A DNA stretch of 64,000 bases, from the IMG/VR virus record IMGVR_UViG_3300013121_000027, positions 64,001 through 128,000 of that record, one strand, 5' to 3'. This DNA comes from a virus. Taxonomy: Duplodnaviria > Caudoviricetes. Numbering within the stretch: position 1 is the stretch's first letter; the number at the start of each line of letters is the position of its first letter. The notes beneath the pieces are model-generated. The model saw only the letters and a program-made list of their open reading frames with translations, was not told where the DNA came from and did no database searches. Shown here in pieces: positions 1 through 64,000 of this stretch. The position numbers and the translations under genes were made by a program.

Positions 1-8
1 AAGAGGGA

Positions 9-1055
9 TTGGATTGGGTTTTCGATCCATCTAATTTTATTCCTTATTCTACTATTGCAACCGATGCTTTCGCCGCTAAAGAATATGTAGATCCTGCTCA
101 AAAGGGAGCAAAACTATATACTCTTTATGATGCTACTCATAAGCAATATATACCTTATTATCCTCATAGAATTCCATATGCCAAAGAGTTAAAGCCATTC
201 AATCAATCAATTACCGACATTAATCCTACTCCTTCTTTAACTTCTTTATTATTTACTTTAAAAAGAGATCCAGTAAAATTTGTTCCTCTTTTACAGCAAG
301 AAGAATTTGGTATAGATATTGCTTCCTTTGAATTTTCCCAAAAAGCTCTTCAAATAAAAAATATTCTTGAAAGTAAAATCTGTCCTCACTGTAATAAAAT
401 ATTCCCTCAAATGGAAAAATTTACTTCTGTTCTTGTCGGCATTGATACCGTTGAAAAAATAGTGACAGAAAGTGACATGTGGTGTACGCATTGTGTCGCT
501 ACTTCAACTGCTCAAATCGATATTCATGGAGATACTTTTCCTGCATCTACAGATATATTGCTTTGGAGCGAGCACTATAGTCTATACTTCCTACCCTTTG
601 ACATTACTGAATGTCCAGGTTGTGGAGAATGTCAGCCAAACAATATAGATACTTCTGACTTTTTTGTTTATGGATTGGATTTCGATAATCCCATTGGATG
701 TGTTAACTGTCTATATTCTGAAGACGATGAAGCTCTTTATGTTTGGGATCCATTCATTAAAAAGTATTTCATTAACGAATTAGCAGTTGAAGTTCAAACT
801 CTTCAGATGTTACCAGATCCTCAAACCTTAAAGATATCGGTTTGTCAAGCGCTACAACTTGTCCATCCTACAACCGCAGAACATATTTGTAATTGTGGCA
901 TGTATATAGATGATCCACTTTCTAAGTGCGTAAGTAAAAAAAAAGAAGATAATTCTTTGACATGTGTCACGTGCGTGAATAAAGAACTTATATCTACAGG
1001 TCCACAAATCACTGAAGTTGTTTTAGATACCAAAGGAAAAACCATAGATGAATGA
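9..1055 (+). CDS. Cys-rich hypothetical protein with multiple CxxC pairs (5' end may lie outside the window)
   Basis: CPHC, CTHC, CPGC, CVNC, CVTC motifs; stop overlaps start of JAB gene. Confidence 0.6.
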   Translation: MDWVFDPSNFIPYSTIATDAFAAKEYVDPAQKGAKLYTLYDATHKQYIPYYPHRIPYAKELKPFNQSITDINPTPSLTSLLFTLKRDPVKFVPLLQQEEFGIDIASFEFSQKALQIKNILESKICPHCNKIFPQMEKFTSVLVGIDTVEKIVTESDMWCTHCVATSTAQIDIHGDTFPASTDILLWSEHYSLYFLPFDITECPGCGECQPNNIDTSDFFVYGLDFDNPIGCVNCLYSEDDEALYVWDPFIKKYFINELAVEVQTLQMLPDPQTLKISVCQALQLVHPTTAEHICNCGMYIDDPLSKCVSKKKEDNSLTCVTCVNKELISTGPQITEVVLDTKGKTIDE

Positions 1056-2295
1056 GCAAGAGCTCCAAGAATTAGGCTATGTCAGGCACATAGGTCCTCT
1101 CCCCCTTTTCTGGGGTGCCGAGACTGACTCCATGAAAGATATTGAAGAAGCTGGATTCCAAGACTATTATCTTCTTGCTCAAGAAAAGATAGCTCTTCCT
1201 CCTCAGCAGGGTAAAGCTCAAGAATATGCGTATCGTCCTACCATATTTCTTATCACCAAAACTATCATGGGTCGGGCGGTGACACTTGCTGAACCTAAAG
1301 ATATTAATCTTTTTCAATCCACAAACGAAAGCGCTCAATACTTCATGCCCAAGATGCCTTGGGAAATGGTTCAAAAAATGGATGCGTTCTTTAGGTTAAC
1401 CTATAAGAAACATGGCTCTGAAGCTATTCTTGTTCTTACTTATGATATGGATTATGTAGGCACTGAGAATCCTTCTGCTGGATGGAATTGTATTGCTCCT
1501 AAGCAGAAGAATACCGCTGGTAACTGCGACTATGAACCCGATTCTATTCTTCAATATAAGAAAGATTCAGAACTCATCCTTGGCACTATTCACTCTCATC
1601 CAGAAATGAGTGCATACTTTTCCTCTACTGACCATAAGGATCAGGACGAATGGGACGGTATTCATATTACTCAAGCCTGGAAGGGCACCGGTCCTACCGA
1701 GTATTATATTGCTATGATATTAGGTGGACAACAATGGGTTCTTAAACCTGAACAGGTTTTTGATACTCCTCCTCTTCCTCAAGTTGACACAACTCAAGTT
1801 GAGACCTGGATGGAAAATGTAGAAAAAAAAGCCGTCCAGCCGGCACCGATGACTCAGTATGGCAAGACTTATGGTACCACGGGTACCTCTAATCCGCCAT
1901 TGAGCTTGGCTATGCCGTTGCCCACTCAAGGGTTTATGCCTGCTGATAAAGTACGTGCAATCAAGCTTCCAGCTAACGCTCCCGATCCAGAAACGACAGT
2001 TATCATTCCCGAATATCCCGCCTCTATTCTTACCGATACCGTTCTTCATAAGTGCCGCCTCTGCAACGCACCACTTCTTGCTCAGTGTGTTAATTCTCGT
2101 AGGTGTGTTGCTTGCACTGCCTTTATGTTGATTGAAGGTGAAAGCGTAAAGGATCTTGAAGATTATAGAAATAATGGCAAATGGTCCTATTCACTTTACA
2201 TTGATTTGGAAAAGTCTCCCAATCCTATTTCCATCTATTACTTGGATGAAACTTTCTCTGATGATCAAAGAATTGGTGCCTACCCAAAAGTTTAG
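1048..2295 (+). CDS. JAB/MPN+ metalloprotease (prokaryotic deubiquitinase-like, PRTRC protein A-like) with C-terminal Zn ribbon
   Basis: upstream Glu (GSEA) and GTIHSHPEMSAYFSSTD = HxH-x7-S-x2-D; CRLC...CVAC; adjacent to ThiF and Ubl. Confidence 0.9.
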   Translation: MNEQELQELGYVRHIGPLPLFWGAETDSMKDIEEAGFQDYYLLAQEKIALPPQQGKAQEYAYRPTIFLITKTIMGRAVTLAEPKDINLFQSTNESAQYFMPKMPWEMVQKMDAFFRLTYKKHGSEAILVLTYDMDYVGTENPSAGWNCIAPKQKNTAGNCDYEPDSILQYKKDSELILGTIHSHPEMSAYFSSTDHKDQDEWDGIHITQAWKGTGPTEYYIAMILGGQQWVLKPEQVFDTPPLPQVDTTQVETWMENVEKKAVQPAPMTQYGKTYGTTGTSNPPLSLAMPLPTQGFMPADKVRAIKLPANAPDPETTVIIPEYPASILTDTVLHKCRLCNAPLLAQCVNSRRCVACTAFMLIEGESVKDLEDYRNNGKWSYSLYIDLEKSPNPISIYYLDETFSDDQRIGAYPKV

Positions 2296-2951
2296 GGGAC
2301 ACGGTTGCCCCCTTCGATCATAAAGATCGCCCTAGCCCTGCGTATAGGTTAATATCGTGTCCCGAATGCTATTCTGATTTTGATGATTATACCTACACAA
2401 CTGGCAAGCCTGTCTTAGCTGATCTTTGGTTCTGTACCTATTGTGGTTGCGGAGTTCAAGATTACTTCATTCTAGGAACTGAAGTCTGTTGGTTTGTAGA
2501 CAGTATTGATCTTATAGATGAATTTGAATTTCTTTATGAACCAATTTCTGCGATGACCCAATTGGATCTACAGAATTCGTTTACTTGTTTATGTTGCGAT
2601 CTTCCTATCGAAGATTGTCAAACTTATGGTCAACCCAGATTCAATATTTCTCAAATAAGCATTGAGGACTATATGATTGATCATCATATTATGCGCAGAG
2701 ATATTTATAATGAAAACTTTTCGGATTGCTGCACATGCCAGTTCTATATGACAGATGCTTGTGTTCCTTTAAGAAATATTATTCGTTTTTACCATCAAGC
2801 CAAAGTCATTCCATCCTTTAATTTAGTCGGATGTTATGATTATGAGCAAAATGATGATGCTGATGAATATCTTAACGCATTAAGTGATCAAAAATTTCAA
2901 TCAGAAAAAGAAAAAGATACAATTGTCTTGCCTAAAAAATATACACTTTAA
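2283..2951 (+). CDS. Cys-rich ORF, probably a -1 frameshift extension of the JAB protein
   Basis: frame is open from slippery C CCA AAA (2283-2289) through the annotated ORF 2553-2951 with no start codon before 2553; encodes CPEC...CTYC. Confidence 0.7.
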   Translation, partial: PKSLGDTVAPFDHKDRPSPAYRLISCPECYSDFDDYTYTTGKPVLADLWFCTYCGCGVQDYFILGTEVCWFVDSIDLIDEFEFLYEPISAMTQLDLQNSFTCLCCDLPIEDCQTYGQPRFNISQISIEDYMIDHHIMRRDIYNENFSDCCTCQFYMTDACVPLRNIIRFYHQAKVIPSFNLVGCYDYEQNDDADEYLNALSDQKFQSEKEKDTIVLPKKYTL

Positions 2952-2959
2952 GGATACTA

Positions 2960-3754
2960 ATGGCTAATAACACTAAAAGGATGATCCTGATTGGCTGTGG
3001 AGGTACAGGAACATGGCTTGCCCATGGTCTTGCTAAATCTCTTCAGTTTCAAGCTCCAGGATCTGCTCTTCTTCTTATAGATGGCGATTCATTTGAACCT
3101 AAGAATGCAGAACGTCAACAGTTTTCACATACTGGTAATAAAGCTTACGTTTTAGCCGAAGATATTCAATATCAAAACCAAGCTATATTTGTTATCCCTC
3201 GTGCTGCCTGGATTGTATCTGCTGATGTTGAGGATCAAGTAGATGACGACGAAGCTGATGATGGTGCTGTTGTTGTTGCCCGTATTACTGCAGAATCTTT
3301 GCTTGAAGAGAACGATATTGTTTATGCCTGTGTAGATAACTATGCTGCCCGTAAGTTGATTTTTGATGCCGCAAAGAATCTCTCTAATATAGATGTCTTT
3401 ACTGGTGGCAATGATGAACATCTCTTTGGAACCGTCTATCATTACCGTCGTCGCGATGGACAAGATATAACTTTTCCTCCAGACTATTTCCATGATGAGT
3501 TTATTAATCCTGGAGATAAGAATCCTGGTGAACTCTCCTGCCAAGAAAGAGCAGAGCTTGATGGCGGAACTCAATTGCTCGCTGTAAATATGGCAGTTGC
3601 CTCTCATTTACTTGCCAAAACCGCTCATACGATTTTTGGTACTGAAAAAGAAAATAAGGCTGCCTTGGAAAAGGCAGAAATATACTTTGACCTTGAATTG
3701 GGTCTCTCTCAACCCTATGATCGCCGTCCAGCTTTGGTTGCTGTAACGGTTTAA
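2960..3754 (+). CDS. ThiF/E1-like ubiquitin-activating enzyme
   Basis: IGCGGTG, DGD..EPKNAERQ, CVDNYAAR, candidate catalytic Cys in ELSC. Confidence 0.92.
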   Translation: MANNTKRMILIGCGGTGTWLAHGLAKSLQFQAPGSALLLIDGDSFEPKNAERQQFSHTGNKAYVLAEDIQYQNQAIFVIPRAAWIVSADVEDQVDDDEADDGAVVVARITAESLLEENDIVYACVDNYAARKLIFDAAKNLSNIDVFTGGNDEHLFGTVYHYRRRDGQDITFPPDYFHDEFINPGDKNPGELSCQERAELDGGTQLLAVNMAVASHLLAKTAHTIFGTEKENKAALEKAEIYFDLELGLSQPYDRRPALVAVTV

Positions 3755-3788
3755 TATATAAACACATACAATAAAGGATATATATAAC

Positions 3789-4043
3789 ATGACTACTGGT
3801 GAATCAGCAGCCGCAGCAAGCAGCCCAAGCTCTTCTGGCAAGGCAACTATTAAGTCTGGCGTTCGCGTTCAGCAAATCGAAGCGGGTCAGACTGTCGGAC
3901 AAGCCCGCGCTGAGTGGGCTACTCTGTTCCGCATTCCAACCGATGCGAAAGCTTACAGTGGTACCACTGAGCTGAGCGAAGATACTCAAATCACTCCTGA
4001 TATGAACGTTGAATTCATTAAGAAGAGTGGAGAGAAGGGCTGA
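3789..4043 (+). CDS. ubiquitin-like beta-grasp protein
   Basis: 84 aa, TVGQAR.., C-terminus VEFIKKSGEKG ending in free Gly; directly after E1. Confidence 0.85.
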   Translation: MTTGESAAAASSPSSSGKATIKSGVRVQQIEAGQTVGQARAEWATLFRIPTDAKAYSGTTELSEDTQITPDMNVEFIKKSGEKG

Positions 4044-4063
4044 TTTAAGCCCTAAAGACCTTC

Positions 4064-4124
4064 GGATCCTTTCTCCCTGTTGTCGAGCGTTGTATCAATG
4101 GCTTGACTTCGGGGAGAGGGATCT
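4064..4124 (+). promoter_or_regulatory. long imperfect hairpin after Ubl gene covering the SD of the next gene
   Basis: GGATCCTTTCTCCC...GGGGAGAGGGATCT outer stem, GTCGAGC/GCTTGAC inner stem. Confidence 0.65.
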
Positions 4125-4130
4125 GATACA

Positions 4131-4661
4131 ATGCCTTCTATGGCATTGAATTACACTATCCAAACATTAACGGAAGCTCTTGAATCTATTCTTGGACCTG
4201 AGGCGGCGGCTTTAGTAGCAAGAATAAATGAACTTCCAGGTTCTCACAAGTCTCCTTTTATCGCTTTACCTACAGATATCTCTTCTATTGATGAGATAAC
4301 TCGGCTTATTGCGAAAACTTCAAATGAGTATGGACAAGCTTGTAGGTTAGCTGGTCTTGCCAGAGCTCAATATAAAATAGCCGAAGCTTCTTATAAGTAT
4401 AAGTTTAGAACTTCTATCGGAATGGGAAAGAACTCTTCCGAAAGAGAGTCTAAAGCTTATGCTGCTGCCCAAGCTGAGTACGATAAGATGGTTGTGCTTG
4501 AGGCTATTGTACAGCTTTGTGAATCTATTGAGTCCGCTACTCGTATAGCTTCTGAGTCTTCACGCAGAATGCTGTTAGCAGCTGATCAATCGCAAAAAGC
4601 AGATAGTAGATTTGAGCATTCAGCATCATCCCTATCTGATAAAGACTTCTCTGTCGTATGA
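4131..4661 (+). CDS. helical/coiled-coil hypothetical protein
   Basis: Ala/Glu-rich helical ORF in operon context. Confidence 0.6.
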   Translation: MPSMALNYTIQTLTEALESILGPEAAALVARINELPGSHKSPFIALPTDISSIDEITRLIAKTSNEYGQACRLAGLARAQYKIAEASYKYKFRTSIGMGKNSSERESKAYAAAQAEYDKMVVLEAIVQLCESIESATRIASESSRRMLLAADQSQKADSRFEHSASSLSDKDFSVV

Positions 4662-4933
4662 TGACACAAAAAATTGGTTTTTATTATTCTCTTAATGAAA
4701 ATTGTCCTCATATCTTTTCTACAGTCTTTGTAGAAGACACCTTTACTTTTCCCTATTCTTTAATTAGGGATTGTTTTTCTTGCAATAAAACTCATTCGTT
4801 TAAATATTCATCTTCCTACTTAGTGAATACTCCACGTCAAAGAGCTTTAATGCAAACTTATTCGAAAAAAATAGGCGTTATTGAAGAGAACGTCATAGTC
4901 TAATTATAAAATACAATACCGATAAGGGATAAA

Positions 4934-6547
4934 ATGTCGTCTTTAGTTGACTCTTTGTCAAATCGTACTCCTATTGTCTGGGTTAATACATTGGAACCCG
5001 AAAGGGCTATTGCAGCTATCCCTTCTTTGAAGTCTGATGCAAGACCTCTCTATGTTTATGATGAATTCTCAGGTCTAATGGTTTGGGATCAAGACAAGGA
5101 CACTTGGAAAGTTGTCTTGGTTGAAATTAAGGATCCCGATACAGGTGAAGTAGTCCAAAAGCCAGTCTTTGGTTCTCAACAAGCCTTTGGTTATATCCTT
5201 AACCAGGATCCAAGTATTTATATAGTTCGTAATGCTCATAAAGATATTGATAACCACTTAACTTTATTCTCTGTTTTGTATAATCGTTATCGTTCAACGT
5301 TCTTTTCTGATGACTTGGATAAGCTCCCTACTCAAGTTATTTGCTTTGCGGCAAATGAGCCAGCGCCACCCGAAATCTCTTCAATGACTACAACTGCTGC
5401 ATGGGGATATCCGACTCCCCTTGAGCTTCGCACTATTATAACTAATATTCGTCAGAACTATAAAGACGACGTTGCTTCTGATGAAGATCTTGATGAGCTT
5501 GTCAAGTCTTCAGTCGGTCTTACTGAGCACGATGCTATTGAAGTCTATCTTTCTTCTATTCGTTCTCATGGCACCATTGACAAAAAGACTCTTCGTTCTT
5601 TGCGTCTGGAGCGTCTCAAGGCTATGTCCAATCTTGAAGTGGATGAGCCAAAGGTTCAGCTTTCTGATATTGGTGGTCTTGACAATGCTAAGAAGCTTAT
5701 TCAGCGTGCGGCATGGATTTGGCAGAATCCTGAAGAGGCTGCTAAATACAAGCTTGTTCCTCTTCGTCGCATTCTTCTTCTTGGTCTTTCTGGCTGTGGT
5801 AAATCCTACCTTTGCGAGGGTGCAGCCAGCGCTCTTGGTCTTCAGCTCGCCAAAGGTGGCGTCTCCAAGGCTATGAATAAGTTCATTGGTCAATCAGAGG
5901 CAAATATTACTGCCATGTTTGATCAGATCAATGCAATGTCTCCAATTACTCTTTGGATTGATGAAATTGGTCGTGATCTTTCTGGTGGTGGCTCTTCTAA
6001 CTATACCGATGGTGGCACTACTTCTCGTGTTCATGGATTGTTCTTGACTAAGATGCAAGAGCTCAATAAGGATGTATTTGTTTTTGCGGCTGCCAATAAC
6101 ATTGAATCTTTGGCTCCTGAGATGCTTCGTGCCGACCGCTTTGACAAACTCTTCTTCGTTGGCTTCCCGTCCTATGAAGAACGTCGTGATATCTTTGCCC
6201 TTCATCTCCCCAGAGATGCACAGTTTGATCTTGATGAGTTGGCAAGTCATACTCCGTGTTTTACTGGTGCAGAAATAAAAGCTCTTATTGAGCGTACTAT
6301 TTTTGATATTTCTCCACAATATAACCGTACTATTACCACAGAGGATTTAGTTAAAACTATTCCTTATCAGAAAAACCGTATTTGGATTCGTCATCGTAAT
6401 CTTGCTGTCAATATGTACTCCAGTGCCTTCAACGAATATGAATGGGCTTCTACCTCTCAGTATGGTGAAGCTCAGTTTATTATGAAGGGCGTTGAACCAA
6501 AACAAGGCATCACTGTTAATGCGGGGATGAGTCTTAATCTTAAGTAA
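4934..6547 (+). CDS. AAA+ ATPase (Ycf46-like)
   Basis: DIGGLD, Walker A GLSGCGKS, pore loop KFIGQSE, Walker B LWIDE, SRH PEMLRADRFD. Confidence 0.9.
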   Translation: MSSLVDSLSNRTPIVWVNTLEPERAIAAIPSLKSDARPLYVYDEFSGLMVWDQDKDTWKVVLVEIKDPDTGEVVQKPVFGSQQAFGYILNQDPSIYIVRNAHKDIDNHLTLFSVLYNRYRSTFFSDDLDKLPTQVICFAANEPAPPEISSMTTTAAWGYPTPLELRTIITNIRQNYKDDVASDEDLDELVKSSVGLTEHDAIEVYLSSIRSHGTIDKKTLRSLRLERLKAMSNLEVDEPKVQLSDIGGLDNAKKLIQRAAWIWQNPEEAAKYKLVPLRRILLLGLSGCGKSYLCEGAASALGLQLAKGGVSKAMNKFIGQSEANITAMFDQINAMSPITLWIDEIGRDLSGGGSSNYTDGGTTSRVHGLFLTKMQELNKDVFVFAAANNIESLAPEMLRADRFDKLFFVGFPSYEERRDIFALHLPRDAQFDLDELASHTPCFTGAEIKALIERTIFDISPQYNRTITTEDLVKTIPYQKNRIWIRHRNLAVNMYSSAFNEYEWASTSQYGEAQFIMKGVEPKQGITVNAGMSLNLK

Positions 6548-6563
6548 TTTGTAAGGAAAATTT

Positions 6564-7130
6564 ATGGACAACCATACCGAAATTGATGATCAAAAACCCC
6601 AAGCCATCGAATTAGTTAAGAAGTGGCATCGTACAGGATTTATATCTGTTTCTTATTGGGCGTATGCGGATAAAGTTATTATAGAAATTGGTGCTACCGA
6701 TCCTGATAATGGTAATGCTTTGAAAGGTGCTACCAAATGCTTTCTTCCAGCCCCACAATTTCTTTCCTATCTTCATGCAGAAGTTCATGGAACAATAGAA
6801 AGAATTTATTCTGATTTTACCCCAACAGGTAAAGGTGTTTCGTTCTTTGGTGGAACTATTTCTCCAGTTGTAATTTCTCGCATCTTTAATTCTAAGGTTT
6901 ATTTAGATTATAAGAATAACAATGCACCTGATTTCTTCTTTCGCACCTTTACCTGTGCCCATTATGAAGGTACCACTCGCGATAAAGGTGTTGTAATTCC
7001 TAATTACAAAGCTGAAATTTCTCGTAATACAATGAAACTTTCTCTCATTGACATTGCTGAAATATATCATTTAGTTAATACTCAAATGATTGTTGAGACA
7101 ATGCTTGATGCAATGGTGGAACATAAATGA
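6564..7130 (+). CDS. hypothetical protein
   Basis: 188 aa ORF with SD, tightly packed. Confidence 0.6.
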   Translation: MDNHTEIDDQKPQAIELVKKWHRTGFISVSYWAYADKVIIEIGATDPDNGNALKGATKCFLPAPQFLSYLHAEVHGTIERIYSDFTPTGKGVSFFGGTISPVVISRIFNSKVYLDYKNNNAPDFFFRTFTCAHYEGTTRDKGVVIPNYKAEISRNTMKLSLIDIAEIYHLVNTQMIVETMLDAMVEHK

Positions 7131-7501
7131 CAGATATAAATGATGCGGAAGATCTTCATAAGTTATTATTGAAATCATTAGATGTTCTTAGCAATGCGTA
7201 TGATCAAAAGTTTCTTCGTCTTGAAGAAGCTCAATCTCAACTTGAACAACAAGTAGCAGCGCTTACCGCTGGTTATACCGATATTGCGGCTATTTTAGAA
7301 ACTCTTACTTCAATTACTATTAATAGAAGTGAAGAAGATAAAGAAGAATTTTTTAAAACTTTAGCTCTTTCAAGAAAGAGAATTATCGAGACGCTACAAT
7401 ATGGAATCTCTCTCGCTGAAGAACAACTTGACAAATTTACCGCTCATGCACCAGGTCCTGATGCAAAATCTCAGCCTGATAAAGGTGTCAGCAACGAATG
7501 A
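7127..7501 (+). CDS. coiled-coil hypothetical protein
   Basis: ATGA overlap, heptad pattern. Confidence 0.6.
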   Translation: MTDINDAEDLHKLLLKSLDVLSNAYDQKFLRLEEAQSQLEQQVAALTAGYTDIAAILETLTSITINRSEEDKEEFFKTLALSRKRIIETLQYGISLAEEQLDKFTAHAPGPDAKSQPDKGVSNE

Positions 7502-7700
7502 TTGTTTGATTGTAACTGAATCCCAAGCCCAAATGGATTGGTTGAATTCACCACATCTACTTTCATTATTGTATCCTATTTGCCAGTCTTTAGTTGGAAA
7601 AATAGAGAACTTTTATATTGTTTGTCATTCAATATATGATATGGCTTTAAAAGAAAAAATAGAAGTCCTCTCTTTTAAATCTCTTTAGGAAATATCACAC

Positions 7701-8576
7701 ATGAATTATGCACTCTTTGAAGATTTTGATTCTTATGATTCAGAATGTTTAAATCCAAATCCATTTGATCCTAATGTACATTTGTTTTATAAGCCTGAGC
7801 CCTCTCTTATAAACTTTTTTCTTTCACATTCAGCTACTTTAAATACTGTTCTTAATTTCTTTAGCCTTTCATTGGAAGAAGCCTTTTCTCAGCCTAAACA
7901 AATTGATGAATTTGTACAAAATTTTAAAGTTAATAAGCAGGACTCTAGAATAGTTCCCATGTCATTCTCTGCATTTAAGAAAATACTTTTTTCTATTAAA
8001 AAAGAACATGCTGGTGTTTCTATACCCCAGCATATTTTTAATGCAATGCAGTATTTAATTGCTATTTCTGATTCTGATAATTTTATAAGTGCCTTATCTA
8101 AAACTCAAACGGTTCAAGTTTTAAAAATAGAAAAAAGTTTTCGCTCTTCATTTAAGGATTTTTTTTCTACTTGGGAAGAAGATAATTTACTTGGTTTAGA
8201 TTTGATTTTTATGTTTGCTGTTTTTATTGACCACAGATATATCCCAATATATGAATCTATACCTGGAACTAATAAATTCTCACCCAAATGCTTGTTTACT
8301 CCAGCGGTACAAGCACAAAATCTACTTCGTCAAGTATTTAAATCACAACCTCTTGAATCTTCTCTGCTTAAGAATGAATTCTATAAGAGGTTTTATTTTT
8401 CTTTTGATTCTTTTCATGATTGGCTTGTCAGTCTTGATCAAAGATATTTTAATGAATCCTATTTTAATAGATTATGTGTTTCAGAAAAAATTATAACAGA
8501 TTTATCCCTAAAAAGAATGCAAGCTTTAAATGAAACAAAAGTAAAAGAATTCATTAATCCCTATACATGGCAGTGA
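7701..8576 (+). CDS. hypothetical protein
   Basis: 291 aa ORF. Confidence 0.6.
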   Translation: MNYALFEDFDSYDSECLNPNPFDPNVHLFYKPEPSLINFFLSHSATLNTVLNFFSLSLEEAFSQPKQIDEFVQNFKVNKQDSRIVPMSFSAFKKILFSIKKEHAGVSIPQHIFNAMQYLIAISDSDNFISALSKTQTVQVLKIEKSFRSSFKDFFSTWEEDNLLGLDLIFMFAVFIDHRYIPIYESIPGTNKFSPKCLFTPAVQAQNLLRQVFKSQPLESSLLKNEFYKRFYFSFDSFHDWLVSLDQRYFNESYFNRLCVSEKIITDLSLKRMQALNETKVKEFINPYTWQ

Positions 8577-8577
8577 T

Positions 8578-9414
8578 ATGAACTACGATATTGATCCAAA
8601 AGAAGAATACATGGATGAGGAAAATGACATGGATAACAAACCGATAGCTAATGAAAATCCTCAGGTATATATTGATGCTACTGTCCTAAAAACAATGCTA
8701 TTTAAGGAAAAGAAAATGTCAGATATAGATTACATCGCAATGATCATTAAAACCGTTGTACGGGATGATATGATTACTGATGGCTATGCATCTTATGATG
8801 TCACGCAAAATATTTTTACTTGTACCGTCCCACCTTGGGTAAAAATTGTCAATGTAGATAAGAATTCCGTTGGTCAACATCATTTAGCTGGCATCAGTCA
8901 GTTTCATGATATCCATCAATATCCTTCTATCTTTTCTATTCAGATAGATGATAGTCAAAAGCCCTGTTGTATTTGGTATTCTCCTACTGCTAAAGAGATT
9001 AATAAAATGGGAAGTGAGCAGGTTGCCCATTATCCATATGACAAACCACTCATTAACCCTGGATGTTTTAATCCTGATTTAACTGGTAGTAAAAATGTTT
9101 TTGACGTCTGTGGATATGTGAATCCTATGATGTCTGGATTCTCCCAATGTAAGCATCATACTATGTCTTCTTGGGAAGATGTGACTGTTGCTTATGAAGG
9201 TGATAATAAGAAGTTTGCTATTCAGAGAAAGCTTCTTGGAGCTCGTGTTCCCCATTATGCCGTCTATGATTATGATAACAATGTAATCATATCCGAAGGA
9301 ACATCTATTCCTGAAATCAAAGAATCTTTTGAATCTGTAATACAAGATAAAGGATATAGTATTGTATCTGTATCTGGAAATAAGAATTCATACTTTAAAG
9401 CTATTTTTGCCTAA
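8578..9414 (+). CDS. hypothetical protein
   Basis: 278 aa ORF. Confidence 0.6.
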   Translation: MNYDIDPKEEYMDEENDMDNKPIANENPQVYIDATVLKTMLFKEKKMSDIDYIAMIIKTVVRDDMITDGYASYDVTQNIFTCTVPPWVKIVNVDKNSVGQHHLAGISQFHDIHQYPSIFSIQIDDSQKPCCIWYSPTAKEINKMGSEQVAHYPYDKPLINPGCFNPDLTGSKNVFDVCGYVNPMMSGFSQCKHHTMSSWEDVTVAYEGDNKKFAIQRKLLGARVPHYAVYDYDNNVIISEGTSIPEIKESFESVIQDKGYSIVSVSGNKNSYFKAIFA

Positions 9415-9431
9415 TTTAGTTAGGAAACTTT

Positions 9432-10199
9432 ATGACGTTTAATGATAGATATATTTTATTAGATGATGTAGCTAATACCGCTTACGTTTATTTACCTCTA
9501 ATTGGAGGTGCAACACTTCCTTTATCTACATATTTTAATACTATTCGTCAAGGTTTTCCTAACTTAGGTTTTTTACCTCCAGTTACAAAATTAATTACAT
9601 CTATAGATGACAATAATTGCTTTAAGGTTATAGTTGAAGCAGCCCCTAAGATTAGAACCCTGATGCTACAAGATGCTTATACTAATGAGACTGAAATAGT
9701 AGAGACTCCTTTTCCTTGGCACTCTTATATTTTCACTTTCAAAAGGCATTCTAAGACTCCAATATCTTTAATGGATGTTACATTACTTTTTCAACAACGT
9801 CAAATACAATCTGATTTAGATTTAGTTAATGGATTCTTTTCTTTACCTTGGCTTCCAAATGTCTCTACTGCTCATAATTTGATACTACCTTTAACTATTT
9901 CTAAATATTTGACGACAGATATGAATGCCTTTTATCGAGTTTTTCTTGATTCATTTTGGAATAACTATATTGTTACTAAACCTTCACCAAGTTTAGACCT
10001 TCACGCTAAAGAACAACTTGATTCTTTTGAAAAGATTATAAATTTCTTTGAAAATCTTCAATCTAAAACTCTTGATTGGGCTTGTGATTCTACTAATCAT
10101 ATTAAATTAAATGATTACAACGATTCAGATTTACTTTATCTTTTAAGTCCTTCTTCATTTAATTTGTCTTTTAAATTTGAGAATCTATTTAAGGTTTAA
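9432..10199 (+). CDS. prokaryotic E2-family (Prok-E2_D-like) protein lacking the catalytic Cys (pseudo-E2)
   Basis: LPP...E.AP..R, PFPWHSYIF, PWLPNV, FLDSFWN; paralog of next gene but no Cys after LPNV. Confidence 0.6.
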   Translation: MTFNDRYILLDDVANTAYVYLPLIGGATLPLSTYFNTIRQGFPNLGFLPPVTKLITSIDDNNCFKVIVEAAPKIRTLMLQDAYTNETEIVETPFPWHSYIFTFKRHSKTPISLMDVTLLFQQRQIQSDLDLVNGFFSLPWLPNVSTAHNLILPLTISKYLTTDMNAFYRVFLDSFWNNYIVTKPSPSLDLHAKEQLDSFEKIINFFENLQSKTLDWACDSTNHIKLNDYNDSDLLYLLSPSSFNLSFKFENLFKV

Positions 10200-10201
10200 A
10201 T

Positions 10202-10999
10202 ATGCTACTTCAAATAATCGAAAAAACAAATACCATCTCTACTTCTCTTTATTCTAAACTTGGTACAAAAGCCCAAGCTATTATCGACTGTGATGTAGAT
10301 ACCCTTAATGCCCGCATTGCTTCCTTTGGTACATATCTACCAAATGGATGTTTACCTCCCTCTGTTAGATACATGGATTTAGCAACTGGAATCGTTTTGT
10401 TTGAGCGTCCTCCGACTTATATAAACATTTCTTTTACTAATCAGTATCAAGCAAAATTAAAAGCTGAAGGACGCGCAAAGCGCTCATTTAGAATACCAAT
10501 TCCTTGGCAGCGTTATGTCGTTTATCTTGGTAGCAATGGCTTGCCTTCTACCTTGTTTGTATTTTTTGCCGGGAATCAAATACAAAGTTTAGATAACGAT
10601 CCTATGTCTTCTGCTCCGCTTCCCAATCTTTATACTAACGGTACTGTTTGCCTTCCAGTCTATGATCATCGCGACGTTGTACACTTTGATATTGGTGACG
10701 GAATATACAATATGTATGAAACTGTTTGGGGATCTGGATTCAATCTTGATGTAGTACAATGTCTTAATAATTGGCTTTCCAATAATGCTCCAACTCATCC
10801 ATTGACAAAATTTCCAAACAATATCGATAATATCGTTTCATTCTATAATCATTGGTCTAATTTTAATTTAGAACAGATAATGAAAATGAATTGGCATACT
10901 CCACTTTATAATAGTTTTACTCAACTTATCTCATCTATACCTCCAACAGAGCAAAATCATGATAGCTTTGTTGATTTATATCTTGCAATAAAAGGGTAG
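10202..10999 (+). CDS. prokaryotic E2-family ubiquitin-conjugating protein (Prok-E2_D / PRTRC B-like)
   Basis: IPIPWQRYV, APLPNLYTNGTVCLP, VWGSGFNLD. Confidence 0.8.
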   Translation: MLLQIIEKTNTISTSLYSKLGTKAQAIIDCDVDTLNARIASFGTYLPNGCLPPSVRYMDLATGIVLFERPPTYINISFTNQYQAKLKAEGRAKRSFRIPIPWQRYVVYLGSNGLPSTLFVFFAGNQIQSLDNDPMSSAPLPNLYTNGTVCLPVYDHRDVVHFDIGDGIYNMYETVWGSGFNLDVVQCLNNWLSNNAPTHPLTKFPNNIDNIVSFYNHWSNFNLEQIMKMNWHTPLYNSFTQLISSIPPTEQNHDSFVDLYLAIKG

Positions 11000-11005
11000 G
11001 TGCTT

Positions 11006-11079
11006 GGTTCTCTAGCTCAGATCGGTAGAGCGTTCGTCTGAAAAGCGAAAGGTGGTTGGTTCAATTCCAACGGGAACCA
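11006..11079 (+). tRNA. tRNA-Phe(GAA)
   Basis: cloverleaf GGTTCTC/GGGAACC, loop CTGAAAA, T-loop TTCAATT. Confidence 0.92.
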
Positions 11080-11123
11080 CAATATATAATGCTAAGGCAT
11101 TCTGAAAGGTAATAAAATCCTAC

Positions 11124-11489
11124 ATGGAAAATAAGATATGGACAGCTTTTAAATTAGACCCCCCAACTTTTACCCGTACCCAGATGGCTAAGCTACTTAA
11201 TTGTACTCCACTTACGATATCAAATCGCGAAAAGAAAAATCAGTACCCAGATCCTAAACGATCTCCTACATCTAATCATAGATTCTATACTATTCAAGAT
11301 GCTTTTCTTTTGCAATATATAACTTATCGTCAAATTAATATTTCTTCTGTAGCTGCTTTACTTTGGGATATGGGCTATACTGATACCGGTCTTGTTTTAC
11401 CATGCTTAGAAAAAGAAATAGAAGTTTTTAAAGCATCTCCAGTTTTGGCAGTTAATCAGCCTCAACCTAAAGTTGAGGATTATATATGA
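11124..11489 (+). CDS. MerR-like helix-turn-helix DNA-binding protein
   Basis: TRTQMAKLLNCTPLTISNREK...P.PKR...HRFYT. Confidence 0.75.
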   Translation: MENKIWTAFKLDPPTFTRTQMAKLLNCTPLTISNREKKNQYPDPKRSPTSNHRFYTIQDAFLLQYITYRQINISSVAALLWDMGYTDTGLVLPCLEKEIEVFKASPVLAVNQPQPKVEDYI

Positions 11490-11761
11490 GTGATCAATCA
11501 AAAATAAATCCTGAAGAACCATTTGATCTTCAGTATCAAAATGCTATATTCAATTTTCTTTTTCTATTAGTTGATTATTATAAGATGACTATGACTTCAC
11601 AAGAGGCTATAAATAAAGCATGTGATTGGTTAACCTCGTTAGCTAATCACATAAAAAGTAAAAGTTTGGAAATAACAACAGAAATAAATGACAAAACCAA
11701 ACTATTCACTAAGCTCAATAATGGACAAGATATTTAGATTGGCGAAAGGCACCGAGCTTAC

Positions 11762-12190
11762 ATGTTAAATAAGAAAAATTTAGTTATTCTTGAGGGTGGA
11801 CTTACTAAAGATCCTCAAGAGTTTGAAAATGCTAATGTTGTTCACCTATCATTAGCAGTAGATAATGCAGGACAAGAAAAAGGTGTTCAGTACGCCTCTG
11901 GCTATTTCGATGTGAAGGTTTGGCTAAATGAGTCAAAGTTTACACCGGCTGCCGTAAGCGAATATGTTCGCAATGCCCTTAAAGAAAAGACCCTAAAGAA
12001 GGGCGCACGAGTTTCTATTGTTGGAACTCTTCGTCAAGAGCGTTGGGAAAAGGATGGACAGCGTTCGTCTAAGGTAGTTGTAATTGCAGAAGCTATAGAA
12101 GTCTACACCGCCTCCAAGAATGCTGGTCAGGCTGCTACTGCTACTGCTGCAATAACCGCACAAGAAGAAACTTTCGTCCCTAATTTCTAA
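11762..12190 (+). CDS. ssb: single-stranded DNA-binding protein
   Basis: NLVILEGGLTKDP, LAVD, FDVKVW, KKGARVSIVGTLRQERWEKDGQRSSKV. Confidence 0.9.
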   Translation: MLNKKNLVILEGGLTKDPQEFENANVVHLSLAVDNAGQEKGVQYASGYFDVKVWLNESKFTPAAVSEYVRNALKEKTLKKGARVSIVGTLRQERWEKDGQRSSKVVVIAEAIEVYTASKNAGQAATATAAITAQEETFVPNF

Positions 12191-12199
12191 GGAATTGTT

Positions 12200-12922
12200 G
12201 TGGCTGAAGAAGCAGAACTCGTCACTCCGGTTGTTGTTTCTTCAGCCGCACAATCAAAACTTCTCCCCTTTTCCTTTTTAGAAACTCAGCTATACGATAA
12301 GATGTCAAAACTATTGACGTCTTATATGCCAGCAGCCGATATTAGATATATGATTTCTGAAATTAAGTCAGATCTTTTTGCCGGGTTTACTAAGATTGAT
12401 TCTAAGCAACTTCATACCGTAATACATCATTGTAAAAAATGCCCAAATGTTTCTGGATCTCCCATCCTTCCATCTTGGAATTGCACCGATCCAGATCTCA
12501 TGATTATAGTTGAGAGTCCTACCATAATAGAACGTTATGGTTCCTTTCTCTTTAACGCTTTAAAACAGACTGGATTTTCTTCAAATAGATGTGTCTTAAC
12601 TTATGTTACAAGATGTAAGGTTAAAGAATTAACTCAACAGAACGTAGATTCTTGTTTGCCCTATCTTCATACTGAACTTCCAATTCTCAATCCTAAAGTT
12701 ATTATGCCTTTAGGTCTATCTGTTTTTCAGTTTTTAACTGGAGATATCAATTCTAAGCTAAATGAGATAAAGGGAATTGTTCGTTCTTGGGGAACTTATT
12801 CTATTATTCCCGAAGTTTCTTTGGGTACTTTATATCACGCGAATGAAAAAGGACAAGGGGCATATGATGCATTTGTTGCCTCATTAGAAAAAACATATAA
12901 TTATCTTTACTTAGGAGGATGA
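12200..12922 (+). CDS. uracil-DNA glycosylase family-4-like protein (divergent)
   Basis: CKKC, DLMIIVESP, TYVTRC, CLPYL..EL..LNPKVIMPLG. Confidence 0.7.
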   Translation: MAEEAELVTPVVVSSAAQSKLLPFSFLETQLYDKMSKLLTSYMPAADIRYMISEIKSDLFAGFTKIDSKQLHTVIHHCKKCPNVSGSPILPSWNCTDPDLMIIVESPTIIERYGSFLFNALKQTGFSSNRCVLTYVTRCKVKELTQQNVDSCLPYLHTELPILNPKVIMPLGLSVFQFLTGDINSKLNEIKGIVRSWGTYSIIPEVSLGTLYHANEKGQGAYDAFVASLEKTYNYLYLGG

Positions 12923-14556
12923 CTTACCACTATGACCGATGGCGGAGATATTCAAACCATTGGCTATAGTCCTATTCAGTTTAGTGAATTAGTCGAGAAA
13001 GAATTAAAAACTCCCGATTCACTTACTAAAAATGAATTAAGCTATTTAAAAACACATAAACCCTACTGGCGTTCTGAACTTATTAACTTAAAAAAGAGAA
13101 CAGAATTTCAATTAACTTCTTCTAAAGCGCGTCAATTCTCTCTTTATAAAGAAAAAATAAATAACAAATTGACTGAAGCTCAATATGTTGATAAACTTCA
13201 AGTAGAAAAATCTTGGCGTTGTAACGCAACAAGATTTGTACAACAACTTGAATTTAAAATTTCTGAGGTAAAGATGATGACTGATGCGTGATTTAATTTC
13301 TAAAATAAAAAACTCTCAACCTACAAAAACAGGCGAGGAAGCTGCATTAGCTTTAGCCAATATTGTCATGAATCCTACTTGGGTTTCAGCTTCGTCGCTT
13401 GTTTTTGGTATAGAAGAGATGATTGATTACGCAAGTAATTTTATCAGCTATGATGCCCGTATTGTTGTTCACGATGAAGAATTATTTACAATTCAGCCTA
13501 TTCATATTTTGCATATAGATGAGTCCATTCTTACTGACGGATGGAAAAATATTTGGGTTTTACTTTATAGCAATGGTGCAGTTTCTTATGGAGAAAAAGA
13601 AGATCCCAATGACAATTTGTTAGCAGTCTTTGTCGATGAATCTCTTATTGATCCTGCTAACTTAGTTGAGATTGTTCTTAAGAAAGATTCTCAATGAAGA
13701 AAGTTTATGTTCCCCATCTCTCATCTATAGTTACTTTACCACTTGAGAAGTGGGGACCTCTTTCTTTAAATGATATAGTGTTTGCTTACGACGGCAACGA
13801 TACGATAGCTTGGTTATCTATTATTGAAATAGATACCGATAGCAATATTGCTACTGCTAAAGTCTTAGATTATTTTGATAATTTAGAATAACTTGTAAAG
13901 GAAAATCAATTGGACGATTCATCAGAAATGATCCCTCTAGAAGATGTAGTCGTTATGTCTGATTATTTTTTGGATGTTTTGTCAATAGCAGGTATTCTTT
14001 ACCAGAACCATGATGAACCTGGTTCTATTGTTCCTGAAGGTTTAGAACCAAAACAATATCTTACTCTTGGAGAAAAACTCTATGAGATAATGCAACAAAG
14101 ATTTGGTGAAAATGTTTCTGAAAGTGAAAAACTTAAGTTTTTTACCTGGTTGATGGTACAATATTCTTGCCTCTATGTTTTAAAAACTTTTCCAGATAAG
14201 ATTCCTTTACCAGAAATTATAGAACAAGAAATAAAGTACTCGTTTATAAAAGAAAATCCTGAGCTATATTAGGACCTAACAGATGAGTAGACGCAGAGTG
14301 CAAAAATCTAAAGGTAAGAAAAACTATAAAAATACCTCCATCATTGAAGGTAACAAGACTTTTTATATTGACGAAGATGGATCTGTAATTCCCCTTCGTC
14401 CAAGTAAATCTGTAAGGTATGATTCCCCTAAGGGTGCTATAAATAATCGCCATAACAATAATCAACAAGTCAATAGCCAGCCTGACAAAAGTAAGAAGAG
14501 GCATAGGTACGCTTATGCAAATTTTCATCAAATGGATTTAGTAGCCGAAGAAATTT

Positions 14557-15102
14557 TTGGACCATCTCGCAACTATCATGACTCTTTATCTTAGAATAGA
14601 CGACAATAAACATTTTAATTGGTTGAAAAAGATCATTGATGGTTGGTATAATGCCGATCCCAATGATCAACGACTTCAAATTAATTATGAGCCAATAGCT
14701 GGCTGGTATAAATATCTTAATGAAAATGTTGTTAATGTATCTGAAGTCATTGCTGAAGTCGAGCCTGAACAACTACCTATTCTTCTTGATAAAACACATG
14801 TTAAAAAAGTACAGAAACCTATGAAGAAAGCTTCTCCACCTGTTGACGGAGTCAAGCGTAAAGGTCGTCCTCCTTCCAAGCAAACTTTAGCTGCTCGTAA
14901 GCAAAAAGAAAAAGCTGAGAAGATAAAAGAAAAATTAGCTGATCCCTTTTTCTGTCCTGATCATCCCACTTATGGTGGTAAGAATCGTATCAGCAGAGAT
15001 TGCTCAAGATGCTGGGATATTTATAAGTCCTTCCATCCAGCCGATTGGAAGCAGGCTTGGAATGCTTTTCAAAGAACTAAGAATAAGACTGCGCAAAATT
15101 AA
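14557..15102 (+). CDS. hypothetical protein with AT-hook-like KGRP motif and C-terminal Zn site
   Basis: KRKGRPP, CPDHP...CSRC. Confidence 0.5.
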   Translation: MDHLATIMTLYLRIDDNKHFNWLKKIIDGWYNADPNDQRLQINYEPIAGWYKYLNENVVNVSEVIAEVEPEQLPILLDKTHVKKVQKPMKKASPPVDGVKRKGRPPSKQTLAARKQKEKAEKIKEKLADPFFCPDHPTYGGKNRISRDCSRCWDIYKSFHPADWKQAWNAFQRTKNKTAQN

Positions 15103-15435
15103 ATATGAAGATACCTAATAATCGTTTAACGGCTAATAAAAGATCTATTTATAGCGCAAAAGCAATGATCGTTCATCATGATTTATGGAATCATTGGAAT
15201 ATTTATTGTTCCTTTAAGGATGAGAACGATACTTCTTGGCAGAAGTATGTTCACAGGGATAATAGCTACTACGACTACTACTACAGTAGCAAGTGGCGAC
15301 ATAGAACAAGATCTGCTCAAAGACTTAGTGTGGGTATGACCTTTTCTCCAATGTATGGTTCCGCATTGATAAAAATAATGTATCCCAATAATTATACTTC
15401 ACAAAATGAATTTCCATTATTAGCTCAAGAATTGG

Positions 15436-16620
15436 ATGGTATTATTGATGGTTGATCTTCCTAAGGTTATTCCTACGGCTGATTTACTTGATCCAGAAGA
15501 CAGAGCAATAAATATTGCTATCAATGCTCGTGGATTTAATAGAAGGCGTTCTATTTCCGCCAAAAAAGAATTAATTGCTCCAGATTTTCAAGAGGTTTTT
15601 AATGCTAAATTTGGATCCAATATTCTTTTAGATTCTATGGATGTTGCTTATGATCCTAAAACAAAAACTAACAAGTTTTATGGTAGTATTATTTTTGATC
15701 TCTCTGATGCTATCCTGGTTTATTTTCGTTCCGCTTCGGATTTTAATTATTTCCACTTTTGGTCAGACAAAAATAAAATTGCAGAAGACTATTGTGCTTG
15801 GGTACAGCAGAATCTTATCTTAGATAAGGTTCAAAATGTATTTGATGATAAGAATAATACTCGTGAGATAACCTTTTGGGCAGCAATGGGTGGTGATTAT
15901 GAAGATTTTAATAGGTCTGTTGTTCTTTATAATTGGGATGATCATGTTCAATACAATTATCCTCCCGCAGTTGCTAAACAACTGAATTTCTTGCGCGATC
16001 TTAATCCACCTATTCTTGGCGGTAAGATCTTAATCTTCCATGGAAGTCCTGGTACTGGTAAAACCTCCTTTCTAAGGTGCCTCACGCGCCACTGGACCGA
16101 CTGGTGCCACACTTCTTATATCACTGATCCTGAGAACTTCCTGGGACAACCTGGAGCCATGCTTCGGGTAATCACCTGGAACTATCAATCTTTTATTGCC
16201 GCAGATGTTTTACCCGAAAACGCATATCATCTTCTTATCCTTGAAGATGCTGATGAATTGATAACTACAGATGCAAAAGAAAGAACCGGGCAAGCCCTTT
16301 CTCGTCTCCTCAATATAGGAGATGGTTTGTTGGGTCATTCAACAAATCTTCTTATTTGTATTACTACTAATGTTGAGGTAGAAAAATTGCATCCTGCCAT
16401 TACTCGTAACGGTAGATGTATTGCGAATATTCACTTTGATATGTTCACCTATGAAGAATCTGTTGATTGGTTAAAAGCCAACAATATTGAGGCTTCTCCA
16501 CACGAGATGGGCTTGAAGCACGCTGAGAAATATAGTCTTGCGGATCTTTATGCGCTTTCGAGCAAAGCAAAACAAATCACTCACAAACAAGAAGACTTTG
16601 CAGTGGGTATCTATCTATAG
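15436..16620 (+). CDS. AAA ATPase (DUF5925/BCS1-like)
   Basis: GKILIFHGSPGTGKT, LILEDADE, LSRLLNIGDGLLG, HPAITRNGR. Confidence 0.85.
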   Translation: MVLLMVDLPKVIPTADLLDPEDRAINIAINARGFNRRRSISAKKELIAPDFQEVFNAKFGSNILLDSMDVAYDPKTKTNKFYGSIIFDLSDAILVYFRSASDFNYFHFWSDKNKIAEDYCAWVQQNLILDKVQNVFDDKNNTREITFWAAMGGDYEDFNRSVVLYNWDDHVQYNYPPAVAKQLNFLRDLNPPILGGKILIFHGSPGTGKTSFLRCLTRHWTDWCHTSYITDPENFLGQPGAMLRVITWNYQSFIAADVLPENAYHLLILEDADELITTDAKERTGQALSRLLNIGDGLLGHSTNLLICITTNVEVEKLHPAITRNGRCIANIHFDMFTYEESVDWLKANNIEASPHEMGLKHAEKYSLADLYALSSKAKQITHKQEDFAVGIYL

Positions 16621-16626
16621 TATAAT
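16598..16626 (+). promoter_or_regulatory. sigma70-type promoter upstream of the vWA-Pth2-tRNA-Y RNA-Ro60 region
   Basis: TTGCAG-17 nt-TATAAT. Confidence 0.6.
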
Positions 16627-16661
16627 ACTAATTACATACATGTAAAATAAAAAGGATTTAA

Positions 16662-17360
16662 ATGACAAAGAAAAATTACACTCATATTACTGCCGTTGTA
16701 GATCGTTCTGGATCGATGGTGACCATTCAGGAAGATGCCCAAGGTGGTATTAACCAGCTTATTGTAGCAAATAAAGAAGCTCCTGGTCAATGTACCTTTG
16801 CTCTCTATCAGTTTGATACAGAATTCGAAACTGTAGTTGCACCATCAAACATTTCTATGGTCGGAGAGTATACTCTTGTACCTCGTGGTGGAACTGCCCT
16901 TCTTGATGCTCAATGGAAAGCTATTCAACTAACTGGTGAATATCTTAAGTCTTTACCAGAAAAACAACGTCCTGAAAAGGTTATCTTCATCACCGTAACT
17001 GATGGTGGGGAAAATATGTCAAAGGAAATTGTTGGATGGCAAGGTACACAAAACCTTAAGAATAAAATTGAAGAGCAGAAGAATAAGTATTCTTGGGATT
17101 TCGTTTACATTGGCGCCAATCAGGACGCTTTTGCTGTCGGTCAATCAATGGGAATTAATACTACTACTACCTATATACCAAATACCTGGTCCACTAAGGC
17201 TATGTACGGCAATCTTGCGACCGCTACTGTGACCTCACGTGCTACAGGCGAATCAATGACTAATTATCTTGCTTCGTCTGTCACTGCTGATGGCACTCTT
17301 GTCTTTGATAAGAAAGACAAAGAGGAAAAGAAAGAAGCTACAACTGGAGATAATAAATGA
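16662..17360 (+). CDS. von Willebrand factor A domain protein
   Basis: MIDAS DRSGSM, PRGGTALLDA, TDGGEN, WDFVYIGANQDA. Confidence 0.9.
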   Translation: MTKKNYTHITAVVDRSGSMVTIQEDAQGGINQLIVANKEAPGQCTFALYQFDTEFETVVAPSNISMVGEYTLVPRGGTALLDAQWKAIQLTGEYLKSLPEKQRPEKVIFITVTDGGENMSKEIVGWQGTQNLKNKIEEQKNKYSWDFVYIGANQDAFAVGQSMGINTTTTYIPNTWSTKAMYGNLATATVTSRATGESMTNYLASSVTADGTLVFDKKDKEEKKEATTGDNK

Positions 17361-17725
17361 ACGTATAGGGTAAATTATACCTTTTCATTAGATCAGATTT
17401 ATCACCTGGGTTAATTACTGCTCAGGCTTGTCATGTTGCTATGTCTGCATGCGAGAAATGGGATTTATATCCTGACAATATAGTTGTTGTATTGGATGGA
17501 GGTAAATCCGAAGATGATCTAATGATTCTTTTAGACAAGTTGACTTGGTGGTGTGGCAATTCTGAATTTTGGGAAGAACCGCGCTTAGGAGACGATGACG
17601 TTGTCGTTTTCCGTGAACCAGATCTTCTTGAGGACATGACAGGATTTGCAATAGTTCCTGGCAAACTTCCTGATTGGGTCTTATCCATCCCTCTTCTGTT
17701 TTCGGAAGGGGGTGAATCTAAATGA
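17357..17725 (+). CDS. peptidyl-tRNA hydrolase 2 (Pth2)-like protein with in-frame TAG at codon 4
   Basis: ATG AAC GTA TAG then GKLYLFIRSDLSPGLITAQACHVA...IVVVL...FREPDL..MTGFAIVP...LSIPLL; SD GGAGA and ATGA coupling to vWA. Confidence 0.75.
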
Positions 17726-18033
17726 CTATAGGTACAATCCTCTCCACTGAAGAGCGCTTGCAAGAACAAGTAAATTCTCTTCGCCAACAGGTTGGCAATT
17801 TAAACTACGAACTGTATCACTACAGAGACGAAAATAAAAAACCTTCCTGGCTTCAGGCAAAGATGATGAGTCAAGCTAAAGCTCTTACGAATTTGAATAA
17901 AAGAGTTCGTATGCAGCGGCTTATTCTCAGAGAGTTGAATGTTATTAATCCTGAACTCGCAGATACTATATTTAACTTGGTTAAAGATAAGTATCCAGTC
18001 GAGTTAAATGATCAAATACAATTAACTTTCTAA
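17722..18033 (+). CDS. coiled-coil hypothetical protein
   Basis: ATGA overlap, ends QIQLTF. Confidence 0.6.
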   Translation: MTIGTILSTEERLQEQVNSLRQQVGNLNYELYHYRDENKKPSWLQAKMMSQAKALTNLNKRVRMQRLILRELNVINPELADTIFNLVKDKYPVELNDQIQLTF

Positions 18034-18038
18034 CAGAT

Positions 18039-18078
18039 TTACCTTCTGGAGTTTCGCGGAACGTACTCCAGGAGGTAA
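18039..18078 (+). other. 14-bp hairpin immediately 5' of the suppressor tRNA
   Basis: TTACCTTCTGGAGT / ACTCCAGGAGGTAA. Confidence 0.6.
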
Positions 18079-18081
18079 TAC

Positions 18082-18155
18082 GGTTTCATAGTTCAATGTA
18101 GAACGACATCCTCTAAAGATGTGCGTTGCGGGTTCAAGTCCCGCTGAAACCTCCA
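18082..18155 (+). tRNA. amber suppressor tRNA (anticodon CTA)
   Basis: GGTTTCA/TGAAACC acceptor, ACATC-CTCTAAA-GATGT, T-arm GCGGG-TTCAAGT-CCCGC, encoded CCA. Confidence 0.88.
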
Positions 18156-18355
18156 TGAATAACCATCCCCTAATAGGCAGATGTGTCGAGCTTGTTGAAA
18201 TGATAGACGATCCAGATCCAATTCCCTATGGTGCAAGAGGGACTGTGATGCGTGTTGTTCGATTTTTAGAAACAGAAGTTATAACTGTTAATTGGGAAAT
18301 AAAAAGATGTTTAAATCTTGTCTCACCACCCGATAAATATGTTATAATAGATTAG
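18155..18355 (+). CDS. DUF4314-like small protein
   Basis: G.RVEL..M.DDP.PIP.G..GTV..V.....I.V.W.....L.LV...D.Y pattern; ATG overlaps tRNA CCA. Confidence 0.7.
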   Translation: MNNHPLIGRCVELVEMIDDPDPIPYGARGTVMRVVRFLETEVITVNWEIKRCLNLVSPPDKYVIID

Positions 18356-18378
18356 TAAGAAAAGTAAAAAGGTTTATT

Positions 18379-18443
18379 GTATGAACCGAATTTGAAGCGT
18401 TATCTTCTGGTGGTAAAATGCTTCATTGTTAACTTGTTCATAC
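18379..18443 (+). ncRNA. Y RNA-like unit 1
   Basis: GTATGAAC-CGAA...CTT-GTTCATAC stem; upper stem TGAAGCG/TGCTTCA; TTATC. Confidence 0.8.
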
Positions 18444-18453
18444 TCAAGTTTAA

Positions 18454-18531
18454 AGCTTTGAACCGAATTGAAAACGATTATCTAATTGTAAATAGAACCC
18501 AAACTCGTTTTCTATCAACTTGTTCATTGCT
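18454..18531 (+). ncRNA. Y RNA-like unit 2
   Basis: TGAAC-CGAA...CTT-GTTCA; GAAAACGA/TCGTTTTC; TTATC. Confidence 0.8.
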
Positions 18532-18538
18532 CAGTTTA

Positions 18539-18663
18539 GTTAGAGCCGAACTTCAATTGATTATCATAGGTTCGAATCCCATAACCCCTAACGGGGGTTG
18601 CGCACCGGCGTTTGGTGCACCCAGTATAGTTCTGGGTTTCAATTGGAAAATACTTGTTCTAAC
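18539..18663 (+). ncRNA. Y RNA-like unit 3 (T-loop plus three hairpins)
   Basis: GTTAGAGC-CGAA...CTT-GTTCTAAC; TTCAATTGA/TCAATTGGA; TTATC; GGTTCGAATCC. Confidence 0.82.
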
Positions 18664-18672
18664 ATTATTTAA

Positions 18673-18787
18673 ATCTTAAGCCGAATTTAAACGATTATCG
18701 CATATGGTTGACGAAGATGACACCAATAAGTCCATCTGAGCGGTTCGAATCCGCATTAAAATTCGTTTGAAATCCCTTGCTTAAGAT
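18673..18787 (+). ncRNA. Y RNA-like unit 4 (T-arm containing)
   Basis: ATCTTAAGC-CGAA...CTT-GCTTAAGAT; TTTAAACGA/TCGTTTGAA; TTATC; GCGGTTCGAATCCGC. Confidence 0.82.
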
Positions 18788-18794
18788 ATTTTTA

Positions 18795-18929
18795 TGTCAA
18801 AGCCGAATAAAATTCTTTATCGCCTTTCAAGCGGGTGGTCACAGGTTCAAATCCTGTCAAGGGCTAATTCCCTTTGTAGCTCAGTCCGGTAGAGCACCTA
18901 AACGAGGATTTTAAAAACTTGTTTTGACG
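18795..18929 (+). ncRNA. Y RNA-like unit 5 (YrlA-type, circularly permuted tRNA mimic)
   Basis: TGTCAAAGC-CGAA...CTT-GTTTTGACG; T-arm ACAGGTTCAAATCCTGT, capped acceptor stem, then D-arm TAGCTCAGTCCGGTAGAGCA. Confidence 0.88.
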
Positions 18930-18936
18930 CCCTCTA

Positions 18937-19098
18937 ATTAAGAACCGAATTTAAACGATTATCATTTACCATACAACGGCAGAGATAGTATCGAAGCCAA
19001 CAAGAAGTCTCCTTGTAAAAAGAGAAAGATAAGCTACAAATAAGCGGAATCGCTGTAGTAATACAGTTATAATTCGTTTGAAGCAACTTGTTCTTAAT
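18937..19098 (+). ncRNA. Y RNA-like unit 6 (long A-rich cargo)
   Basis: ATTAAGAAC-CGAA...CTT-GTTCTTAAT; TTTAAACGA/TCGTTTGAA; TTATC. Confidence 0.8.
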
Positions 19099-19106
19099 AT
19101 CTCTTA

Positions 19107-19195
19107 ATCTTAAACCGAAATAATATGGTTCTCAGCAGCGTCTAACAGACAGTGGTTCGACTCCACAACCCGTATTAGCTCAACTTGTTTAAGAT
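19107..19195 (+). ncRNA. Y RNA-like unit 7 (T-arm containing)
   Basis: ATCTTAAAC-CGAA...CTT-GTTTAAGAT; TAATATGG/CCGTATTA; GTGGTTCGACTCCAC. Confidence 0.8.
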
Positions 19196-19243
19196 GCATT
19201 TTATATTTATCTTGTTCCCATCACATAGAAAGGAGAACCGAAA

Positions 19244-20827
19244 ATGACTACCGATCCTCTGATGCAGTTCAATATGCAGACCACTCCTCAGACTCAGCAA
19301 GCTGATAAGGCTCAGGTCCAGAATAATGCTGGTGGGTTTTCTTTTGAGGTTTCTACCGATCAGCGTCTGCTTCGTTTCTTAATTCTTGGTACTTGGGGCG
19401 GAACTTATTACGTCTCTGAGCAGAAGCTTACTAAGGATTCTTTCGAGAATGTTAAGAAGCTGGTTGACATTGACGGAAAGAAGGTTGTTGATATGGTACT
19501 TGATGTATCGCTCAACAACCGTGCTTATAAGCAGAACCCAACTCTGTTCACTCTCGCTGTAGCTTCTGCCGCTGATGACGTTGAGACTCGTCGCTATGCT
19601 CTTGCCGCTGTAGAAAAGGTATGCCGTACTGGCACCATGTTCTTCCAGTTCCTTGCTTATACTGAGCAGTTCCGTGGCTGGGGTTCCGCTCTTCAGAAGG
19701 CTGCTGCCAATTGGTACACTAATAAGACTCCCGATCAGCTTGCTAATCAGCTTGTCAAGTACCGTCAGCGTGATGGTTGGACTCACCGTGACGTTTTGCG
19801 TCTTGCAAAGCCTAAGATCGCCGCTGACAACCCTATCACGCCAGCTATTCGTTGGACCGTAGGTAAGGATACCGATCCCATTCTGCTTCCAGAGCTGATC
19901 TATGGCTTCCAGGAAGCTCAGAAGGTCACCAATGCTAAGGAGTGGGTGAAGCTTATCGAGCAGTATAAGCTTCCTTGGGAAGCTCTGCCAACCCAGGCTC
20001 TCAATGAGCCTTTGGTTTGGGAAGCTCTTGCTCCCCATATGGGATTGACTGCCTTGATTCGTAATCTTGGTAAGATGAGCGCCTGTGGTGCTCTTGTAAA
20101 CCATAGTGATCTTTCTAAGATTGTCAATGGTCGCCTCAGCGACAAGGAAGCATACCTCAAGGCTCGCGTACATCCAATGCAAGTTCTTCTTGCTCAGAGT
20201 GTTTACTCTGCTGGACGCGGCTTTAAGGGTAATAATACCTGGAATCCAGTTGCAACTGTTGTAGATAATCTTAATGAGGGATTCTATGCTGCATTTGGCA
20301 ACCTTCCAGAAACTGGTAAGCGTCGTATGCTTGCCATTGACGTGTCTGGGTCAATGGGCATGGGCACAATTGCTAATACCTTCTTGACGCCTCGTGATGC
20401 CTCTGCTGCACTTGCTATGGTAGCCCTTCACCAGGATCCGGAAAGCTATACCTTTGGCTTCTCTGGTGGCTTCATTCCTCTTGGCTTGTCCAAGGGTATG
20501 CGCTTGGATTCTGTTATTAAGAAGGTCAATGGTCTTCCTTTTGACAGAACCGATTGTGCTCTGCCTATGGTACACGCAAAGAAGGATCAATTGAAGGTGG
20601 ATTCATTTGAAATCTATACTGACAACGAGACCTGGGCTGGTAAGATTCATCCTCATCAGGCATTGAAGGACTACCGTGCTTGGTCTGGCATCAATTCCAA
20701 GTTTGTTGTAAATGGTATGGTCGCAAACAACTTTACTGTTGCCGATCCTAAGGATCCAGGATCGATCGACGTAGTTGGTTTCGATGCCTCTACCCCAAGC
20801 ATGGTATCAGATTTCATTTGCCAATAA
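19244..20827 (+). CDS. rsr: Ro60/TROVE-domain RNA-binding protein
   Basis: QVQNNAGGFSF, LLRFLILGTWGGTYY, KYRQRDGWTHRDVLRLAKP, ALIRNLGKM, vWA DVSGSM, YTDNETW, VVGFDA; SD AAGGAG. Confidence 0.96.
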   Translation: MTTDPLMQFNMQTTPQTQQADKAQVQNNAGGFSFEVSTDQRLLRFLILGTWGGTYYVSEQKLTKDSFENVKKLVDIDGKKVVDMVLDVSLNNRAYKQNPTLFTLAVASAADDVETRRYALAAVEKVCRTGTMFFQFLAYTEQFRGWGSALQKAAANWYTNKTPDQLANQLVKYRQRDGWTHRDVLRLAKPKIAADNPITPAIRWTVGKDTDPILLPELIYGFQEAQKVTNAKEWVKLIEQYKLPWEALPTQALNEPLVWEALAPHMGLTALIRNLGKMSACGALVNHSDLSKIVNGRLSDKEAYLKARVHPMQVLLAQSVYSAGRGFKGNNTWNPVATVVDNLNEGFYAAFGNLPETGKRRMLAIDVSGSMGMGTIANTFLTPRDASAALAMVALHQDPESYTFGFSGGFIPLGLSKGMRLDSVIKKVNGLPFDRTDCALPMVHAKKDQLKVDSFEIYTDNETWAGKIHPHQALKDYRAWSGINSKFVVNGMVANNFTVADPKDPGSIDVVGFDASTPSMVSDFICQ

Positions 20828-20831
20828 TAGA

Positions 20832-20964
20832 TTTCCTGTAGTAGACTTAACAGAACGATCAATAAGCTCAAAGTCCTTCGATTAGTCGAGCCTTATCTCT
20901 CTGAAAATGGCGGAGAGGAGCGAAGTTGTGTGGTGAAGAATCGGAATTCCACACCTACAGGAAA
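20832..20964 (+). ncRNA. unclassified tRNA-shaped structured RNA directly after Ro60
   Basis: TTTCCTGTAG/CTACAGGAAA closing stem; GACTT/AAGTC, CTTCG/CGAAG, GTGTGG/CCACAC arms. Confidence 0.55.
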
Positions 20965-20972
20965 CTTTTATT

Positions 20973-21728
20973 ATGACAAGAATCTTACTCGCAGGCGATA
21001 TACACGCCTCTCATTATCAAATAAAACTTTTAATTGAGAAAGCGCAACAATCTCATTGTACTCATATCATAGCCCTTGGGGATTTTGGATTTTTCCCTGG
21101 CAATAGATACTTTAATGATTTCTTATCTAAAGTGAATTATATGGTTTGTGATGCGGGAATTCATTTCTGGTGGCTTGATGGGAACCATGAAAATCACGAC
21201 GCCTTAGATGTGATGACACAGGGTAGAAACGATCAGATGTTCATCACCTCTTATAATGGAACCAGTTATAGTAATATTTATTATCTCCCAAGAGGATATA
21301 GATTTGAACTTGACGATGTAAAATTTATGTCATATGGTGGAGCTTATTCCGTTGATAAAGATGGACGTACGCAAGGCTTTGATTGGTTCCCGCAGGAAGA
21401 ACCTGATATCGCACATATCTCTAATCTTTCAGACGATCCAGTTGATATTTTACTCACTCATGACATACCTTATGACGATGCTTTTGTTTATCATAATGAA
21501 AGCATTAGTCAACTTGAACACGGAATAAAAAGTCAAAAAATTAGAAAAAGACTTTTATATTTGGCGCAAAAAATAACACCACGATATTGCTTCGGAGGTC
21601 ATCATCATCGTAGAGTTACCTATAATATACTCCATCGTAAAGGCGTTGCAGAGTGCCACATTCTTAGTTGTGGTGGGAATGGTAATGATTCTTGGTTTAT
21701 TCTTGACACGGAAAAAATAAATAAGTAA
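20973..21728 (+). CDS. calcineurin-like metallophosphoesterase
   Basis: GDIH, LGDFG, DGNHEN, LLTHD, GHHH. Confidence 0.92.
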   Translation: MTRILLAGDIHASHYQIKLLIEKAQQSHCTHIIALGDFGFFPGNRYFNDFLSKVNYMVCDAGIHFWWLDGNHENHDALDVMTQGRNDQMFITSYNGTSYSNIYYLPRGYRFELDDVKFMSYGGAYSVDKDGRTQGFDWFPQEEPDIAHISNLSDDPVDILLTHDIPYDDAFVYHNESISQLEHGIKSQKIRKRLLYLAQKITPRYCFGGHHHRRVTYNILHRKGVAECHILSCGGNGNDSWFILDTEKINK

Positions 21729-21756
21729 TTATTATACTCATTAAGGATACAATAAT

Positions 21757-22791
21757 ATGTCTGTTGCGACAGAAGAACTTACAATTGAAAAAATAAGTAA
21801 TTTGACTAAGGAAAAGATTAAGCCATTGAGAGACATTGGTTTGATGGCTCTTCCTTATGCTCATGGACCTCTTGGTAAGAATATCTTTACGATGGCATTG
21901 GATCAAGATTCTGAAGTCTTGAGATTCTGGACTGGTACTGCGGATCTTAAGGTGGTTGATACGACTACTGAACCGAAGAAGCAAGCCGTTATTAGGGTTG
22001 TTGAATCTGGACATACTTTAACTTTTAAATGTCTTGTTCGTCGTGGAACAATCAATTATGCACAAATCGATACCACACAACAAAACATTATAGATCGTGC
22101 ACAAAAAATTACTCCTGGTCTTTTACAGCGACTCATCAATACAACTCTTCCTCCTAAAACTATTTTTAAAGTAGCGAATGCAAAAACAGTTTTGACTAAC
22201 CGAGGCAACTTCCATGATGTTGAGGTTGGTGAAAGATTTGATTGCTATATCACCATTGAAGCTACTGTTCCTGCTTTTGACGATTCTTTTTTGATTGGTT
22301 ATGATGAGCAGAAATGCTTTATTTCTCAACTTCCAGTTCATGTCAATAAGGTTAAGGATGCTTATAAAGTTCTTCGTCCTGAAGGAGTAAGCCCTAAGGC
22401 TTTACGCCAAGGTGAATGGTTCTTTAATCCAATAAAAGATCCTGCTCTTATCGCTAAGTTGAATAAGATTGAAGAGAAACAAGCTCCTGCAGCAGATAGA
22501 AGAGGCTTAACTGGGCTCGATACTATGTTTGCTCGCGATTACTATGTTAAACTTCGCAACAAACTTGGAACACAGCACGTAACCCCCTCCTCTATACTTC
22601 GTTCTTTAGCAAGAGGATCTTCGCATCATGCCAACTACATTGATCATGCTGGTAAGAGATATGTAAAGGGTTCTGTTGTGGATTCTCGCAAAGCACGTCA
22701 TGCTCCATTAGAAATAAAGACCTGGCATGAAGTAATACGTAATCTTGAGAAGGTAATGCCAGTGACTGCTCGCCCCCGTAGATGGGATTAA
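21757..22791 (+). CDS. conserved phage hypothetical protein
   Basis: 344 aa ORF with RQGEWFF and His motifs. Confidence 0.6.
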   Translation: MSVATEELTIEKISNLTKEKIKPLRDIGLMALPYAHGPLGKNIFTMALDQDSEVLRFWTGTADLKVVDTTTEPKKQAVIRVVESGHTLTFKCLVRRGTINYAQIDTTQQNIIDRAQKITPGLLQRLINTTLPPKTIFKVANAKTVLTNRGNFHDVEVGERFDCYITIEATVPAFDDSFLIGYDEQKCFISQLPVHVNKVKDAYKVLRPEGVSPKALRQGEWFFNPIKDPALIAKLNKIEEKQAPAADRRGLTGLDTMFARDYYVKLRNKLGTQHVTPSSILRSLARGSSHHANYIDHAGKRYVKGSVVDSRKARHAPLEIKTWHEVIRNLEKVMPVTARPRRWD

Positions 22792-23037
22792 TAAGTAGAC
22801 ATAATGGATATAGTTGTCTATACTATAATGTGGTGGGGCGGATATGATGAACCTGCAGTTTTTATGTCCGCCGATCCACAACAGATAAAGAAAAAATATG
22901 ACGAGTGGAATGAACTTATGAGTGATGAGGATCTTGTTTCTATTTATTTATGGAGCAAGAATCTTCCCACTTCTGAATATTCTCCCACTCAAATAGATAT
23001 AGAAGATCTAATAGATATAGAATAACTATAAAGGTTT

Positions 23038-23116
23038 GCCTCAGTATCGGTCCGGGTTTCTACCCCGTCATTAACACCGTAATTGGAGTATGCAGGTTCG
23101 AATCCTGTCTGAGGTA
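23038..23116 (+). tRNA. atypical tRNA-like RNA lacking a D-arm (loop TTTCTAC, Arg-TCT?)
   Basis: GCCTCAG/CTGAGGT acceptor, T-arm GCAGG-TTCGAAT-CCTGT, CGGG/CCCG arm. Confidence 0.55.
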
Positions 23117-23531
23117 CTAAGTGAAAGGTGAAATTATGCAACCAATATCAGAAGATTTCGCAGCAGCCATTTTTACTAAAGCTATTAAAGAGCATAAAGC
23201 AGCTGAACTATTAGAATTGTTATTCGAAGGTGGTTCAGTTACACTTGATCACAATACTGGAGATTTAGTTATGATCTCCGCCGACCTACTTGATGACATA
23301 TTGAAAGGATATTAATGTCAACAGTTCCTGATCTTTTAGAAAATGCATTAAAAACAATAGATACAATGCTTGCGGATTTTAGTCATACCTCAATTGCTTC
23401 TACTTCACAAGTAAATGATGGTCTATTAGATCTACGTCTTACTATTGTTCAAGTACAAAATTTAAGAGATCAGGAAATTGATTTCGCACTTGATAATGTT
23501 GCAGAAGCGACACCATCTATAGTGTAATTTG

Positions 23532-23615
23532 GGAGAGATGACCGAGCGGACTAAGGTGATTGTCTTGAAAACAATTGGGTTAATAGCCCCGTGGGTTCGA
23601 ATCCTACTCTCTCCG
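23532..23615 (+). tRNA. tRNA-Ser(TGA)
   Basis: GGAGAGA/TCTCTCC, ATTGT-CTTGAAA-ACAAT, long variable arm. Confidence 0.93.
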
Positions 23616-23627
23616 CGAAAGTTCTGC

Positions 23628-23783
23628 TGACATACCAGAGCTAATTTATATCACTAAGGGTTTGTGTGACAATGAGAGCTTGTTACGCCAAGGAAAAGGA
23701 CCGTTCTTATTAGTGGTATATCTAAATGGGAACGGTGGTTTTAACCACTCCAGGTATATCCTGGAGACCCACCAAGTATGTTA
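23628..23783 (+). ncRNA. putative structured RNA between tRNA-Ser and tRNA-Gly
   Basis: TGACATAC/GTATGTTA closing stem plus several internal helices. Confidence 0.45.
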
Positions 23784-23786
23784 TTT

Positions 23787-23862
23787 GCGGATATGATGTT
23801 TAACGGCAGCATGAAACTCTTCCAAAGTTTTCGTGTCGGTTCGAATCCGACTATCCGCTCCA
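23787..23862 (+). tRNA. tRNA-Gly(TCC)
   Basis: GCGGATA/TATCCGC, AAACT-CTTCCAA-AGTTT, CCA. Confidence 0.93.
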
Positions 23863-24397
23863 TGTCAAAGACTCCAGATACAATTTTATTAATTGCAGAA
23901 GACATACAAGATATAATAAGTAAATAATTATGGAGATGACTAATATGAACACGTCAACAGATGACATTCTCATAGAAGAAATCCATCAACTTAATGTCCT
24001 TTTATCCGACTTAGCTAAAGCTTTAATAACTGCAAGAAATTCTCCACCTGAACTTATTAATATTGTTCATCAAAAACTAAAGGGACAAAATGTTCCTTTC
24101 ACTATTAAAGAAATAATACAACAAGTTGATGATGAAATAGATTTTGTTAAACTTCATCGTTCAGATTTTTTAGAAGCTTATGGTATACATGGTATAGAAG
24201 ATAAAGACCTATTTTAGAAGGTGATTGAAATGGCAATAGTTAAATACATTATTCCGGCAGCACACATAGTTGTATCTTGTGAAGAAGGTACAGATGTAAC
24301 TCAGGCATTAGGGGACCTATTATATGTTGGTGCTGAATGGGATGATGAGAAAACTAAGTTTCAAGTATTAGAACTCGATACTAAAAATATTTTTCCA

Positions 24398-24550
24398 TCA
24401 ATCTAATTGATCCTTCTGGCGAATTACTATTCCAATTCCAGTAGGCAGATCATAGCTAATAAGCCGCCAACCATAATCCCCAAGTTCGTTTAGCTTATCT
24501 GATAATTTAAATGATTCGCAGATAAAGACTGTATATTCCCATCGTATCAT
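24398..24550 (-). CDS. DUF4177-like small protein (50 aa, not in ORF track)
   Basis: MIRWEYTVF...LNELGDYGWRLIS. Confidence 0.65.
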   Translation of the reverse strand: MIRWEYTVFICESFKLSDKLNELGDYGWRLISYDLPTGIGIVIRQKDQLD

Positions 24551-24874
24551 AATCTTCTATAGTACTCCTGAATTATAAAGAAAACCTATGGCTAAGAAAT
24601 CTTCTAATACTGTATATTGTTTGCTTACAATCGGCACAAGACCTGATGGCTCAACCTTTAAACATACATCTAAACTCTATTCAACTCTAAATTATATTTA
24701 TGGATATTATCGTAGATATGCAACCTATGAAGAAAAAAATAGACAACAGGATATAGAATTAAATCGTACTGATAGAATACGGTATGAATATGTTCTATTA
24801 AAAGCCGATTTAAATTGGGTTAACGCAGAAGATCCTGTTCAACAAAAATTGTTTAGTTAATATAAGGATTTTTA

Positions 24875-25192
24875 ATGCCAATAGAATTACAACCTGATGC
24901 TCTTACAAAATTAGAACCTGGCGCTCTTAGGGTTTGGTGGATCCCCCAAATTCCAATGGAATCTTTTTACGTTAGAGTTTTAAACTTACGTGAAGCATTT
25001 CTTCTTGAAATTACTCTTGCCAGTTATGACAACTTTCAATTCATAAATAATATTAAACCCCATTATTCCAATGCGGGTGGAACTCAACGTTGGGAAGAAA
25101 ATGGTGAAGGTGGTTACGGTTGGTTTGATGTAGATTGGGAATATGAAGTTGATCAAGGTAATGTTATTTTGGATGATACAACCTTACAGTAG
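24875..25192 (+). CDS. phage superinfection-exclusion-family protein
   Basis: LRVWWIPQIPM..F.V.V...EA...L..YD.FQF.NNIKP.YSNAGG. Confidence 0.65.
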   Translation: MPIELQPDALTKLEPGALRVWWIPQIPMESFYVRVLNLREAFLLEITLASYDNFQFINNIKPHYSNAGGTQRWEENGEGGYGWFDVDWEYEVDQGNVILDDTTLQ

Positions 25193-25439
25193 TAGTCAAA
25201 GTGGTTAGGGAAACATGAATATTTATATTCTTTTTTATGGCTCATATTATTATCCAAAGGGAGGATGGAAAGATTTAGCCCTAAAATGGAATGCGTTTGG
25301 TTCATTAAATTTGATGAGAAAACGTGCAAAAATAGCATTTGAAAACAATCCCCGTCTTGACTGGTATCATATAGTTTCATTTGGTTTAACAAGGTTTCCT
25401 GCTGAAATCATAGAAGAAGGCAGCAGAGAAGATTTGGGG

Positions 25440-25958
25440 CTATAGCTCAATTGGTAGAGCACTTGCTTTGCAAGTGAAGCGACCCGATTTTGTTAAAAAA
25501 TGTCGCTCTTCGTGACATGTAGGGCATATGCAAACAAGATTATCTACTTTATTATTTGTTCTATCTCTATCTATATGATGAACATGTAGAATTTGTGGTA
25601 TTTTATTGTATCCACAATCTTCACAATAATTTTTTTTTGCAAAACTATAATCTCCACTTCCAGTTCCATAATGTCGTGGCATAATCTCCTTAACTCCACC
25701 AATTCTTTGTGCTAAATCTTTATGATTTCTACAGCAAAAATATAATCCAGACTTTGAATTTTTCTTTTTTGAATTATTCATATAAAATTTTTTATTACAA
25801 TAAGAACAGAACACATTTGGCTCTAATTCTTTTTTATTTTTTCGTTTGAATTTACTAGAACAACTTACAGAGCAAAATTTTCCATGTCCTCTATTTATAT
25901 ATCTTGGTTCTGTTAAGAATTTCTTATTGCATTGTAAACAATTTTTTTCTATTTGCAT
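25440..25958 (-). CDS. HNH homing endonuclease with Zn-finger repeats
   Basis: CEDCG...LHVHHIDRDRTNNKVDNLVCICPTCHEERH; SD GAGGA before MQIEK. Confidence 0.9.
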   Translation of the reverse strand: MQIEKNCLQCNKKFLTEPRYINRGHGKFCSVSCSSKFKRKNKKELEPNVFCSYCNKKFYMNNSKKKNSKSGLYFCCRNHKDLAQRIGGVKEIMPRHYGTGSGDYSFAKKNYCEDCGYNKIPQILHVHHIDRDRTNNKVDNLVCICPTCHEERHFLTKSGRFTCKASALPIEL

Positions 25959-25969
25959 TGGGTCCTCTT

Positions 25970-26041
25970 GGGGGTATAGTATAATCGGCAATACAGTAGC
26001 TTTGCAAGCTTCAGTCCTCGGATCGTAACCGGGTACCTCCA
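25970..26041 (+). tRNA. tRNA-Ala(TGC), divergent, inside the insertion
   Basis: GGGGGTA/TACCTCC with G3:U70, loop TTTGCAA, atypical T-loop ATCGTAA. Confidence 0.75.
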
Positions 26042-26947
26042 CTATAGTAAAGGATTAAGAGGTGAATTGCATGGGGTTCGATCCCCCATAGCTCCACTAT
26101 GGAAACAAATAAAGTAATAACAGAATTTAAATCAGAACGTGAAAAAGAAATAAATATCATGACCAATGCTGTTGCTTGGTTTATTGGTACATATAATATG
26201 GATCCAAAACCACCAGTAATAGATATGAATGATGCCGATACTGAAATGTATTTAGCGGCAGTTACTCGCGCCTATGATATGTTAGAAGCGTATAGGCAAA
26301 CCTCTAAAGAAAATAGGCAAGCAATGATCGCTGAAGATTATAAAAACTTTTTGAAAGAACAAGATAACTATGCGGAAGCGACAGAAACGCAAAATAATAA
26401 ATCGCTTGAATAAATTTCAAGTAAGGGATATGATGGAGAATAAGTTACGCGCAAAACTTATTCAATCAAGTAAAATATATAAAAGAAGCCAAGGTAAAGC
26501 CAAATTTCATGAAGAAGATTAAATGAAGCACTGTTGTTTTTCCGGATGTAACATTCTAACCTGTGGTCATTGCATCCGTGAATGGTGCAGTTGTGCTTAT
26601 TTACCGCCGAAACCAACTACTCCTCCACCTACTATTCAGAATAGAGCAAAACCCCAAATTCCAAGAGTCGATATCTACCAAGCCAGAGTTGGTCCACTTA
26701 TTTACGAATCCGAAGAACAAAGAATTCGCCGTCTTTCAAATGATCATTCTACTTCCCTTGAAGAACAAGTAAATCAAAAATGGGGAAGAGGTATGTTTGA
26801 TTGGACTATAGGTAAAGTTAGAAATAATGAAAAAGATCTTTGGTTTTGGTATTGCGGTGATGGCGAAAATAAGCAATGGAAACATAGTGGTTTAGCTAAT
26901 ACTATAAATGAAGCATTACAAGCAATGATAGATTTACCATAAAACAA

Positions 26948-27028
26948 GCCCACTTGGTGGAATGGCATACACGAATGCCTTAGGAGCATTTGCCGAGAGG
27001 CATGCGAGTTCGACTCTCGCAGTGGGCA
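26948..27028 (+). tRNA. tRNA-Leu(TAG)
   Basis: GCCCACT/AGTGGGC, AATGC-CTTAGGA-GCATT, long variable arm. Confidence 0.93.
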
Positions 27029-28108
27029 CTATGCAAGTAACAAAGACGTATAACTTATTAAACCTTAATGATGATGAGGTTAGATTTTTAATTCATACAC
27101 TGGATAATTCTGGTCCCTATCCTACAGGATCACCACAAGAATTGTTGCATGCGAAAATGCACAATCAACTAATTTCTACTTATCAAGGTGAAGATGTGCC
27201 CAATTTGTGATGGATGAATGTGAGCATATTCTTGAGTATTACGATGATGAATACGATTCATTAGCAAATGGTGGATCGTATGAAATTTATAAATGTAAAA
27301 ATTGTGGGAAGTGTGAATATTCCCAACTTCCAGATTGAGGATTTATGTTAGACTTAGAAGTAATTCAAACTGATGACGTCCCTAAAGATGCAATTGAATG
27401 GTTAAATAAAGGTTATACTTTAAATACTGTATTTCTTTCTATTTCTGGACCAAATCAATTAACTGGATTTTATAATGGAGAGTTAGTTTGCGCCGAAGCA
27501 TATAAGTATGATTATTTAGAATGCCCATCTTATTATGCGTATTATAATAAATCAAAAGAATACTATCTATCCCGTACTTTAAGTGGCGTACCACGTCAAT
27601 ATCGTTCAGGTGCGAAAAAAGTTGATTTTAGAGTTAAAACTTTTGCAACTAAAAATGAGATAAGCGAGTTTGCAGTTCGCCAAAAACTTCTTTCCTCTAC
27701 TGTAATAACTAAAATTAAGGGTGGATTATCTTCTTTATTTGAAGGTCCCACTACTACTTATAAAACTACGGTATAATAATGTTAATATCAGAAGTTATAA
27801 AGAAATTAGAAATAATTCAATTTCAACTTGGTGATGTACAAGTCTTTATGGGTTCATATTATCAAGATCTTCCAGTCGAAGATATAATTGTTGAAGATAA
27901 CTATCCTCTTATTTTAAATAAAGAACATATGTTTCCTCAATATAAAAATCCTAATCCAACTGAAACTCTTGATTCTCTTGAAGTATTTTTTGCTTTTGAA
28001 TGTCCCAATTGTAATTCTCCAGTTGATGGACCATACAATGAGAATGTAGTCTGTGGGGAATGTAATTGCAAGTTTTTAGTTCCACATCCTTCAACAATTA
28101 ATTATTAA

Positions 28109-28182
28109 GCCTCCATAGGCAAACTGGCAAAGCCGCGATACTCAAGATATCGTGTCTCTGAGTTCGACTCTCAGTGGAGGTA
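28109..28182 (+). tRNA. tRNA-Leu(CAA) with short variable loop
   Basis: GCCTCCA/TGGAGGT, CGATA-CTCAAGA-TATCG. Confidence 0.85.
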
Positions 28183-28496
28183 CTTATGGCACAAGATCAA
28201 GAAATTCCCCAGCACCTAAATTATATAGAATCTAAACGTGGATTTAAACTTTATCCATATATTGCCGGTAGATACGAAGGAACTGCTATTAGATTGTCTG
28301 AATCTAATATACCAGATCCTCCTGGATGTTTAATATCCCTTTCTTCTTTAAATAAGTTAGCAGACTCGTTTGGATTGACCAGTAACCCAGAAGACATTAA
28401 CGCAGTAGTTGTGATAATGGATATGGATGATGCTGTTAAATTTGCGGAGCAGATTTTAGATTTGCGCAACAATCACAGTTACTATAATAAACTCCT

Positions 28497-28747
28497 ATGA
28501 CAATAAAACAAAAATATAAAACAATTACAGTTTTTGATATCGTCAATTCTAAAGGCGATAAAATTACATTAACTGCGGACGAATTTTTGTCGACTTGGTT
28601 TCTTTAGTAAAAGATGCGGACTGGGCTACCGTCAATCAAGTTCAAACACAAATTTATGAAGAGATTCAACAACGCATAGTTGCCAATCGAAAGAGAGAGC
28701 AACTCGAATACGACGCAAGGGAAGCAAGAAATAACACACCTGGTTAG
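28497..28747 (+). pseudogene. frameshifted small gene
   Basis: coupled ATG at 28497; coding-like sequence continues in -1 frame after T5 run at 28584-28588. Confidence 0.5.
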
Positions 28748-28755
28748 GAGCAACT

Positions 28756-29136
28756 ATGGGTATGTTTGATTATGTTAAAGTGGAATATGAATTGCCAGAA
28801 AATTTAAAACATCTTCAAGACGAATCTTTTCAAACTAAAGATTTCGATTGCGCCATGTTCGAATTTACTATTACAAAAGATGGTAAATTAATTCGTCACC
28901 AATATGAATATCGCACACTAAACGATACCGAAAAGGCAGTTTATGGTGAAAAGAAGTTCATGCCCATCATGAAAAGAACTGGCGAAGTAAATAATGTAGT
29001 TGTTCCTATTCATGGAGACTATTGTATCTATGCTGGATCTCCCTTACAGGATATCTTTGTTCGCTTTACTCATGGTCAATTAGAGGAGATTCGTGAGTGG
29101 CGCGAAACAGATTTAGTCTTTGATAAATTCTGGTAA
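28756..29136 (+). CDS. phage hypothetical protein (MGMFD family)
   Basis: MGMFDYV...FQTKD...FTHG. Confidence 0.65.
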   Translation: MGMFDYVKVEYELPENLKHLQDESFQTKDFDCAMFEFTITKDGKLIRHQYEYRTLNDTEKAVYGEKKFMPIMKRTGEVNNVVVPIHGDYCIYAGSPLQDIFVRFTHGQLEEIREWRETDLVFDKFW

Positions 29137-29222
29137 ACCACTCTGGGAGTTTAGTGAGAATCTAAACACAGCGTTCAGGGAGAGTGGCACAGGGGATAGA
29201 GTGAACGTAGTCCCTCATTACT

Positions 29223-29296
29223 GTGGGTATGGTAATGGTTAACCGGCACGGCTCCAACCCGTCGCATAGGAAGAGGTTCGATTCCTTTTACCCGCG
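29223..29296 (+). tRNA. tRNA-Trp(CCA), atypical D-arm
   Basis: GTGGGTA/TACCCGC, ACGG-CTCCAAC-CCGT, T-loop TTCGATT. Confidence 0.72.
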
Positions 29297-29953
29297 CTAT
29301 GACACTATCTGTTTCTTATACTTTAGATAATCCAGACCATGAAAATTTAACTATTTATTTTTTTGAAGAAATTAAAACTTTTTCAGTACAAAAATCTAGC
29401 GTGGAAATTGCCTATGGGTCTTTTAATTACGATAAATCCAATCAGAAATATTATTTTAACGCTAAATTAATTATTAATTCTGAGAATGAAACTTTTATCT
29501 TTGAAGGAACCAAAATAGATTTTGCTATGCATATATTTGATATTTTTAATAAACAAGTTTCATTACAAAAACAAATAGTCGAACCACCCTTTGATTTTTG
29601 AAGGATATAGATGACAATAAAATTTAATTTTCGCGATTCAATTTCTTTTGAAATAGAATTACGAGATGGTACTCTAAATGAGAAAGTTATAGGTGTTGGT
29701 ACCGCCACACCAAATTATGATCGCTTTGAATTCTTCTTTGAAGATATAGATTCTATCCCTCTATGTCGCTTCACTTTTGTTGGCTCTATGGTTGAAGCCG
29801 CTAATAAAGTTGAAGAAGTATATAATGCGATAAAAGATACCAAGGAATTAAAATTTCAAATTTGCCCTACTTGTAAAGGTGATTGGCAAGGTGTAATGCG
29901 CCAATATACAAAAGGCGAAATTTGTACTGTCTGCAATAAAGGAAAAGTTTCAA

Positions 29954-30505
29954 TTGAATAAATATGTATTCCATGATATAGATGATGTATTACTACCGTG
30001 GGATTTTCCCAATCTAAAGTGGCTATCTGATCATACTGGATTTGATGATTGGCAAAAACACAAGCATCCTAATATGAATTATGTTAGCTACGAAATGCTC
30101 AATATGATTCATGCGCGATATGGTGAACACATAGTGTGGTTAACTACTTGGGAACTTCATGGATTTGGTGCAAATAAAAACTTTTGTGACTCATTAGGTT
30201 TGCCACATTATAAAGAGATTCCATTTATTGGAGATTACTACAAGGCTCTTGGTAGTGGGTTATATGTATCCGGCAATGATGCCGGATACTGGTGGAAATC
30301 TACTATGCTTTTAAAATATCTTGAAGGATTAGAAGACCAAGATTATAAAGCTGTTTGGATTGATGATGAAATCGCCAATCAAATTAATTTAAATGGTTCA
30401 GTCCATGAAGAACTTATTAATAATCCAAAGCTATTAAAGATAACTACTAAAGGCGCAATAACAAAAAACCAAATACAGCAAGTAAAAGATTGGTTAGATT
30501 CTTAA
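29954..30505 (+). CDS. HAD-family phosphatase (Swiss-Army-knife RNA-repair type)
   Basis: FHDIDDVL, IVWLTTW, WWK, AVWIDD. Confidence 0.75.
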   Translation: MNKYVFHDIDDVLLPWDFPNLKWLSDHTGFDDWQKHKHPNMNYVSYEMLNMIHARYGEHIVWLTTWELHGFGANKNFCDSLGLPHYKEIPFIGDYYKALGSGLYVSGNDAGYWWKSTMLLKYLEGLEDQDYKAVWIDDEIANQINLNGSVHEELINNPKLLKITTKGAITKNQIQQVKDWLDS

Positions 30506-31401
30506 TGGGATACATTAAACATAATGCAATCATAGTCACTTCTTTTGATGTAGTTCATTTACACACAATCTATGATTTAGCTTATGATATATTTTACGCT
30601 GGAGAAGGTTGGAATATAATTTCTCCAATCATGCAATCCCCAATAAATTCATATCAATCTTTCTTTATAGCTCCAGATGGAAGTAAAGAAGGTTGGGGTG
30701 ATTCTCATAAAGGTGACGAACTTAGGCAACAATTTAAGGATGAAGCCAAAGCTTTAAACTTGTTTGTTGATATTGTTGAAGTTGCTTATGGCGGAGATGA
30801 TCCACAACAAGCTTGTATAATTGACACTGTAGAATATGAAGAGCCTGAATTTCTTGAAGGTGATGAAGAACCTACAGTTGCTATAGATTGGGATCTTAAT
30901 CTTCCTCCTGAAGATTTTGAAATTGACACTATCCCTATGAATAAAATAGTAATTTTTAACAATGTCAATGAAATTATCCTTCATTATGAAGATCCATTTG
31001 CTGCTGGTGCAAAAATTGAAATTCCCCAACCAATGAAATTAGATAAGCCAGATAAGGAGGATCTGTTTTAGATGGGTGTATTTGATTATTTTGTAGTGCC
31101 CAATAATCCTCATTTAGCTCAATTAAAATGTTGGAATCCCGAATTCAAAACATATCGAATTGGCGACAGAGTTCCAGCTTTAATAAAGGACAACCATTCT
31201 ATTCAAATGCGCGAAAAGGACTATGGATGGATTAACTTAGTATATGATGCTATGTATGATAATGCTGTGATTTTTAATGTTACTCCACTTCCTAAAACAA
31301 GATATTTATTTGATAAATTTGGAGAGACAATAGAAGATTGGATGTTGCCTCCAGTTAAACCAGTAGAGCAAAAAGAAAAGTTTGATTTTTAAATAATTCA
31401 T

Positions 31402-31483
31402 GGGTGAGCGGTCACGATGGCGAGTGGCACCTGGCTGTAAACCAGACGCTTCGGCTAAGTAGGTTCGAATCCTATCTCACCCA
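31402..31483 (+). tRNA. tRNA-Tyr(GTA)
   Basis: GGGTGAG/CTCACCC, CTGG-CTGTAAA-CCAG, variable arm. Confidence 0.9.
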
Positions 31484-31799
31484 CTTATAAAGAAAGAAGA
31501 GTGTAATGTTAGACTGTGAAAAAAGAGATTTCTTAATCTTTACTATGGTTCTTGAAGAATATGATTATGGTCTCACAAAAGTTTCTGTTTATTTTAAAAA
31601 TTCTCCAGATATAAAAATTTTTCATAACGGTTTTCAGTATGATGAATCCGTAATCAAAAATCTTACTACTGGACAAGAAACAAAAATAAACGAGACCCAT
31701 AGAGTATCAAGAGATTTTGCTTTTAAAGAAACAGAACAAAATATTTTAAAAACTTTACAAACTTTATTCTATAATGGTTTTGCCACTAAATAAACAAAC

Positions 31800-31871
31800 G
31801 CCCTTGTAGCTCAGTTGGTAGAGCAACGCTTAGGTATTAATTAATTCGTTATTCGATTCGGTCTTATGGCT
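31800..31871 (+). pseudogene. truncated/decayed tRNA (intact 5' acceptor strand and D-arm only)
   Basis: GCCCTTG-TAGCTCAGTTGGTAGAGCA then loss of pairing. Confidence 0.6.
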
Positions 31872-31885
31872 ATTACTATAGTTGT

Positions 31886-32578
31886 ATGACTGAATTAACA
31901 AAACGCCCTTTTAGTATAACGGCTATTACATCGGTTTTGTACTCCGACGATGCGAGTTCGACTCTTGCAGGGGGCTCTTGCGAGCAATGCGGTAAGCCAA
32001 CGAACAATCCACGCTTTTGTTCTTTAAAGTGTTCTGTTCATTGGCAAAACAAAGCGCGGGCTTGGGCAATAGGATATTGTAAAAATTGCTCTAAAGTTTT
32101 TAATAAACGAAAAAAATCCGAAAAACAATTCTGTACTTCCTCATGCGCTGCTACCTATAATAATAAGAGGTTTCCTAAAAAAACTGCCGTTGACAAGTCT
32201 AAAAAATGTTTAGGTTGTGGGGATTTAACAAACAATCCATATTACTGCAGCACTTTGTGTCAACAACAATCATATTATGAAAAAAGAATAGCCAATTGGC
32301 TTGCCGGAAACGATCCTGGATATTCAACAATAGGAAATGTTAAGCCATATATTCGTAAATGGCTATTCGATAAGTATAATTCAAGCTGCTCTAAATGTGG
32401 ATGGAGTGAAGTTAATCCTTTCAGTAACAAGATACCATTAGATGTGGAACACATTGACGGTAATTGGAAAAATAATCGTCCAGAAAACTTACTTCTCTTA
32501 TGTCCAAATTGCCACTCTTTAACCTCCACCTATAGAGCACTTAACCATGGCAAGGGCAGAGAAATGAGAAGAAAATAA
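31886..32578 (+). CDS. HNH homing endonuclease with Zn-finger repeats
   Basis: CSKCGW...PLDVEHIDGNWKNNRPENLLLLCPNCHSLT. Confidence 0.92.
   Translation: MTELTKRPFSITAITSVLYSDDASSTLAGGSCEQCGKPTNNPRFCSLKCSVHWQNKARAWAIGYCKNCSKVFNKRKKSEKQFCTSSCAATYNNKRFPKKTAVDKSKKCLGCGDLTNNPYYCSTLCQQQSYYEKRIANWLAGNDPGYSTIGNVKPYIRKWLFDKYNSSCSKCGWSEVNPFSNKIPLDVEHIDGNWKNNRPENLLLLCPNCHSLTSTYRALNHGKGREMRRK
31905..31976 (+). tRNA. tRNA-Thr(TGT) nested in the 5' end of the HNH ORF
   Basis: GCCCTTT/AGGGGGC, loop TTTGTAC, GCGAG-TTCGACT-CTTGC. Confidence 0.8.
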
Positions 32579-32793
32579 AATATGATTACTCAAGAACAAA
32601 AAGAACTTTTAACTAAAAATTTTAGTCGGTTGTCTGGAAGACGTATTTTTTCTATTACTAATAATTATTCTGGAATATTAGAAACATTCGAGGTTCTTGA
32701 TAGTGGTGATATACGTTGTACCATTAGGGATAATAACGACATTCTCTACATCACCATCTGTGGTGATGTTCTTATCGAAGACGATTAAGATTA

Positions 32794-32980
32794 ACGGATC
32801 TGGTAGGCATTCCTAATTTGCCTAAATCGATACCAAGATATAGAATATCAGCTGTATGTCTATATTAAAAAGAATGCACCAACAAAACAACTATTTTATA
32901 ATGATGAATAATAAGATAGATTGTGCATTGAAAGCCTTATCGTCAATCCGTGTTCCGGTCAAGAGAAGGCATATTAGGTT
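32794..32980 (+). ncRNA. putative multi-stem pseudoknotted RNA
   Basis: ACGGAT/ATCCGT closing stem, three internal domains, two possible long-range pairings. Confidence 0.5.
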
Positions 32981-32988
32981 CATCACAG

Positions 32989-33065
32989 GGCTCGTTAGCT
33001 TAGTCTGGTAGAGCATCGGCTTGTCACGCCGAAGGTCATGGATTCAAATTCCATACGAGTCGCCA
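32989..33065 (+). tRNA. tRNA-Asp(GTC)
   Basis: GGCTCGT/ACGAGTC, TCGGC-TTGTCAC-GCCGA, CCA. Confidence 0.92.
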
Positions 33066-34707
33066 TGTATATTATATTAGTTTCATCCGAAGGTAGTGGT
33101 GCCGGAAAGGCTTACGGTCCATACGATACCAAAAAAGAAGCTAACGAATACCTCGATCAGATGTTTCCTAAAGACAATCCAGAGTTTTGGGATGATGGTG
33201 TTTGGATTTGTTGTGAATGGTATGATGTTCTTAAAATGGATTCTAAAAATCTTTTACATAAACATATAGAAGAATATTATGAATGACAATCCATATATAC
33301 TTAATGACAATGATTTAAGTATTGTTAAATATTTAATAGATAATTCTACGCTTGAAAATCTTGTGGGAATTCGCGAGATGCATCAAAAATCTATAGATAA
33401 TCTTTCCCAAGAACTTGAAGAATTACATAGATTAACAAATGCAAAGTATAGGGTTATTGCTATGCGTGAACGAGTTTTATTAGAACTTAATGAAAGGTTT
33501 CCGCCAGATTGATTTATGATTTTCTTGATGCAATAGCTACAGTTATAGCTGAATCTGATTCGTTAACCTTTCCAAAATATTTCTCACAGTTGGTGGGTTT
33601 TACAGAAAGAACCAGAATATGAAGATTTACACTTTAACCTTGGATAATAAAGATGTTTTTAAAATAGCAGCTGAAGATGCGGATGATGCGATTTCTGTTG
33701 CTATAGAATTTGACATAATAGACAATCCACTTGACTATGCTACGGTAGATTTAAGTGGTTGGACTGATTTTTTTAATCCAGATGTGAAAGGTTTAGTTTG
33801 TAAGCTATTAGAGACTCAGCAATTTTGTGTTACCGACGTCTTTGGGGATGATCACCTTTTTGGCGAAGCAATCCATGTAGATCTTGATCATGGCAAAATT
33901 ACAGCCAATGGATTTGAACCTCGTGTAAAAGAAAAATTTGAATTTTAAAGAAAGAGTAAAAATGACCCCCGAAGAACTAAAGAAAATTGCAGTAGATTCC
34001 TATGTAGAGATGAAGTCTGAATCTTCTAAGCTGGAAGCCACTTCTGCTTTTGTGCCACCAATATTATTTTGGCATACAGACCAAGAAGAGAATAACACAA
34101 CCGTTATTGCTATGCCAGATTTAAATACTTTAGATCTTGGAGCTATCGTTATTGGGTTAAAAGAGAAGTTAGGCGAACCCAAATCCATTATGTTTCTAAG
34201 CGATGCTCATGCTAAAATTATTCCGCAAGAAGATACGACTGAAGAGTTTGGAAACTACGAGCGTGGGCAATATGCTAAGGACTTTGATGCTGGTAAAGCT
34301 GACATATCTGAATGTCTCGTCTTCATGTTCTTAACCTTGGATGAAATCTCTGGTGCAACTGCTCTCTATCATTATGATGAGAACACGAAACAAATTGTTT
34401 TCAAAGACGACATAAACGACTTAGAGTTCCTTCCCGGTATGGATGCCGTTGTTCCTTCAGCCCTAACAAAGGCTTTTATGCCTGGAAAGATATAATTACA
34501 GTGCGCAAGATAAAGCAAAAGATAGTTAAGATTTGGAATAAGATAAAGAGTTGGTTTACGAAACCCGCAAAACAAATCTTCGTAAATCCACAAGTAGCAC
34601 AAGAAGATCCTATTCTTGAAGATATAATAACAAGACTAAATAATCAGTTTAATGACATGCCAGCAATGTTTCAGAATCTCTTTACTGATTTTAATGGAGC
34701 AGTATAA

Positions 34708-35247
34708 ATGACAGAAGATAAGAAAGAACATTTTCTTTTTATCGATCTTGAAACCTCAGGATTGGATCCTAAAAAGGATTCTATTTTAGAAATTGCTATA
34801 ATAATAACTGATTTTAATTTGCGAGAACTTGATCGCTTCCATTCTTATGTTTCCAATCCAGAAATCACTAACGACTTCGTAAAGAGTATGCATGAGAAAT
34901 CTGGATTAGCTCAAGCTCTTAATAAAGAAACTAATTTTCCCACATTAAAATCTCTTCAAGATCATCTTCTATTACTGTTAGATACGAACGCAACATATTA
35001 TTATGCTGGGTCTTCAGTACATTTCGATGCAGCATTTATGGCTGTGAAGTTTCCTAAATTCGCAGATAAAATAAGCCATAGACATTTAGATATAACTTCT
35101 CTTAAGTTTGCTTTAAGAATAAAGAATCCTAAATTTAAAGACAAGTCAGAAAAAGTATTCCCTGCACATAGAGCAGAAGCTGACATTCAATCTGATTTGA
35201 ATTTCGCCCGTAAATACTTTGGTAAGAAGAGACGTTGGAATAAGTAA
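34708..35247 (+). CDS. orn: oligoribonuclease (DEDDh exonuclease)
   Basis: FIDLETSGLDP..D.ILEIA, MHEKSGL, GSSVHFD, HRHLDITS, HRAEADI. Confidence 0.88.
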   Translation: MTEDKKEHFLFIDLETSGLDPKKDSILEIAIIITDFNLRELDRFHSYVSNPEITNDFVKSMHEKSGLAQALNKETNFPTLKSLQDHLLLLLDTNATYYYAGSSVHFDAAFMAVKFPKFADKISHRHLDITSLKFALRIKNPKFKDKSEKVFPAHRAEADIQSDLNFARKYFGKKRRWNK

Positions 35248-35410
35248 AAACCTTAGTGCTTTGATGGCGTAGTCGTTGCAACAGGTTTAGCTACTGTAGT
35301 TACTACAACTGGAGCTGGTGCCGGAATCACAGGTGGAATCCCAGCGGTAACAACAGGCGTTTGAGGGGAGAGTTTTTACGTCCCCAATTAGAGAGGCGTT
35401 TTTTTATTTA

Positions 35411-36319
35411 TTAGCCAATAAGCATGCAGAAATGAATCAGTCTTGAATATATATCTGCTGTTGCGTCGTCCCATACATTTGTTACTGGTACACCAAATAA
35501 TTTTTGGGCATCTCCGATAGTTCCCCATCCCCAAAAGTCTACAACCGCTTGTAGTTCTTGTGGAGTAGCTTGTAGTGTCATATATTTATTAGTGCGGGCG
35601 ATTACCCATTTCCAAGGGAATGCGGGACCAGGATCACCGTGATCGGATTGATGGTAAACATTATTCACATCAACATGTCCAGCCCAGCCTTTTTTGCCAG
35701 CCCTAATGTCAGCTGGTGTAATATGTTGCATGGGGATTCCCCATCTCTTGAAGGCGTAGACCATAAACTTAGCGACAGCTTCCATTTCCTGGACGCTTCC
35801 GCCTTGTCCCCACTCTGCTTCAGTTTGATATCTTCCTGGCATACAAATCGAAACTGCTGAATCGTTCCATGGTGGGTTAGCATTTACGGCTGTATCATCT
35901 GGATTGACCGCCATATAAAATTCTCCGTCAATACCGGCTATACAGTGATATCCAGCACCATAACACCACGGCATTGGATCACCTTTAAGTAAGCCTAAGG
36001 CGGTACTACCAGAACGGTATACAACAGTATTAGAACCTGGATATGGCTTTGCTTGCTTGGGATCTGTTGTTTGTGTGCCTAATGGGGTTTCCCATAACCA
36101 TTGCCCAGCTGAATTTCTACTTTGAAACGTCCTTCCAGACATTGGTAAAGCTGGAGTTGCAAGTTGCTTAAGATATCTATCTGGTCCATCTTCTGGAGAT
36201 ACCCATAGGTGTACTACTCCGTATTGTAGAGGAACATTAGCCCTACGCCTACCTCTTGAGCCATTTAAGGGCTTCCATCCATTCACTGCCGATGGTGCTG
36301 CATAGCCAGTATAAATCAT
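35411..36319 (-). CDS. N-acetylmuramoyl-L-alanine amidase (endolysin)
   Basis: VVH, GYH, GWAGHVDV...DHGDPGPAFPW. Confidence 0.8.
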   Translation of the reverse strand: MIYTGYAAPSAVNGWKPLNGSRGRRRANVPLQYGVVHLWVSPEDGPDRYLKQLATPALPMSGRTFQSRNSAGQWLWETPLGTQTTDPKQAKPYPGSNTVVYRSGSTALGLLKGDPMPWCYGAGYHCIAGIDGEFYMAVNPDDTAVNANPPWNDSAVSICMPGRYQTEAEWGQGGSVQEMEAVAKFMVYAFKRWGIPMQHITPADIRAGKKGWAGHVDVNNVYHQSDHGDPGPAFPWKWVIARTNKYMTLQATPQELQAVVDFWGWGTIGDAQKLFGVPVTNVWDDATADIYSRLIHFCMLIG

Positions 36320-36340
36320 ATTAATCTCCGTCTTTCAGTA

Positions 36341-36574
36341 TCATTCTCCAGCATCTGGATCTACAGTCTTGGCAACTGTCTCAATCGCACGAAGGGTTGG
36401 TGCGATTAAGGCAACTAAAAGACCGGTAACAGCACCGCTCCATCCACGTGCACCAAACGCATCAAAGACCTGAGTGCCGCCAACCACAGTAGCAATTGCG
36501 CGAAGATACGATGCGGTAATTCTTCTTAGGTCGAGAACGAGCTTTGATTTCATATTAATAAGTACTTTTTTCAT
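36341..36574 (-). CDS. putative holin
   Basis: small two-TM protein within lysis cassette. Confidence 0.55.
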   Translation of the reverse strand: MKKVLINMKSKLVLDLRRITASYLRAIATVVGGTQVFDAFGARGWSGAVTGLLVALIAPTLRAIETVAKTVDPDAGE

Positions 36575-36581
36575 TGTATTA

Positions 36582-37133
36582 CTACTCCTTTTTTCTTGGT
36601 GGGTTAGTTTTTAAGGTTGGCGCCAACTGTCGTACAACTGGCGTAATTTCTTCTACAATTGGTACGATTTCTTTTACAATTGGCACTATGTGTTCTACCA
36701 TGAAAAGTTTTTTATCAAAGATATCTAACTTGCTGTCTATCTCATCTAATCTTTTAATGGTATCATTTTTGTCTTGAGTTTGTTTTAATATAAATGCGTC
36801 TATTTTTGTATGTAGTTTATAATCATCAACGATAAAATTATTTAATTTCTCGCTTATTTCAAATATATTCTGTTGAATTATCCCTTGAGTATGTATTAAA
36901 TCAGATGTTTGATTCATCAAGGAACCTTTGCCATTGGGTATACCTATGGCTTCATCTATCTTAGTAGCTGTTTTTTCTTCTCTTCTTTTATTACTTTTGT
37001 TAGATTTATATAAAAAAAATGGACCACCTATTGCTCCAATTGCCGCGAGAACAGCAATAATTATTGTGACCCATGGAGCATCTTCTTTATTTGAAGCCGT
37101 ATCCTGTGCTAATCCTATAATCATTGAAAACAT
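36582..37133 (-). CDS. membrane-anchored coiled-coil protein of lysis cassette
   Basis: N-terminal TM WVTIIIAVLAAIGAIGG. Confidence 0.55.
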   Translation of the reverse strand: MFSMIIGLAQDTASNKEDAPWVTIIIAVLAAIGAIGGPFFLYKSNKSNKRREEKTATKIDEAIGIPNGKGSLMNQTSDLIHTQGIIQQNIFEISEKLNNFIVDDYKLHTKIDAFILKQTQDKNDTIKRLDEIDSKLDIFDKKLFMVEHIVPIVKEIVPIVEEITPVVRQLAPTLKTNPPRKKE

Positions 37134-37147
37134 TCCGCACTCTCACT

Positions 37148-37954
37148 TTAATGATTTAAAAATGCTTGGAAGGCTTTTTGAGTAACAGGACCATACACTC
37201 CATCAACCGTAACTTTGAGTGCTGTTTGCATTTTCATAACTGCTTGTGCGGTCTTTGCCCCAAAGTCTCCATCTACAACCAATTCATACCCAAAAGAATC
37301 TCTCCATTTCCAGAAGTTGCAGGCGGCTTGCAGTTCACGAACTTGCCCAGCATCATTTTTTCCAGCCAAAAGACCTATGCGCTGTTTCAGAACTGGAAGA
37401 GGTGCTAAAATACCAATTGGCTGAGATGCTTGCGCACCGGGAAAGGTCCAGGGCTTCAGTGGCTCATGAAGAGTACTTTTATATTGCGAACGCCCATGTG
37501 GGATTTCACTTGGCTGAGCGTGCCATGGCTCAGAGTTTACATGACTGAATTCAAACAAGCCAAACTCATTGGCGTGAGCAGCTAAAAATTTTAAATTACC
37601 AACAAAATCAATAGCTAAACATTTACCTGCTGCAGTAGTAGGCTCATGATACGAGCTACCTGGAGGGGCAGCATGTGCTACACCAGAATTTAGCGCGTAT
37701 CTTTGTCCATTGTACTTGCAACATCCACCAACTGAGACTACATGGTGTCGAGATAGAAAGAGGGATGTTTGTCCTGCCGTAGTTCTTATAGTTCCACCGA
37801 CACCCAAAGGTGTTCCGGCAGTTATCGAAGCATTTATTATAGCTTCGATTCTTCGTGCGAATTCCGGATCTAACCCTGTCCACCTTGCTGTCTTTTTTAA
37901 AGCCGCCCATGTCATGGTTGCGCCAGAATATCCTGATACAATCAAATTCGCCAT
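37148..37954 (-). CDS. M15 family peptidase with peptidoglycan-binding domain (endolysin)
   Basis: R...Q, APPGSSYHE, AID, EPWH; VDGDFGAKT..AV..MQ....VDGVYGP.T. Confidence 0.88.
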   Translation of the reverse strand: MANLIVSGYSGATMTWAALKKTARWTGLDPEFARRIEAIINASITAGTPLGVGGTIRTTAGQTSLFLSRHHVVSVGGCCKYNGQRYALNSGVAHAAPPGSSYHEPTTAAGKCLAIDFVGNLKFLAAHANEFGLFEFSHVNSEPWHAQPSEIPHGRSQYKSTLHEPLKPWTFPGAQASQPIGILAPLPVLKQRIGLLAGKNDAGQVRELQAACNFWKWRDSFGYELVVDGDFGAKTAQAVMKMQTALKVTVDGVYGPVTQKAFQAFLNH

Positions 37955-38018
37955 ATATTTGACTCCTAACGTAAACCCGTTGTCCAGTTTATAGTAGTCA
38001 AAGAAATAATGTTTTCAA

Positions 38019-38047
38019 TTGTCAGACCAGGACTTTTAAGGTATACT
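38019..38047 (+). promoter_or_regulatory. sigma70-type promoter
   Basis: TTGTCA-17 nt-TATACT. Confidence 0.6.
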
Positions 38048-38078
38048 TAATTAAGTCGATATTTAAAAAGGATTATGA

Positions 38079-38861
38079 ATGAAGATATTCTCAAAGACTG
38101 AGCCAATTTATGTGGGATTTGTCGGGCAAGCGGGGACTGGTAAGACGTTTACGGCAAAATCCATTGTACCTTCAAGTGTGTCATTTTTTTATCACGACCC
38201 ATTACGCGATATTGTGTGGGATCATCAATGGTTATCATTACCCCTATACGAAATATACAATATAAGAACACAAACTATAGGTGGAGATGTAAAAAACCGT
38301 ATTCTCTATGCTATTCATGAAGTGGTTTCTTCTGTTCTAAAAAATAATGTTGCGTATGACGACATGATTGAGTTGGTATATGATTTATATACTTTAGAAA
38401 TAACAAATAGAGAGGGCGAAAAACCCCGCACTTTCCTTCAAAAGGCGGGGGATCTTTTTCTTAAGAATAACTTGAACTGCTTTATAAATAGTTCTAAGTA
38501 TAAAATAATAAATGCACAACATAAAATAAATGCAGATTATGATCTAAATGAGATGGAATATCCATGGTTTATTGGTATAATCTCTGATGTTAGACAAACA
38601 CACGAGGCTAAGGTAATCCATGAACAAAGAAATAATTTATTAATCAAGTTCGAAGCAAGTAAAGAAGCCCTCCAGGAAAGATTACTTAAGAGAGATGGTA
38701 TCTCGCTTTCTGAAACTGAAGCCTCACATAGAACCGAAAACGAAATTGACAAGATACCTTATGAATGGTATGATCTGGTATTGGATACGTCTCTCTTAAC
38801 TAAAGAGGAACAAGTTAGCATTGTTAAGAATTTTATTCTTAGCCATATAAAAGAGGTTTAA
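38079..38861 (+). CDS. deoxynucleoside monophosphate kinase
   Basis: GQAGTGKT, PRTFLQKAG, ISDVR..HE, HRTE. Confidence 0.82.
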   Translation: MKIFSKTEPIYVGFVGQAGTGKTFTAKSIVPSSVSFFYHDPLRDIVWDHQWLSLPLYEIYNIRTQTIGGDVKNRILYAIHEVVSSVLKNNVAYDDMIELVYDLYTLEITNREGEKPRTFLQKAGDLFLKNNLNCFINSSKYKIINAQHKINADYDLNEMEYPWFIGIISDVRQTHEAKVIHEQRNNLLIKFEASKEALQERLLKRDGISLSETEASHRTENEIDKIPYEWYDLVLDTSLLTKEEQVSIVKNFILSHIKEV

Positions 38862-39176
38862 ATGCCTAAAATTAATTCAAACGCATCAGACAAACAACAG
38901 GACGCAATGACTACTACAACAAACTTAATGCAAAATATTTCAATCTCTTCAGATCCAGTTGTCATAACTGCAGTACAGAGAAAGGCAAATATCGGCAACT
39001 ATGAAACCGTGGATATCTACATGGCAGTAGCAATTCCGCAAAAAGATCTGAATCTTTTAGACAAAGAAATGCTTAAAGAGCAGCTTGCTGAGGCAGCTGA
39101 TTATGGCTTCTCTGTCGTGGCAAAGACAACGGGGGAAAAGTATTTAGCAATAAAAGAAAGCATAAAGGGTAGGTAA
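38862..39176 (+). CDS. hypothetical protein
   Basis: RKANIGNYETVD; SD GAGG. Confidence 0.6.
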   Translation: MPKINSNASDKQQDAMTTTTNLMQNISISSDPVVITAVQRKANIGNYETVDIYMAVAIPQKDLNLLDKEMLKEQLAEAADYGFSVVAKTTGEKYLAIKESIKGR

Positions 39177-39184
39177 TACAAAAT

Positions 39185-39216
39185 AAAAGGGGAGCCCCTT
39201 CGGGGGCTCTTTTTTT
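39185..39216. terminator. bidirectional intrinsic terminator
   Basis: GAGCCCC-TTCG-GGGGCTC flanked by A and T runs between convergent genes. Confidence 0.85.
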
Positions 39217-40033
39217 ATGCATCAAAAAGCTTTACCATAATAAATCTACCCTTAAGGTTTATACTGCTTGCGCTACCATTAAAAGCCCATACTTTAACAG
39301 GATCTCCAGCAGCTAAATCGCAAAGAGCAAAAGTCGAGCTTCCAGCACCTCCAGATCCCGCTCTCCAACCCGGAGTTGCAGCTGGAGTACCGGTATCTAT
39401 TTGTATGTAGTCTGTTGATGTATTGGCAAATCCATAAACACTCGTAGCTATTATATAAAGTCCATCTTTAGCTACTGGGATTGTTACTGTTGTATTAGGA
39501 ACAGAAACAACAAATCCATCAGTATCAGTTGGTTTTGTATCCCAAGATATATATGCGCCAGAGGTTCCGCCCAAAGCTTGGACGGCAGTCCTTGTCATAA
39601 TTAGTTTACTTGATGCGGCAACTTTTTGATATGTTATGGCATCGGCAGCTATTTTATTTGCACTAACCGCACCATCCAATATTTTATCTGAAGTAACAGC
39701 AGCGCTTTTTAGTTTATCCGAACTGACACTATTATTTCCTAATTTAAATTCATTGACAGCAAGGTTTTGTATTTTAGCGGTTGAGATAGAGTTATCCAAC
39801 ATAGTAGAAACCATTGAGGATCCAATGGACGCAAGATCATTTTCAATATCTTGAAGTCTGGCTTTTACTGTTTCAAATCCGCCCTGCGGTAAAATACCCA
39901 AAACTGCCTGTATAGCTTCAATAGCATCGTTTACGTTTGCATGCTGCTGGGCGTGTGGTACTACGCCAGAATTTGTAAGGTCACTGCTTGACGGATTGGA
40001 AAAATTGTCAAGGCTATTCGGATAATTAGACAT
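39215..40033 (-). CDS. virion/tail-fibre-like protein
   Basis: NYPNSLD..HAQQHANVNDAIEAIQ and repeated AVT..KI.DGAV motifs. Confidence 0.65.
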   Translation of the reverse strand: MSNYPNSLDNFSNPSSSDLTNSGVVPHAQQHANVNDAIEAIQAVLGILPQGGFETVKARLQDIENDLASIGSSMVSTMLDNSISTAKIQNLAVNEFKLGNNSVSSDKLKSAAVTSDKILDGAVSANKIAADAITYQKVAASSKLIMTRTAVQALGGTSGAYISWDTKPTDTDGFVVSVPNTTVTIPVAKDGLYIIATSVYGFANTSTDYIQIDTGTPAATPGWRAGSGGAGSSTFALCDLAAGDPVKVWAFNGSASSINLKGRFIMVKLFDA

Positions 40034-40061
40034 TGTTGAACCACCTCAGATATAGGACTGT

Positions 40062-40991
40062 CTAAATAGTAAACTCTTTTTCGAGTATATGTCTTATTTC
40101 GTCTCTTATTTCTTGGATCTGAGCTCTACATGTATTAGGGTGCTCTGTTGTTTTTATAGCAATCTGCGATGCCTTTAATCCATCAACAAATCTCCACTTA
40201 ATAAGTTGTCTTTGTTGTATTGTTAATTGATCAAATGGGAATATTGTTGTTTCGCCTAATACCCAAAATTCATCAAATTCTATATGAGAAGCATGCATTA
40301 TGACATCCTCAAGAGATTCAGTTTCCGGTATAACTGTCGTGTGAGATACGTTTTCATCAACAAAAGCAGATGATACACCATCGTCTGTATATAGTGGAAA
40401 AGACTTTCTGCCCAATTGATATATTAAAAATGTATCTACGTTCTTTTTTAACACAAAATAGAAATAGCTATATATAAATCCACTAAATGGAATAGATCCC
40501 TTTCGCTTGTATTTACTTACGCATGTTAAAAATGTCATCTGAACGGTCTGTTTAACGTCAGCCTCTTCGGCATATCTATTAACCATATATTGAATACCAC
40601 GCATTGTTTCATTAACTGATTTATACGTTTTATGATTTATTTGATTTCGCCTTAGTCTTCTTCTGACTTCAGGATCTGGAATAAAAAGAGAAATAAAAAG
40701 TCGGACATCATAGTCATGCAAGTCATACTTTGACTTATATAAAAGAGCAGTATATTTTAAGATAAAATTATTGAAAACCTTTAATAACTCAGCCTGATCG
40801 CGAATACTTCCAGCTTGAGCTTTTTCAATTATATTCTGCAGGTCTTCTTCTGGTATATTATAATAATTTGCCGAGACAGCTTTCCTTGCTTTCTCTTTCT
40901 TTTTAGCCTCATCAACAATAATATTATCATCATCAGGCGCAGTAGGTTCGGTCTTTTTCTTAGCTCTTGGCATTAGTGCCGCCCTTCCCAA
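40062..40991 (-). CDS. phage RNA polymerase sigma factor
   Basis: IIEKAQAG....AELL..F, region-2-like DVKQ..FL..V.KY..F.G, region 4 LTIQQRQLIKWRFVDGLKASQIA. Confidence 0.75.
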   Translation of the reverse strand: MGRAALMPRAKKKTEPTAPDDDNIIVDEAKKKEKARKAVSANYYNIPEEDLQNIIEKAQAGSIRDQAELLKVFNNFILKYTALLYKSKYDLHDYDVRLFISLFIPDPEVRRRLRRNQINHKTYKSVNETMRGIQYMVNRYAEEADVKQTVQMTFLTCVSKYKRKGSIPFSGFIYSYFYFVLKKNVDTFLIYQLGRKSFPLYTDDGVSSAFVDENVSHTTVIPETESLEDVIMHASHIEFDEFWVLGETTIFPFDQLTIQQRQLIKWRFVDGLKASQIAIKTTEHPNTCRAQIQEIRDEIRHILEKEFTI

Positions 40992-41560
40992 TGCGCAATT
41001 TTATTAGCGTATAGTTTAACTAAATGCTCATAGAATAAAATATTCTGTACGCCTAACTTCTTAAAGAAGAATTTATTATTCTTATTACTCTTAGATATAA
41101 TGACAGAAAGTTTTTTAAACTCTTCTGGATAGTGTTTCTTGAATTTGCGAAGTTTATTTCTACCCCGTGCATCTAACATACCTTTTACTTCTATATATTC
41201 TTCAGTCTTATTTAGATATATATCAGGAAGATAGGCACTTGTTCTACCGCGTACGTCTGGTGGAAATGAGAATACGGTTGGTTCAAATTCAAAATCTATC
41301 TTAAATAATTGTAGAACCCTTAAGACGTCTGATTCCCAAGAACTTCTACATACTATTCCGCCAAGGTCACTTCTTGCGCCAGTCTTGGTATGCTGGTACG
41401 CATTGCCTTTAGTTTTTTTCTTTTTGTTGGCGATAAGGACAGGGGCATCAGCCGTTGCTTGCTCGGGAGTTAACTTCTTTTGGGCTCGCGGATTTTTTAT
41501 CCTGCTCCTTGATTTAAAGAAAGTATCCTCAAAGGACAAATCATTATCATCTTCCCTCAT
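40973..41560 (-). CDS. PD-(D/E)XK endonuclease
   Basis: RSSWE, FEFEP, YLPDIYL, YIEVKG. Confidence 0.82.
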   Translation of the reverse strand: MREDDNDLSFEDTFFKSRSRIKNPRAQKKLTPEQATADAPVLIANKKKKTKGNAYQHTKTGARSDLGGIVCRSSWESDVLRVLQLFKIDFEFEPTVFSFPPDVRGRTSAYLPDIYLNKTEEYIEVKGMLDARGRNKLRKFKKHYPEEFKKLSVIISKSNKNNKFFFKKLGVQNILFYEHLVKLYANKIAHWEGRH

Positions 41561-41632
41561 CTGTCCTCCAAATTACAAAGGTGTTACACTTTATATATTA
41601 TAACATACTCTGAAAAAAAAACCAAAAAGAGG

Positions 41633-41661
41633 TTGCAAAAAGTAGGAGATGGTGATAAAGT
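41633..41661 (+). promoter_or_regulatory. sigma70-type promoter for a leaderless ORF at 41669-41881
   Basis: TTGCAA-17 nt-TAAAGT, ATG 7 nt downstream. Confidence 0.55.
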
Positions 41662-41834
41662 ACCATCCATGAATACAGACAACACATTCAACACATTAGT
41701 AGCCGACTCCTTCACTCGCATTAACGATGAAGTCTATTGCAATCTGGTAGATATGGGTTTTCAATCCGACGACTCCTACCGTCTATCCTATATAGATATC
41801 CCGTTAGATAATCCAGAAGTGGAAACTATTGTTT

Positions 41835-42632
41835 TCAATCACTCAGAAGATTTTGACGACGCAATCTTAATTGCCCTGTAGGACAAATACCATCCTTAGC
41901 ATAAGAACACCATCTACAAGCTCTTTCGTTAGAGGTAGTAGTAAAATTTTCTTTAGCTACAATTTCATTAACTTTATCTAACAAAATAGATTCAACTTGC
42001 GAGAGGTCATCTTCTGTAAAGAGATGACCTTTTGCTTTACCCGTTCGTAAATAATAAAGTTCCGCATATATTTCTTTGCCTGGAAAGAGATTTTTTACAG
42101 CCAGAGCATAAATACCCAATTGTAAATTAGACTGAATATTTTTATAAGCCACTTCCTGTTTACCGGATTTATAATCGCGTATAGTGATACGATTTTCATC
42201 TTCAGCAACGAAGTCAATAAAGCCATTAAATCTCGCAGGTCCTAAAACGAATGAGAATTGTAATTCCTTAGAGTGTAGATTAATCTTATCCGGAAACATA
42301 TCTACAAATTGTGTAAGCATGAGCTCGCCATCAGCAATCATGTGATCTGGAATGTTTTTCTCAGGATCATAGTCGCCCACTGCCGCGCTATAATTATCAA
42401 GTAGCTCTCTCAGATTTATTTTTTCTCCGTCTTCTAAAGAAATCTCTAAGGCTTTATGTATAATGTTTCCCAATAAAGCCGGATTACCAAAATCAGCAGG
42501 TTCTTTAAGAACATAAGAATAGAAGTATCTGGCTTCGCATTCGGAAAACGTATTAATTCTACTGTAGGAAAAATCTTGTAGAACTAATCTATGAAGTGGA
42601 TCTATATCTTGTTCTCGCTTAATCATTTTCAA
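41835..42632 (-). CDS. Cas4/RecB-like PD-(D/E)XK exonuclease
   Basis: FSYSRI..F..C, GNIIH, GFID, DYKSG, QLGIY, CRWC..C. Confidence 0.88.
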   Translation of the reverse strand: MKMIKREQDIDPLHRLVLQDFSYSRINTFSECEARYFYSYVLKEPADFGNPALLGNIIHKALEISLEDGEKINLRELLDNYSAAVGDYDPEKNIPDHMIADGELMLTQFVDMFPDKINLHSKELQFSFVLGPARFNGFIDFVAEDENRITIRDYKSGKQEVAYKNIQSNLQLGIYALAVKNLFPGKEIYAELYYLRTGKAKGHLFTEDDLSQVESILLDKVNEIVAKENFTTTSNERACRWCSYAKDGICPTGQLRLRRQNLLSD

Positions 42633-42996
42633 ATAAAAATCTCGTCAATTCTCTATTACGTCTTAACGTATCCAATAAGGTACCGGTTAACATTGATACT
42701 ATTCTTTCTTCATCTGCCTCTGAATAAGCCCAGCCGCCTACTAACGCCCAGATCGCATGCAGAATTTCGTGCAGCAAAGTATCCGCAATAACGTCTTCTT
42801 TGTGTCCGTTAGCAAGAAAAATAGTTTGATCTTTGGGAGATAAACACCCATACACCATTCCAGTGGAGTGTTGCTGTTCTTCCTCTTGAGAAGATAGACT
42901 CCGAAGTTTTTCCGTAATATTTTCTATAAACTCTATAGAGTATTTAAACGGACCAACTTGTACAACGCTTGGGATCTTATTCTTTTTCTCGGTCAT
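42619..42996 (-). CDS. HEXXH metallopeptidase-like protein
   Basis: TLLHEILHA...EERIV. Confidence 0.7.
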   Translation of the reverse strand: MTEKKNKIPSVVQVGPFKYSIEFIENITEKLRSLSSQEEEQQHSTGMVYGCLSPKDQTIFLANGHKEDVIADTLLHEILHAIWALVGGWAYSEADEERIVSMLTGTLLDTLRRNRELTRFLFEND

Positions 42997-43795
42997 GCCA
43001 CCACTCGTATTCTTGATCTAAATACCATTTATTTTCTAATAATTCTTTATCAAATTCATTTGGATCAAAGACAAGTTCATCTTTTTCGTTAAAGACACGA
43101 CCATCTGGATCTATTTTTTCTTTAGTTTTCTTATTAAGAAACCATCCATTCTCAATTGGAATTAAATTGCTCTCTCCAAATTCAACAAAATCATTAGACA
43201 TTTTTACGCTCCAATGAGATAGCATCTTTCATTTCTTTTAGGTAAAATAAGATATTATCTATTTGATTCTCTTTCAATTCAACTAAAGCGACACCAACCT
43301 TAAGCCAAATTCGATAATCATCTTCCCCTAATTGGTATAGGCTAAGAGATATATCGTCGTCCTCACCCTCAATAGTGCCTATAAAATCAGCTTGCATCCT
43401 TAGGAACCTCCCCTAAGTTTTTAAAGTGAGACGAGGAATACTTACCATCTATAAGTATTGGATCATAATTAGGATTATCTAATTTTTCTCTTAGATCCCA
43501 AACATAAGATTCCCAATCTTTTTCATCTTGCGTTTTAGATTCTGTAATAATCTTAGTCTTAAACGGATTAGTCTTATACTTGCTAATAATAAGTCTTCCA
43601 TCTTTGGCTCTCCATCTAAGGATTCCTTGCGTGCAAGAGCAGAAGTCATCGGGATCGGGATCAGTTCTCAAAAATGGATCATGACGTCCGCTACATTTAT
43701 TACATTTGGTATACCGACCTTTATCCTCGCATCTATAGCATGCAGGGCATGTTTTCCAGCATGTTTTGCTGGATGGATTAATACTAATAATCATG

Positions 43796-46700
43796 TTAAA
43801 CCTCTAACAAAAGCTTTAAAGTGGGTTCTACACTCTTGGATGTGGTAGTATTAAATCTAATTTTAACTTCACTACCATTATCTAAAAATGTAAGAAATAC
43901 TGGACTATTTCCTTTATTATTATCTATTATATCATTTATTCTTTTTAATTGCGAAACAGATACTTCATTGAGGGAATTGAGGAAAATTGGAGTACCACCT
44001 ATAAGGTGATTGTCATCAACCTTTTCCACATCAAATGCGATAATCCCAATAGAAGTATTCTCATCTTCCCCATCCTTTCTCGTCTTGCCGACAGCTACCA
44101 CAATGTCCCCGACTTTAAATGGATCATCGGGCAAATTTATAGCTTGCTGCGGCATGATAGTAATCTCTATCCCGTCCTGCTCATCTTCTATCCAGAGGAC
44201 AAACATTTTCTTTCCTTGTCTCGTTATCTTTTTAGTGCAACTAATAACAACACCAGATACTTTTACTTTTTCTTGCGCTGACATTTTTAACACTTGCGAA
44301 ATGGTATGTGTTGCCTTGCCCTCAACTAAATCTTTTACATTGTTAAATGGGTGATCACTTAGAAAGATACCTAACGTATTTAATTCTCTATATAGAACCT
44401 CGTTTTTCGTCTTTCTATTAAAGTTAACGTTTGGCAAATCTAATTGAGCAAAGAAATCATCTAAACATCCCGCATCTATAAGACTTGAGACGGTCCCACG
44501 ATCAAGATATTCATTATCTGCATCTCTTAGAAATTGAAAAAGATTAACATATTCTTTCTTATCTCTTCCTATAAGTTCTACGGATTTTTCACCAAATCCT
44601 TTAACAGATTCAAATCCATAGACAATTTCTTTATCGTTTAAAACATCGAATTCAGCGTTTCTTTTTTGGATAGAGGGGGGAAGAACTTTTATTCCCTTCT
44701 TTTTGCATTCACCCAAATAAAGTCTTAACTTATCCTTATTGGTAGTCTTAGAGCCAAGCGATGTCATAGCTGCTGCCATGAATTCTGTGGTGTATTTGAT
44801 TTTAAAGAATGCCGTGAGATAAGATGTATATGCATAAGCAAAGGCATGGCATTTACCAAAGCTATAGTCTGCGTGATGCTCTATCTCTTTGAAGAGCTGT
44901 TCAGCGATTTGATGTGGCATTTGAGATGTTGAAACGCATCCGTCAATAAATTGAGTACGCCATTTTTTCATCTCTTCTGGAATCTTTTTACCTACAGCTT
45001 TACGAAGACCGTCAGAATCTGGCACCGAAAATCCTGCAACGAATCTTGCAATATCTAACACCTGTTCCTGATAAACTAAAAGCCCATAGGTATCTTTTAG
45101 ATATGGCTCTAATGCCTGGTGAAGATATTTAACTGGCTTTCTACCATGTTTACGTTCCACATATTCAAGATGGAAATTAGAACCCATCGGACCTGGGCGA
45201 TAAAGGGCGATCAGCGCCGCAATATCTTTCAAGCAGGTAGGTTTCATGGCGACCAGAAGATTTAATAATCCATCGCTTTCGAGTTGGAAAACACCAATAT
45301 TATCCCCGCTACCTAATCCCGCATAGACTTCTTGATCTTCATCATCTACAAGTAGATATGGTTCTTGGAAAACTAATCCCTTTGTTTTTTCTATAGTATC
45401 CATAGCCATTACTTCCATAGAGATATTTCTAAGTCCAAGAAAGTCAATTTTTAAAAGACCAAGACGGTCGATTTGTTTCATATCCCATTGGGTTATAATG
45501 GGTTTATCCTCGCCCTTTTGAAGAACTGGTACATATTCAATGATTGGTTTATCAGTAATAACTAATCCAGCCGCATGAACTCCAACCTGACGCCATTGTC
45601 CCTCAAATACTTTTGCGATATCTATAATCTCACGTGCTACTTCGTCTTTTTCATACAGTCGCAAAAACTCTTCAGATTTTAGACACTCATCAAGACTCTT
45701 GCTCTTGCCATAAAGAGCGGGTGGCATGGCTTTATTAATCTCGTCACCTACAGAATAGGGATGGTTAAGTACGCGCGCAACATCCTTAATCGCTGTCTTT
45801 GCTCCGATTTCGGAGACGGTCCCAATCTGGGCAGTGTGATCGAATCCATACTTATTTCTTGTGTATTGGATTACCGCATCCCTATATCTATCATCGAAGT
45901 CCAAGTCAATATCTGGCAGAGATTTACGCCCCGGTATTAAGAAACGCTCAAAGGGAAGACCATACTTAAGAGGGTTAACTTCAGTAATCTTCATGCAGTA
46001 TGAGACTAAAGATCCAGCAGCAGAACCACGACCTGCGCCTGCCATAATTTTATTCTGTCGTGCCCACTCTACAATGTCCGCAACGATCAAGAAATAATTA
46101 GGAAATCCCATCTCACAGATGACGCCTATCTCATATTGAAGACGATCAAATACTTCCTTATTATCTCTCCAATTAGAACCAAATCTTTCTCCTGCCCCAC
46201 GATAAATCCAATCTTTGAAATGATCATCTACAGTCTGATTGTTAGGCACTGGAAAATTAGGCATGTGGCTATCGCCAAATTGAAGATTTACCTCATGCTT
46301 TTCAAGGACTAAAAGAGTATTCTTTAAGTACTCTTCAGGAAAAATCTGAGCCATTTCATCATAAGACTTAAGATAGAAGTGTGGTCCAGAAAATTTAAAT
46401 CTATTAGGCGTATCTATTCGGCTACCGGTATTCACACACAATAAAATGTCATGCTCGTGGGCATGTTCCTTACATACATAATGCGAATCGCAAGTAGCAA
46501 CGATCGGAGCATTAAGATAGTTGGCTATTTCAATCAGTTTTGGATAGTTACGAATCTCTTCTTCGATACCGTGATTCTGAACTTCAATAAAGTAATTCTC
46601 TTTACCCACAATGTCTTGCATTCTTGCTGCTGCATTGCGAGCAAAATCAAAATCATCACGAAGAAGAGCCTGCTGTACTTCTCCTGAGAGGCAGCCAGAT

Positions 46701-47134
46701 AGGGCTACAAGCCCCTTAGAATGCTGCGCCAGTAGTTCATGGTCAACTCGTGGTTTGACATAAAAACCTTCCAAGTATGCTTTAGAAGATAGCTTAATGA
46801 TATTATTATAGCCTTCATTGTTATAAGCTATAATTCCAAGGTGATAAGGTCCACGCTGTGCCCACTCAGCGCTTTCCTTACCCGACTGCTCTTCTGGATC
46901 TTTATCGAAGCGTGTCTTACGTGCTTGGTAAAATTCAATACCAGGTAAGTATTTTAGCCCATATTTTTGGGCAGCGTCATACCCATCTAAAAGCCCATGT
47001 AGATTACCGTGCTCCGTAAAGCAGATACCTTTCATTCCAAGAGCCTGAGCTCTCGCTGCATACTCGTCAAACTTCGCCATACCATCCAGCAGAGATGAAG
47101 TGCTATGGGCATGAAGATTAGCGTACTCTTTCAT
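43796..47134 (-). CDS. dnaE: DNA polymerase III alpha subunit
   Basis: PHP LHAHS..SLLDG, GRGSAAGSLV, PDIDLDF, HAAG, LLKIDFLGL, ALYRPGP, OB fold. Confidence 0.97.
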   Translation of the reverse strand: MKEYANLHAHSTSSLLDGMAKFDEYAARAQALGMKGICFTEHGNLHGLLDGYDAAQKYGLKYLPGIEFYQARKTRFDKDPEEQSGKESAEWAQRGPYHLGIIAYNNEGYNNIIKLSSKAYLEGFYVKPRVDHELLAQHSKGLVALSGCLSGEVQQALLRDDFDFARNAAARMQDIVGKENYFIEVQNHGIEEEIRNYPKLIEIANYLNAPIVATCDSHYVCKEHAHEHDILLCVNTGSRIDTPNRFKFSGPHFYLKSYDEMAQIFPEEYLKNTLLVLEKHEVNLQFGDSHMPNFPVPNNQTVDDHFKDWIYRGAGERFGSNWRDNKEVFDRLQYEIGVICEMGFPNYFLIVADIVEWARQNKIMAGAGRGSAAGSLVSYCMKITEVNPLKYGLPFERFLIPGRKSLPDIDLDFDDRYRDAVIQYTRNKYGFDHTAQIGTVSEIGAKTAIKDVARVLNHPYSVGDEINKAMPPALYGKSKSLDECLKSEEFLRLYEKDEVAREIIDIAKVFEGQWRQVGVHAAGLVITDKPIIEYVPVLQKGEDKPIITQWDMKQIDRLGLLKIDFLGLRNISMEVMAMDTIEKTKGLVFQEPYLLVDDEDQEVYAGLGSGDNIGVFQLESDGLLNLLVAMKPTCLKDIAALIALYRPGPMGSNFHLEYVERKHGRKPVKYLHQALEPYLKDTYGLLVYQEQVLDIARFVAGFSVPDSDGLRKAVGKKIPEEMKKWRTQFIDGCVSTSQMPHQIAEQLFKEIEHHADYSFGKCHAFAYAYTSYLTAFFKIKYTTEFMAAAMTSLGSKTTNKDKLRLYLGECKKKGIKVLPPSIQKRNAEFDVLNDKEIVYGFESVKGFGEKSVELIGRDKKEYVNLFQFLRDADNEYLDRGTVSSLIDAGCLDDFFAQLDLPNVNFNRKTKNEVLYRELNTLGIFLSDHPFNNVKDLVEGKATHTISQVLKMSAQEKVKVSGVVISCTKKITRQGKKMFVLWIEDEQDGIEITIMPQQAINLPDDPFKVGDIVVAVGKTRKDGEDENTSIGIIAFDVEKVDDNHLIGGTPIFLNSLNEVSVSQLKRINDIIDNNKGNSPVFLTFLDNGSEVKIRFNTTTSKSVEPTLKLLLEV

Positions 47135-47592
47135 TCAAATCCTTTATTTTTAAGAAAAGTCGATAGCAGAAGATTTTGTCTATAGTCATTTAATTTATGT
47201 AAATGTGATGTATCTACAACTTCAAGATGTTTACCATACAAAACGATATCTTTACCTAATAAACTGGTTCCAGTTTTATATCGTTTATGTGTCGAAGGAT
47301 CATGGAAAACCGTTCCACCCTCATGCATTAAAATCGCATGAGTTCCATTCTCATAATTTAAAGAACGCACAGTTGCAATCCATAAAGAAGTTCTCCATAT
47401 TGGACCATTGGCAGTTTCATCCGGAGAAAGCTCTAATCCAAATTGTCCAAGAAATTTTCTCCAAGTAAAATACCATATTGGTGAATGATCATTTGGTAAA
47501 ACTTCAGGCGGTAATTGAAGTAATGTAGCCATACAGGCACGAAAGCAATCACCAATTTCAGAATCAACAATAAGTTGATTGTATTTTTTCAT
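47131..47592 (-). CDS. hypothetical protein (papain-like Cys/His peptidase fold?)
   Basis: GDCFRACMATLL...HAI...HDP. Confidence 0.5.
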   Translation of the reverse strand: MKKYNQLIVDSEIGDCFRACMATLLQLPPEVLPNDHSPIWYFTWRKFLGQFGLELSPDETANGPIWRTSLWIATVRSLNYENGTHAILMHEGGTVFHDPSTHKRYKTGTSLLGKDIVLYGKHLEVVDTSHLHKLNDYRQNLLLSTFLKNKGFE

Positions 47593-47597
47593 ATATA

Positions 47598-47966
47598 TTA
47601 CTCTCGTTTTCCGCCAAAGTATGCAACACCATGTCCGGCTTGTATAATAGATTCACTAATGTTAGTTATTCCGGGTGCTATTGCTGATGGATCAATGAAG
47701 GCTAAATACCTACCATACTTTTCTTGCACTTTAACTGTCTTAAGTTTAAGTGGAAAATCTTCACCATTGAGAGTACCAGAAAGTACGTGCTGGACATAAT
47801 CTTTTGCTTCTTTATATCCAGGTTGCCCATGTTCAGGAGTATTAACCCCAGCGAGTCTTACATGCAATACGTGATGAATCCCAAATCCAAGGTCTATTTC
47901 AACCTCTACAGTATCGCCATCTACAGCGCGAATAAATGCCGCCTTATAATTATACAAATCACTCAT
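47598..47966 (-). CDS. thermonuclease (SNase-like)
   Basis: AVDGDTV, IDLGF, VRLAGVNTPE, KYGRYLA. Confidence 0.9.
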   Translation of the reverse strand: MSDLYNYKAAFIRAVDGDTVEVEIDLGFGIHHVLHVRLAGVNTPEHGQPGYKEAKDYVQHVLSGTLNGEDFPLKLKTVKVQEKYGRYLAFIDPSAIAPGITNISESIIQAGHGVAYFGGKRE

Positions 47967-48436
47967 CGATCATCCCCACTTCCAGAAAGGGTTCCCTCTT
48001 CCTTACGCTTAGCAAGTTTTCCGATATTAATTCTGGCTACATCTTCTAATGTCATTCCAAGATCTTTAGCGATGTTTGCGCAATACCATAAAACATCACC
48101 AACCTCTTTAGCTATCGCTTGACGATCTTCCTCTTCCATGAAGAGAAGATTCTGGATACCGCCCTTATCTCTAATGAGTTTCTTAATCTTTTCAGCTACT
48201 TCGCCCGCCTCACCGGCGAGCCCCAACGCTGGGTAAATTATAAGATCCTTATAGATTGCGGTTCCACGAGCAATTCTTTGATATTTATTCATTTCTAATG
48301 GCATTTTGGGTATTTCATCTTTCTCTAATTCTGGATTACACCAAATACAAACGTATTCTTCACCGTCATAATAATCGCTTTCCAACCATTGGAGTTGGTG
48401 CACGCATAAACCGTTTTTAGCTGATAACTTCACCAC
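47963..48436 (-). CDS. MazG-like NTP pyrophosphohydrolase
   Basis: LGLAGEAGEVAEKIKK, KEVGDVLWY, NIGKL..R...GSGDDR. Confidence 0.9.
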   Translation of the reverse strand: MVKLSAKNGLCVHQLQWLESDYYDGEEYVCIWCNPELEKDEIPKMPLEMNKYQRIARGTAIYKDLIIYPALGLAGEAGEVAEKIKKLIRDKGGIQNLLFMEEEDRQAIAKEVGDVLWYCANIAKDLGMTLEDVARINIGKLAKRKEEGTLSGSGDDR

Positions 48437-48619
48437 TATCTCTACGCTTTCTCAGGCTTTCAACTTGACTTAAATCGGTAACTATTACAGGTCCATGACA
48501 AAATGGACAAACTCCCATCATCCCTTGCTGTAAGAATTTATCTTTTTCTGCGAGATGATCCGGGATAACAGTTCCGCATCCTGTGCAAAATGCAACTACA
48601 GTATCGTCTTCTGGTATAC

Positions 48620-49918
48620 TCATAATTTTCCTTTCGGTATTGTGTAAGTGTGGCGAATAGGGCTTGGTGCGCTAAATTCTTCCGTCTCTATATATTTATT
48701 ATTGCCCAAAGTAATAATCTTTTTCTTTGGTTCCATTCCATCACAGCTACTACACATTATACCAACTTGCTTTGCTTTTGTACAGGTGAAAGGTCTACCG
48801 CCTATACCATATTCTCTTCTTTTTATCCAATCTTGGATATGAGAATTGGTGACCTCAAAGTTATAATCGGTACATTGTGATAGTGTTTTATGTAAAAAAT
48901 CTATAGCATCCGTTGTATAAGTAAGAAGCGAACAAAGAAAAAGTCGCTCATAGTGTTCAAGATGATGTTGGCTATTGGCTTTATTTACTAAATCTCTTGC
49001 TGCTGGACAATTTTTAAATAGCTTAAATTGATCAAATCTTTTATCTAAATCAAAAGATTCTCTAATACCACCAGATCCCTGCTCTAAAAATCGAGAGAGT
49101 AAATCTTGTTGCGAGGATGTTTTAATTAGTTTGTCTTGTTCAAACTTATAAACAAATTCTCGATACCAAAAGTTGGCATGGGGATTAAAAACCTGTTCTG
49201 GTACTTCTTCTTCTCTTGGTTGAGATGCCCAATCTTGTATTTCCCCTATAGAAGCATTCGCCTTAATAAGGTCTTTGCATGGGACTTTAAATAGTCCGCT
49301 CTTCTGATGTCTCGTATTAGGCAAGCGCCACATTCTACGAATGTCATACACCTGGAAGTCCATACTAGATATATCTAATTCTTCAGCTAATGTATGAGCT
49401 ATGAAACTATATATATTAGATAAGTCTTCTGAGGTACCAGTATTTAAACAAATCGCTTCGCATTCTATATGAAAACCTTTCCCTCCAGAAAAATAAATTC
49501 TGATAGCATCGTCGGGAACATACTGAATCAAATATTCATATAGTTTATGGGAATCTTCCAACGATTGAGAAAGATCCTGCGAGTCTAAATCGAAGTAGAG
49601 TGAGCTCATGTACGAAGCCGAGGAAAAATCCTTACTGTTATATTGAAAAATGGAAGTATATATTCCTTCGTTATTATTCTTAGCAGCAATATCTTTAATC
49701 TCTTCTTCGGAAAAAAGAAAAGGATCACTACCTTCACCCTTTTTTCCCTTTACTTTACGTGCAAGTACCCCTTTTGGATAATCTTCACATGGTGGAATAA
49801 ATACTGCGACTTCAACATATTTGAATAAAGAGGAATACTTAGTGTTGTCATCAGGTAGTCTCATATACTTTTGCCGTTCCTCGTTCAGAACCCATAGTCC
49901 AAAGATGGATCTTTTCAT
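48620..49918 (-). CDS. archaeo-eukaryotic primase with PriL-like Fe-S C-terminal domain
   Basis: LYFDLD, FSGGKGFH, D.QVYDIRRMWRLPNT; CP...L.H.ERLFL...C...FTC...C..C. Confidence 0.82.
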   Translation of the reverse strand: MKRSIFGLWVLNEERQKYMRLPDDNTKYSSLFKYVEVAVFIPPCEDYPKGVLARKVKGKKGEGSDPFLFSEEEIKDIAAKNNNEGIYTSIFQYNSKDFSSASYMSSLYFDLDSQDLSQSLEDSHKLYEYLIQYVPDDAIRIYFSGGKGFHIECEAICLNTGTSEDLSNIYSFIAHTLAEELDISSMDFQVYDIRRMWRLPNTRHQKSGLFKVPCKDLIKANASIGEIQDWASQPREEEVPEQVFNPHANFWYREFVYKFEQDKLIKTSSQQDLLSRFLEQGSGGIRESFDLDKRFDQFKLFKNCPAARDLVNKANSQHHLEHYERLFLCSLLTYTTDAIDFLHKTLSQCTDYNFEVTNSHIQDWIKRREYGIGGRPFTCTKAKQVGIMCSSCDGMEPKKKIITLGNNKYIETEEFSAPSPIRHTYTIPKGKL

Positions 49919-50020
49919 TCTTAAAATACTGTTTCATGTCGCGATGGAAAATTACTTCATCCATAAGCCATTCAAAATTTAATCTAATCCAAAATCGTCT
50001 ATAAAGAACGTTGTCAATGT

Positions 50021-50701
50021 CTAAAATATCCATCTTTCCAATTTCGTTTCTGGTCCATCAGTAATAATGTGTAGATTAGCTGCTATTGAATCTGCGTAGT
50101 GTAAAACTTTTTCTAATTCAGTGACCGGTATAGTTTCTGGAATAGCTGACCAATATCCATGAGAGCATCGAATCAATCTTAATATAAGCCCCACAAAAGA
50201 AATATCTATATCCAACGTATTATCTTCATCGGAAGATCCCTGATCCAAACACTCTTGTCTTGACCAGTCTACAAATCTATCAACTGTATAAGCATGCATA
50301 GGATCGTATAGGAATTCGGTTTCTTCCCCTTCAACCAATAAAAATCGAGTAACGTCATGTAGTATAGCAGCAGCTAATAAACAATCGAATTCATTTTGAT
50401 TTTCAAATTCTAATGAAGAAGAAAGGAGTATAACGGCTCTAACCACACGCTTAGTATGTGAAAGTAATCCACCCTCAGTCTCTTCATCGGGTGGGTGAAT
50501 TCCGCTCTGCAATGAGGCTGGTGCTTTCCAAAATGGATGAGCTCTTTTTAAGAGATATCTGACGAATTTCTTAATATTAGGATCAGAGATTAAACCAATC
50601 TCCATGTCTAATTCGCTTATATCACACAAATCAGCTTGATCGTCTAATGACTTTGCCTTTTGACTTAGGAAGCTTTTCGATATTGAATTATCATTATTCA
50701 T
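50021..50701 (-). CDS. HD-domain phosphohydrolase
   Basis: APAS...HP...GGLLSHT, ILHD, HG.W, LHYAD. Confidence 0.85.
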   Translation of the reverse strand: MNNDNSISKSFLSQKAKSLDDQADLCDISELDMEIGLISDPNIKKFVRYLLKRAHPFWKAPASLQSGIHPPDEETEGGLLSHTKRVVRAVILLSSSLEFENQNEFDCLLAAAILHDVTRFLLVEGEETEFLYDPMHAYTVDRFVDWSRQECLDQGSSDEDNTLDIDISFVGLILRLIRCSHGYWSAIPETIPVTELEKVLHYADSIAANLHIITDGPETKLERWIF

Positions 50702-50833
50702 TTTCTGCCTCTATCACATGGAACATCGTTTCTATAGCGTATTCAAACAACTGATTTACCGTATTTAATTCACAATATTTCATTAAGTCGTCTATTTTTC
50801 TTGAATCTTCTTCGTCAAATAAAATTCCGTATC

Positions 50834-51640
50834 TCATTTTGGATCAAACATCCATTTCGAACAAGGCATGTCATACTCACAGCTTTTACAATAAGAAGTT
50901 AATCCTCTTCTTGGTGCAAAAACAATTTCTTCATTAGACTGCTTAGACCAATATTTTAACAATTCTAAATCTTTCTTTTCAATAAGGACCTCTTTATCTC
51001 CCGGCATATAAGATCCAAAGTTCCAAAGATGTACTCTGACATCTAATGGAACATTATCATTTCTGTATTTAAACGCATAGTACAGAATAGTTAGATCAAA
51101 GATCCAAAATGCTGTAGCGCGTTTAAAGTTTGATGTCACCCACTTATAAATGTGATACTGATAATGTCCATCTGCTTTCTTCTCTCGAATTACTGCATCA
51201 AACATACCATCTAAAATAAGATCCTTATCCAAGGGTACATTAAATGGTTCGTCTATTAAGATAATTTCTTTATCGGGTTTATTGGCAAAATCTTCAAAGA
51301 AGGCAAGTAGGGAGGCGGCGGCTTGACTAGTATACGATACGTCATTAGCCCAAGCTACTTCGTATCTGCTTGAGGCTATATCTGCAGCTTGTGTTCCATC
51401 AGCAAACCAAAGCTTCTGCCATCTATTGAGAAGCGCTTGATATGAAGGCTCGGAAAAGGCTTGTTTCTTATAGAAGAAGAAGGCTGCAACTCTACGAATA
51501 GTTGCTTCGAATTTTGTGGCTCTACGTTCCCTAATGTCAGGAGACACCTTAACGCCCGATTCCATTCCAGCATGGCGATATCCATAGAGTAAGGCGCACG
51601 TTTGATAGTCTTTAAGATTTTCTGCTGTTATCTTTTTCAT
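50834..51640 (-). CDS. degenerate PD-(D/E)XK/Cas4-like protein
   Basis: DYQTC, GMFD, C-terminal CKSC...C; no clear D/ExK. Confidence 0.6.
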   Translation of the reverse strand: MKKITAENLKDYQTCALLYGYRHAGMESGVKVSPDIRERRATKFEATIRRVAAFFFYKKQAFSEPSYQALLNRWQKLWFADGTQAADIASSRYEVAWANDVSYTSQAAASLLAFFEDFANKPDKEIILIDEPFNVPLDKDLILDGMFDAVIREKKADGHYQYHIYKWVTSNFKRATAFWIFDLTILYYAFKYRNDNVPLDVRVHLWNFGSYMPGDKEVLIEKKDLELLKYWSKQSNEEIVFAPRRGLTSYCKSCEYDMPCSKWMFDPK

Positions 51641-53076
51641 GTTGGATCTAACCCACCAAAATCTTCAAGTAAGGCTTTTTCATAGGCAACTACTCCATCT
51701 AAAAGGTTTGCGTCATAATTGACGTATGATTTAATTCTATCATCATATTGAAGGATTGGGGGATTACTGGCAAAAACAGTTCCGGTTATTCTATTTTTAG
51801 GAATCTGAACTTGCATGAGAGTGTCGCTTAGGGTTTCATCTCCAGTTGCATCCTTCATAGGCGTAAGGAACATTACAACAGACGACTTCTGCGTAATAGT
51901 TACTGACCCACCCATATCCGACTGGTTAATAACTTCTCGTTTTTCTTTGGTAGAGTTAATATTTTGTTGAGCTGTAAGAATGAAGGCGGCATCCATGTCC
52001 TTGGCTAACTTCTCAAGTCTTACCATGATCTGCTCAAACTCACCCCATCTTGCTTTTCCGCCAGACTTAGTGAACATGGATTGGATTGTGTCAATGACTA
52101 CAACAGTCGGCTTTTTAACACCATGTCCTAAAATGTCTCTTAGCCAATTTTCCAAATCCTCAAAGAAAAGGGTATCAGGGTCATGTCTAACCATTAAGTT
52201 ATCGCCCCATTGTGCAAGCTTATCTTTGAAAACTTTTGTTAACCATTCTTTTTTATTTTCGGGAATATCTTGCGCTTCTGCATAAACATTCGTCTTTGTG
52301 ATTTGCGTCATTAAGGTACGTTCCCAATGGGATTTGGTTTCCTCAAAGTTAATAAACAAAACCGTTTCACCCTGATCTAACCAATGATTACATAGACAAC
52401 GTATTAAGGTTGACTTACCGAATCCTGAAAGGGCAACAATTGTTGTAATAGCAGATCGTGGGATACCGCCAGTCTCAGCAGAGTACCCTAAAGCCTGATT
52501 AAGAGCGGGGAATTGGGTCGGAAGAAATGGAGGAATATCCCATAAATCATCTACCCCATCCGCAATGTCAAATGCTGTACGGACAGAAGCTAATGGATTA
52601 TAGTTTAGATCCTTTTCGAGCTCTCTAATTTGATCCGTTAATGAACCAATTTTCGCCTTGTCATCTTCATTCAGCTGACCCTTCTTTGTTATAAGAAATT
52701 TCAACTCTTGAAGCTTATCTAATTGTCGTCTTTTATTAGCCCTATAATTAGTGAGTTTAATGATTGATTCAACGGAAGATAATTCCGTACTTAAAATTTG
52801 TATAAATAGATCGTCAAGAACAACTACGCCACCTATGGCTTCTACAATCTCAGTCTCTGACTGAAGCCATGATTTAAACGCTACAGGATCAACAATGTCT
52901 GTATCTATTTGACTATGATAAGAGACCAGACTTTTATATATCTCGTGTATTCCAGTAAATCCATGAATAAATCCAACATTGATTGGATCTAATTCTTTAG
53001 AGAATTTTTGAATAGCACCTGGTATGGAGAATGAAGCAGCTAATATTTGATATTCGAAAATATCTTCACCGTGCAT
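51637..53076 (-). CDS. DnaB-like replicative helicase
   Basis: ALSGFGKS, FINFEE, VVIDTIQ, LAK...ILTAQ, KNR. Confidence 0.85.
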   Translation of the reverse strand: MHGEDIFEYQILAASFSIPGAIQKFSKELDPINVGFIHGFTGIHEIYKSLVSYHSQIDTDIVDPVAFKSWLQSETEIVEAIGGVVVLDDLFIQILSTELSSVESIIKLTNYRANKRRQLDKLQELKFLITKKGQLNEDDKAKIGSLTDQIRELEKDLNYNPLASVRTAFDIADGVDDLWDIPPFLPTQFPALNQALGYSAETGGIPRSAITTIVALSGFGKSTLIRCLCNHWLDQGETVLFINFEETKSHWERTLMTQITKTNVYAEAQDIPENKKEWLTKVFKDKLAQWGDNLMVRHDPDTLFFEDLENWLRDILGHGVKKPTVVVIDTIQSMFTKSGGKARWGEFEQIMVRLEKLAKDMDAAFILTAQQNINSTKEKREVINQSDMGGSVTITQKSSVVMFLTPMKDATGDETLSDTLMQVQIPKNRITGTVFASNPPILQYDDRIKSYVNYDANLLDGVVAYEKALLEDFGGLDPT

Positions 53077-53201
53077 TAGGAACTCGATTCAGATATCTAT
53101 CTATTGTGTTATCAAAGAATTCAGAAAGCGTCAGATTACTTTCTCTCGCCGCTCGCTTAATGACTTTAAATTCTTTCTTCTTTAATCTTAATCGACAAAC
53201 C

Positions 53202-53900
53202 TTATCGCCATTCGTCGTAATCACCTTGATCAGGATCGTATTCTGTTTCATTTTTCTGCGCTCTGGCTTTGTCATTCTGCTTCTTCTCATTTCTTATTTT
53301 ACGTCTTAGCTCTCTCTTGTACGCATTTCTTTTTGCTTTGACCTCTTGATAGAGAGCGCTATTTGTGACTTTCTTTGTCTTAATTTCTTTTTGGTTAGTC
53401 TCCGAATTTTTTATTGCATTAAGAATTCGACTATAAACTATATCTTCTGCCAGATTATCATTATATCTGAAGACAACCAACGTGATTCCTTTTTCTTCAC
53501 ATAGTTGTAGCTTTCGCTCATCTCTCTCTTGAGAGCGAACAAAATCTTCATGGGTCTCATGGAAATGGACTATGTGTTTAAAGTGTTGAATGCCATGATA
53601 TTCGATTGCTAATTTATAACTTGGACAATAGATATCTATCTTCAATCTTTCCCCTATATGAAATTCGTTTACGATTTTTTCATTAGGAAGGATTTTCTGT
53701 AAGATTTTTGTTAGGGCAGTTTGCCCTCTTGACATCTTTCTCGGCTGTTGGAGAATCCAATCTAAGCCTAAAAGTTTAATTCTATGTATTAGAAACTTTT
53801 CGGATACCTTTATATCCTCAGCCATTTCTTTTAAAGAAAGTTTTGATTCAAGCAGTAATTCGATTATATGGTTATCGCAATCATCACGATCATCATACAT
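53202..53900 (-). CDS. Vsr/DUF559-like endonuclease
   Basis: IDIYCPSYKLAIEYHGIQHF...RDERK...C...GI.L. Confidence 0.8.
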   Translation of the reverse strand: MYDDRDDCDNHIIELLLESKLSLKEMAEDIKVSEKFLIHRIKLLGLDWILQQPRKMSRGQTALTKILQKILPNEKIVNEFHIGERLKIDIYCPSYKLAIEYHGIQHFKHIVHFHETHEDFVRSQERDERKLQLCEEKGITLVVFRYNDNLAEDIVYSRILNAIKNSETNQKEIKTKKVTNSALYQEVKAKRNAYKRELRRKIRNEKKQNDKARAQKNETEYDPDQGDYDEWR

Positions 53901-54329
53901 AATAGACCCCTTACATAATATTAAATATCTTCGGTTTGAAATATTACGCAGGGTAGAACAGAAGCGTAAAGTGGTGTTAAGAATTTTTCATTGATTAAAT
54001 GAATATTATTTATATATAGGTATTGAATATTCTTTCCGTGTGAGTAATGATCGCTTGCTGGGATAAAGAGACATTCTCTTTTGCCGACCAAAACACTATT
54101 AAGCTTTTCTTTAAAAGATACGTCAAAAGATGTCAACTTATCAATCAACATTTTCTTAAAAAATTCAGAAGATGTTAAATTAGGAGAAACCGCTAAGATT
54201 GTGAATTCTTTATCTAATGTTTTGTCGATTAGATGGATGACTATTGAATCGATTAAGAGATTAGTTTTTCCTGGTCTTGGTCTTATAACTGAATTTTGTC
54301 TTGGTCCAATTCTTACAATATCGCTCATT

Positions 54330-55079
54330 TTATTTTCCATAATTCTCTTGTACATATTTTGGATAGGTCTCATCTATTTCTTGAAACTTTAACGGAAATC
54401 TATCAAATGGATCAACACCATTTTCTATTCTATACAGAATTTTCTCTTGTTCTTTAAATTCATCAAGATTATATTCTGAATGCGCAAATGATTCTATCTT
54501 AGTTTTTATTTTTTCGCAATCACTAAAAAAAGAAAAATGCCAGCCCGCATTAGGCACTCGGGGTACTTGCATAGCTCTAAGCTCTTGCGGGGTTGCGTTC
54601 ATATCATCTATAGTGACAAGTACTGGTCTTGCCCCTTGGTTGCAGTGTTGTGGGACTTTCCAATTAAAATTCCAAAAGAATTGATCTACATCCAGTTGAG
54701 TTCTAAGGCGTTTACCCGGACGACTAAAGAGCTTAATTTTTGAAGCTCTTGGTATTTCATCAACGTCACCTATTATAATGACATCTCTGCCATTAGCGCC
54801 ATGTAACCCTTGCATTATGGCATTGCGCTGAAAAGTTTCTCTCTCCCATGTAGTCATATTTCTGTGGGGAAATCCATCGAGACGCACCCGAATAATCTTA
54901 TCTTTCCATCTATCTATCCAGTTTGGGATATCGTCAAAGTAGAATGGTTTTTCTTTTCCAGTGAACGTTTCTGATGATTCTACTATTACAAAATAATCAG
55001 CTGCTGAATCCATCTCTTCGAGATGAATCCGCAATATTTCTTCTTCATTAAAATAAGTAAAGCAGTCGTAAATTTTCAT
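54330..55079 (-). CDS. glycosyltransferase family 17
   Basis: IYDCFTYFNE, FVIVES..TFTG, RETFQRN, DVDEIP, GWHFSF, KIESFAH. Confidence 0.88.
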   Translation of the reverse strand: MKIYDCFTYFNEEEILRIHLEEMDSAADYFVIVESSETFTGKEKPFYFDDIPNWIDRWKDKIIRVRLDGFPHRNMTTWERETFQRNAIMQGLHGANGRDVIIIGDVDEIPRASKIKLFSRPGKRLRTQLDVDQFFWNFNWKVPQHCNQGARPVLVTIDDMNATPQELRAMQVPRVPNAGWHFSFFSDCEKIKTKIESFAHSEYNLDEFKEQEKILYRIENGVDPFDRFPLKFQEIDETYPKYVQENYGK

Positions 55080-55553
55080 AATTCAATCTTTTGGTATACG
55101 AGAATATTTCTATCTCTTAGAAAGCTATATTGTTTCGTCTGTTTTTCTAAATCTAATCTTTGTTTAAAAATAGCGCTTAAATTTAACCCATCAAGATATG
55201 AATCTATTAAAAGAATTATCCCACCAGACTTCATTAACTCAATAATTTTTATGGTTTCTTCAAACGAATCATATCGTTCGCTAAATAATTTGGGATCATG
55301 TTCAAATGCTATGAATAATTTACAAAAATCATTTCCAAAAAAAGATTCAGTCATAGGATTCCAAAAATGTATAAACTCACTATTTATACTCAGAGCCTCA
55401 TCGCTATTTAAAACCCAAGTCTCAAGACTGTGTTTTGAATTTCGAGCAAATTCCAAGAATGGATAAGCTTTATTATAACATACGATAGAATCTTCGGGAT
55501 TAAAAACATCTCTTATTACGTGGGTAAAAAAATCCCAATTCATATGACCTCGT

Positions 55554-56210
55554 TTATTTTTTGCGACCAATCCACCATAATTGAATAGGACAACGTGGGT
55601 CGTGGTCAGCGTAGAACGGCTGTTTCATAGCTTCTTCCGGTGTATATGTACGCCCACCAAGAACAAGATCCTTATTGTTAGTATACTCCCAACCTACACG
55701 AGCTGCACTTCCCCATGTATCAAATAGTAAAGTTTGCCACATCTCATCGGGAAAAAGTACCTTATATCCATGCGGCATAATACGCCAACAATCCATAGGA
55801 CTTGGATGTACTGGATAAAGTCCGGGCGTTGCCACAATAGCTAATCCACCCGGTTTTAGCACTCTCAAAAAGGTTTCTGCAGCCAACCATGGTCTTTGTA
55901 CGTGCTCCAGAACTTGATCAGCAACAACAATATCTAAACTGTTAGATGGAACTGCATTAAGGTTTTCTGCGTCATATTGCGGATAAGTTCCAAGGATATG
56001 GTTAAGATTTTTACCTAACAAATCCTTAAACATCCAACGCATATAGGTTTGCCAACCCCCATCAGGATCACCAAACCACTCAGAGCCAAAATCTAAAACA
56101 TCATATTTACGATCTTGCCATGGATATTTGCTAAGTACCCCGTAAATCGATTCATACAAAAAATGTCTTAAATGATCTTCCTTACTCCATGTTTTAAATG
56201 TTTCTTCCAT
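55554..56210 (-). CDS. SAM-dependent methyltransferase
   Basis: VLDFG, QVLEHV..PW, RVLKPGG, H..P.DCWR. Confidence 0.85.
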   Translation of the reverse strand: MEETFKTWSKEDHLRHFLYESIYGVLSKYPWQDRKYDVLDFGSEWFGDPDGGWQTYMRWMFKDLLGKNLNHILGTYPQYDAENLNAVPSNSLDIVVADQVLEHVQRPWLAAETFLRVLKPGGLAIVATPGLYPVHPSPMDCWRIMPHGYKVLFPDEMWQTLLFDTWGSAARVGWEYTNNKDLVLGGRTYTPEEAMKQPFYADHDPRCPIQLWWIGRKK

Positions 56211-56211
56211 T

Positions 56212-56985
56212 TTAAATCTTTCTTTTTGAACCTAAGAGCGGATATCTTGGTTGGGTCTGAATATATCTTGCAGTTTCCATTACTGTATCAGTGCCTAAAT
56301 GCGTGTGTTCGTTTAGTGGATTACACGCGTTATATAGATACAGGATTTCGTGTATATATCTCGCATGTTGGGGTCCAGCCATTTCTATCATCGGATACAT
56401 AAGAGCTAAATCTGGAGCCATTTGATAAAATTGTCCATCGCGTTTAAAATCTTCGACGTTAATATTATTAAAGAGCCACGTTTTATATGTTCTTAAATGC
56501 GAGAATATAAATGGATACGATCTATCGTGTCGATCATCTGGAGCCTTGCTTAAGAATCCTCGTGGATCAGCATGAGGATCTGGATTTCGCGATTCCATAT
56601 CATATGCGAATGAGCCATAGGTTATCCAAACGTCTGGATCTAAATAGGTATTATCTAATTTTTGTAATACAAGATTACCAGCTAATTCATCATCACCATC
56701 AAGATTAACTATAATTTCATCTTCATTACAAAGCTGAGCCATTTGATAGTGATTAGCTAAAACCCCTATCCTATTTCTATTTCTGCGAATAGATTTTATC
56801 TTATCCTTATTAGGATGATAATAGCATACATCATAAATAATATCCCAAGTTTTATCGCTTGATTGATCATCTACAATGATAACTTCATAATTGTCATAAA
56901 CTTGATTGAGTGCTGAGTTTATTGCTCTTGCTATATATTTTTCAGCATTAAACGTTGGAATGGTGATCACGAACTTATTAGACAT
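56212..56985 (-). CDS. glycosyltransferase family 2
   Basis: IPTFNAEKYI, VDDQSSD, LDGDD. Confidence 0.9.
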   Translation of the reverse strand: MSNKFVITIPTFNAEKYIARAINSALNQVYDNYEVIIVDDQSSDKTWDIIYDVCYYHPNKDKIKSIRRNRNRIGVLANHYQMAQLCNEDEIIVNLDGDDELAGNLVLQKLDNTYLDPDVWITYGSFAYDMESRNPDPHADPRGFLSKAPDDRHDRSYPFIFSHLRTYKTWLFNNINVEDFKRDGQFYQMAPDLALMYPMIEMAGPQHARYIHEILYLYNACNPLNEHTHLGTDTVMETARYIQTQPRYPLLGSKRKI

Positions 56986-57652
56986 TTTTTTGCACCTTCT
57001 GTATAAGAAAGATCGCTAATCCGTTCCACCATTCGTCATAATCTCCTACTTTAAAAGCTGGGAGTTCCCATTGATGCAGGACATTTAATTTTTTATTTTG
57101 TAAAGCTTTTTTGGTGCCCTCTTGAACCTTATCCCAATTCCAATCATCTACAAGCAATAAAAATTCTTTAGTCATAACTCTTGTGCCAAGAGCAACTGCT
57201 TCATATTGGGATTCAATTTCATGATCACCATCATAAAAAAGAATATTAAAGCTATTAGCTTTAAGTGATTTTATTGCGTCTTTAAAGTCTAAATCTATAA
57301 GTTGAACTGTGCTGCCTAAAAATTTCTCACAGTTACTATTAAACTCAAGTTTTTCGACACTGCCGTCTTCGGATTCAAATGGGTGCCCAACGTTATCCCA
57401 ATGACCAGAAAAATTATCTATCGCACAAGACGGAATATTATTACCATAAAGTGCAGAAATATGCGTAGAGCCTTTCCATACTCCAACCTCTAAGAACTTT
57501 GCGTCTTGGTTAGAGCATAGATTATTTAGAAGATGCTTTATTTTTTGTGAAGACCAACCCTGGATATCTAAAACATCACTTGGTACTTTTGATTCTAATC
57601 GATTTGATTTTTCAATACAGTCATTAATATATTCAATGGTTAATAAATTCAT
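56978..57652 (-). CDS. SAM-dependent methyltransferase (Methyltransf_24-like)
   Basis: LEVGVWKGST, FYDGDH, VDDWNW. Confidence 0.85.
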   Translation of the reverse strand: MNLLTIEYINDCIEKSNRLESKVPSDVLDIQGWSSQKIKHLLNNLCSNQDAKFLEVGVWKGSTHISALYGNNIPSCAIDNFSGHWDNVGHPFESEDGSVEKLEFNSNCEKFLGSTVQLIDLDFKDAIKSLKANSFNILFYDGDHEIESQYEAVALGTRVMTKEFLLLVDDWNWDKVQEGTKKALQNKKLNVLHQWELPAFKVGDYDEWWNGLAIFLIQKVQKNV

Positions 57653-57658
57653 TTTTCC

Positions 57659-58690
57659 TCAGTAAGGTTTCATTAAATTGGTTTTCCAATTATATCCATT
57701 ATACCATTCACCAGTTAGATTAAACCATTTATTGATGGCTATATCGCGATCTCTCATATAGGCATTGGGATTATGTTGATGTTCCCAATGCATGTAGTCG
57801 TTTCTTAATGTCCTATGAATAAGGTACCTATTGCCTTTAATGGTTAGGATTTGTTTTCCGGAAAAGGCATCAAGCTGATCCCAATAGGATGTTGCGTCTG
57901 TGCCAATTAAATCTGGTGCTGGATTAATATTAACGCCCTCTTGTAAAGCCCAACGACGCATAAATTCCTCATCGGGTGGCCAATGCTGCATTAGGGAAAC
58001 TGGATCAGTTCCGTATGTCCATCCTTTACCTTTGAAATAAGAAGCCCACTTGTCTCTAAACTGAACGCATCCTAAATGTTCACGAGCTTTAGAAATATCA
58101 CTTCTTGGACCACCTGGATCGTTATGGAAAATACTAATGCCTGGCACTCCAGCCACTCTTAAATCAGACATACGTACGCGTAAAGCCATGTCGCATTCGT
58201 TTTGATGCATAAGCTGAGGGTCATATCCGCCAATTTCATCAAATAGACTTTTACGAATCGCCCAACACATACCTAATCCCCATTTGAGCTCGTCATAATC
58301 CTCATGGTGGATGGCTTCATTATACGAACCCGGCATTGCCATGCCTATTTCTGGACGCATTATATAATTGCGAAGGATTTGGTTCCATCCTGGAGTTTGA
58401 ATAATGCAGTCATCATCTAAATGGATCAGGCAATCACCAACGCCCGCAGCTAACCCCTGGTTTGTTCCGATAGAAAGCCCCTGGTTTGTTTCGTTACGAA
58501 TAACTTGATACTTCTCACTTAATGCAGTCAAATAATTAATCGCTTCTGGATCGGTACTTCCGTTATCTACAATGATAATCTCATATGGTGGTGCGCAAAA
58601 TTGTTCTAAAGCAGTAATGGTTTGGCGTAGAGTATTAACTCTATTCATTGCTAAAACACAAATACTCGTTCCTGTCATTAATAAATCCAT
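57659..58690 (-). CDS. glycosyltransferase family 2
   Basis: IIVDNGSTD, N.GL..G.NQG, LDDD, IGGYD. Confidence 0.88.
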   Translation of the reverse strand: MDLLMTGTSICVLAMNRVNTLRQTITALEQFCAPPYEIIIVDNGSTDPEAINYLTALSEKYQVIRNETNQGLSIGTNQGLAAGVGDCLIHLDDDCIIQTPGWNQILRNYIMRPEIGMAMPGSYNEAIHHEDYDELKWGLGMCWAIRKSLFDEIGGYDPQLMHQNECDMALRVRMSDLRVAGVPGISIFHNDPGGPRSDISKAREHLGCVQFRDKWASYFKGKGWTYGTDPVSLMQHWPPDEEFMRRWALQEGVNINPAPDLIGTDATSYWDQLDAFSGKQILTIKGNRYLIHRTLRNDYMHWEHQHNPNAYMRDRDIAINKWFNLTGEWYNGYNWKTNLMKPY

Positions 58691-59622
58691 TCTACTAAAT
58701 CAGCTTTTAATTGTTCCTTATCCATACGCTTAGCTATAAATGAATTGTACTCCGTATAGTGTGCATTGGTTTCTGTTAAGGGCGGACTTGACGGGTTGTA
58801 AATAAAATAACCACGATCTAAATATGTACGAGACATCTCATCTGCGGTGAGTAATCCTTCGTGATGCTTTTCCCCAGGGCGCTCCCCAACAATTTCAATT
58901 TCCGAGTATCCACGCATCACTTCGGCTAATTCCCCAAGAGTGACTGATTCCATTTCTTGTGACACGATTAGACCCGGACCCACACCAGTTAAACAGTATT
59001 CGATAAGGGCGACTGCATCTTCTAACGTAAAAAAGAATCGTGTCATATCAGGATTAGTTATCGGGAGTGTGGCTCCAGCCTCTCTACGCTCTTTCCAAAA
59101 CGGAAGAACTGATCCACGAGTACCTATAACATTACCATATCTGGCTACGTTAAAAATGGTTGTTCCTTTTTTGCCTTGGCGATTACAAGCCTCTAAGAAT
59201 AATTTTTCTAATAGCGCCTTAGTATAGCCATAAGTGTTAACTGGCATGCACGCCTTATCGGTCGAAATACCGACACAGCGTTCAACAGTTTTCTCGTCTA
59301 ATACTGCGTTGACCAAATTAAGCGTTCCCATCACATTTGTAGAGACATATTCTGATGGTTGCAGTTCACTAATATTTACATATTTTAATGACGCGCCATG
59401 TATAACAATATCTATATCTCTAACGGCATCGCGAACCGCCGCATAATCTCTTATATCGCCTAATTTATAGGTATATTCGGGAAATAGTTTCTTCATGTCG
59501 TATTGCTTTTTTTCATCACGACTGAAGATAACAACGTCAGAACCTAATGTTTGAAATCGAGCTGCTAATGCATGACCGAGACTACCAGTCCCACCGGTAA
59601 TTAAAACTTTTTTATACTTCAC
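58678..59622 (-). CDS. UDP-GlcNAc 4,6-dehydratase (PseB/CapD-like)
   Basis: TGGTGSLG, FSRDEKKQ, STDKA..P.NTYG.TK, RYGNV.G.RGSV, MTRF, RPGEK. Confidence 0.92.
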   Translation of the reverse strand: MKYKKVLITGGTGSLGHALAARFQTLGSDVVIFSRDEKKQYDMKKLFPEYTYKLGDIRDYAAVRDAVRDIDIVIHGASLKYVNISELQPSEYVSTNVMGTLNLVNAVLDEKTVERCVGISTDKACMPVNTYGYTKALLEKLFLEACNRQGKKGTTIFNVARYGNVIGTRGSVLPFWKERREAGATLPITNPDMTRFFFTLEDAVALIEYCLTGVGPGLIVSQEMESVTLGELAEVMRGYSEIEIVGERPGEKHHEGLLTADEMSRTYLDRGYFIYNPSSPPLTETNAHYTEYNSFIAKRMDKEQLKADLVEWIY

Positions 59623-60324
59623 TTAATCCTCCCAGGGAAATTGTCTAAGAACTGGATCTGTATCCATGATTGAAATAATGTGCGCATTCGAATGAAATGC
59701 CCCACCATCTATATTCATATATCTGTCGTACTTGGCTTTCTTATCCGCATCTTTGATATAGGAGAGATGCTTCATAACTAACCCACTGTTTTGTAGGTAT
59801 TGACCGTTTCTTACCATAGCCTGAACGTAAGTCGGTTCGGATCCGCAAGCTAACTGTCTCTCTAAGAACTTTCCGCCAGGAAGATATCTAAAGAATCTTG
59901 TGCTTCCATGTGGACGCCATGCCTTATCAACTCTAAATTCTTCTTCATTCCACATGTGATAGAAGTCTATATTGATTACAGGGTAATTATCCTGATTAAC
60001 TAAATCTCTAAGTTCAAATTTAGTCTCGTATAACATCTCATCACAGTCTATAGCCAAAATAAATGCTTCCTGTGTAGGAAGAACACTTTCTAAATTCACC
60101 CATGATTGTTGGCGAATTTTTCCCTCATCGGTGCTGAAGGTTGGCTTGTCCATTTGGAAAACTTTTGCGCCAAACGACTCAGCGATATTGGGGGTATCGT
60201 CATCTGAGCAGTCGTCAGTAAAGATGATCATGTCAACTTGAGACTTAAGCCTATTTAGGACCGGCTTTAAATAGCTGTCGGCTTCGTTTCTGCCGATCAT
60301 ATTTGCGATAATTTGTCTTTTCAT
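59623..60324 (-). CDS. glycosyltransferase family 2
   Basis: GRNEA, DDCSDDDT, IDCDE; start moved to MKRQ downstream of terminator. Confidence 0.8.
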   Translation of the reverse strand: MKRQIIANMIGRNEADSYLKPVLNRLKSQVDMIIFTDDCSDDDTPNIAESFGAKVFQMDKPTFSTDEGKIRQQSWVNLESVLPTQEAFILAIDCDEMLYETKFELRDLVNQDNYPVINIDFYHMWNEEEFRVDKAWRPHGSTRFFRYLPGGKFLERQLACGSEPTYVQAMVRNGQYLQNSGLVMKHLSYIKDADKKAKYDRYMNIDGGAFHSNAHIISIMDTDPVLRQFPWED

Positions 60325-60333
60325 TTTATCTCC

Positions 60334-60376
60334 AAAAGAAAGAGAAAAGGGGACCCCCACCGAAGTAGGAGTCCCC
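60334..60376 (-). terminator. intrinsic terminator
   Basis: GGGGACTCCTAC-TTCG-GTGGGGGTCCCC followed by TTTTCTCTTTC on - strand. Confidence 0.8.
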
Positions 60377-60392
60377 GATTCTTAGCCCTTAC

Positions 60393-60584
60393 TCAGACCA
60401 TCTCACCAACGAAGTAGTGAGCATCAGCAGATGAAATATTTTGAACGGTCGAAGACTCAGCAAGTACCTTAGCCTCGGGAAGTGGCTTACGTACGCTTGC
60501 AGCCGTCAACGCATTGGTCTTGTTGTTCGCACGAACAATCTTAGTAATGGTGACCTCAAAATACTTATTCTTATTTGAACTCAA
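60393..60584 (-). CDS. small basic hypothetical protein
   Basis: has its own promoter and terminator. Confidence 0.6.
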   Translation of the reverse strand: MSSNKNKYFEVTITKIVRANNKTNALTAASVRKPLPEAKVLAESSTVQNISSADAHYFVGEMV

Positions 60585-60632
60585 TTTTCTATTCCTTTGT
60601 GTTTAGTAGGTATTTCTTACCTTGCATTAAGC

Positions 60633-60661
60633 ATTCTATCTTGTTGTATTAGATTTTGCAA
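60633..60661 (-). promoter_or_regulatory. sigma70-type promoter
   Basis: TTGCAA-17 nt-TAGAAT on - strand. Confidence 0.6.
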
Positions 60662-60683
60662 CATCTATTTTATTACAATTTGA

Positions 60684-61277
60684 TTACGCTACTGGAAACT
60701 TTTCCTCAACGTAATTTAATAGTCCTGTCCATCCATAGACGCGTGGGGCATCCGTTAAATGCCAGTTCCATGGTTGGTCGAATACTACCATATTATTCTC
60801 ACCGGACTTTTTATTCTTTTCGAATTGATATGGGGCATCATCAAAAAGTACATCGAACCCATACCCAAACTTATCATCACTCAATATCAAATCATTGTAC
60901 GGAAGACCAGCGACATTATTTACCCAATAATAAGTAGCTTCGTAAGCCAGCTTAGGTTGGGCTGGTGTAAATCGCGAAGTGATAAGAACTATGTGATCTT
61001 GTCGTATATGATACAAGTAATCTACGGCTTCTTTACAGCCATCATACATCTGACCTCGCCAAAACAGGTCACTATCTTTTACACCTGCTGCTACAATTTG
61101 TTTATACTCGGCAAGGGAATATCCCCAATCCTCATAAAATTCCCAACGAGTTGCTGGAGGCATCTCGTCAAGGGCGCGTCCTGTAGATTCATAAATATAG
61201 AATCTTAGGGCGTCTACAAACTTGTAACAAACGCCGTCCAAGTCCAAGCCCACGCGCGCCATTATGCTACCCCCCAT
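60684..61277 (-). CDS. 5'(3')-deoxyribonucleotidase (HAD, NT5C-like)
   Basis: GLDLDGV, ITSR, DK, LFDD, FDQPWN. Confidence 0.88.
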   Translation of the reverse strand: MGGSIMARVGLDLDGVCYKFVDALRFYIYESTGRALDEMPPATRWEFYEDWGYSLAEYKQIVAAGVKDSDLFWRGQMYDGCKEAVDYLYHIRQDHIVLITSRFTPAQPKLAYEATYYWVNNVAGLPYNDLILSDDKFGYGFDVLFDDAPYQFEKNKKSGENNMVVFDQPWNWHLTDAPRVYGWTGLLNYVEEKFPVA

Positions 61278-61732
61278 CTATTTTTCATAGCTGTTTTTGC
61301 AGCTGTGCTTCTACAGGTAGAGCAGAAGAGTCTATTCCCACGACCATGCTTAAGTGGATGTCCATATATGCATTGTGGATTTTTAAGAAATTCTAAATAC
61401 TGTTTAAGCATTAATATAAAACTTTCTTTTTTAGGTTCACTTAAAAACTCCCAAAACGCAGCGCAGATAAACTGTACGTTTTGAAAACTTTCAACTTTAT
61501 AGGTAAAATACGGACTGCTATTGGCTGTTTTAGGCTTATATGGTCCACCGATACTGCCCACATTAAAAACGGATTGGAATTTGTCTAATGGTTCTCTTCT
61601 GACTTGGGCTATTTGTAAAATTAATCTTGGACTTCTTCTTTTATTTTTATTTGAATAATATATATTACCTTCGCCATCAAAAAACCCAGCAGCCCAAGCT
61701 AATTCCTCCCTATCAAGTCCTATTTTAGCCAT
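61262..61732 (-). CDS. free-standing LAGLIDADG endonuclease
   Basis: LAWAAGFFDGEG. Confidence 0.85.
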   Translation of the reverse strand: MAKIGLDREELAWAAGFFDGEGNIYYSNKNKRRSPRLILQIAQVRREPLDKFQSVFNVGSIGGPYKPKTANSSPYFTYKVESFQNVQFICAAFWEFLSEPKKESFILMLKQYLEFLKNPQCIYGHPLKHGRGNRLFCSTCRSTAAKTAMKNRWGVA

Positions 61733-61942
61733 TAGACATTCTCTCCAAGTTTCTTTCTTATATCCACTGCAAGCTGCGGATATTTATCTTCAATGATATT
61801 AGCATAATAAAGCATCGCCAACCAAGCATATGGATCATTGACCCAATCCATGACATAGTATCGAGCATTTTCTTTGTCCCTACCGGGAGTGTCTCTTCCG
61901 TCTACTCTGGAAACTAAATATTTCTCATAGACTGGACCATCT

Positions 61943-62548
61943 TTAGCCATAATTTTTAACCTTTCTTGAACTTTCAAGATCTTTAGTATATAGGCAGACC
62001 TTAATTCCTTTTAGTCTTGGAGAAAGAGGATCTCTTAACATTGGCTTAATTAATTTCCAGGTTGTTAAATGATGAATAATTGCATTTGGGGAATCCCAAG
62101 TTGGAACGAACACTAAAGCCAATAGGTCATTGTCGTAATCATTTGACGATAGGAGTTTGTCTGTTCCGAAAAATCCATTTCCATTCCCCATTTGAAAAGT
62201 CCAAGATTCTGTCTTTGCATAATCTAAGGTCTTTTGACTACAGGTTTTAACATGTACATCGGGAAAGTCTAAACCCAATGTTTTATACGGGAGGTCCGCA
62301 TCCCAATTCTTTTTCTTGCTTGAGTAAATTTGAACATCAGGAGCAACTTCTTTTCCAAAAGTTTCTTTAATATACTTGGCAACAATAAACTCACCCTTCT
62401 TGCCAGTCATACTATCGTCTTTTGGCTTTGAGGCATTTCGCTGTTTCGCCCAAAACTTATGGCTTGCTTCCATGCCATCTCCATAAGTCTCAATAATGTC
62501 ATTCATCTTCTTATTTTCTTTGGGTGTTAATTTAACTTCTACGAGCAA
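61943..62548 (-). CDS. hypothetical protein (possible PD-(D/E)XK nuclease)
   Basis: GKKGE..V, DADL, VHVKT. Confidence 0.45.
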   Translation of the reverse strand: MLVEVKLTPKENKKMNDIIETYGDGMEASHKFWAKQRNASKPKDDSMTGKKGEFIVAKYIKETFGKEVAPDVQIYSSKKKNWDADLPYKTLGLDFPDVHVKTCSQKTLDYAKTESWTFQMGNGNGFFGTDKLLSSNDYDNDLLALVFVPTWDSPNAIIHHLTTWKLIKPMLRDPLSPRLKGIKVCLYTKDLESSRKVKNYG

Positions 62549-62560
62549 AATATGCCCCTT

Positions 62561-63394
62561 TCATTGTTTTGGCGAAATGAATAATTCGCTCTTAGCTCTG
62601 GCTGTTGTTATAGTGTAGTTCACGGGCACTTCTTCTATATTAGCCCAATCATACATCTCTTTAATCTCTGAACAACTATCATACGACAAAAGCCAATGAG
62701 AATCAACCTTTTTTAAAGAATTTGCTAATCTAGCATGATCATCTTTTGAGAATGAAAATTGATATAAATCAGAACCCTTATCGAAGTAAGGTGGATCTAC
62801 ATAGATAAAAGTATTTTGTGTAGCGTTTGTATCAATTACTTTTTCAAAATCAGTAGCAAATAAATAAGTATTGTATGGCGCAAGTAACGCATGATCTTTG
62901 TATATTTTTTTCGCCATGGAGTCTGGAGACCATCTACAACCTATATCGTATTTCGAATTCTGTTTGGCACCACCAATTGGTCCACCAGCTTTAACTCCCA
63001 ATCCGGAATATGACATCTGGTGCAAGGCAATCTTTTTAAAAGCTATAGAATCAAACGATTCATTTGTATAACTACAACTTTCAAGTTCTTTCTTAAACGT
63101 GTAGAAAGCTTCAGTGGATGGAACAAAATCTTTTATTCTATCGACAAGTAGTTTAGGTTCATGGTAAACAGTTCTCCAAATGCAATGAATTGCAAAGTCG
63201 GTATCATTTGCTACAACAGTTTGAAGATCTGGAAAAACATTCTCTTTAAGCGCAGCAAAACAAATACTTCCACCGCCAAAGAATGGTTCCATATATCTAT
63301 GAATTAATTTATCTTTTGTGATTTCTTTAATTTTTTGGATGATGGGCTTGCTAAGTTTAGCCTTACCGCCTGGATATCTAAAGAACGACATCAA
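62561..63394 (-). CDS. dam: D12-class DNA adenine methyltransferase
   Basis: FRYPGGK, EPFFGGG, YVDPPY, WLLSYD. Confidence 0.88.
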   Translation of the reverse strand: MMSFFRYPGGKAKLSKPIIQKIKEITKDKLIHRYMEPFFGGGSICFAALKENVFPDLQTVVANDTDFAIHCIWRTVYHEPKLLVDRIKDFVPSTEAFYTFKKELESCSYTNESFDSIAFKKIALHQMSYSGLGVKAGGPIGGAKQNSKYDIGCRWSPDSMAKKIYKDHALLAPYNTYLFATDFEKVIDTNATQNTFIYVDPPYFDKGSDLYQFSFSKDDHARLANSLKKVDSHWLLSYDSCSEIKEMYDWANIEEVPVNYTITTARAKSELFISPKQ

Positions 63395-64000
63395 TTACAC
63401 TCGTGAGGAATTCCCAACGCTTCGCACGTTTGGATATACATTTGTCTACTTGTTTGAAATAAATTTTGTAACTTTTCATTGTGAGATCCTGTTGACGCAT
63501 TCCACGTATGTCCAGCCGTATCAACCGTTCCATCGTACCATACTTCGTACCCTAAATGTTGTACTAATTGAGAATAAAAAGTCTCTTCAAAATACATTGG
63601 AGTAGGGAGCCATGCACCTCTCAAGTTTGGATACAGCGTCTTAAATGGCTCATATTCGGCTACCTCATCCCAAACATTTCTACGCATATAATATATAGAA
63701 CCAGAGACAGTCCAACAGGGTACTCTATCCTTGTAAGATGCATCAAATGGATCCTTCATCGACCAACCCCTATGGATTGGATTCTTAACTCCATCCCAAA
63801 AGATTCCGCCATGTCGAATTAATTTATTTTCATCCATCTGCTTAACACCAATAACCGCAGCGTTGGGTGTCTTATGAAAGGACTCTATTACTTGTTTTAC
63901 ATGGCTTGTTGTAAACCATGTATCAGCATTGACAGCACAGAGGAATTCGCTATTGGATCCAGCTTTAGATAAGGCTACCAAATTATTGATAGCGGCTGAA
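63391..64000 (-). CDS. glycosyltransferase family 2 (5' truncated by window)
   Basis: SAAIN, VNAD, VSGS, YFEET. Confidence 0.75.
   Translation of the reverse strand, partial: SAAINNLVALSKAGSNSEFLCAVNADTWFTTSHVKQVIESFHKTPNAAVIGVKQMDENKLIRHGGIFWDGVKNPIHRGWSMKDPFDASYKDRVPCWTVSGSIYYMRRNVWDEVAEYEPFKTLYPNLRGAWLPTPMYFEETFYSQLVQHLGYEVWYDGTVDTAGHTWNASTGSHNEKLQNLFQTSRQMYIQTCEALGIPHECN

What the first reader, a model, noticed from the sequence alone, without database searches (positions are those of the whole stretch)
18795..18929. Y RNA unit 5 is a circularly permuted tRNA-Glu that keeps its anticodon loop
Seen: the order is CGC-CTTTCAA-GCG-GG, variable GTGGTC-like linker, T-arm ACAGG-TTCAAAT-CCTGT, acceptor stem closed by a loop (CAAGGG..CCCTTTG), D-arm TAGCTCAGTCCGGTAGAGCA, then CC. 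Rejoining CC+CGC against GCGGG gives a perfect 5-bp anticodon stem with a UUC (Glu) loop. The Ro-binding stalk is inserted into the 5' strand of that stem. Established: YrlA mimics D/T/acceptor arms with the Ro stem replacing the anticodon arm. Inference: retaining the anticodon loop makes a non-chargeable full tRNA mimic, a plausible decoy for anticodon nucleases or tRNA-modifying enzymes, and shows how YrlA could arise from a tRNA.
Basis: partly seen in the sequence, partly recalled or inferred. Interest (0 to 1): 0.8.

Follow-up and report, generated by a model that had tools for sequence, protein, structure and literature searches.

The report
Phage Y RNA with anticodon arm
A small RNA gene just upstream of a sludge phage's Ro60 gene is a back-to-front, unchargeable copy of a whole tRNA, anticodon arm included. 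The same extra arm, read in print as a "variable arm", turns out to be common in this RNA family.

Summary
Window 18796-18931 matches Rfam YrlA (46.4 bits, E 7e-9) apart from a 15-nt insert. That insert supplies a 7-nt-loop hairpin (CUUUCAA). Together with C27/C28 after the D arm it completes a 5-bp anticodon stem, and ARAGORN calls the re-permuted sequence tRNA-Glu(UUC).

Unit 5 is not unique. Of 60 YrlA-like modules beside related Ro60 genes, 34 have the same composite 5-bp stem with a 7-nt loop (shuffles give 3.9). The loops show U33, purine 37 and A38 in 32/34 each, with a free triplet. A pattern search that imposed neither pairing nor loop letters gave 30 sequences from IMG/VR (27 new): 30/30 paired, U33 27/30, R37 30/30, A38 29/30.

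The published mycobacteriophage ET08 YrlA has this hairpin. Chen et al. 2014 called it the "V" (variable) arm, and Wang et al. 2018 state that YrlA lacks an anticodon loop.

The "Glu" label rests on the triplet alone. A ~90%-identical variant reads UUU, and the body is not close to the phage's real tRNA-Glu. Decoy function is untested.

Earlier notes of this scan describe related "inside-out" tRNA-shaped Y RNAs on other DNA. None of those shown makes this reading of the V arm.

Verdict: a YrlA-class Y RNA of a widespread, under-described full-cloverleaf subclass.

The parts
18796..18819 (+). 5' strand of the Ro60-binding stalk. It holds GCCGAA at 18802-18807 (a partial match to GNCGAAN0-1G) and ends in the family's YUAYC motif (TTATC, 18817-18821), which runs into the next part.
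   Evidence: The RCCGAA motif is shared by all seven units of the array. The motif definition is from Chen 2014.
18820..18835 (+). Anticodon-arm mimic: (U)CGC / loop CUUUCAA / GCG(G)G. Loop 18824-18830 = C32 U33 U34 U35 C36 A37 A38. G18834 and G18835 are positions 42 and 43.
   Evidence: The homologous hairpin shows covariation in relatives.
18836..18840 (+). Class-I-type 5-nt variable loop, UGGUC.
   Evidence: Relatives carry AGGUC or UGGUC at the same place.
18841..18857 (+). T arm: ACAGG-UUCAAAU-CCUGU.
18858..18876 (+). Acceptor-like stem (6 bp, one G-U) closed by the 7-nt cap CUAAUUC. There is no free 3' end, so it cannot be charged.
18877..18898 (+). U8 A9, the D arm (18879-18895), A26, then C27 C28, which pair with G43/G42.
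   Evidence: The 27:43 pair is C:G in nearly all relatives and G:C in L036.
18899..18931 (+). 3' strand of the stalk: linker UAAAC, then GAGGAUUUU pairing with AAAAUUCUU, then the conserved CUUGUU (18918-18923), then the terminal stem.
19244..20827 (+). Phage Ro60/Rsr gene (TROVE + vWA_Ro60 domains), the presumed protein partner.
18379..19195 (+). Array of seven Y-RNA-like units sharing the stalk motifs. Unit 5 is the only one with a full YrlA module.

Best explanation
Unit 5 is a YrlA-class Y RNA.

Anatomy. Its two ends pair into a stalk that carries the Ro60-binding motif. The phage's own Ro60 gene starts 313 nt downstream. The inner module folds as a complete four-arm tRNA cloverleaf in permuted order. 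The acceptor stem is capped by a loop, so the RNA cannot be charged. The D arm, 5-nt variable loop and T arm are canonical.

Anticodon arm. A local hairpin with a 7-nt U-turn-type loop (C32 U33 NNN A37 A38) stacks on one or two pairs made with C27(C28) just after the D arm. This rebuilds a 5-bp anticodon stem. The stalk leaves this stem between positions 27/28 or 28/29 through short single-stranded linkers.

Status of each step:
- Shown: the anatomy, its conservation and its covariation in relatives.
- Inferred from the family: Ro60 binds the stalk and the RNA presents the tRNA-shaped module to a tRNA-binding partner, as Y RNAs tether Ro60 to PNPase.
- My inference: because the shape of the arm is conserved while its triplet varies freely even between near relatives, the partner probably reads a whole tRNA shape including an anticodon-type loop. 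Whether the triplet sets specificity is open.
For: - Rfam YrlA match: 46.4 bits, E 6.9e-9, full length, one 15-nt insert.
- Ro60 gene next door.
- ARAGORN calls tRNA-Glu(ttc) on the re-permuted sequence, and calls a tRNA on 41 of 45 re-permuted relatives.
- 34 of 60 modules have a composite 5-bp stem with a 7-nt loop. Other loop lengths give 5-13; shuffles give 3.9 +/- 1.9, maximum 10 in 500.
- Loop letters in those 34: U33 32/34, purine 37 32/34, A38 32/34, with 20 different triplets.
- Thirty modules chosen by size class only, in a fixed register: 78% of cells paired against 64.7% in shuffles (0/500), and 24 double-sided changes against 8.3 (0/500).
- Pattern search of IMG/VR with the stem pairs and loop left free: 30 distinct sequences (27 new). 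Both free pairs formed in 30/30; U33 27/30, R37 30/30, A38 29/30. A Ro60 homolog lies in 26 of the 37 fetched stretches.
- The published ET08 YrlA has a 3+2 composite stem with loop AUUGAAA.
- A canonical 4-5-nt variable loop follows the hairpin.
Against: - The nearest-neighbour MFE of unit 5 prefers a different 7-bp hairpin (AUCGCCU/GGGUGGU) that consumes the variable loop: -35.8 against -30.7 kcal/mol for the tRNA-like fold.
- The whole-RNA fold is not unusually stable (z = -1.7).
- The Rfam score is below the gathering cut-off of 69 bits.
- The Ro motif lacks the final G of GNCGAAN0-1G.
- There are no data on expression, Ro60 binding, modification or structure. The one RNA-library contig may be contaminating DNA.
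- The comparison sets come from my own regular expressions, which demand well-formed arms. The sequences are related to one another, so counts overstate independent events.
Confidence: 0.75

Rival explanations
1. The hairpin is the 'V' stem-loop of Chen et al. 2014, the counterpart of a class-II tRNA variable arm. On this view the stalk itself stands in for the anticodon arm, and no anticodon mimicry is involved.
For: Going 5' to 3' from D arm to T arm, the helices come in the order stalk, then hairpin. That matches the order anticodon arm, then variable arm. This is the published reading. ARAGORN makes the same kind of call on Gordonia phage Mareelih, where it reads part of a YrlA-like RNA as a long-arm tRNA-Leu.
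Against: - The loop is 7 nt in 34 of 60 modules, and it carries U33, purine 37 and A38. From my own knowledge, variable-arm loops are 3-5 nt and lack this signature.
- A full class-I variable loop (A/UGGUC) lies between the hairpin and the T stem. A class-II arm leaves only 1-2 nt there.
- The base 3' of the hairpin pairs with the second base after the D arm, exactly as 43:27, with one compensatory G:C swap.
Confidence: 0.1
2. The module is a specific decoy or sensor. Its triplet is tuned to the tRNA that a host anticodon nuclease (or another anticodon-reading enzyme) attacks. The Ro60-bound mimic then soaks up the enzyme or reports its activity.
For: - The anticodon-loop shape is conserved while the triplet changes between near relatives whose stems stay identical: unit 5 UUC against UUU in a ~90% variant; L016/L018 GCU/ACU; L041/L094 CUU/GUU; L118a/b UCU/GCA.
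- Position 34 is G or U in 27 of 30, and A only once, as in real tRNA sets.
- The phage carries 22 tRNAs.
- Ro/Y RNA loci are linked in print to RNA repair after tRNA damage.
Against: - There is no nuclease, cleavage or binding datum.
- No RtcB or Rnl2-type ligase was found in this phage.
- A few triplets are not natural bacterial anticodons (AUG, ACU).
- A free triplet is equally what relaxed constraint would give.
Confidence: 0.2
3. In unit 5 itself the alternative hairpin (AUCGCCU/GGGUGGU) forms, so the tRNA-like core is disrupted. The anticodon resemblance would then be a relic without present structure.
For: It is the MFE structure. In the nearest-neighbour model it beats the tRNA-like folds by 4-5 kcal/mol.
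Against: - The alternative pairing is not conserved in relatives, whereas the tRNA-like register is.
- The energy model ignores the D/T-loop and variable-loop tertiary contacts. These contacts are documented in the YrlA crystal structure.
- In the ~90% variant the start of unit 5 has 3 changes in 69 nt, against about 10% in units 1-3.
Confidence: 0.07
4. Unit 5 is a true permuted tRNA gene that is processed into a working tRNA-Glu.
For: - The re-permuted sequence passes ARAGORN.
- M. smegmatis YrlA is cut by RNase P and receives CCA.
- Some relatives have ACCA at the start of the acceptor cap.
Against: - The acceptor stem is 6 bp, with C-C at 1:72.
- No bacterial enzyme is known to rejoin permuted tRNAs.
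- The phage already has a normal tRNA-Glu(UUC).
- A close variant reads UUU.
- The RNA shares its stalk with six non-tRNA units.
Confidence: 0.02

Closest known systems
YrlA (Y RNA-like A; Rfam RF02553; S. Typhimurium, crystal structure PDB 6CU1 as cited in bioRxiv 10.1101/312249)
   Same: - Ro60-linked.
- Stalk made by the 5' and 3' ends, carrying a CGAA-type motif.
- T arm, loop-capped acceptor stem and D arm in permuted order.
- Two to three pairs join the base of the variable loop to the strand after the D arm.
   Different: The Salmonella RNA and the Rfam consensus have no hairpin there. Wang et al. state that 'YrlA lacks the anticodon loop'. Unit 5 carries a 15-nt insert that supplies one.
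Mycobacteriophage ET08 YrlA and the 'V' stem-loop of Chen et al. 2014 (PMC4201824)
   Same: Same hairpin at the same place. ET08 reads CUC-AUUGAAA-GAG followed by AG, which pairs with CU after the D arm.
   Different: In print the element is called less conserved and is equated with the tRNA variable arm. Here it shows the length, loop signature and neighbours of an anticodon arm.
D. radiodurans Yrn1 'anticodon arm' (Chen et al. 2014)
   Same: A Y RNA for which an anticodon-arm-like element (5-bp stem) was proposed.
   Different: Its orientation is different and its loop has 6 nt. It has no full D arm and no variable loop. The authors regard it as having evolved independently of YrlA.
Circularly permuted tRNA genes of red algae and archaea (cited in 10.1101/312249)
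   Same: The acceptor stem is closed in the primary transcript and the ends lie elsewhere in the cloverleaf.
   Different: Those transcripts are processed into working tRNAs by the splicing endonuclease and a ligase. Nothing here suggests such processing.
'Inside-out' tRNA-shaped Y RNAs noted by this scan on other genomes (e1-5529253, e1-5596806)
   Same: As described in those notes, a whole cloverleaf with a Ro60-binding stem as a side arm in the anticodon stem. This is the same five-helix design.
   Different: There the acceptor ends are open and the Ro stem is loop-closed. In unit 5 it is the reverse. I did not test those notes.

Membership tests
YrlA-class Y RNA (Chen et al. 2014; Rfam RF02553) | Encoded within a few kb of a Ro60/TROVE gene, on the same strand. 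| tested here: met
   Unit 5 ends at 18931. Ro60 (TROVE + vWA_Ro60) lies at 19244-20827 on the + strand.
YrlA-class Y RNA (Chen et al. 2014; Rfam RF02553) | T-arm-like and D-arm-like stem-loops with a closed acceptor-like stem-loop between them, T before D. | tested here: met
YrlA-class Y RNA (Chen et al. 2014; Rfam RF02553) | GNCGAAN0-1G motif near the 5' end, within a stem formed with the 3' end. | tested here: inconclusive
   The sequence is GCCGAAUA: the GNCGAA part is present but the closing G is absent. The stem with the 3' end is predicted.
YrlA-class Y RNA (Chen et al. 2014; Rfam RF02553) | Rfam covariance-model score at or above the gathering cut-off (69 bits). | tested here: not met
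   46.4 bits, E 6.9e-9. This is an operational cut-off, not a biological feature. The published member ET08 scores 37.4, and all 25 viral records searched scored below it.
YrlA-class Y RNA (Chen et al. 2014; Rfam RF02553) | Bound by Ro60/Rsr; carries tRNA-type modifications. | not testable with these tools
   Needs immunoprecipitation and modification mapping.
Canonical tRNA | Cloverleaf in normal order with free acceptor ends. | tested here: not met
   ARAGORN finds no tRNA in the native order. The Rfam tRNA model gives 19.4 bits against a cut-off of 29.
Canonical tRNA | 5-bp anticodon stem and a 7-nt loop with U33 and purine 37. | tested here: met
   A composite stem is formed (3+2 or 4+1 pairs). 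The loop is C-U-UUC-A-A.
Class-II tRNA variable arm (the published 'V' reading) | Short loop (3-5 nt) and only 1-2 nt between the arm and the T stem (my own knowledge of tRNA structure). | tested here: not met
   The loop is 7 nt. Five to six nt (G + UGGUC) lie before the T stem. The same holds in relatives.

The most novel reading that the evidence does not exclude
Hairpin-class YrlA RNAs are Ro60-tethered, unchargeable full tRNA replicas. Their 'anticodon' is a fast-evolving specificity determinant. Phages (and bacteria) would use them as bait, sponge or damage sensor for anticodon-directed nucleases or modification enzymes, swapping the triplet as the opponent changes.
Probability: 0.2. Interest if true: 0.85.

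Novelty: new variant of a known kind. Interest (0 to 1): 0.6.

Why it matters
The effector that YrlA RNAs present to Ro60 is still unknown. The field's working picture is a tRNA mimic without an anticodon loop.

If a large share of YrlA RNAs in fact carry a conserved anticodon-type arm with a free triplet, three things follow:
- The unknown partner probably reads a whole tRNA, and possibly its anticodon. That narrows the candidates to anticodon nucleases, anticodon-loop modification enzymes and repair factors.
- The hypothesis becomes directly testable in tractable systems such as M. smegmatis with ET08-type phages, or Microbacterium phage FuzzBuster.
- It adds concrete sequence evidence for descent of YrlA from tRNA genes: an intact anticodon arm upstream of the T arm, and ACCA-like starts of some acceptor caps.

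Tried and rejected
The closest Ro60 relatives (73% identity, P0002-P0004) could therefore not be fetched, and no true ortholog of unit 5 was aligned.
- blastn of the array against GenBank phages gave no match.
- Exact peptide patterns from this phage's Ro60 found nothing in IMG/VR.
- Genome contigs gave only 2 loci.
- The genome search could not read the metagenome loci.
- RtcB and Rnl2-type ligase were not found in the phage. The Rnl1 search was uninformative because its control rang nowhere.
- The 344-aa gene after the phosphoesterase has no Pfam, PHROG, NCBIfam or PDB match.
- The reviews Sim & Wolin 2018 (PMC6047535) and Sim et al. 2020 (PMC10870794) are not held. Chen 2014 has no supplements on file. 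I therefore cannot exclude that the anticodon reading is already in print there.
- The short X9 contigs that match 18821-18858 are ordinary tRNA genes of other organisms, not variants of unit 5.
- The X20 RNA-library contig does not prove transcription.
- I considered a specific kinship with tRNA-Glu and rejected it.
- Consensus scans show no obvious promoter or terminator between units.

Full report
**Setting.** The window is bases 64001-128000 of a 231-kb phage record with direct terminal repeats. Near-identical DNA occurs in several activated-sludge metagenomes. ORF 19244-20827 encodes a Ro60/Rsr ortholog (TROVE 4.6e-40, vWA_Ro60 2.9e-55). The 820 nt before it hold seven back-to-back units. 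They share a terminal stem, an RCCGAA bulge, an inner stem ending in UUAUC, and a 3' CUUGUU. The finding concerns unit 5.

**Observation.** Rfam's YrlA model aligns end to end to 18796-18931 (46.4 bits, E 6.9e-9, below the 69-bit cut-off). Its only large departure is a 15-nt insert, 'aucgccuuucaagcg', between the stalk and the pairs that precede the variable loop.
- The insert contains CGC-CUUUCAA-GCG.
- The next two bases, GG, can pair with CC just after the D arm.
- Joining 18870-18898 to 18821-18864 gives a 73-nt sequence that ARAGORN calls tRNA-Glu(ttc), with a regular cloverleaf. The native order gives no call.
- The same stem can be divided 4+1 (U18820-G18834 local, C27:G43 remote) instead of 3+2.

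**Is it chance? Relatives.** I collected Ro60 loci from IMG/VR and metagenomes. I scanned them for modules with a perfect T arm, a capped acceptor stem and a D arm.
- Of 60 distinct modules, 34 have a composite 5-bp stem with a 7-nt loop directly 5' of a 4-5-nt variable loop.
- The same test with loops of 3-6 or 8-11 nt gives 5-13. Shuffling the upstream 30 nt gives 3.9 +/- 1.9, with a maximum of 10 in 500.
- About four of the 34 are false positives (one real tRNA, three that use the stalk motif).
- The loop letters were not part of the test. They read U33 in 32/34, purine 37 in 32/34, A38 in 32/34, C/A/U at 32, and 20 different triplets at 34-36.
- The distance from the YUAYC motif to the T stem is bimodal: 8-15 nt without a hairpin, 17-19 nt with one.
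- Taking all 30 modules of the 17-19 class without regard to pairing, and one fixed register, 78% of cells pair (shuffles 64.7 +/- 2.4, 0/500; slid registers 43-68%). There are 24 double-sided changes (shuffles 8.3, 0/500). The two inner pairs take CG, GC, UA, AU and UG.

**Independent sample.** I searched IMG/VR with a pattern that fixed only GGTTATC, the spacing, GAG, NGGTY and the T arm. The two inner stem pairs and the whole loop were left free.
- It returned 37 stretches and 30 distinct sequences. Three come from contigs already in the first set.
- Both free pairs form in 30/30. U33 27/30, purine 37 30/30, A38 29/30, C32 22/30, with 18 different triplets.
- Position 34 is U or G in 27 of 30.
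- A Ro60 homolog lies in 26 of the 37 fetched stretches.
- Re-permuting the hairpin-class modules makes ARAGORN call a tRNA in 41 of 45.

Unit 5 is therefore an ordinary member of a large subclass.

**What is in print.**
- Chen et al. [quoted passage not shown] They equate it with the tRNA variable arm. An 'anticodon arm' is discussed only for D. radiodurans Yrn1, with a 6-nt loop.
- Wang et al. 2018 (bioRxiv 10.1101/312249) state that YrlA 'lacks the anticodon loop'. They note that most YrlAs 'resemble circularly permuted tRNAs' and cite a dimeric-tRNA origin model.
- The ET08 YrlA of Chen's Figure 1D reads CUC-AUUGAAA-GAG-AG-AGGUC ... GAGC-G-CU-UAAAC. This is a 3+2 composite stem with a U33/A37/A38 loop. 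So 'V' is this same element.
- Microbacterium phage FuzzBuster (CUGUUAA), Mycobacterium phage Myrna (AUGCGGA) and Gordonia phage Mareelih (AUUGGGA) have it too.
- None of the eight papers that hold both 'YrlA' and 'anticodon' states the anticodon reading in the abstracts or the passages I read. Two reviews were not available.

**Why an anticodon arm rather than a variable arm.**
1. The loop is 7 nt and carries the U33 / purine 37 signature.
2. A complete class-I variable loop (A/UGGUC) lies between the hairpin and the T stem.
3. The base after the hairpin pairs with the second base after the D arm, as 43:27. It is C:G almost everywhere and G:C in L036.

The rival reading rests on helix order (stalk first, hairpin second). 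It is the published one, and I give it about 0.1.

**Limits of the 'Glu' label.**
- The phage has 22 tRNAs, including a normal tRNA-Glu(UUC) with the same loop letters but a different stem and body.
- Re-permuted unit 5 is closest to the phage's Asp, Met and Phe tRNAs (51, 49 and 49 of 73 identical). Its real tRNA-Glu is not among the 12 closest listed.
- A 350-nt contig from a metatranscriptome library, about 90% identical, joins units 1-3 directly to unit 5. Unit 4 (18672-18793) is absent. It has C>T at 18828, which turns UUC into UUU.
- Other close pairs also keep the stem while the triplet changes: L016/L018, L041/L094, L118a/b, L120/L036.

**Weak points.**
- For unit 5 alone, the nearest-neighbour MFE prefers a hairpin that consumes the variable loop: -35.8 against -30.7 kcal/mol. 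That pairing is not conserved in relatives. The model also ignores tertiary contacts.
- Nothing shows expression, processing, Ro60 binding or modification.
- My module sets are not a census, and their members are related to one another.

**Mechanism.**
- Shown: the anatomy and its conservation.
- Inferred from the family: Ro60 binds the stalk and the RNA presents its module to another protein. Examples in print are PNPase in D. radiodurans and in Thermus phage phiLo (PMC12135203).
- My inference: the partner reads a whole tRNA shape including an anticodon-type loop.
- The decoy or sensor idea fits the variable triplet and the phage setting, but it has no direct support. The phage lacks RtcB and Rnl2-type ligases.

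**Verdict.** The uniqueness claim and the 'tRNA-Glu' identity are not supported, and function remains open. Unit 5 is a YrlA-class Y RNA of a full-cloverleaf subclass whose anticodon arm has, as far as I could check, been read as a variable arm.

Noticed in passing
window 18672-18793 (unit 4): A ~90%-identical 350-nt contig in a metatranscriptome library joins 18671 directly to 18794. That relative therefore lacks unit 4 exactly, and units appear to be gained or lost as cassettes. In the same contig the cargo of units 2 and 3 carries about 10-15% changes.
   Followed up: partly
Acceptor-cap loops of YrlA-like modules in loci L002-L150 (e.g. L118, L115, L089, L147): The loop that closes the acceptor-like stem starts with AC in 14 of 74 modules and with ACCA in 4 of 74. 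Chance would give about 4.6 and 0.3. This looks like a relic of a discriminator plus CCA end, as a tandem-tRNA origin would predict. Unit 5's cap (CUAAUUC) does not show it.
   Followed up: partly
L144 5230-5318 (Gordonia phage Mareelih, OP820470.1): The GenBank record and ARAGORN both call a tRNA-Leu(gag) here. It overlaps tRNA-Gln by 16 nt. It covers the 5' part of a YrlA-like RNA (GGCCGA ... GGUUA-UCGA-AUUGGGA-UCGA-G-AGGUU, T arm, capped acceptor stem, D arm) and is probably a mis-call.
   Followed up: partly
L143-L149 (seven annotated GenBank phages with Ro-like genes): None of the seven annotated records lists a Y RNA next to its 'Ro-like RNA binding protein' gene; an eighth record fetched, L150, has no annotation at all. 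My scan or Rfam finds a YrlA-like module in at least five of them.
   Followed up: partly
window 18379-18443 (unit 1): Here the UUAUC motif itself forms the 5' strand of a 5-bp hairpin with a 7-nt loop, UUCUGGU.
   Followed up: partly
IMG/VR loci L151-L187 and the first set: Among the mimic 'anticodons', position 34 is mostly G or U and almost never A. GUU (Asn-type, loop CUGUUAA) is the commonest triplet overall. No stop-reading triplet (CUA, UUA, UCA) was seen. I did not correct for relatedness.
   Followed up: no
window 20973-22791: Downstream of Ro60 lie a metallophosphoesterase (phrog_1649, 7e-30) and a 344-aa protein with no match in Pfam, PHROGs, NCBIfam or PDB sequences.
   Followed up: partly
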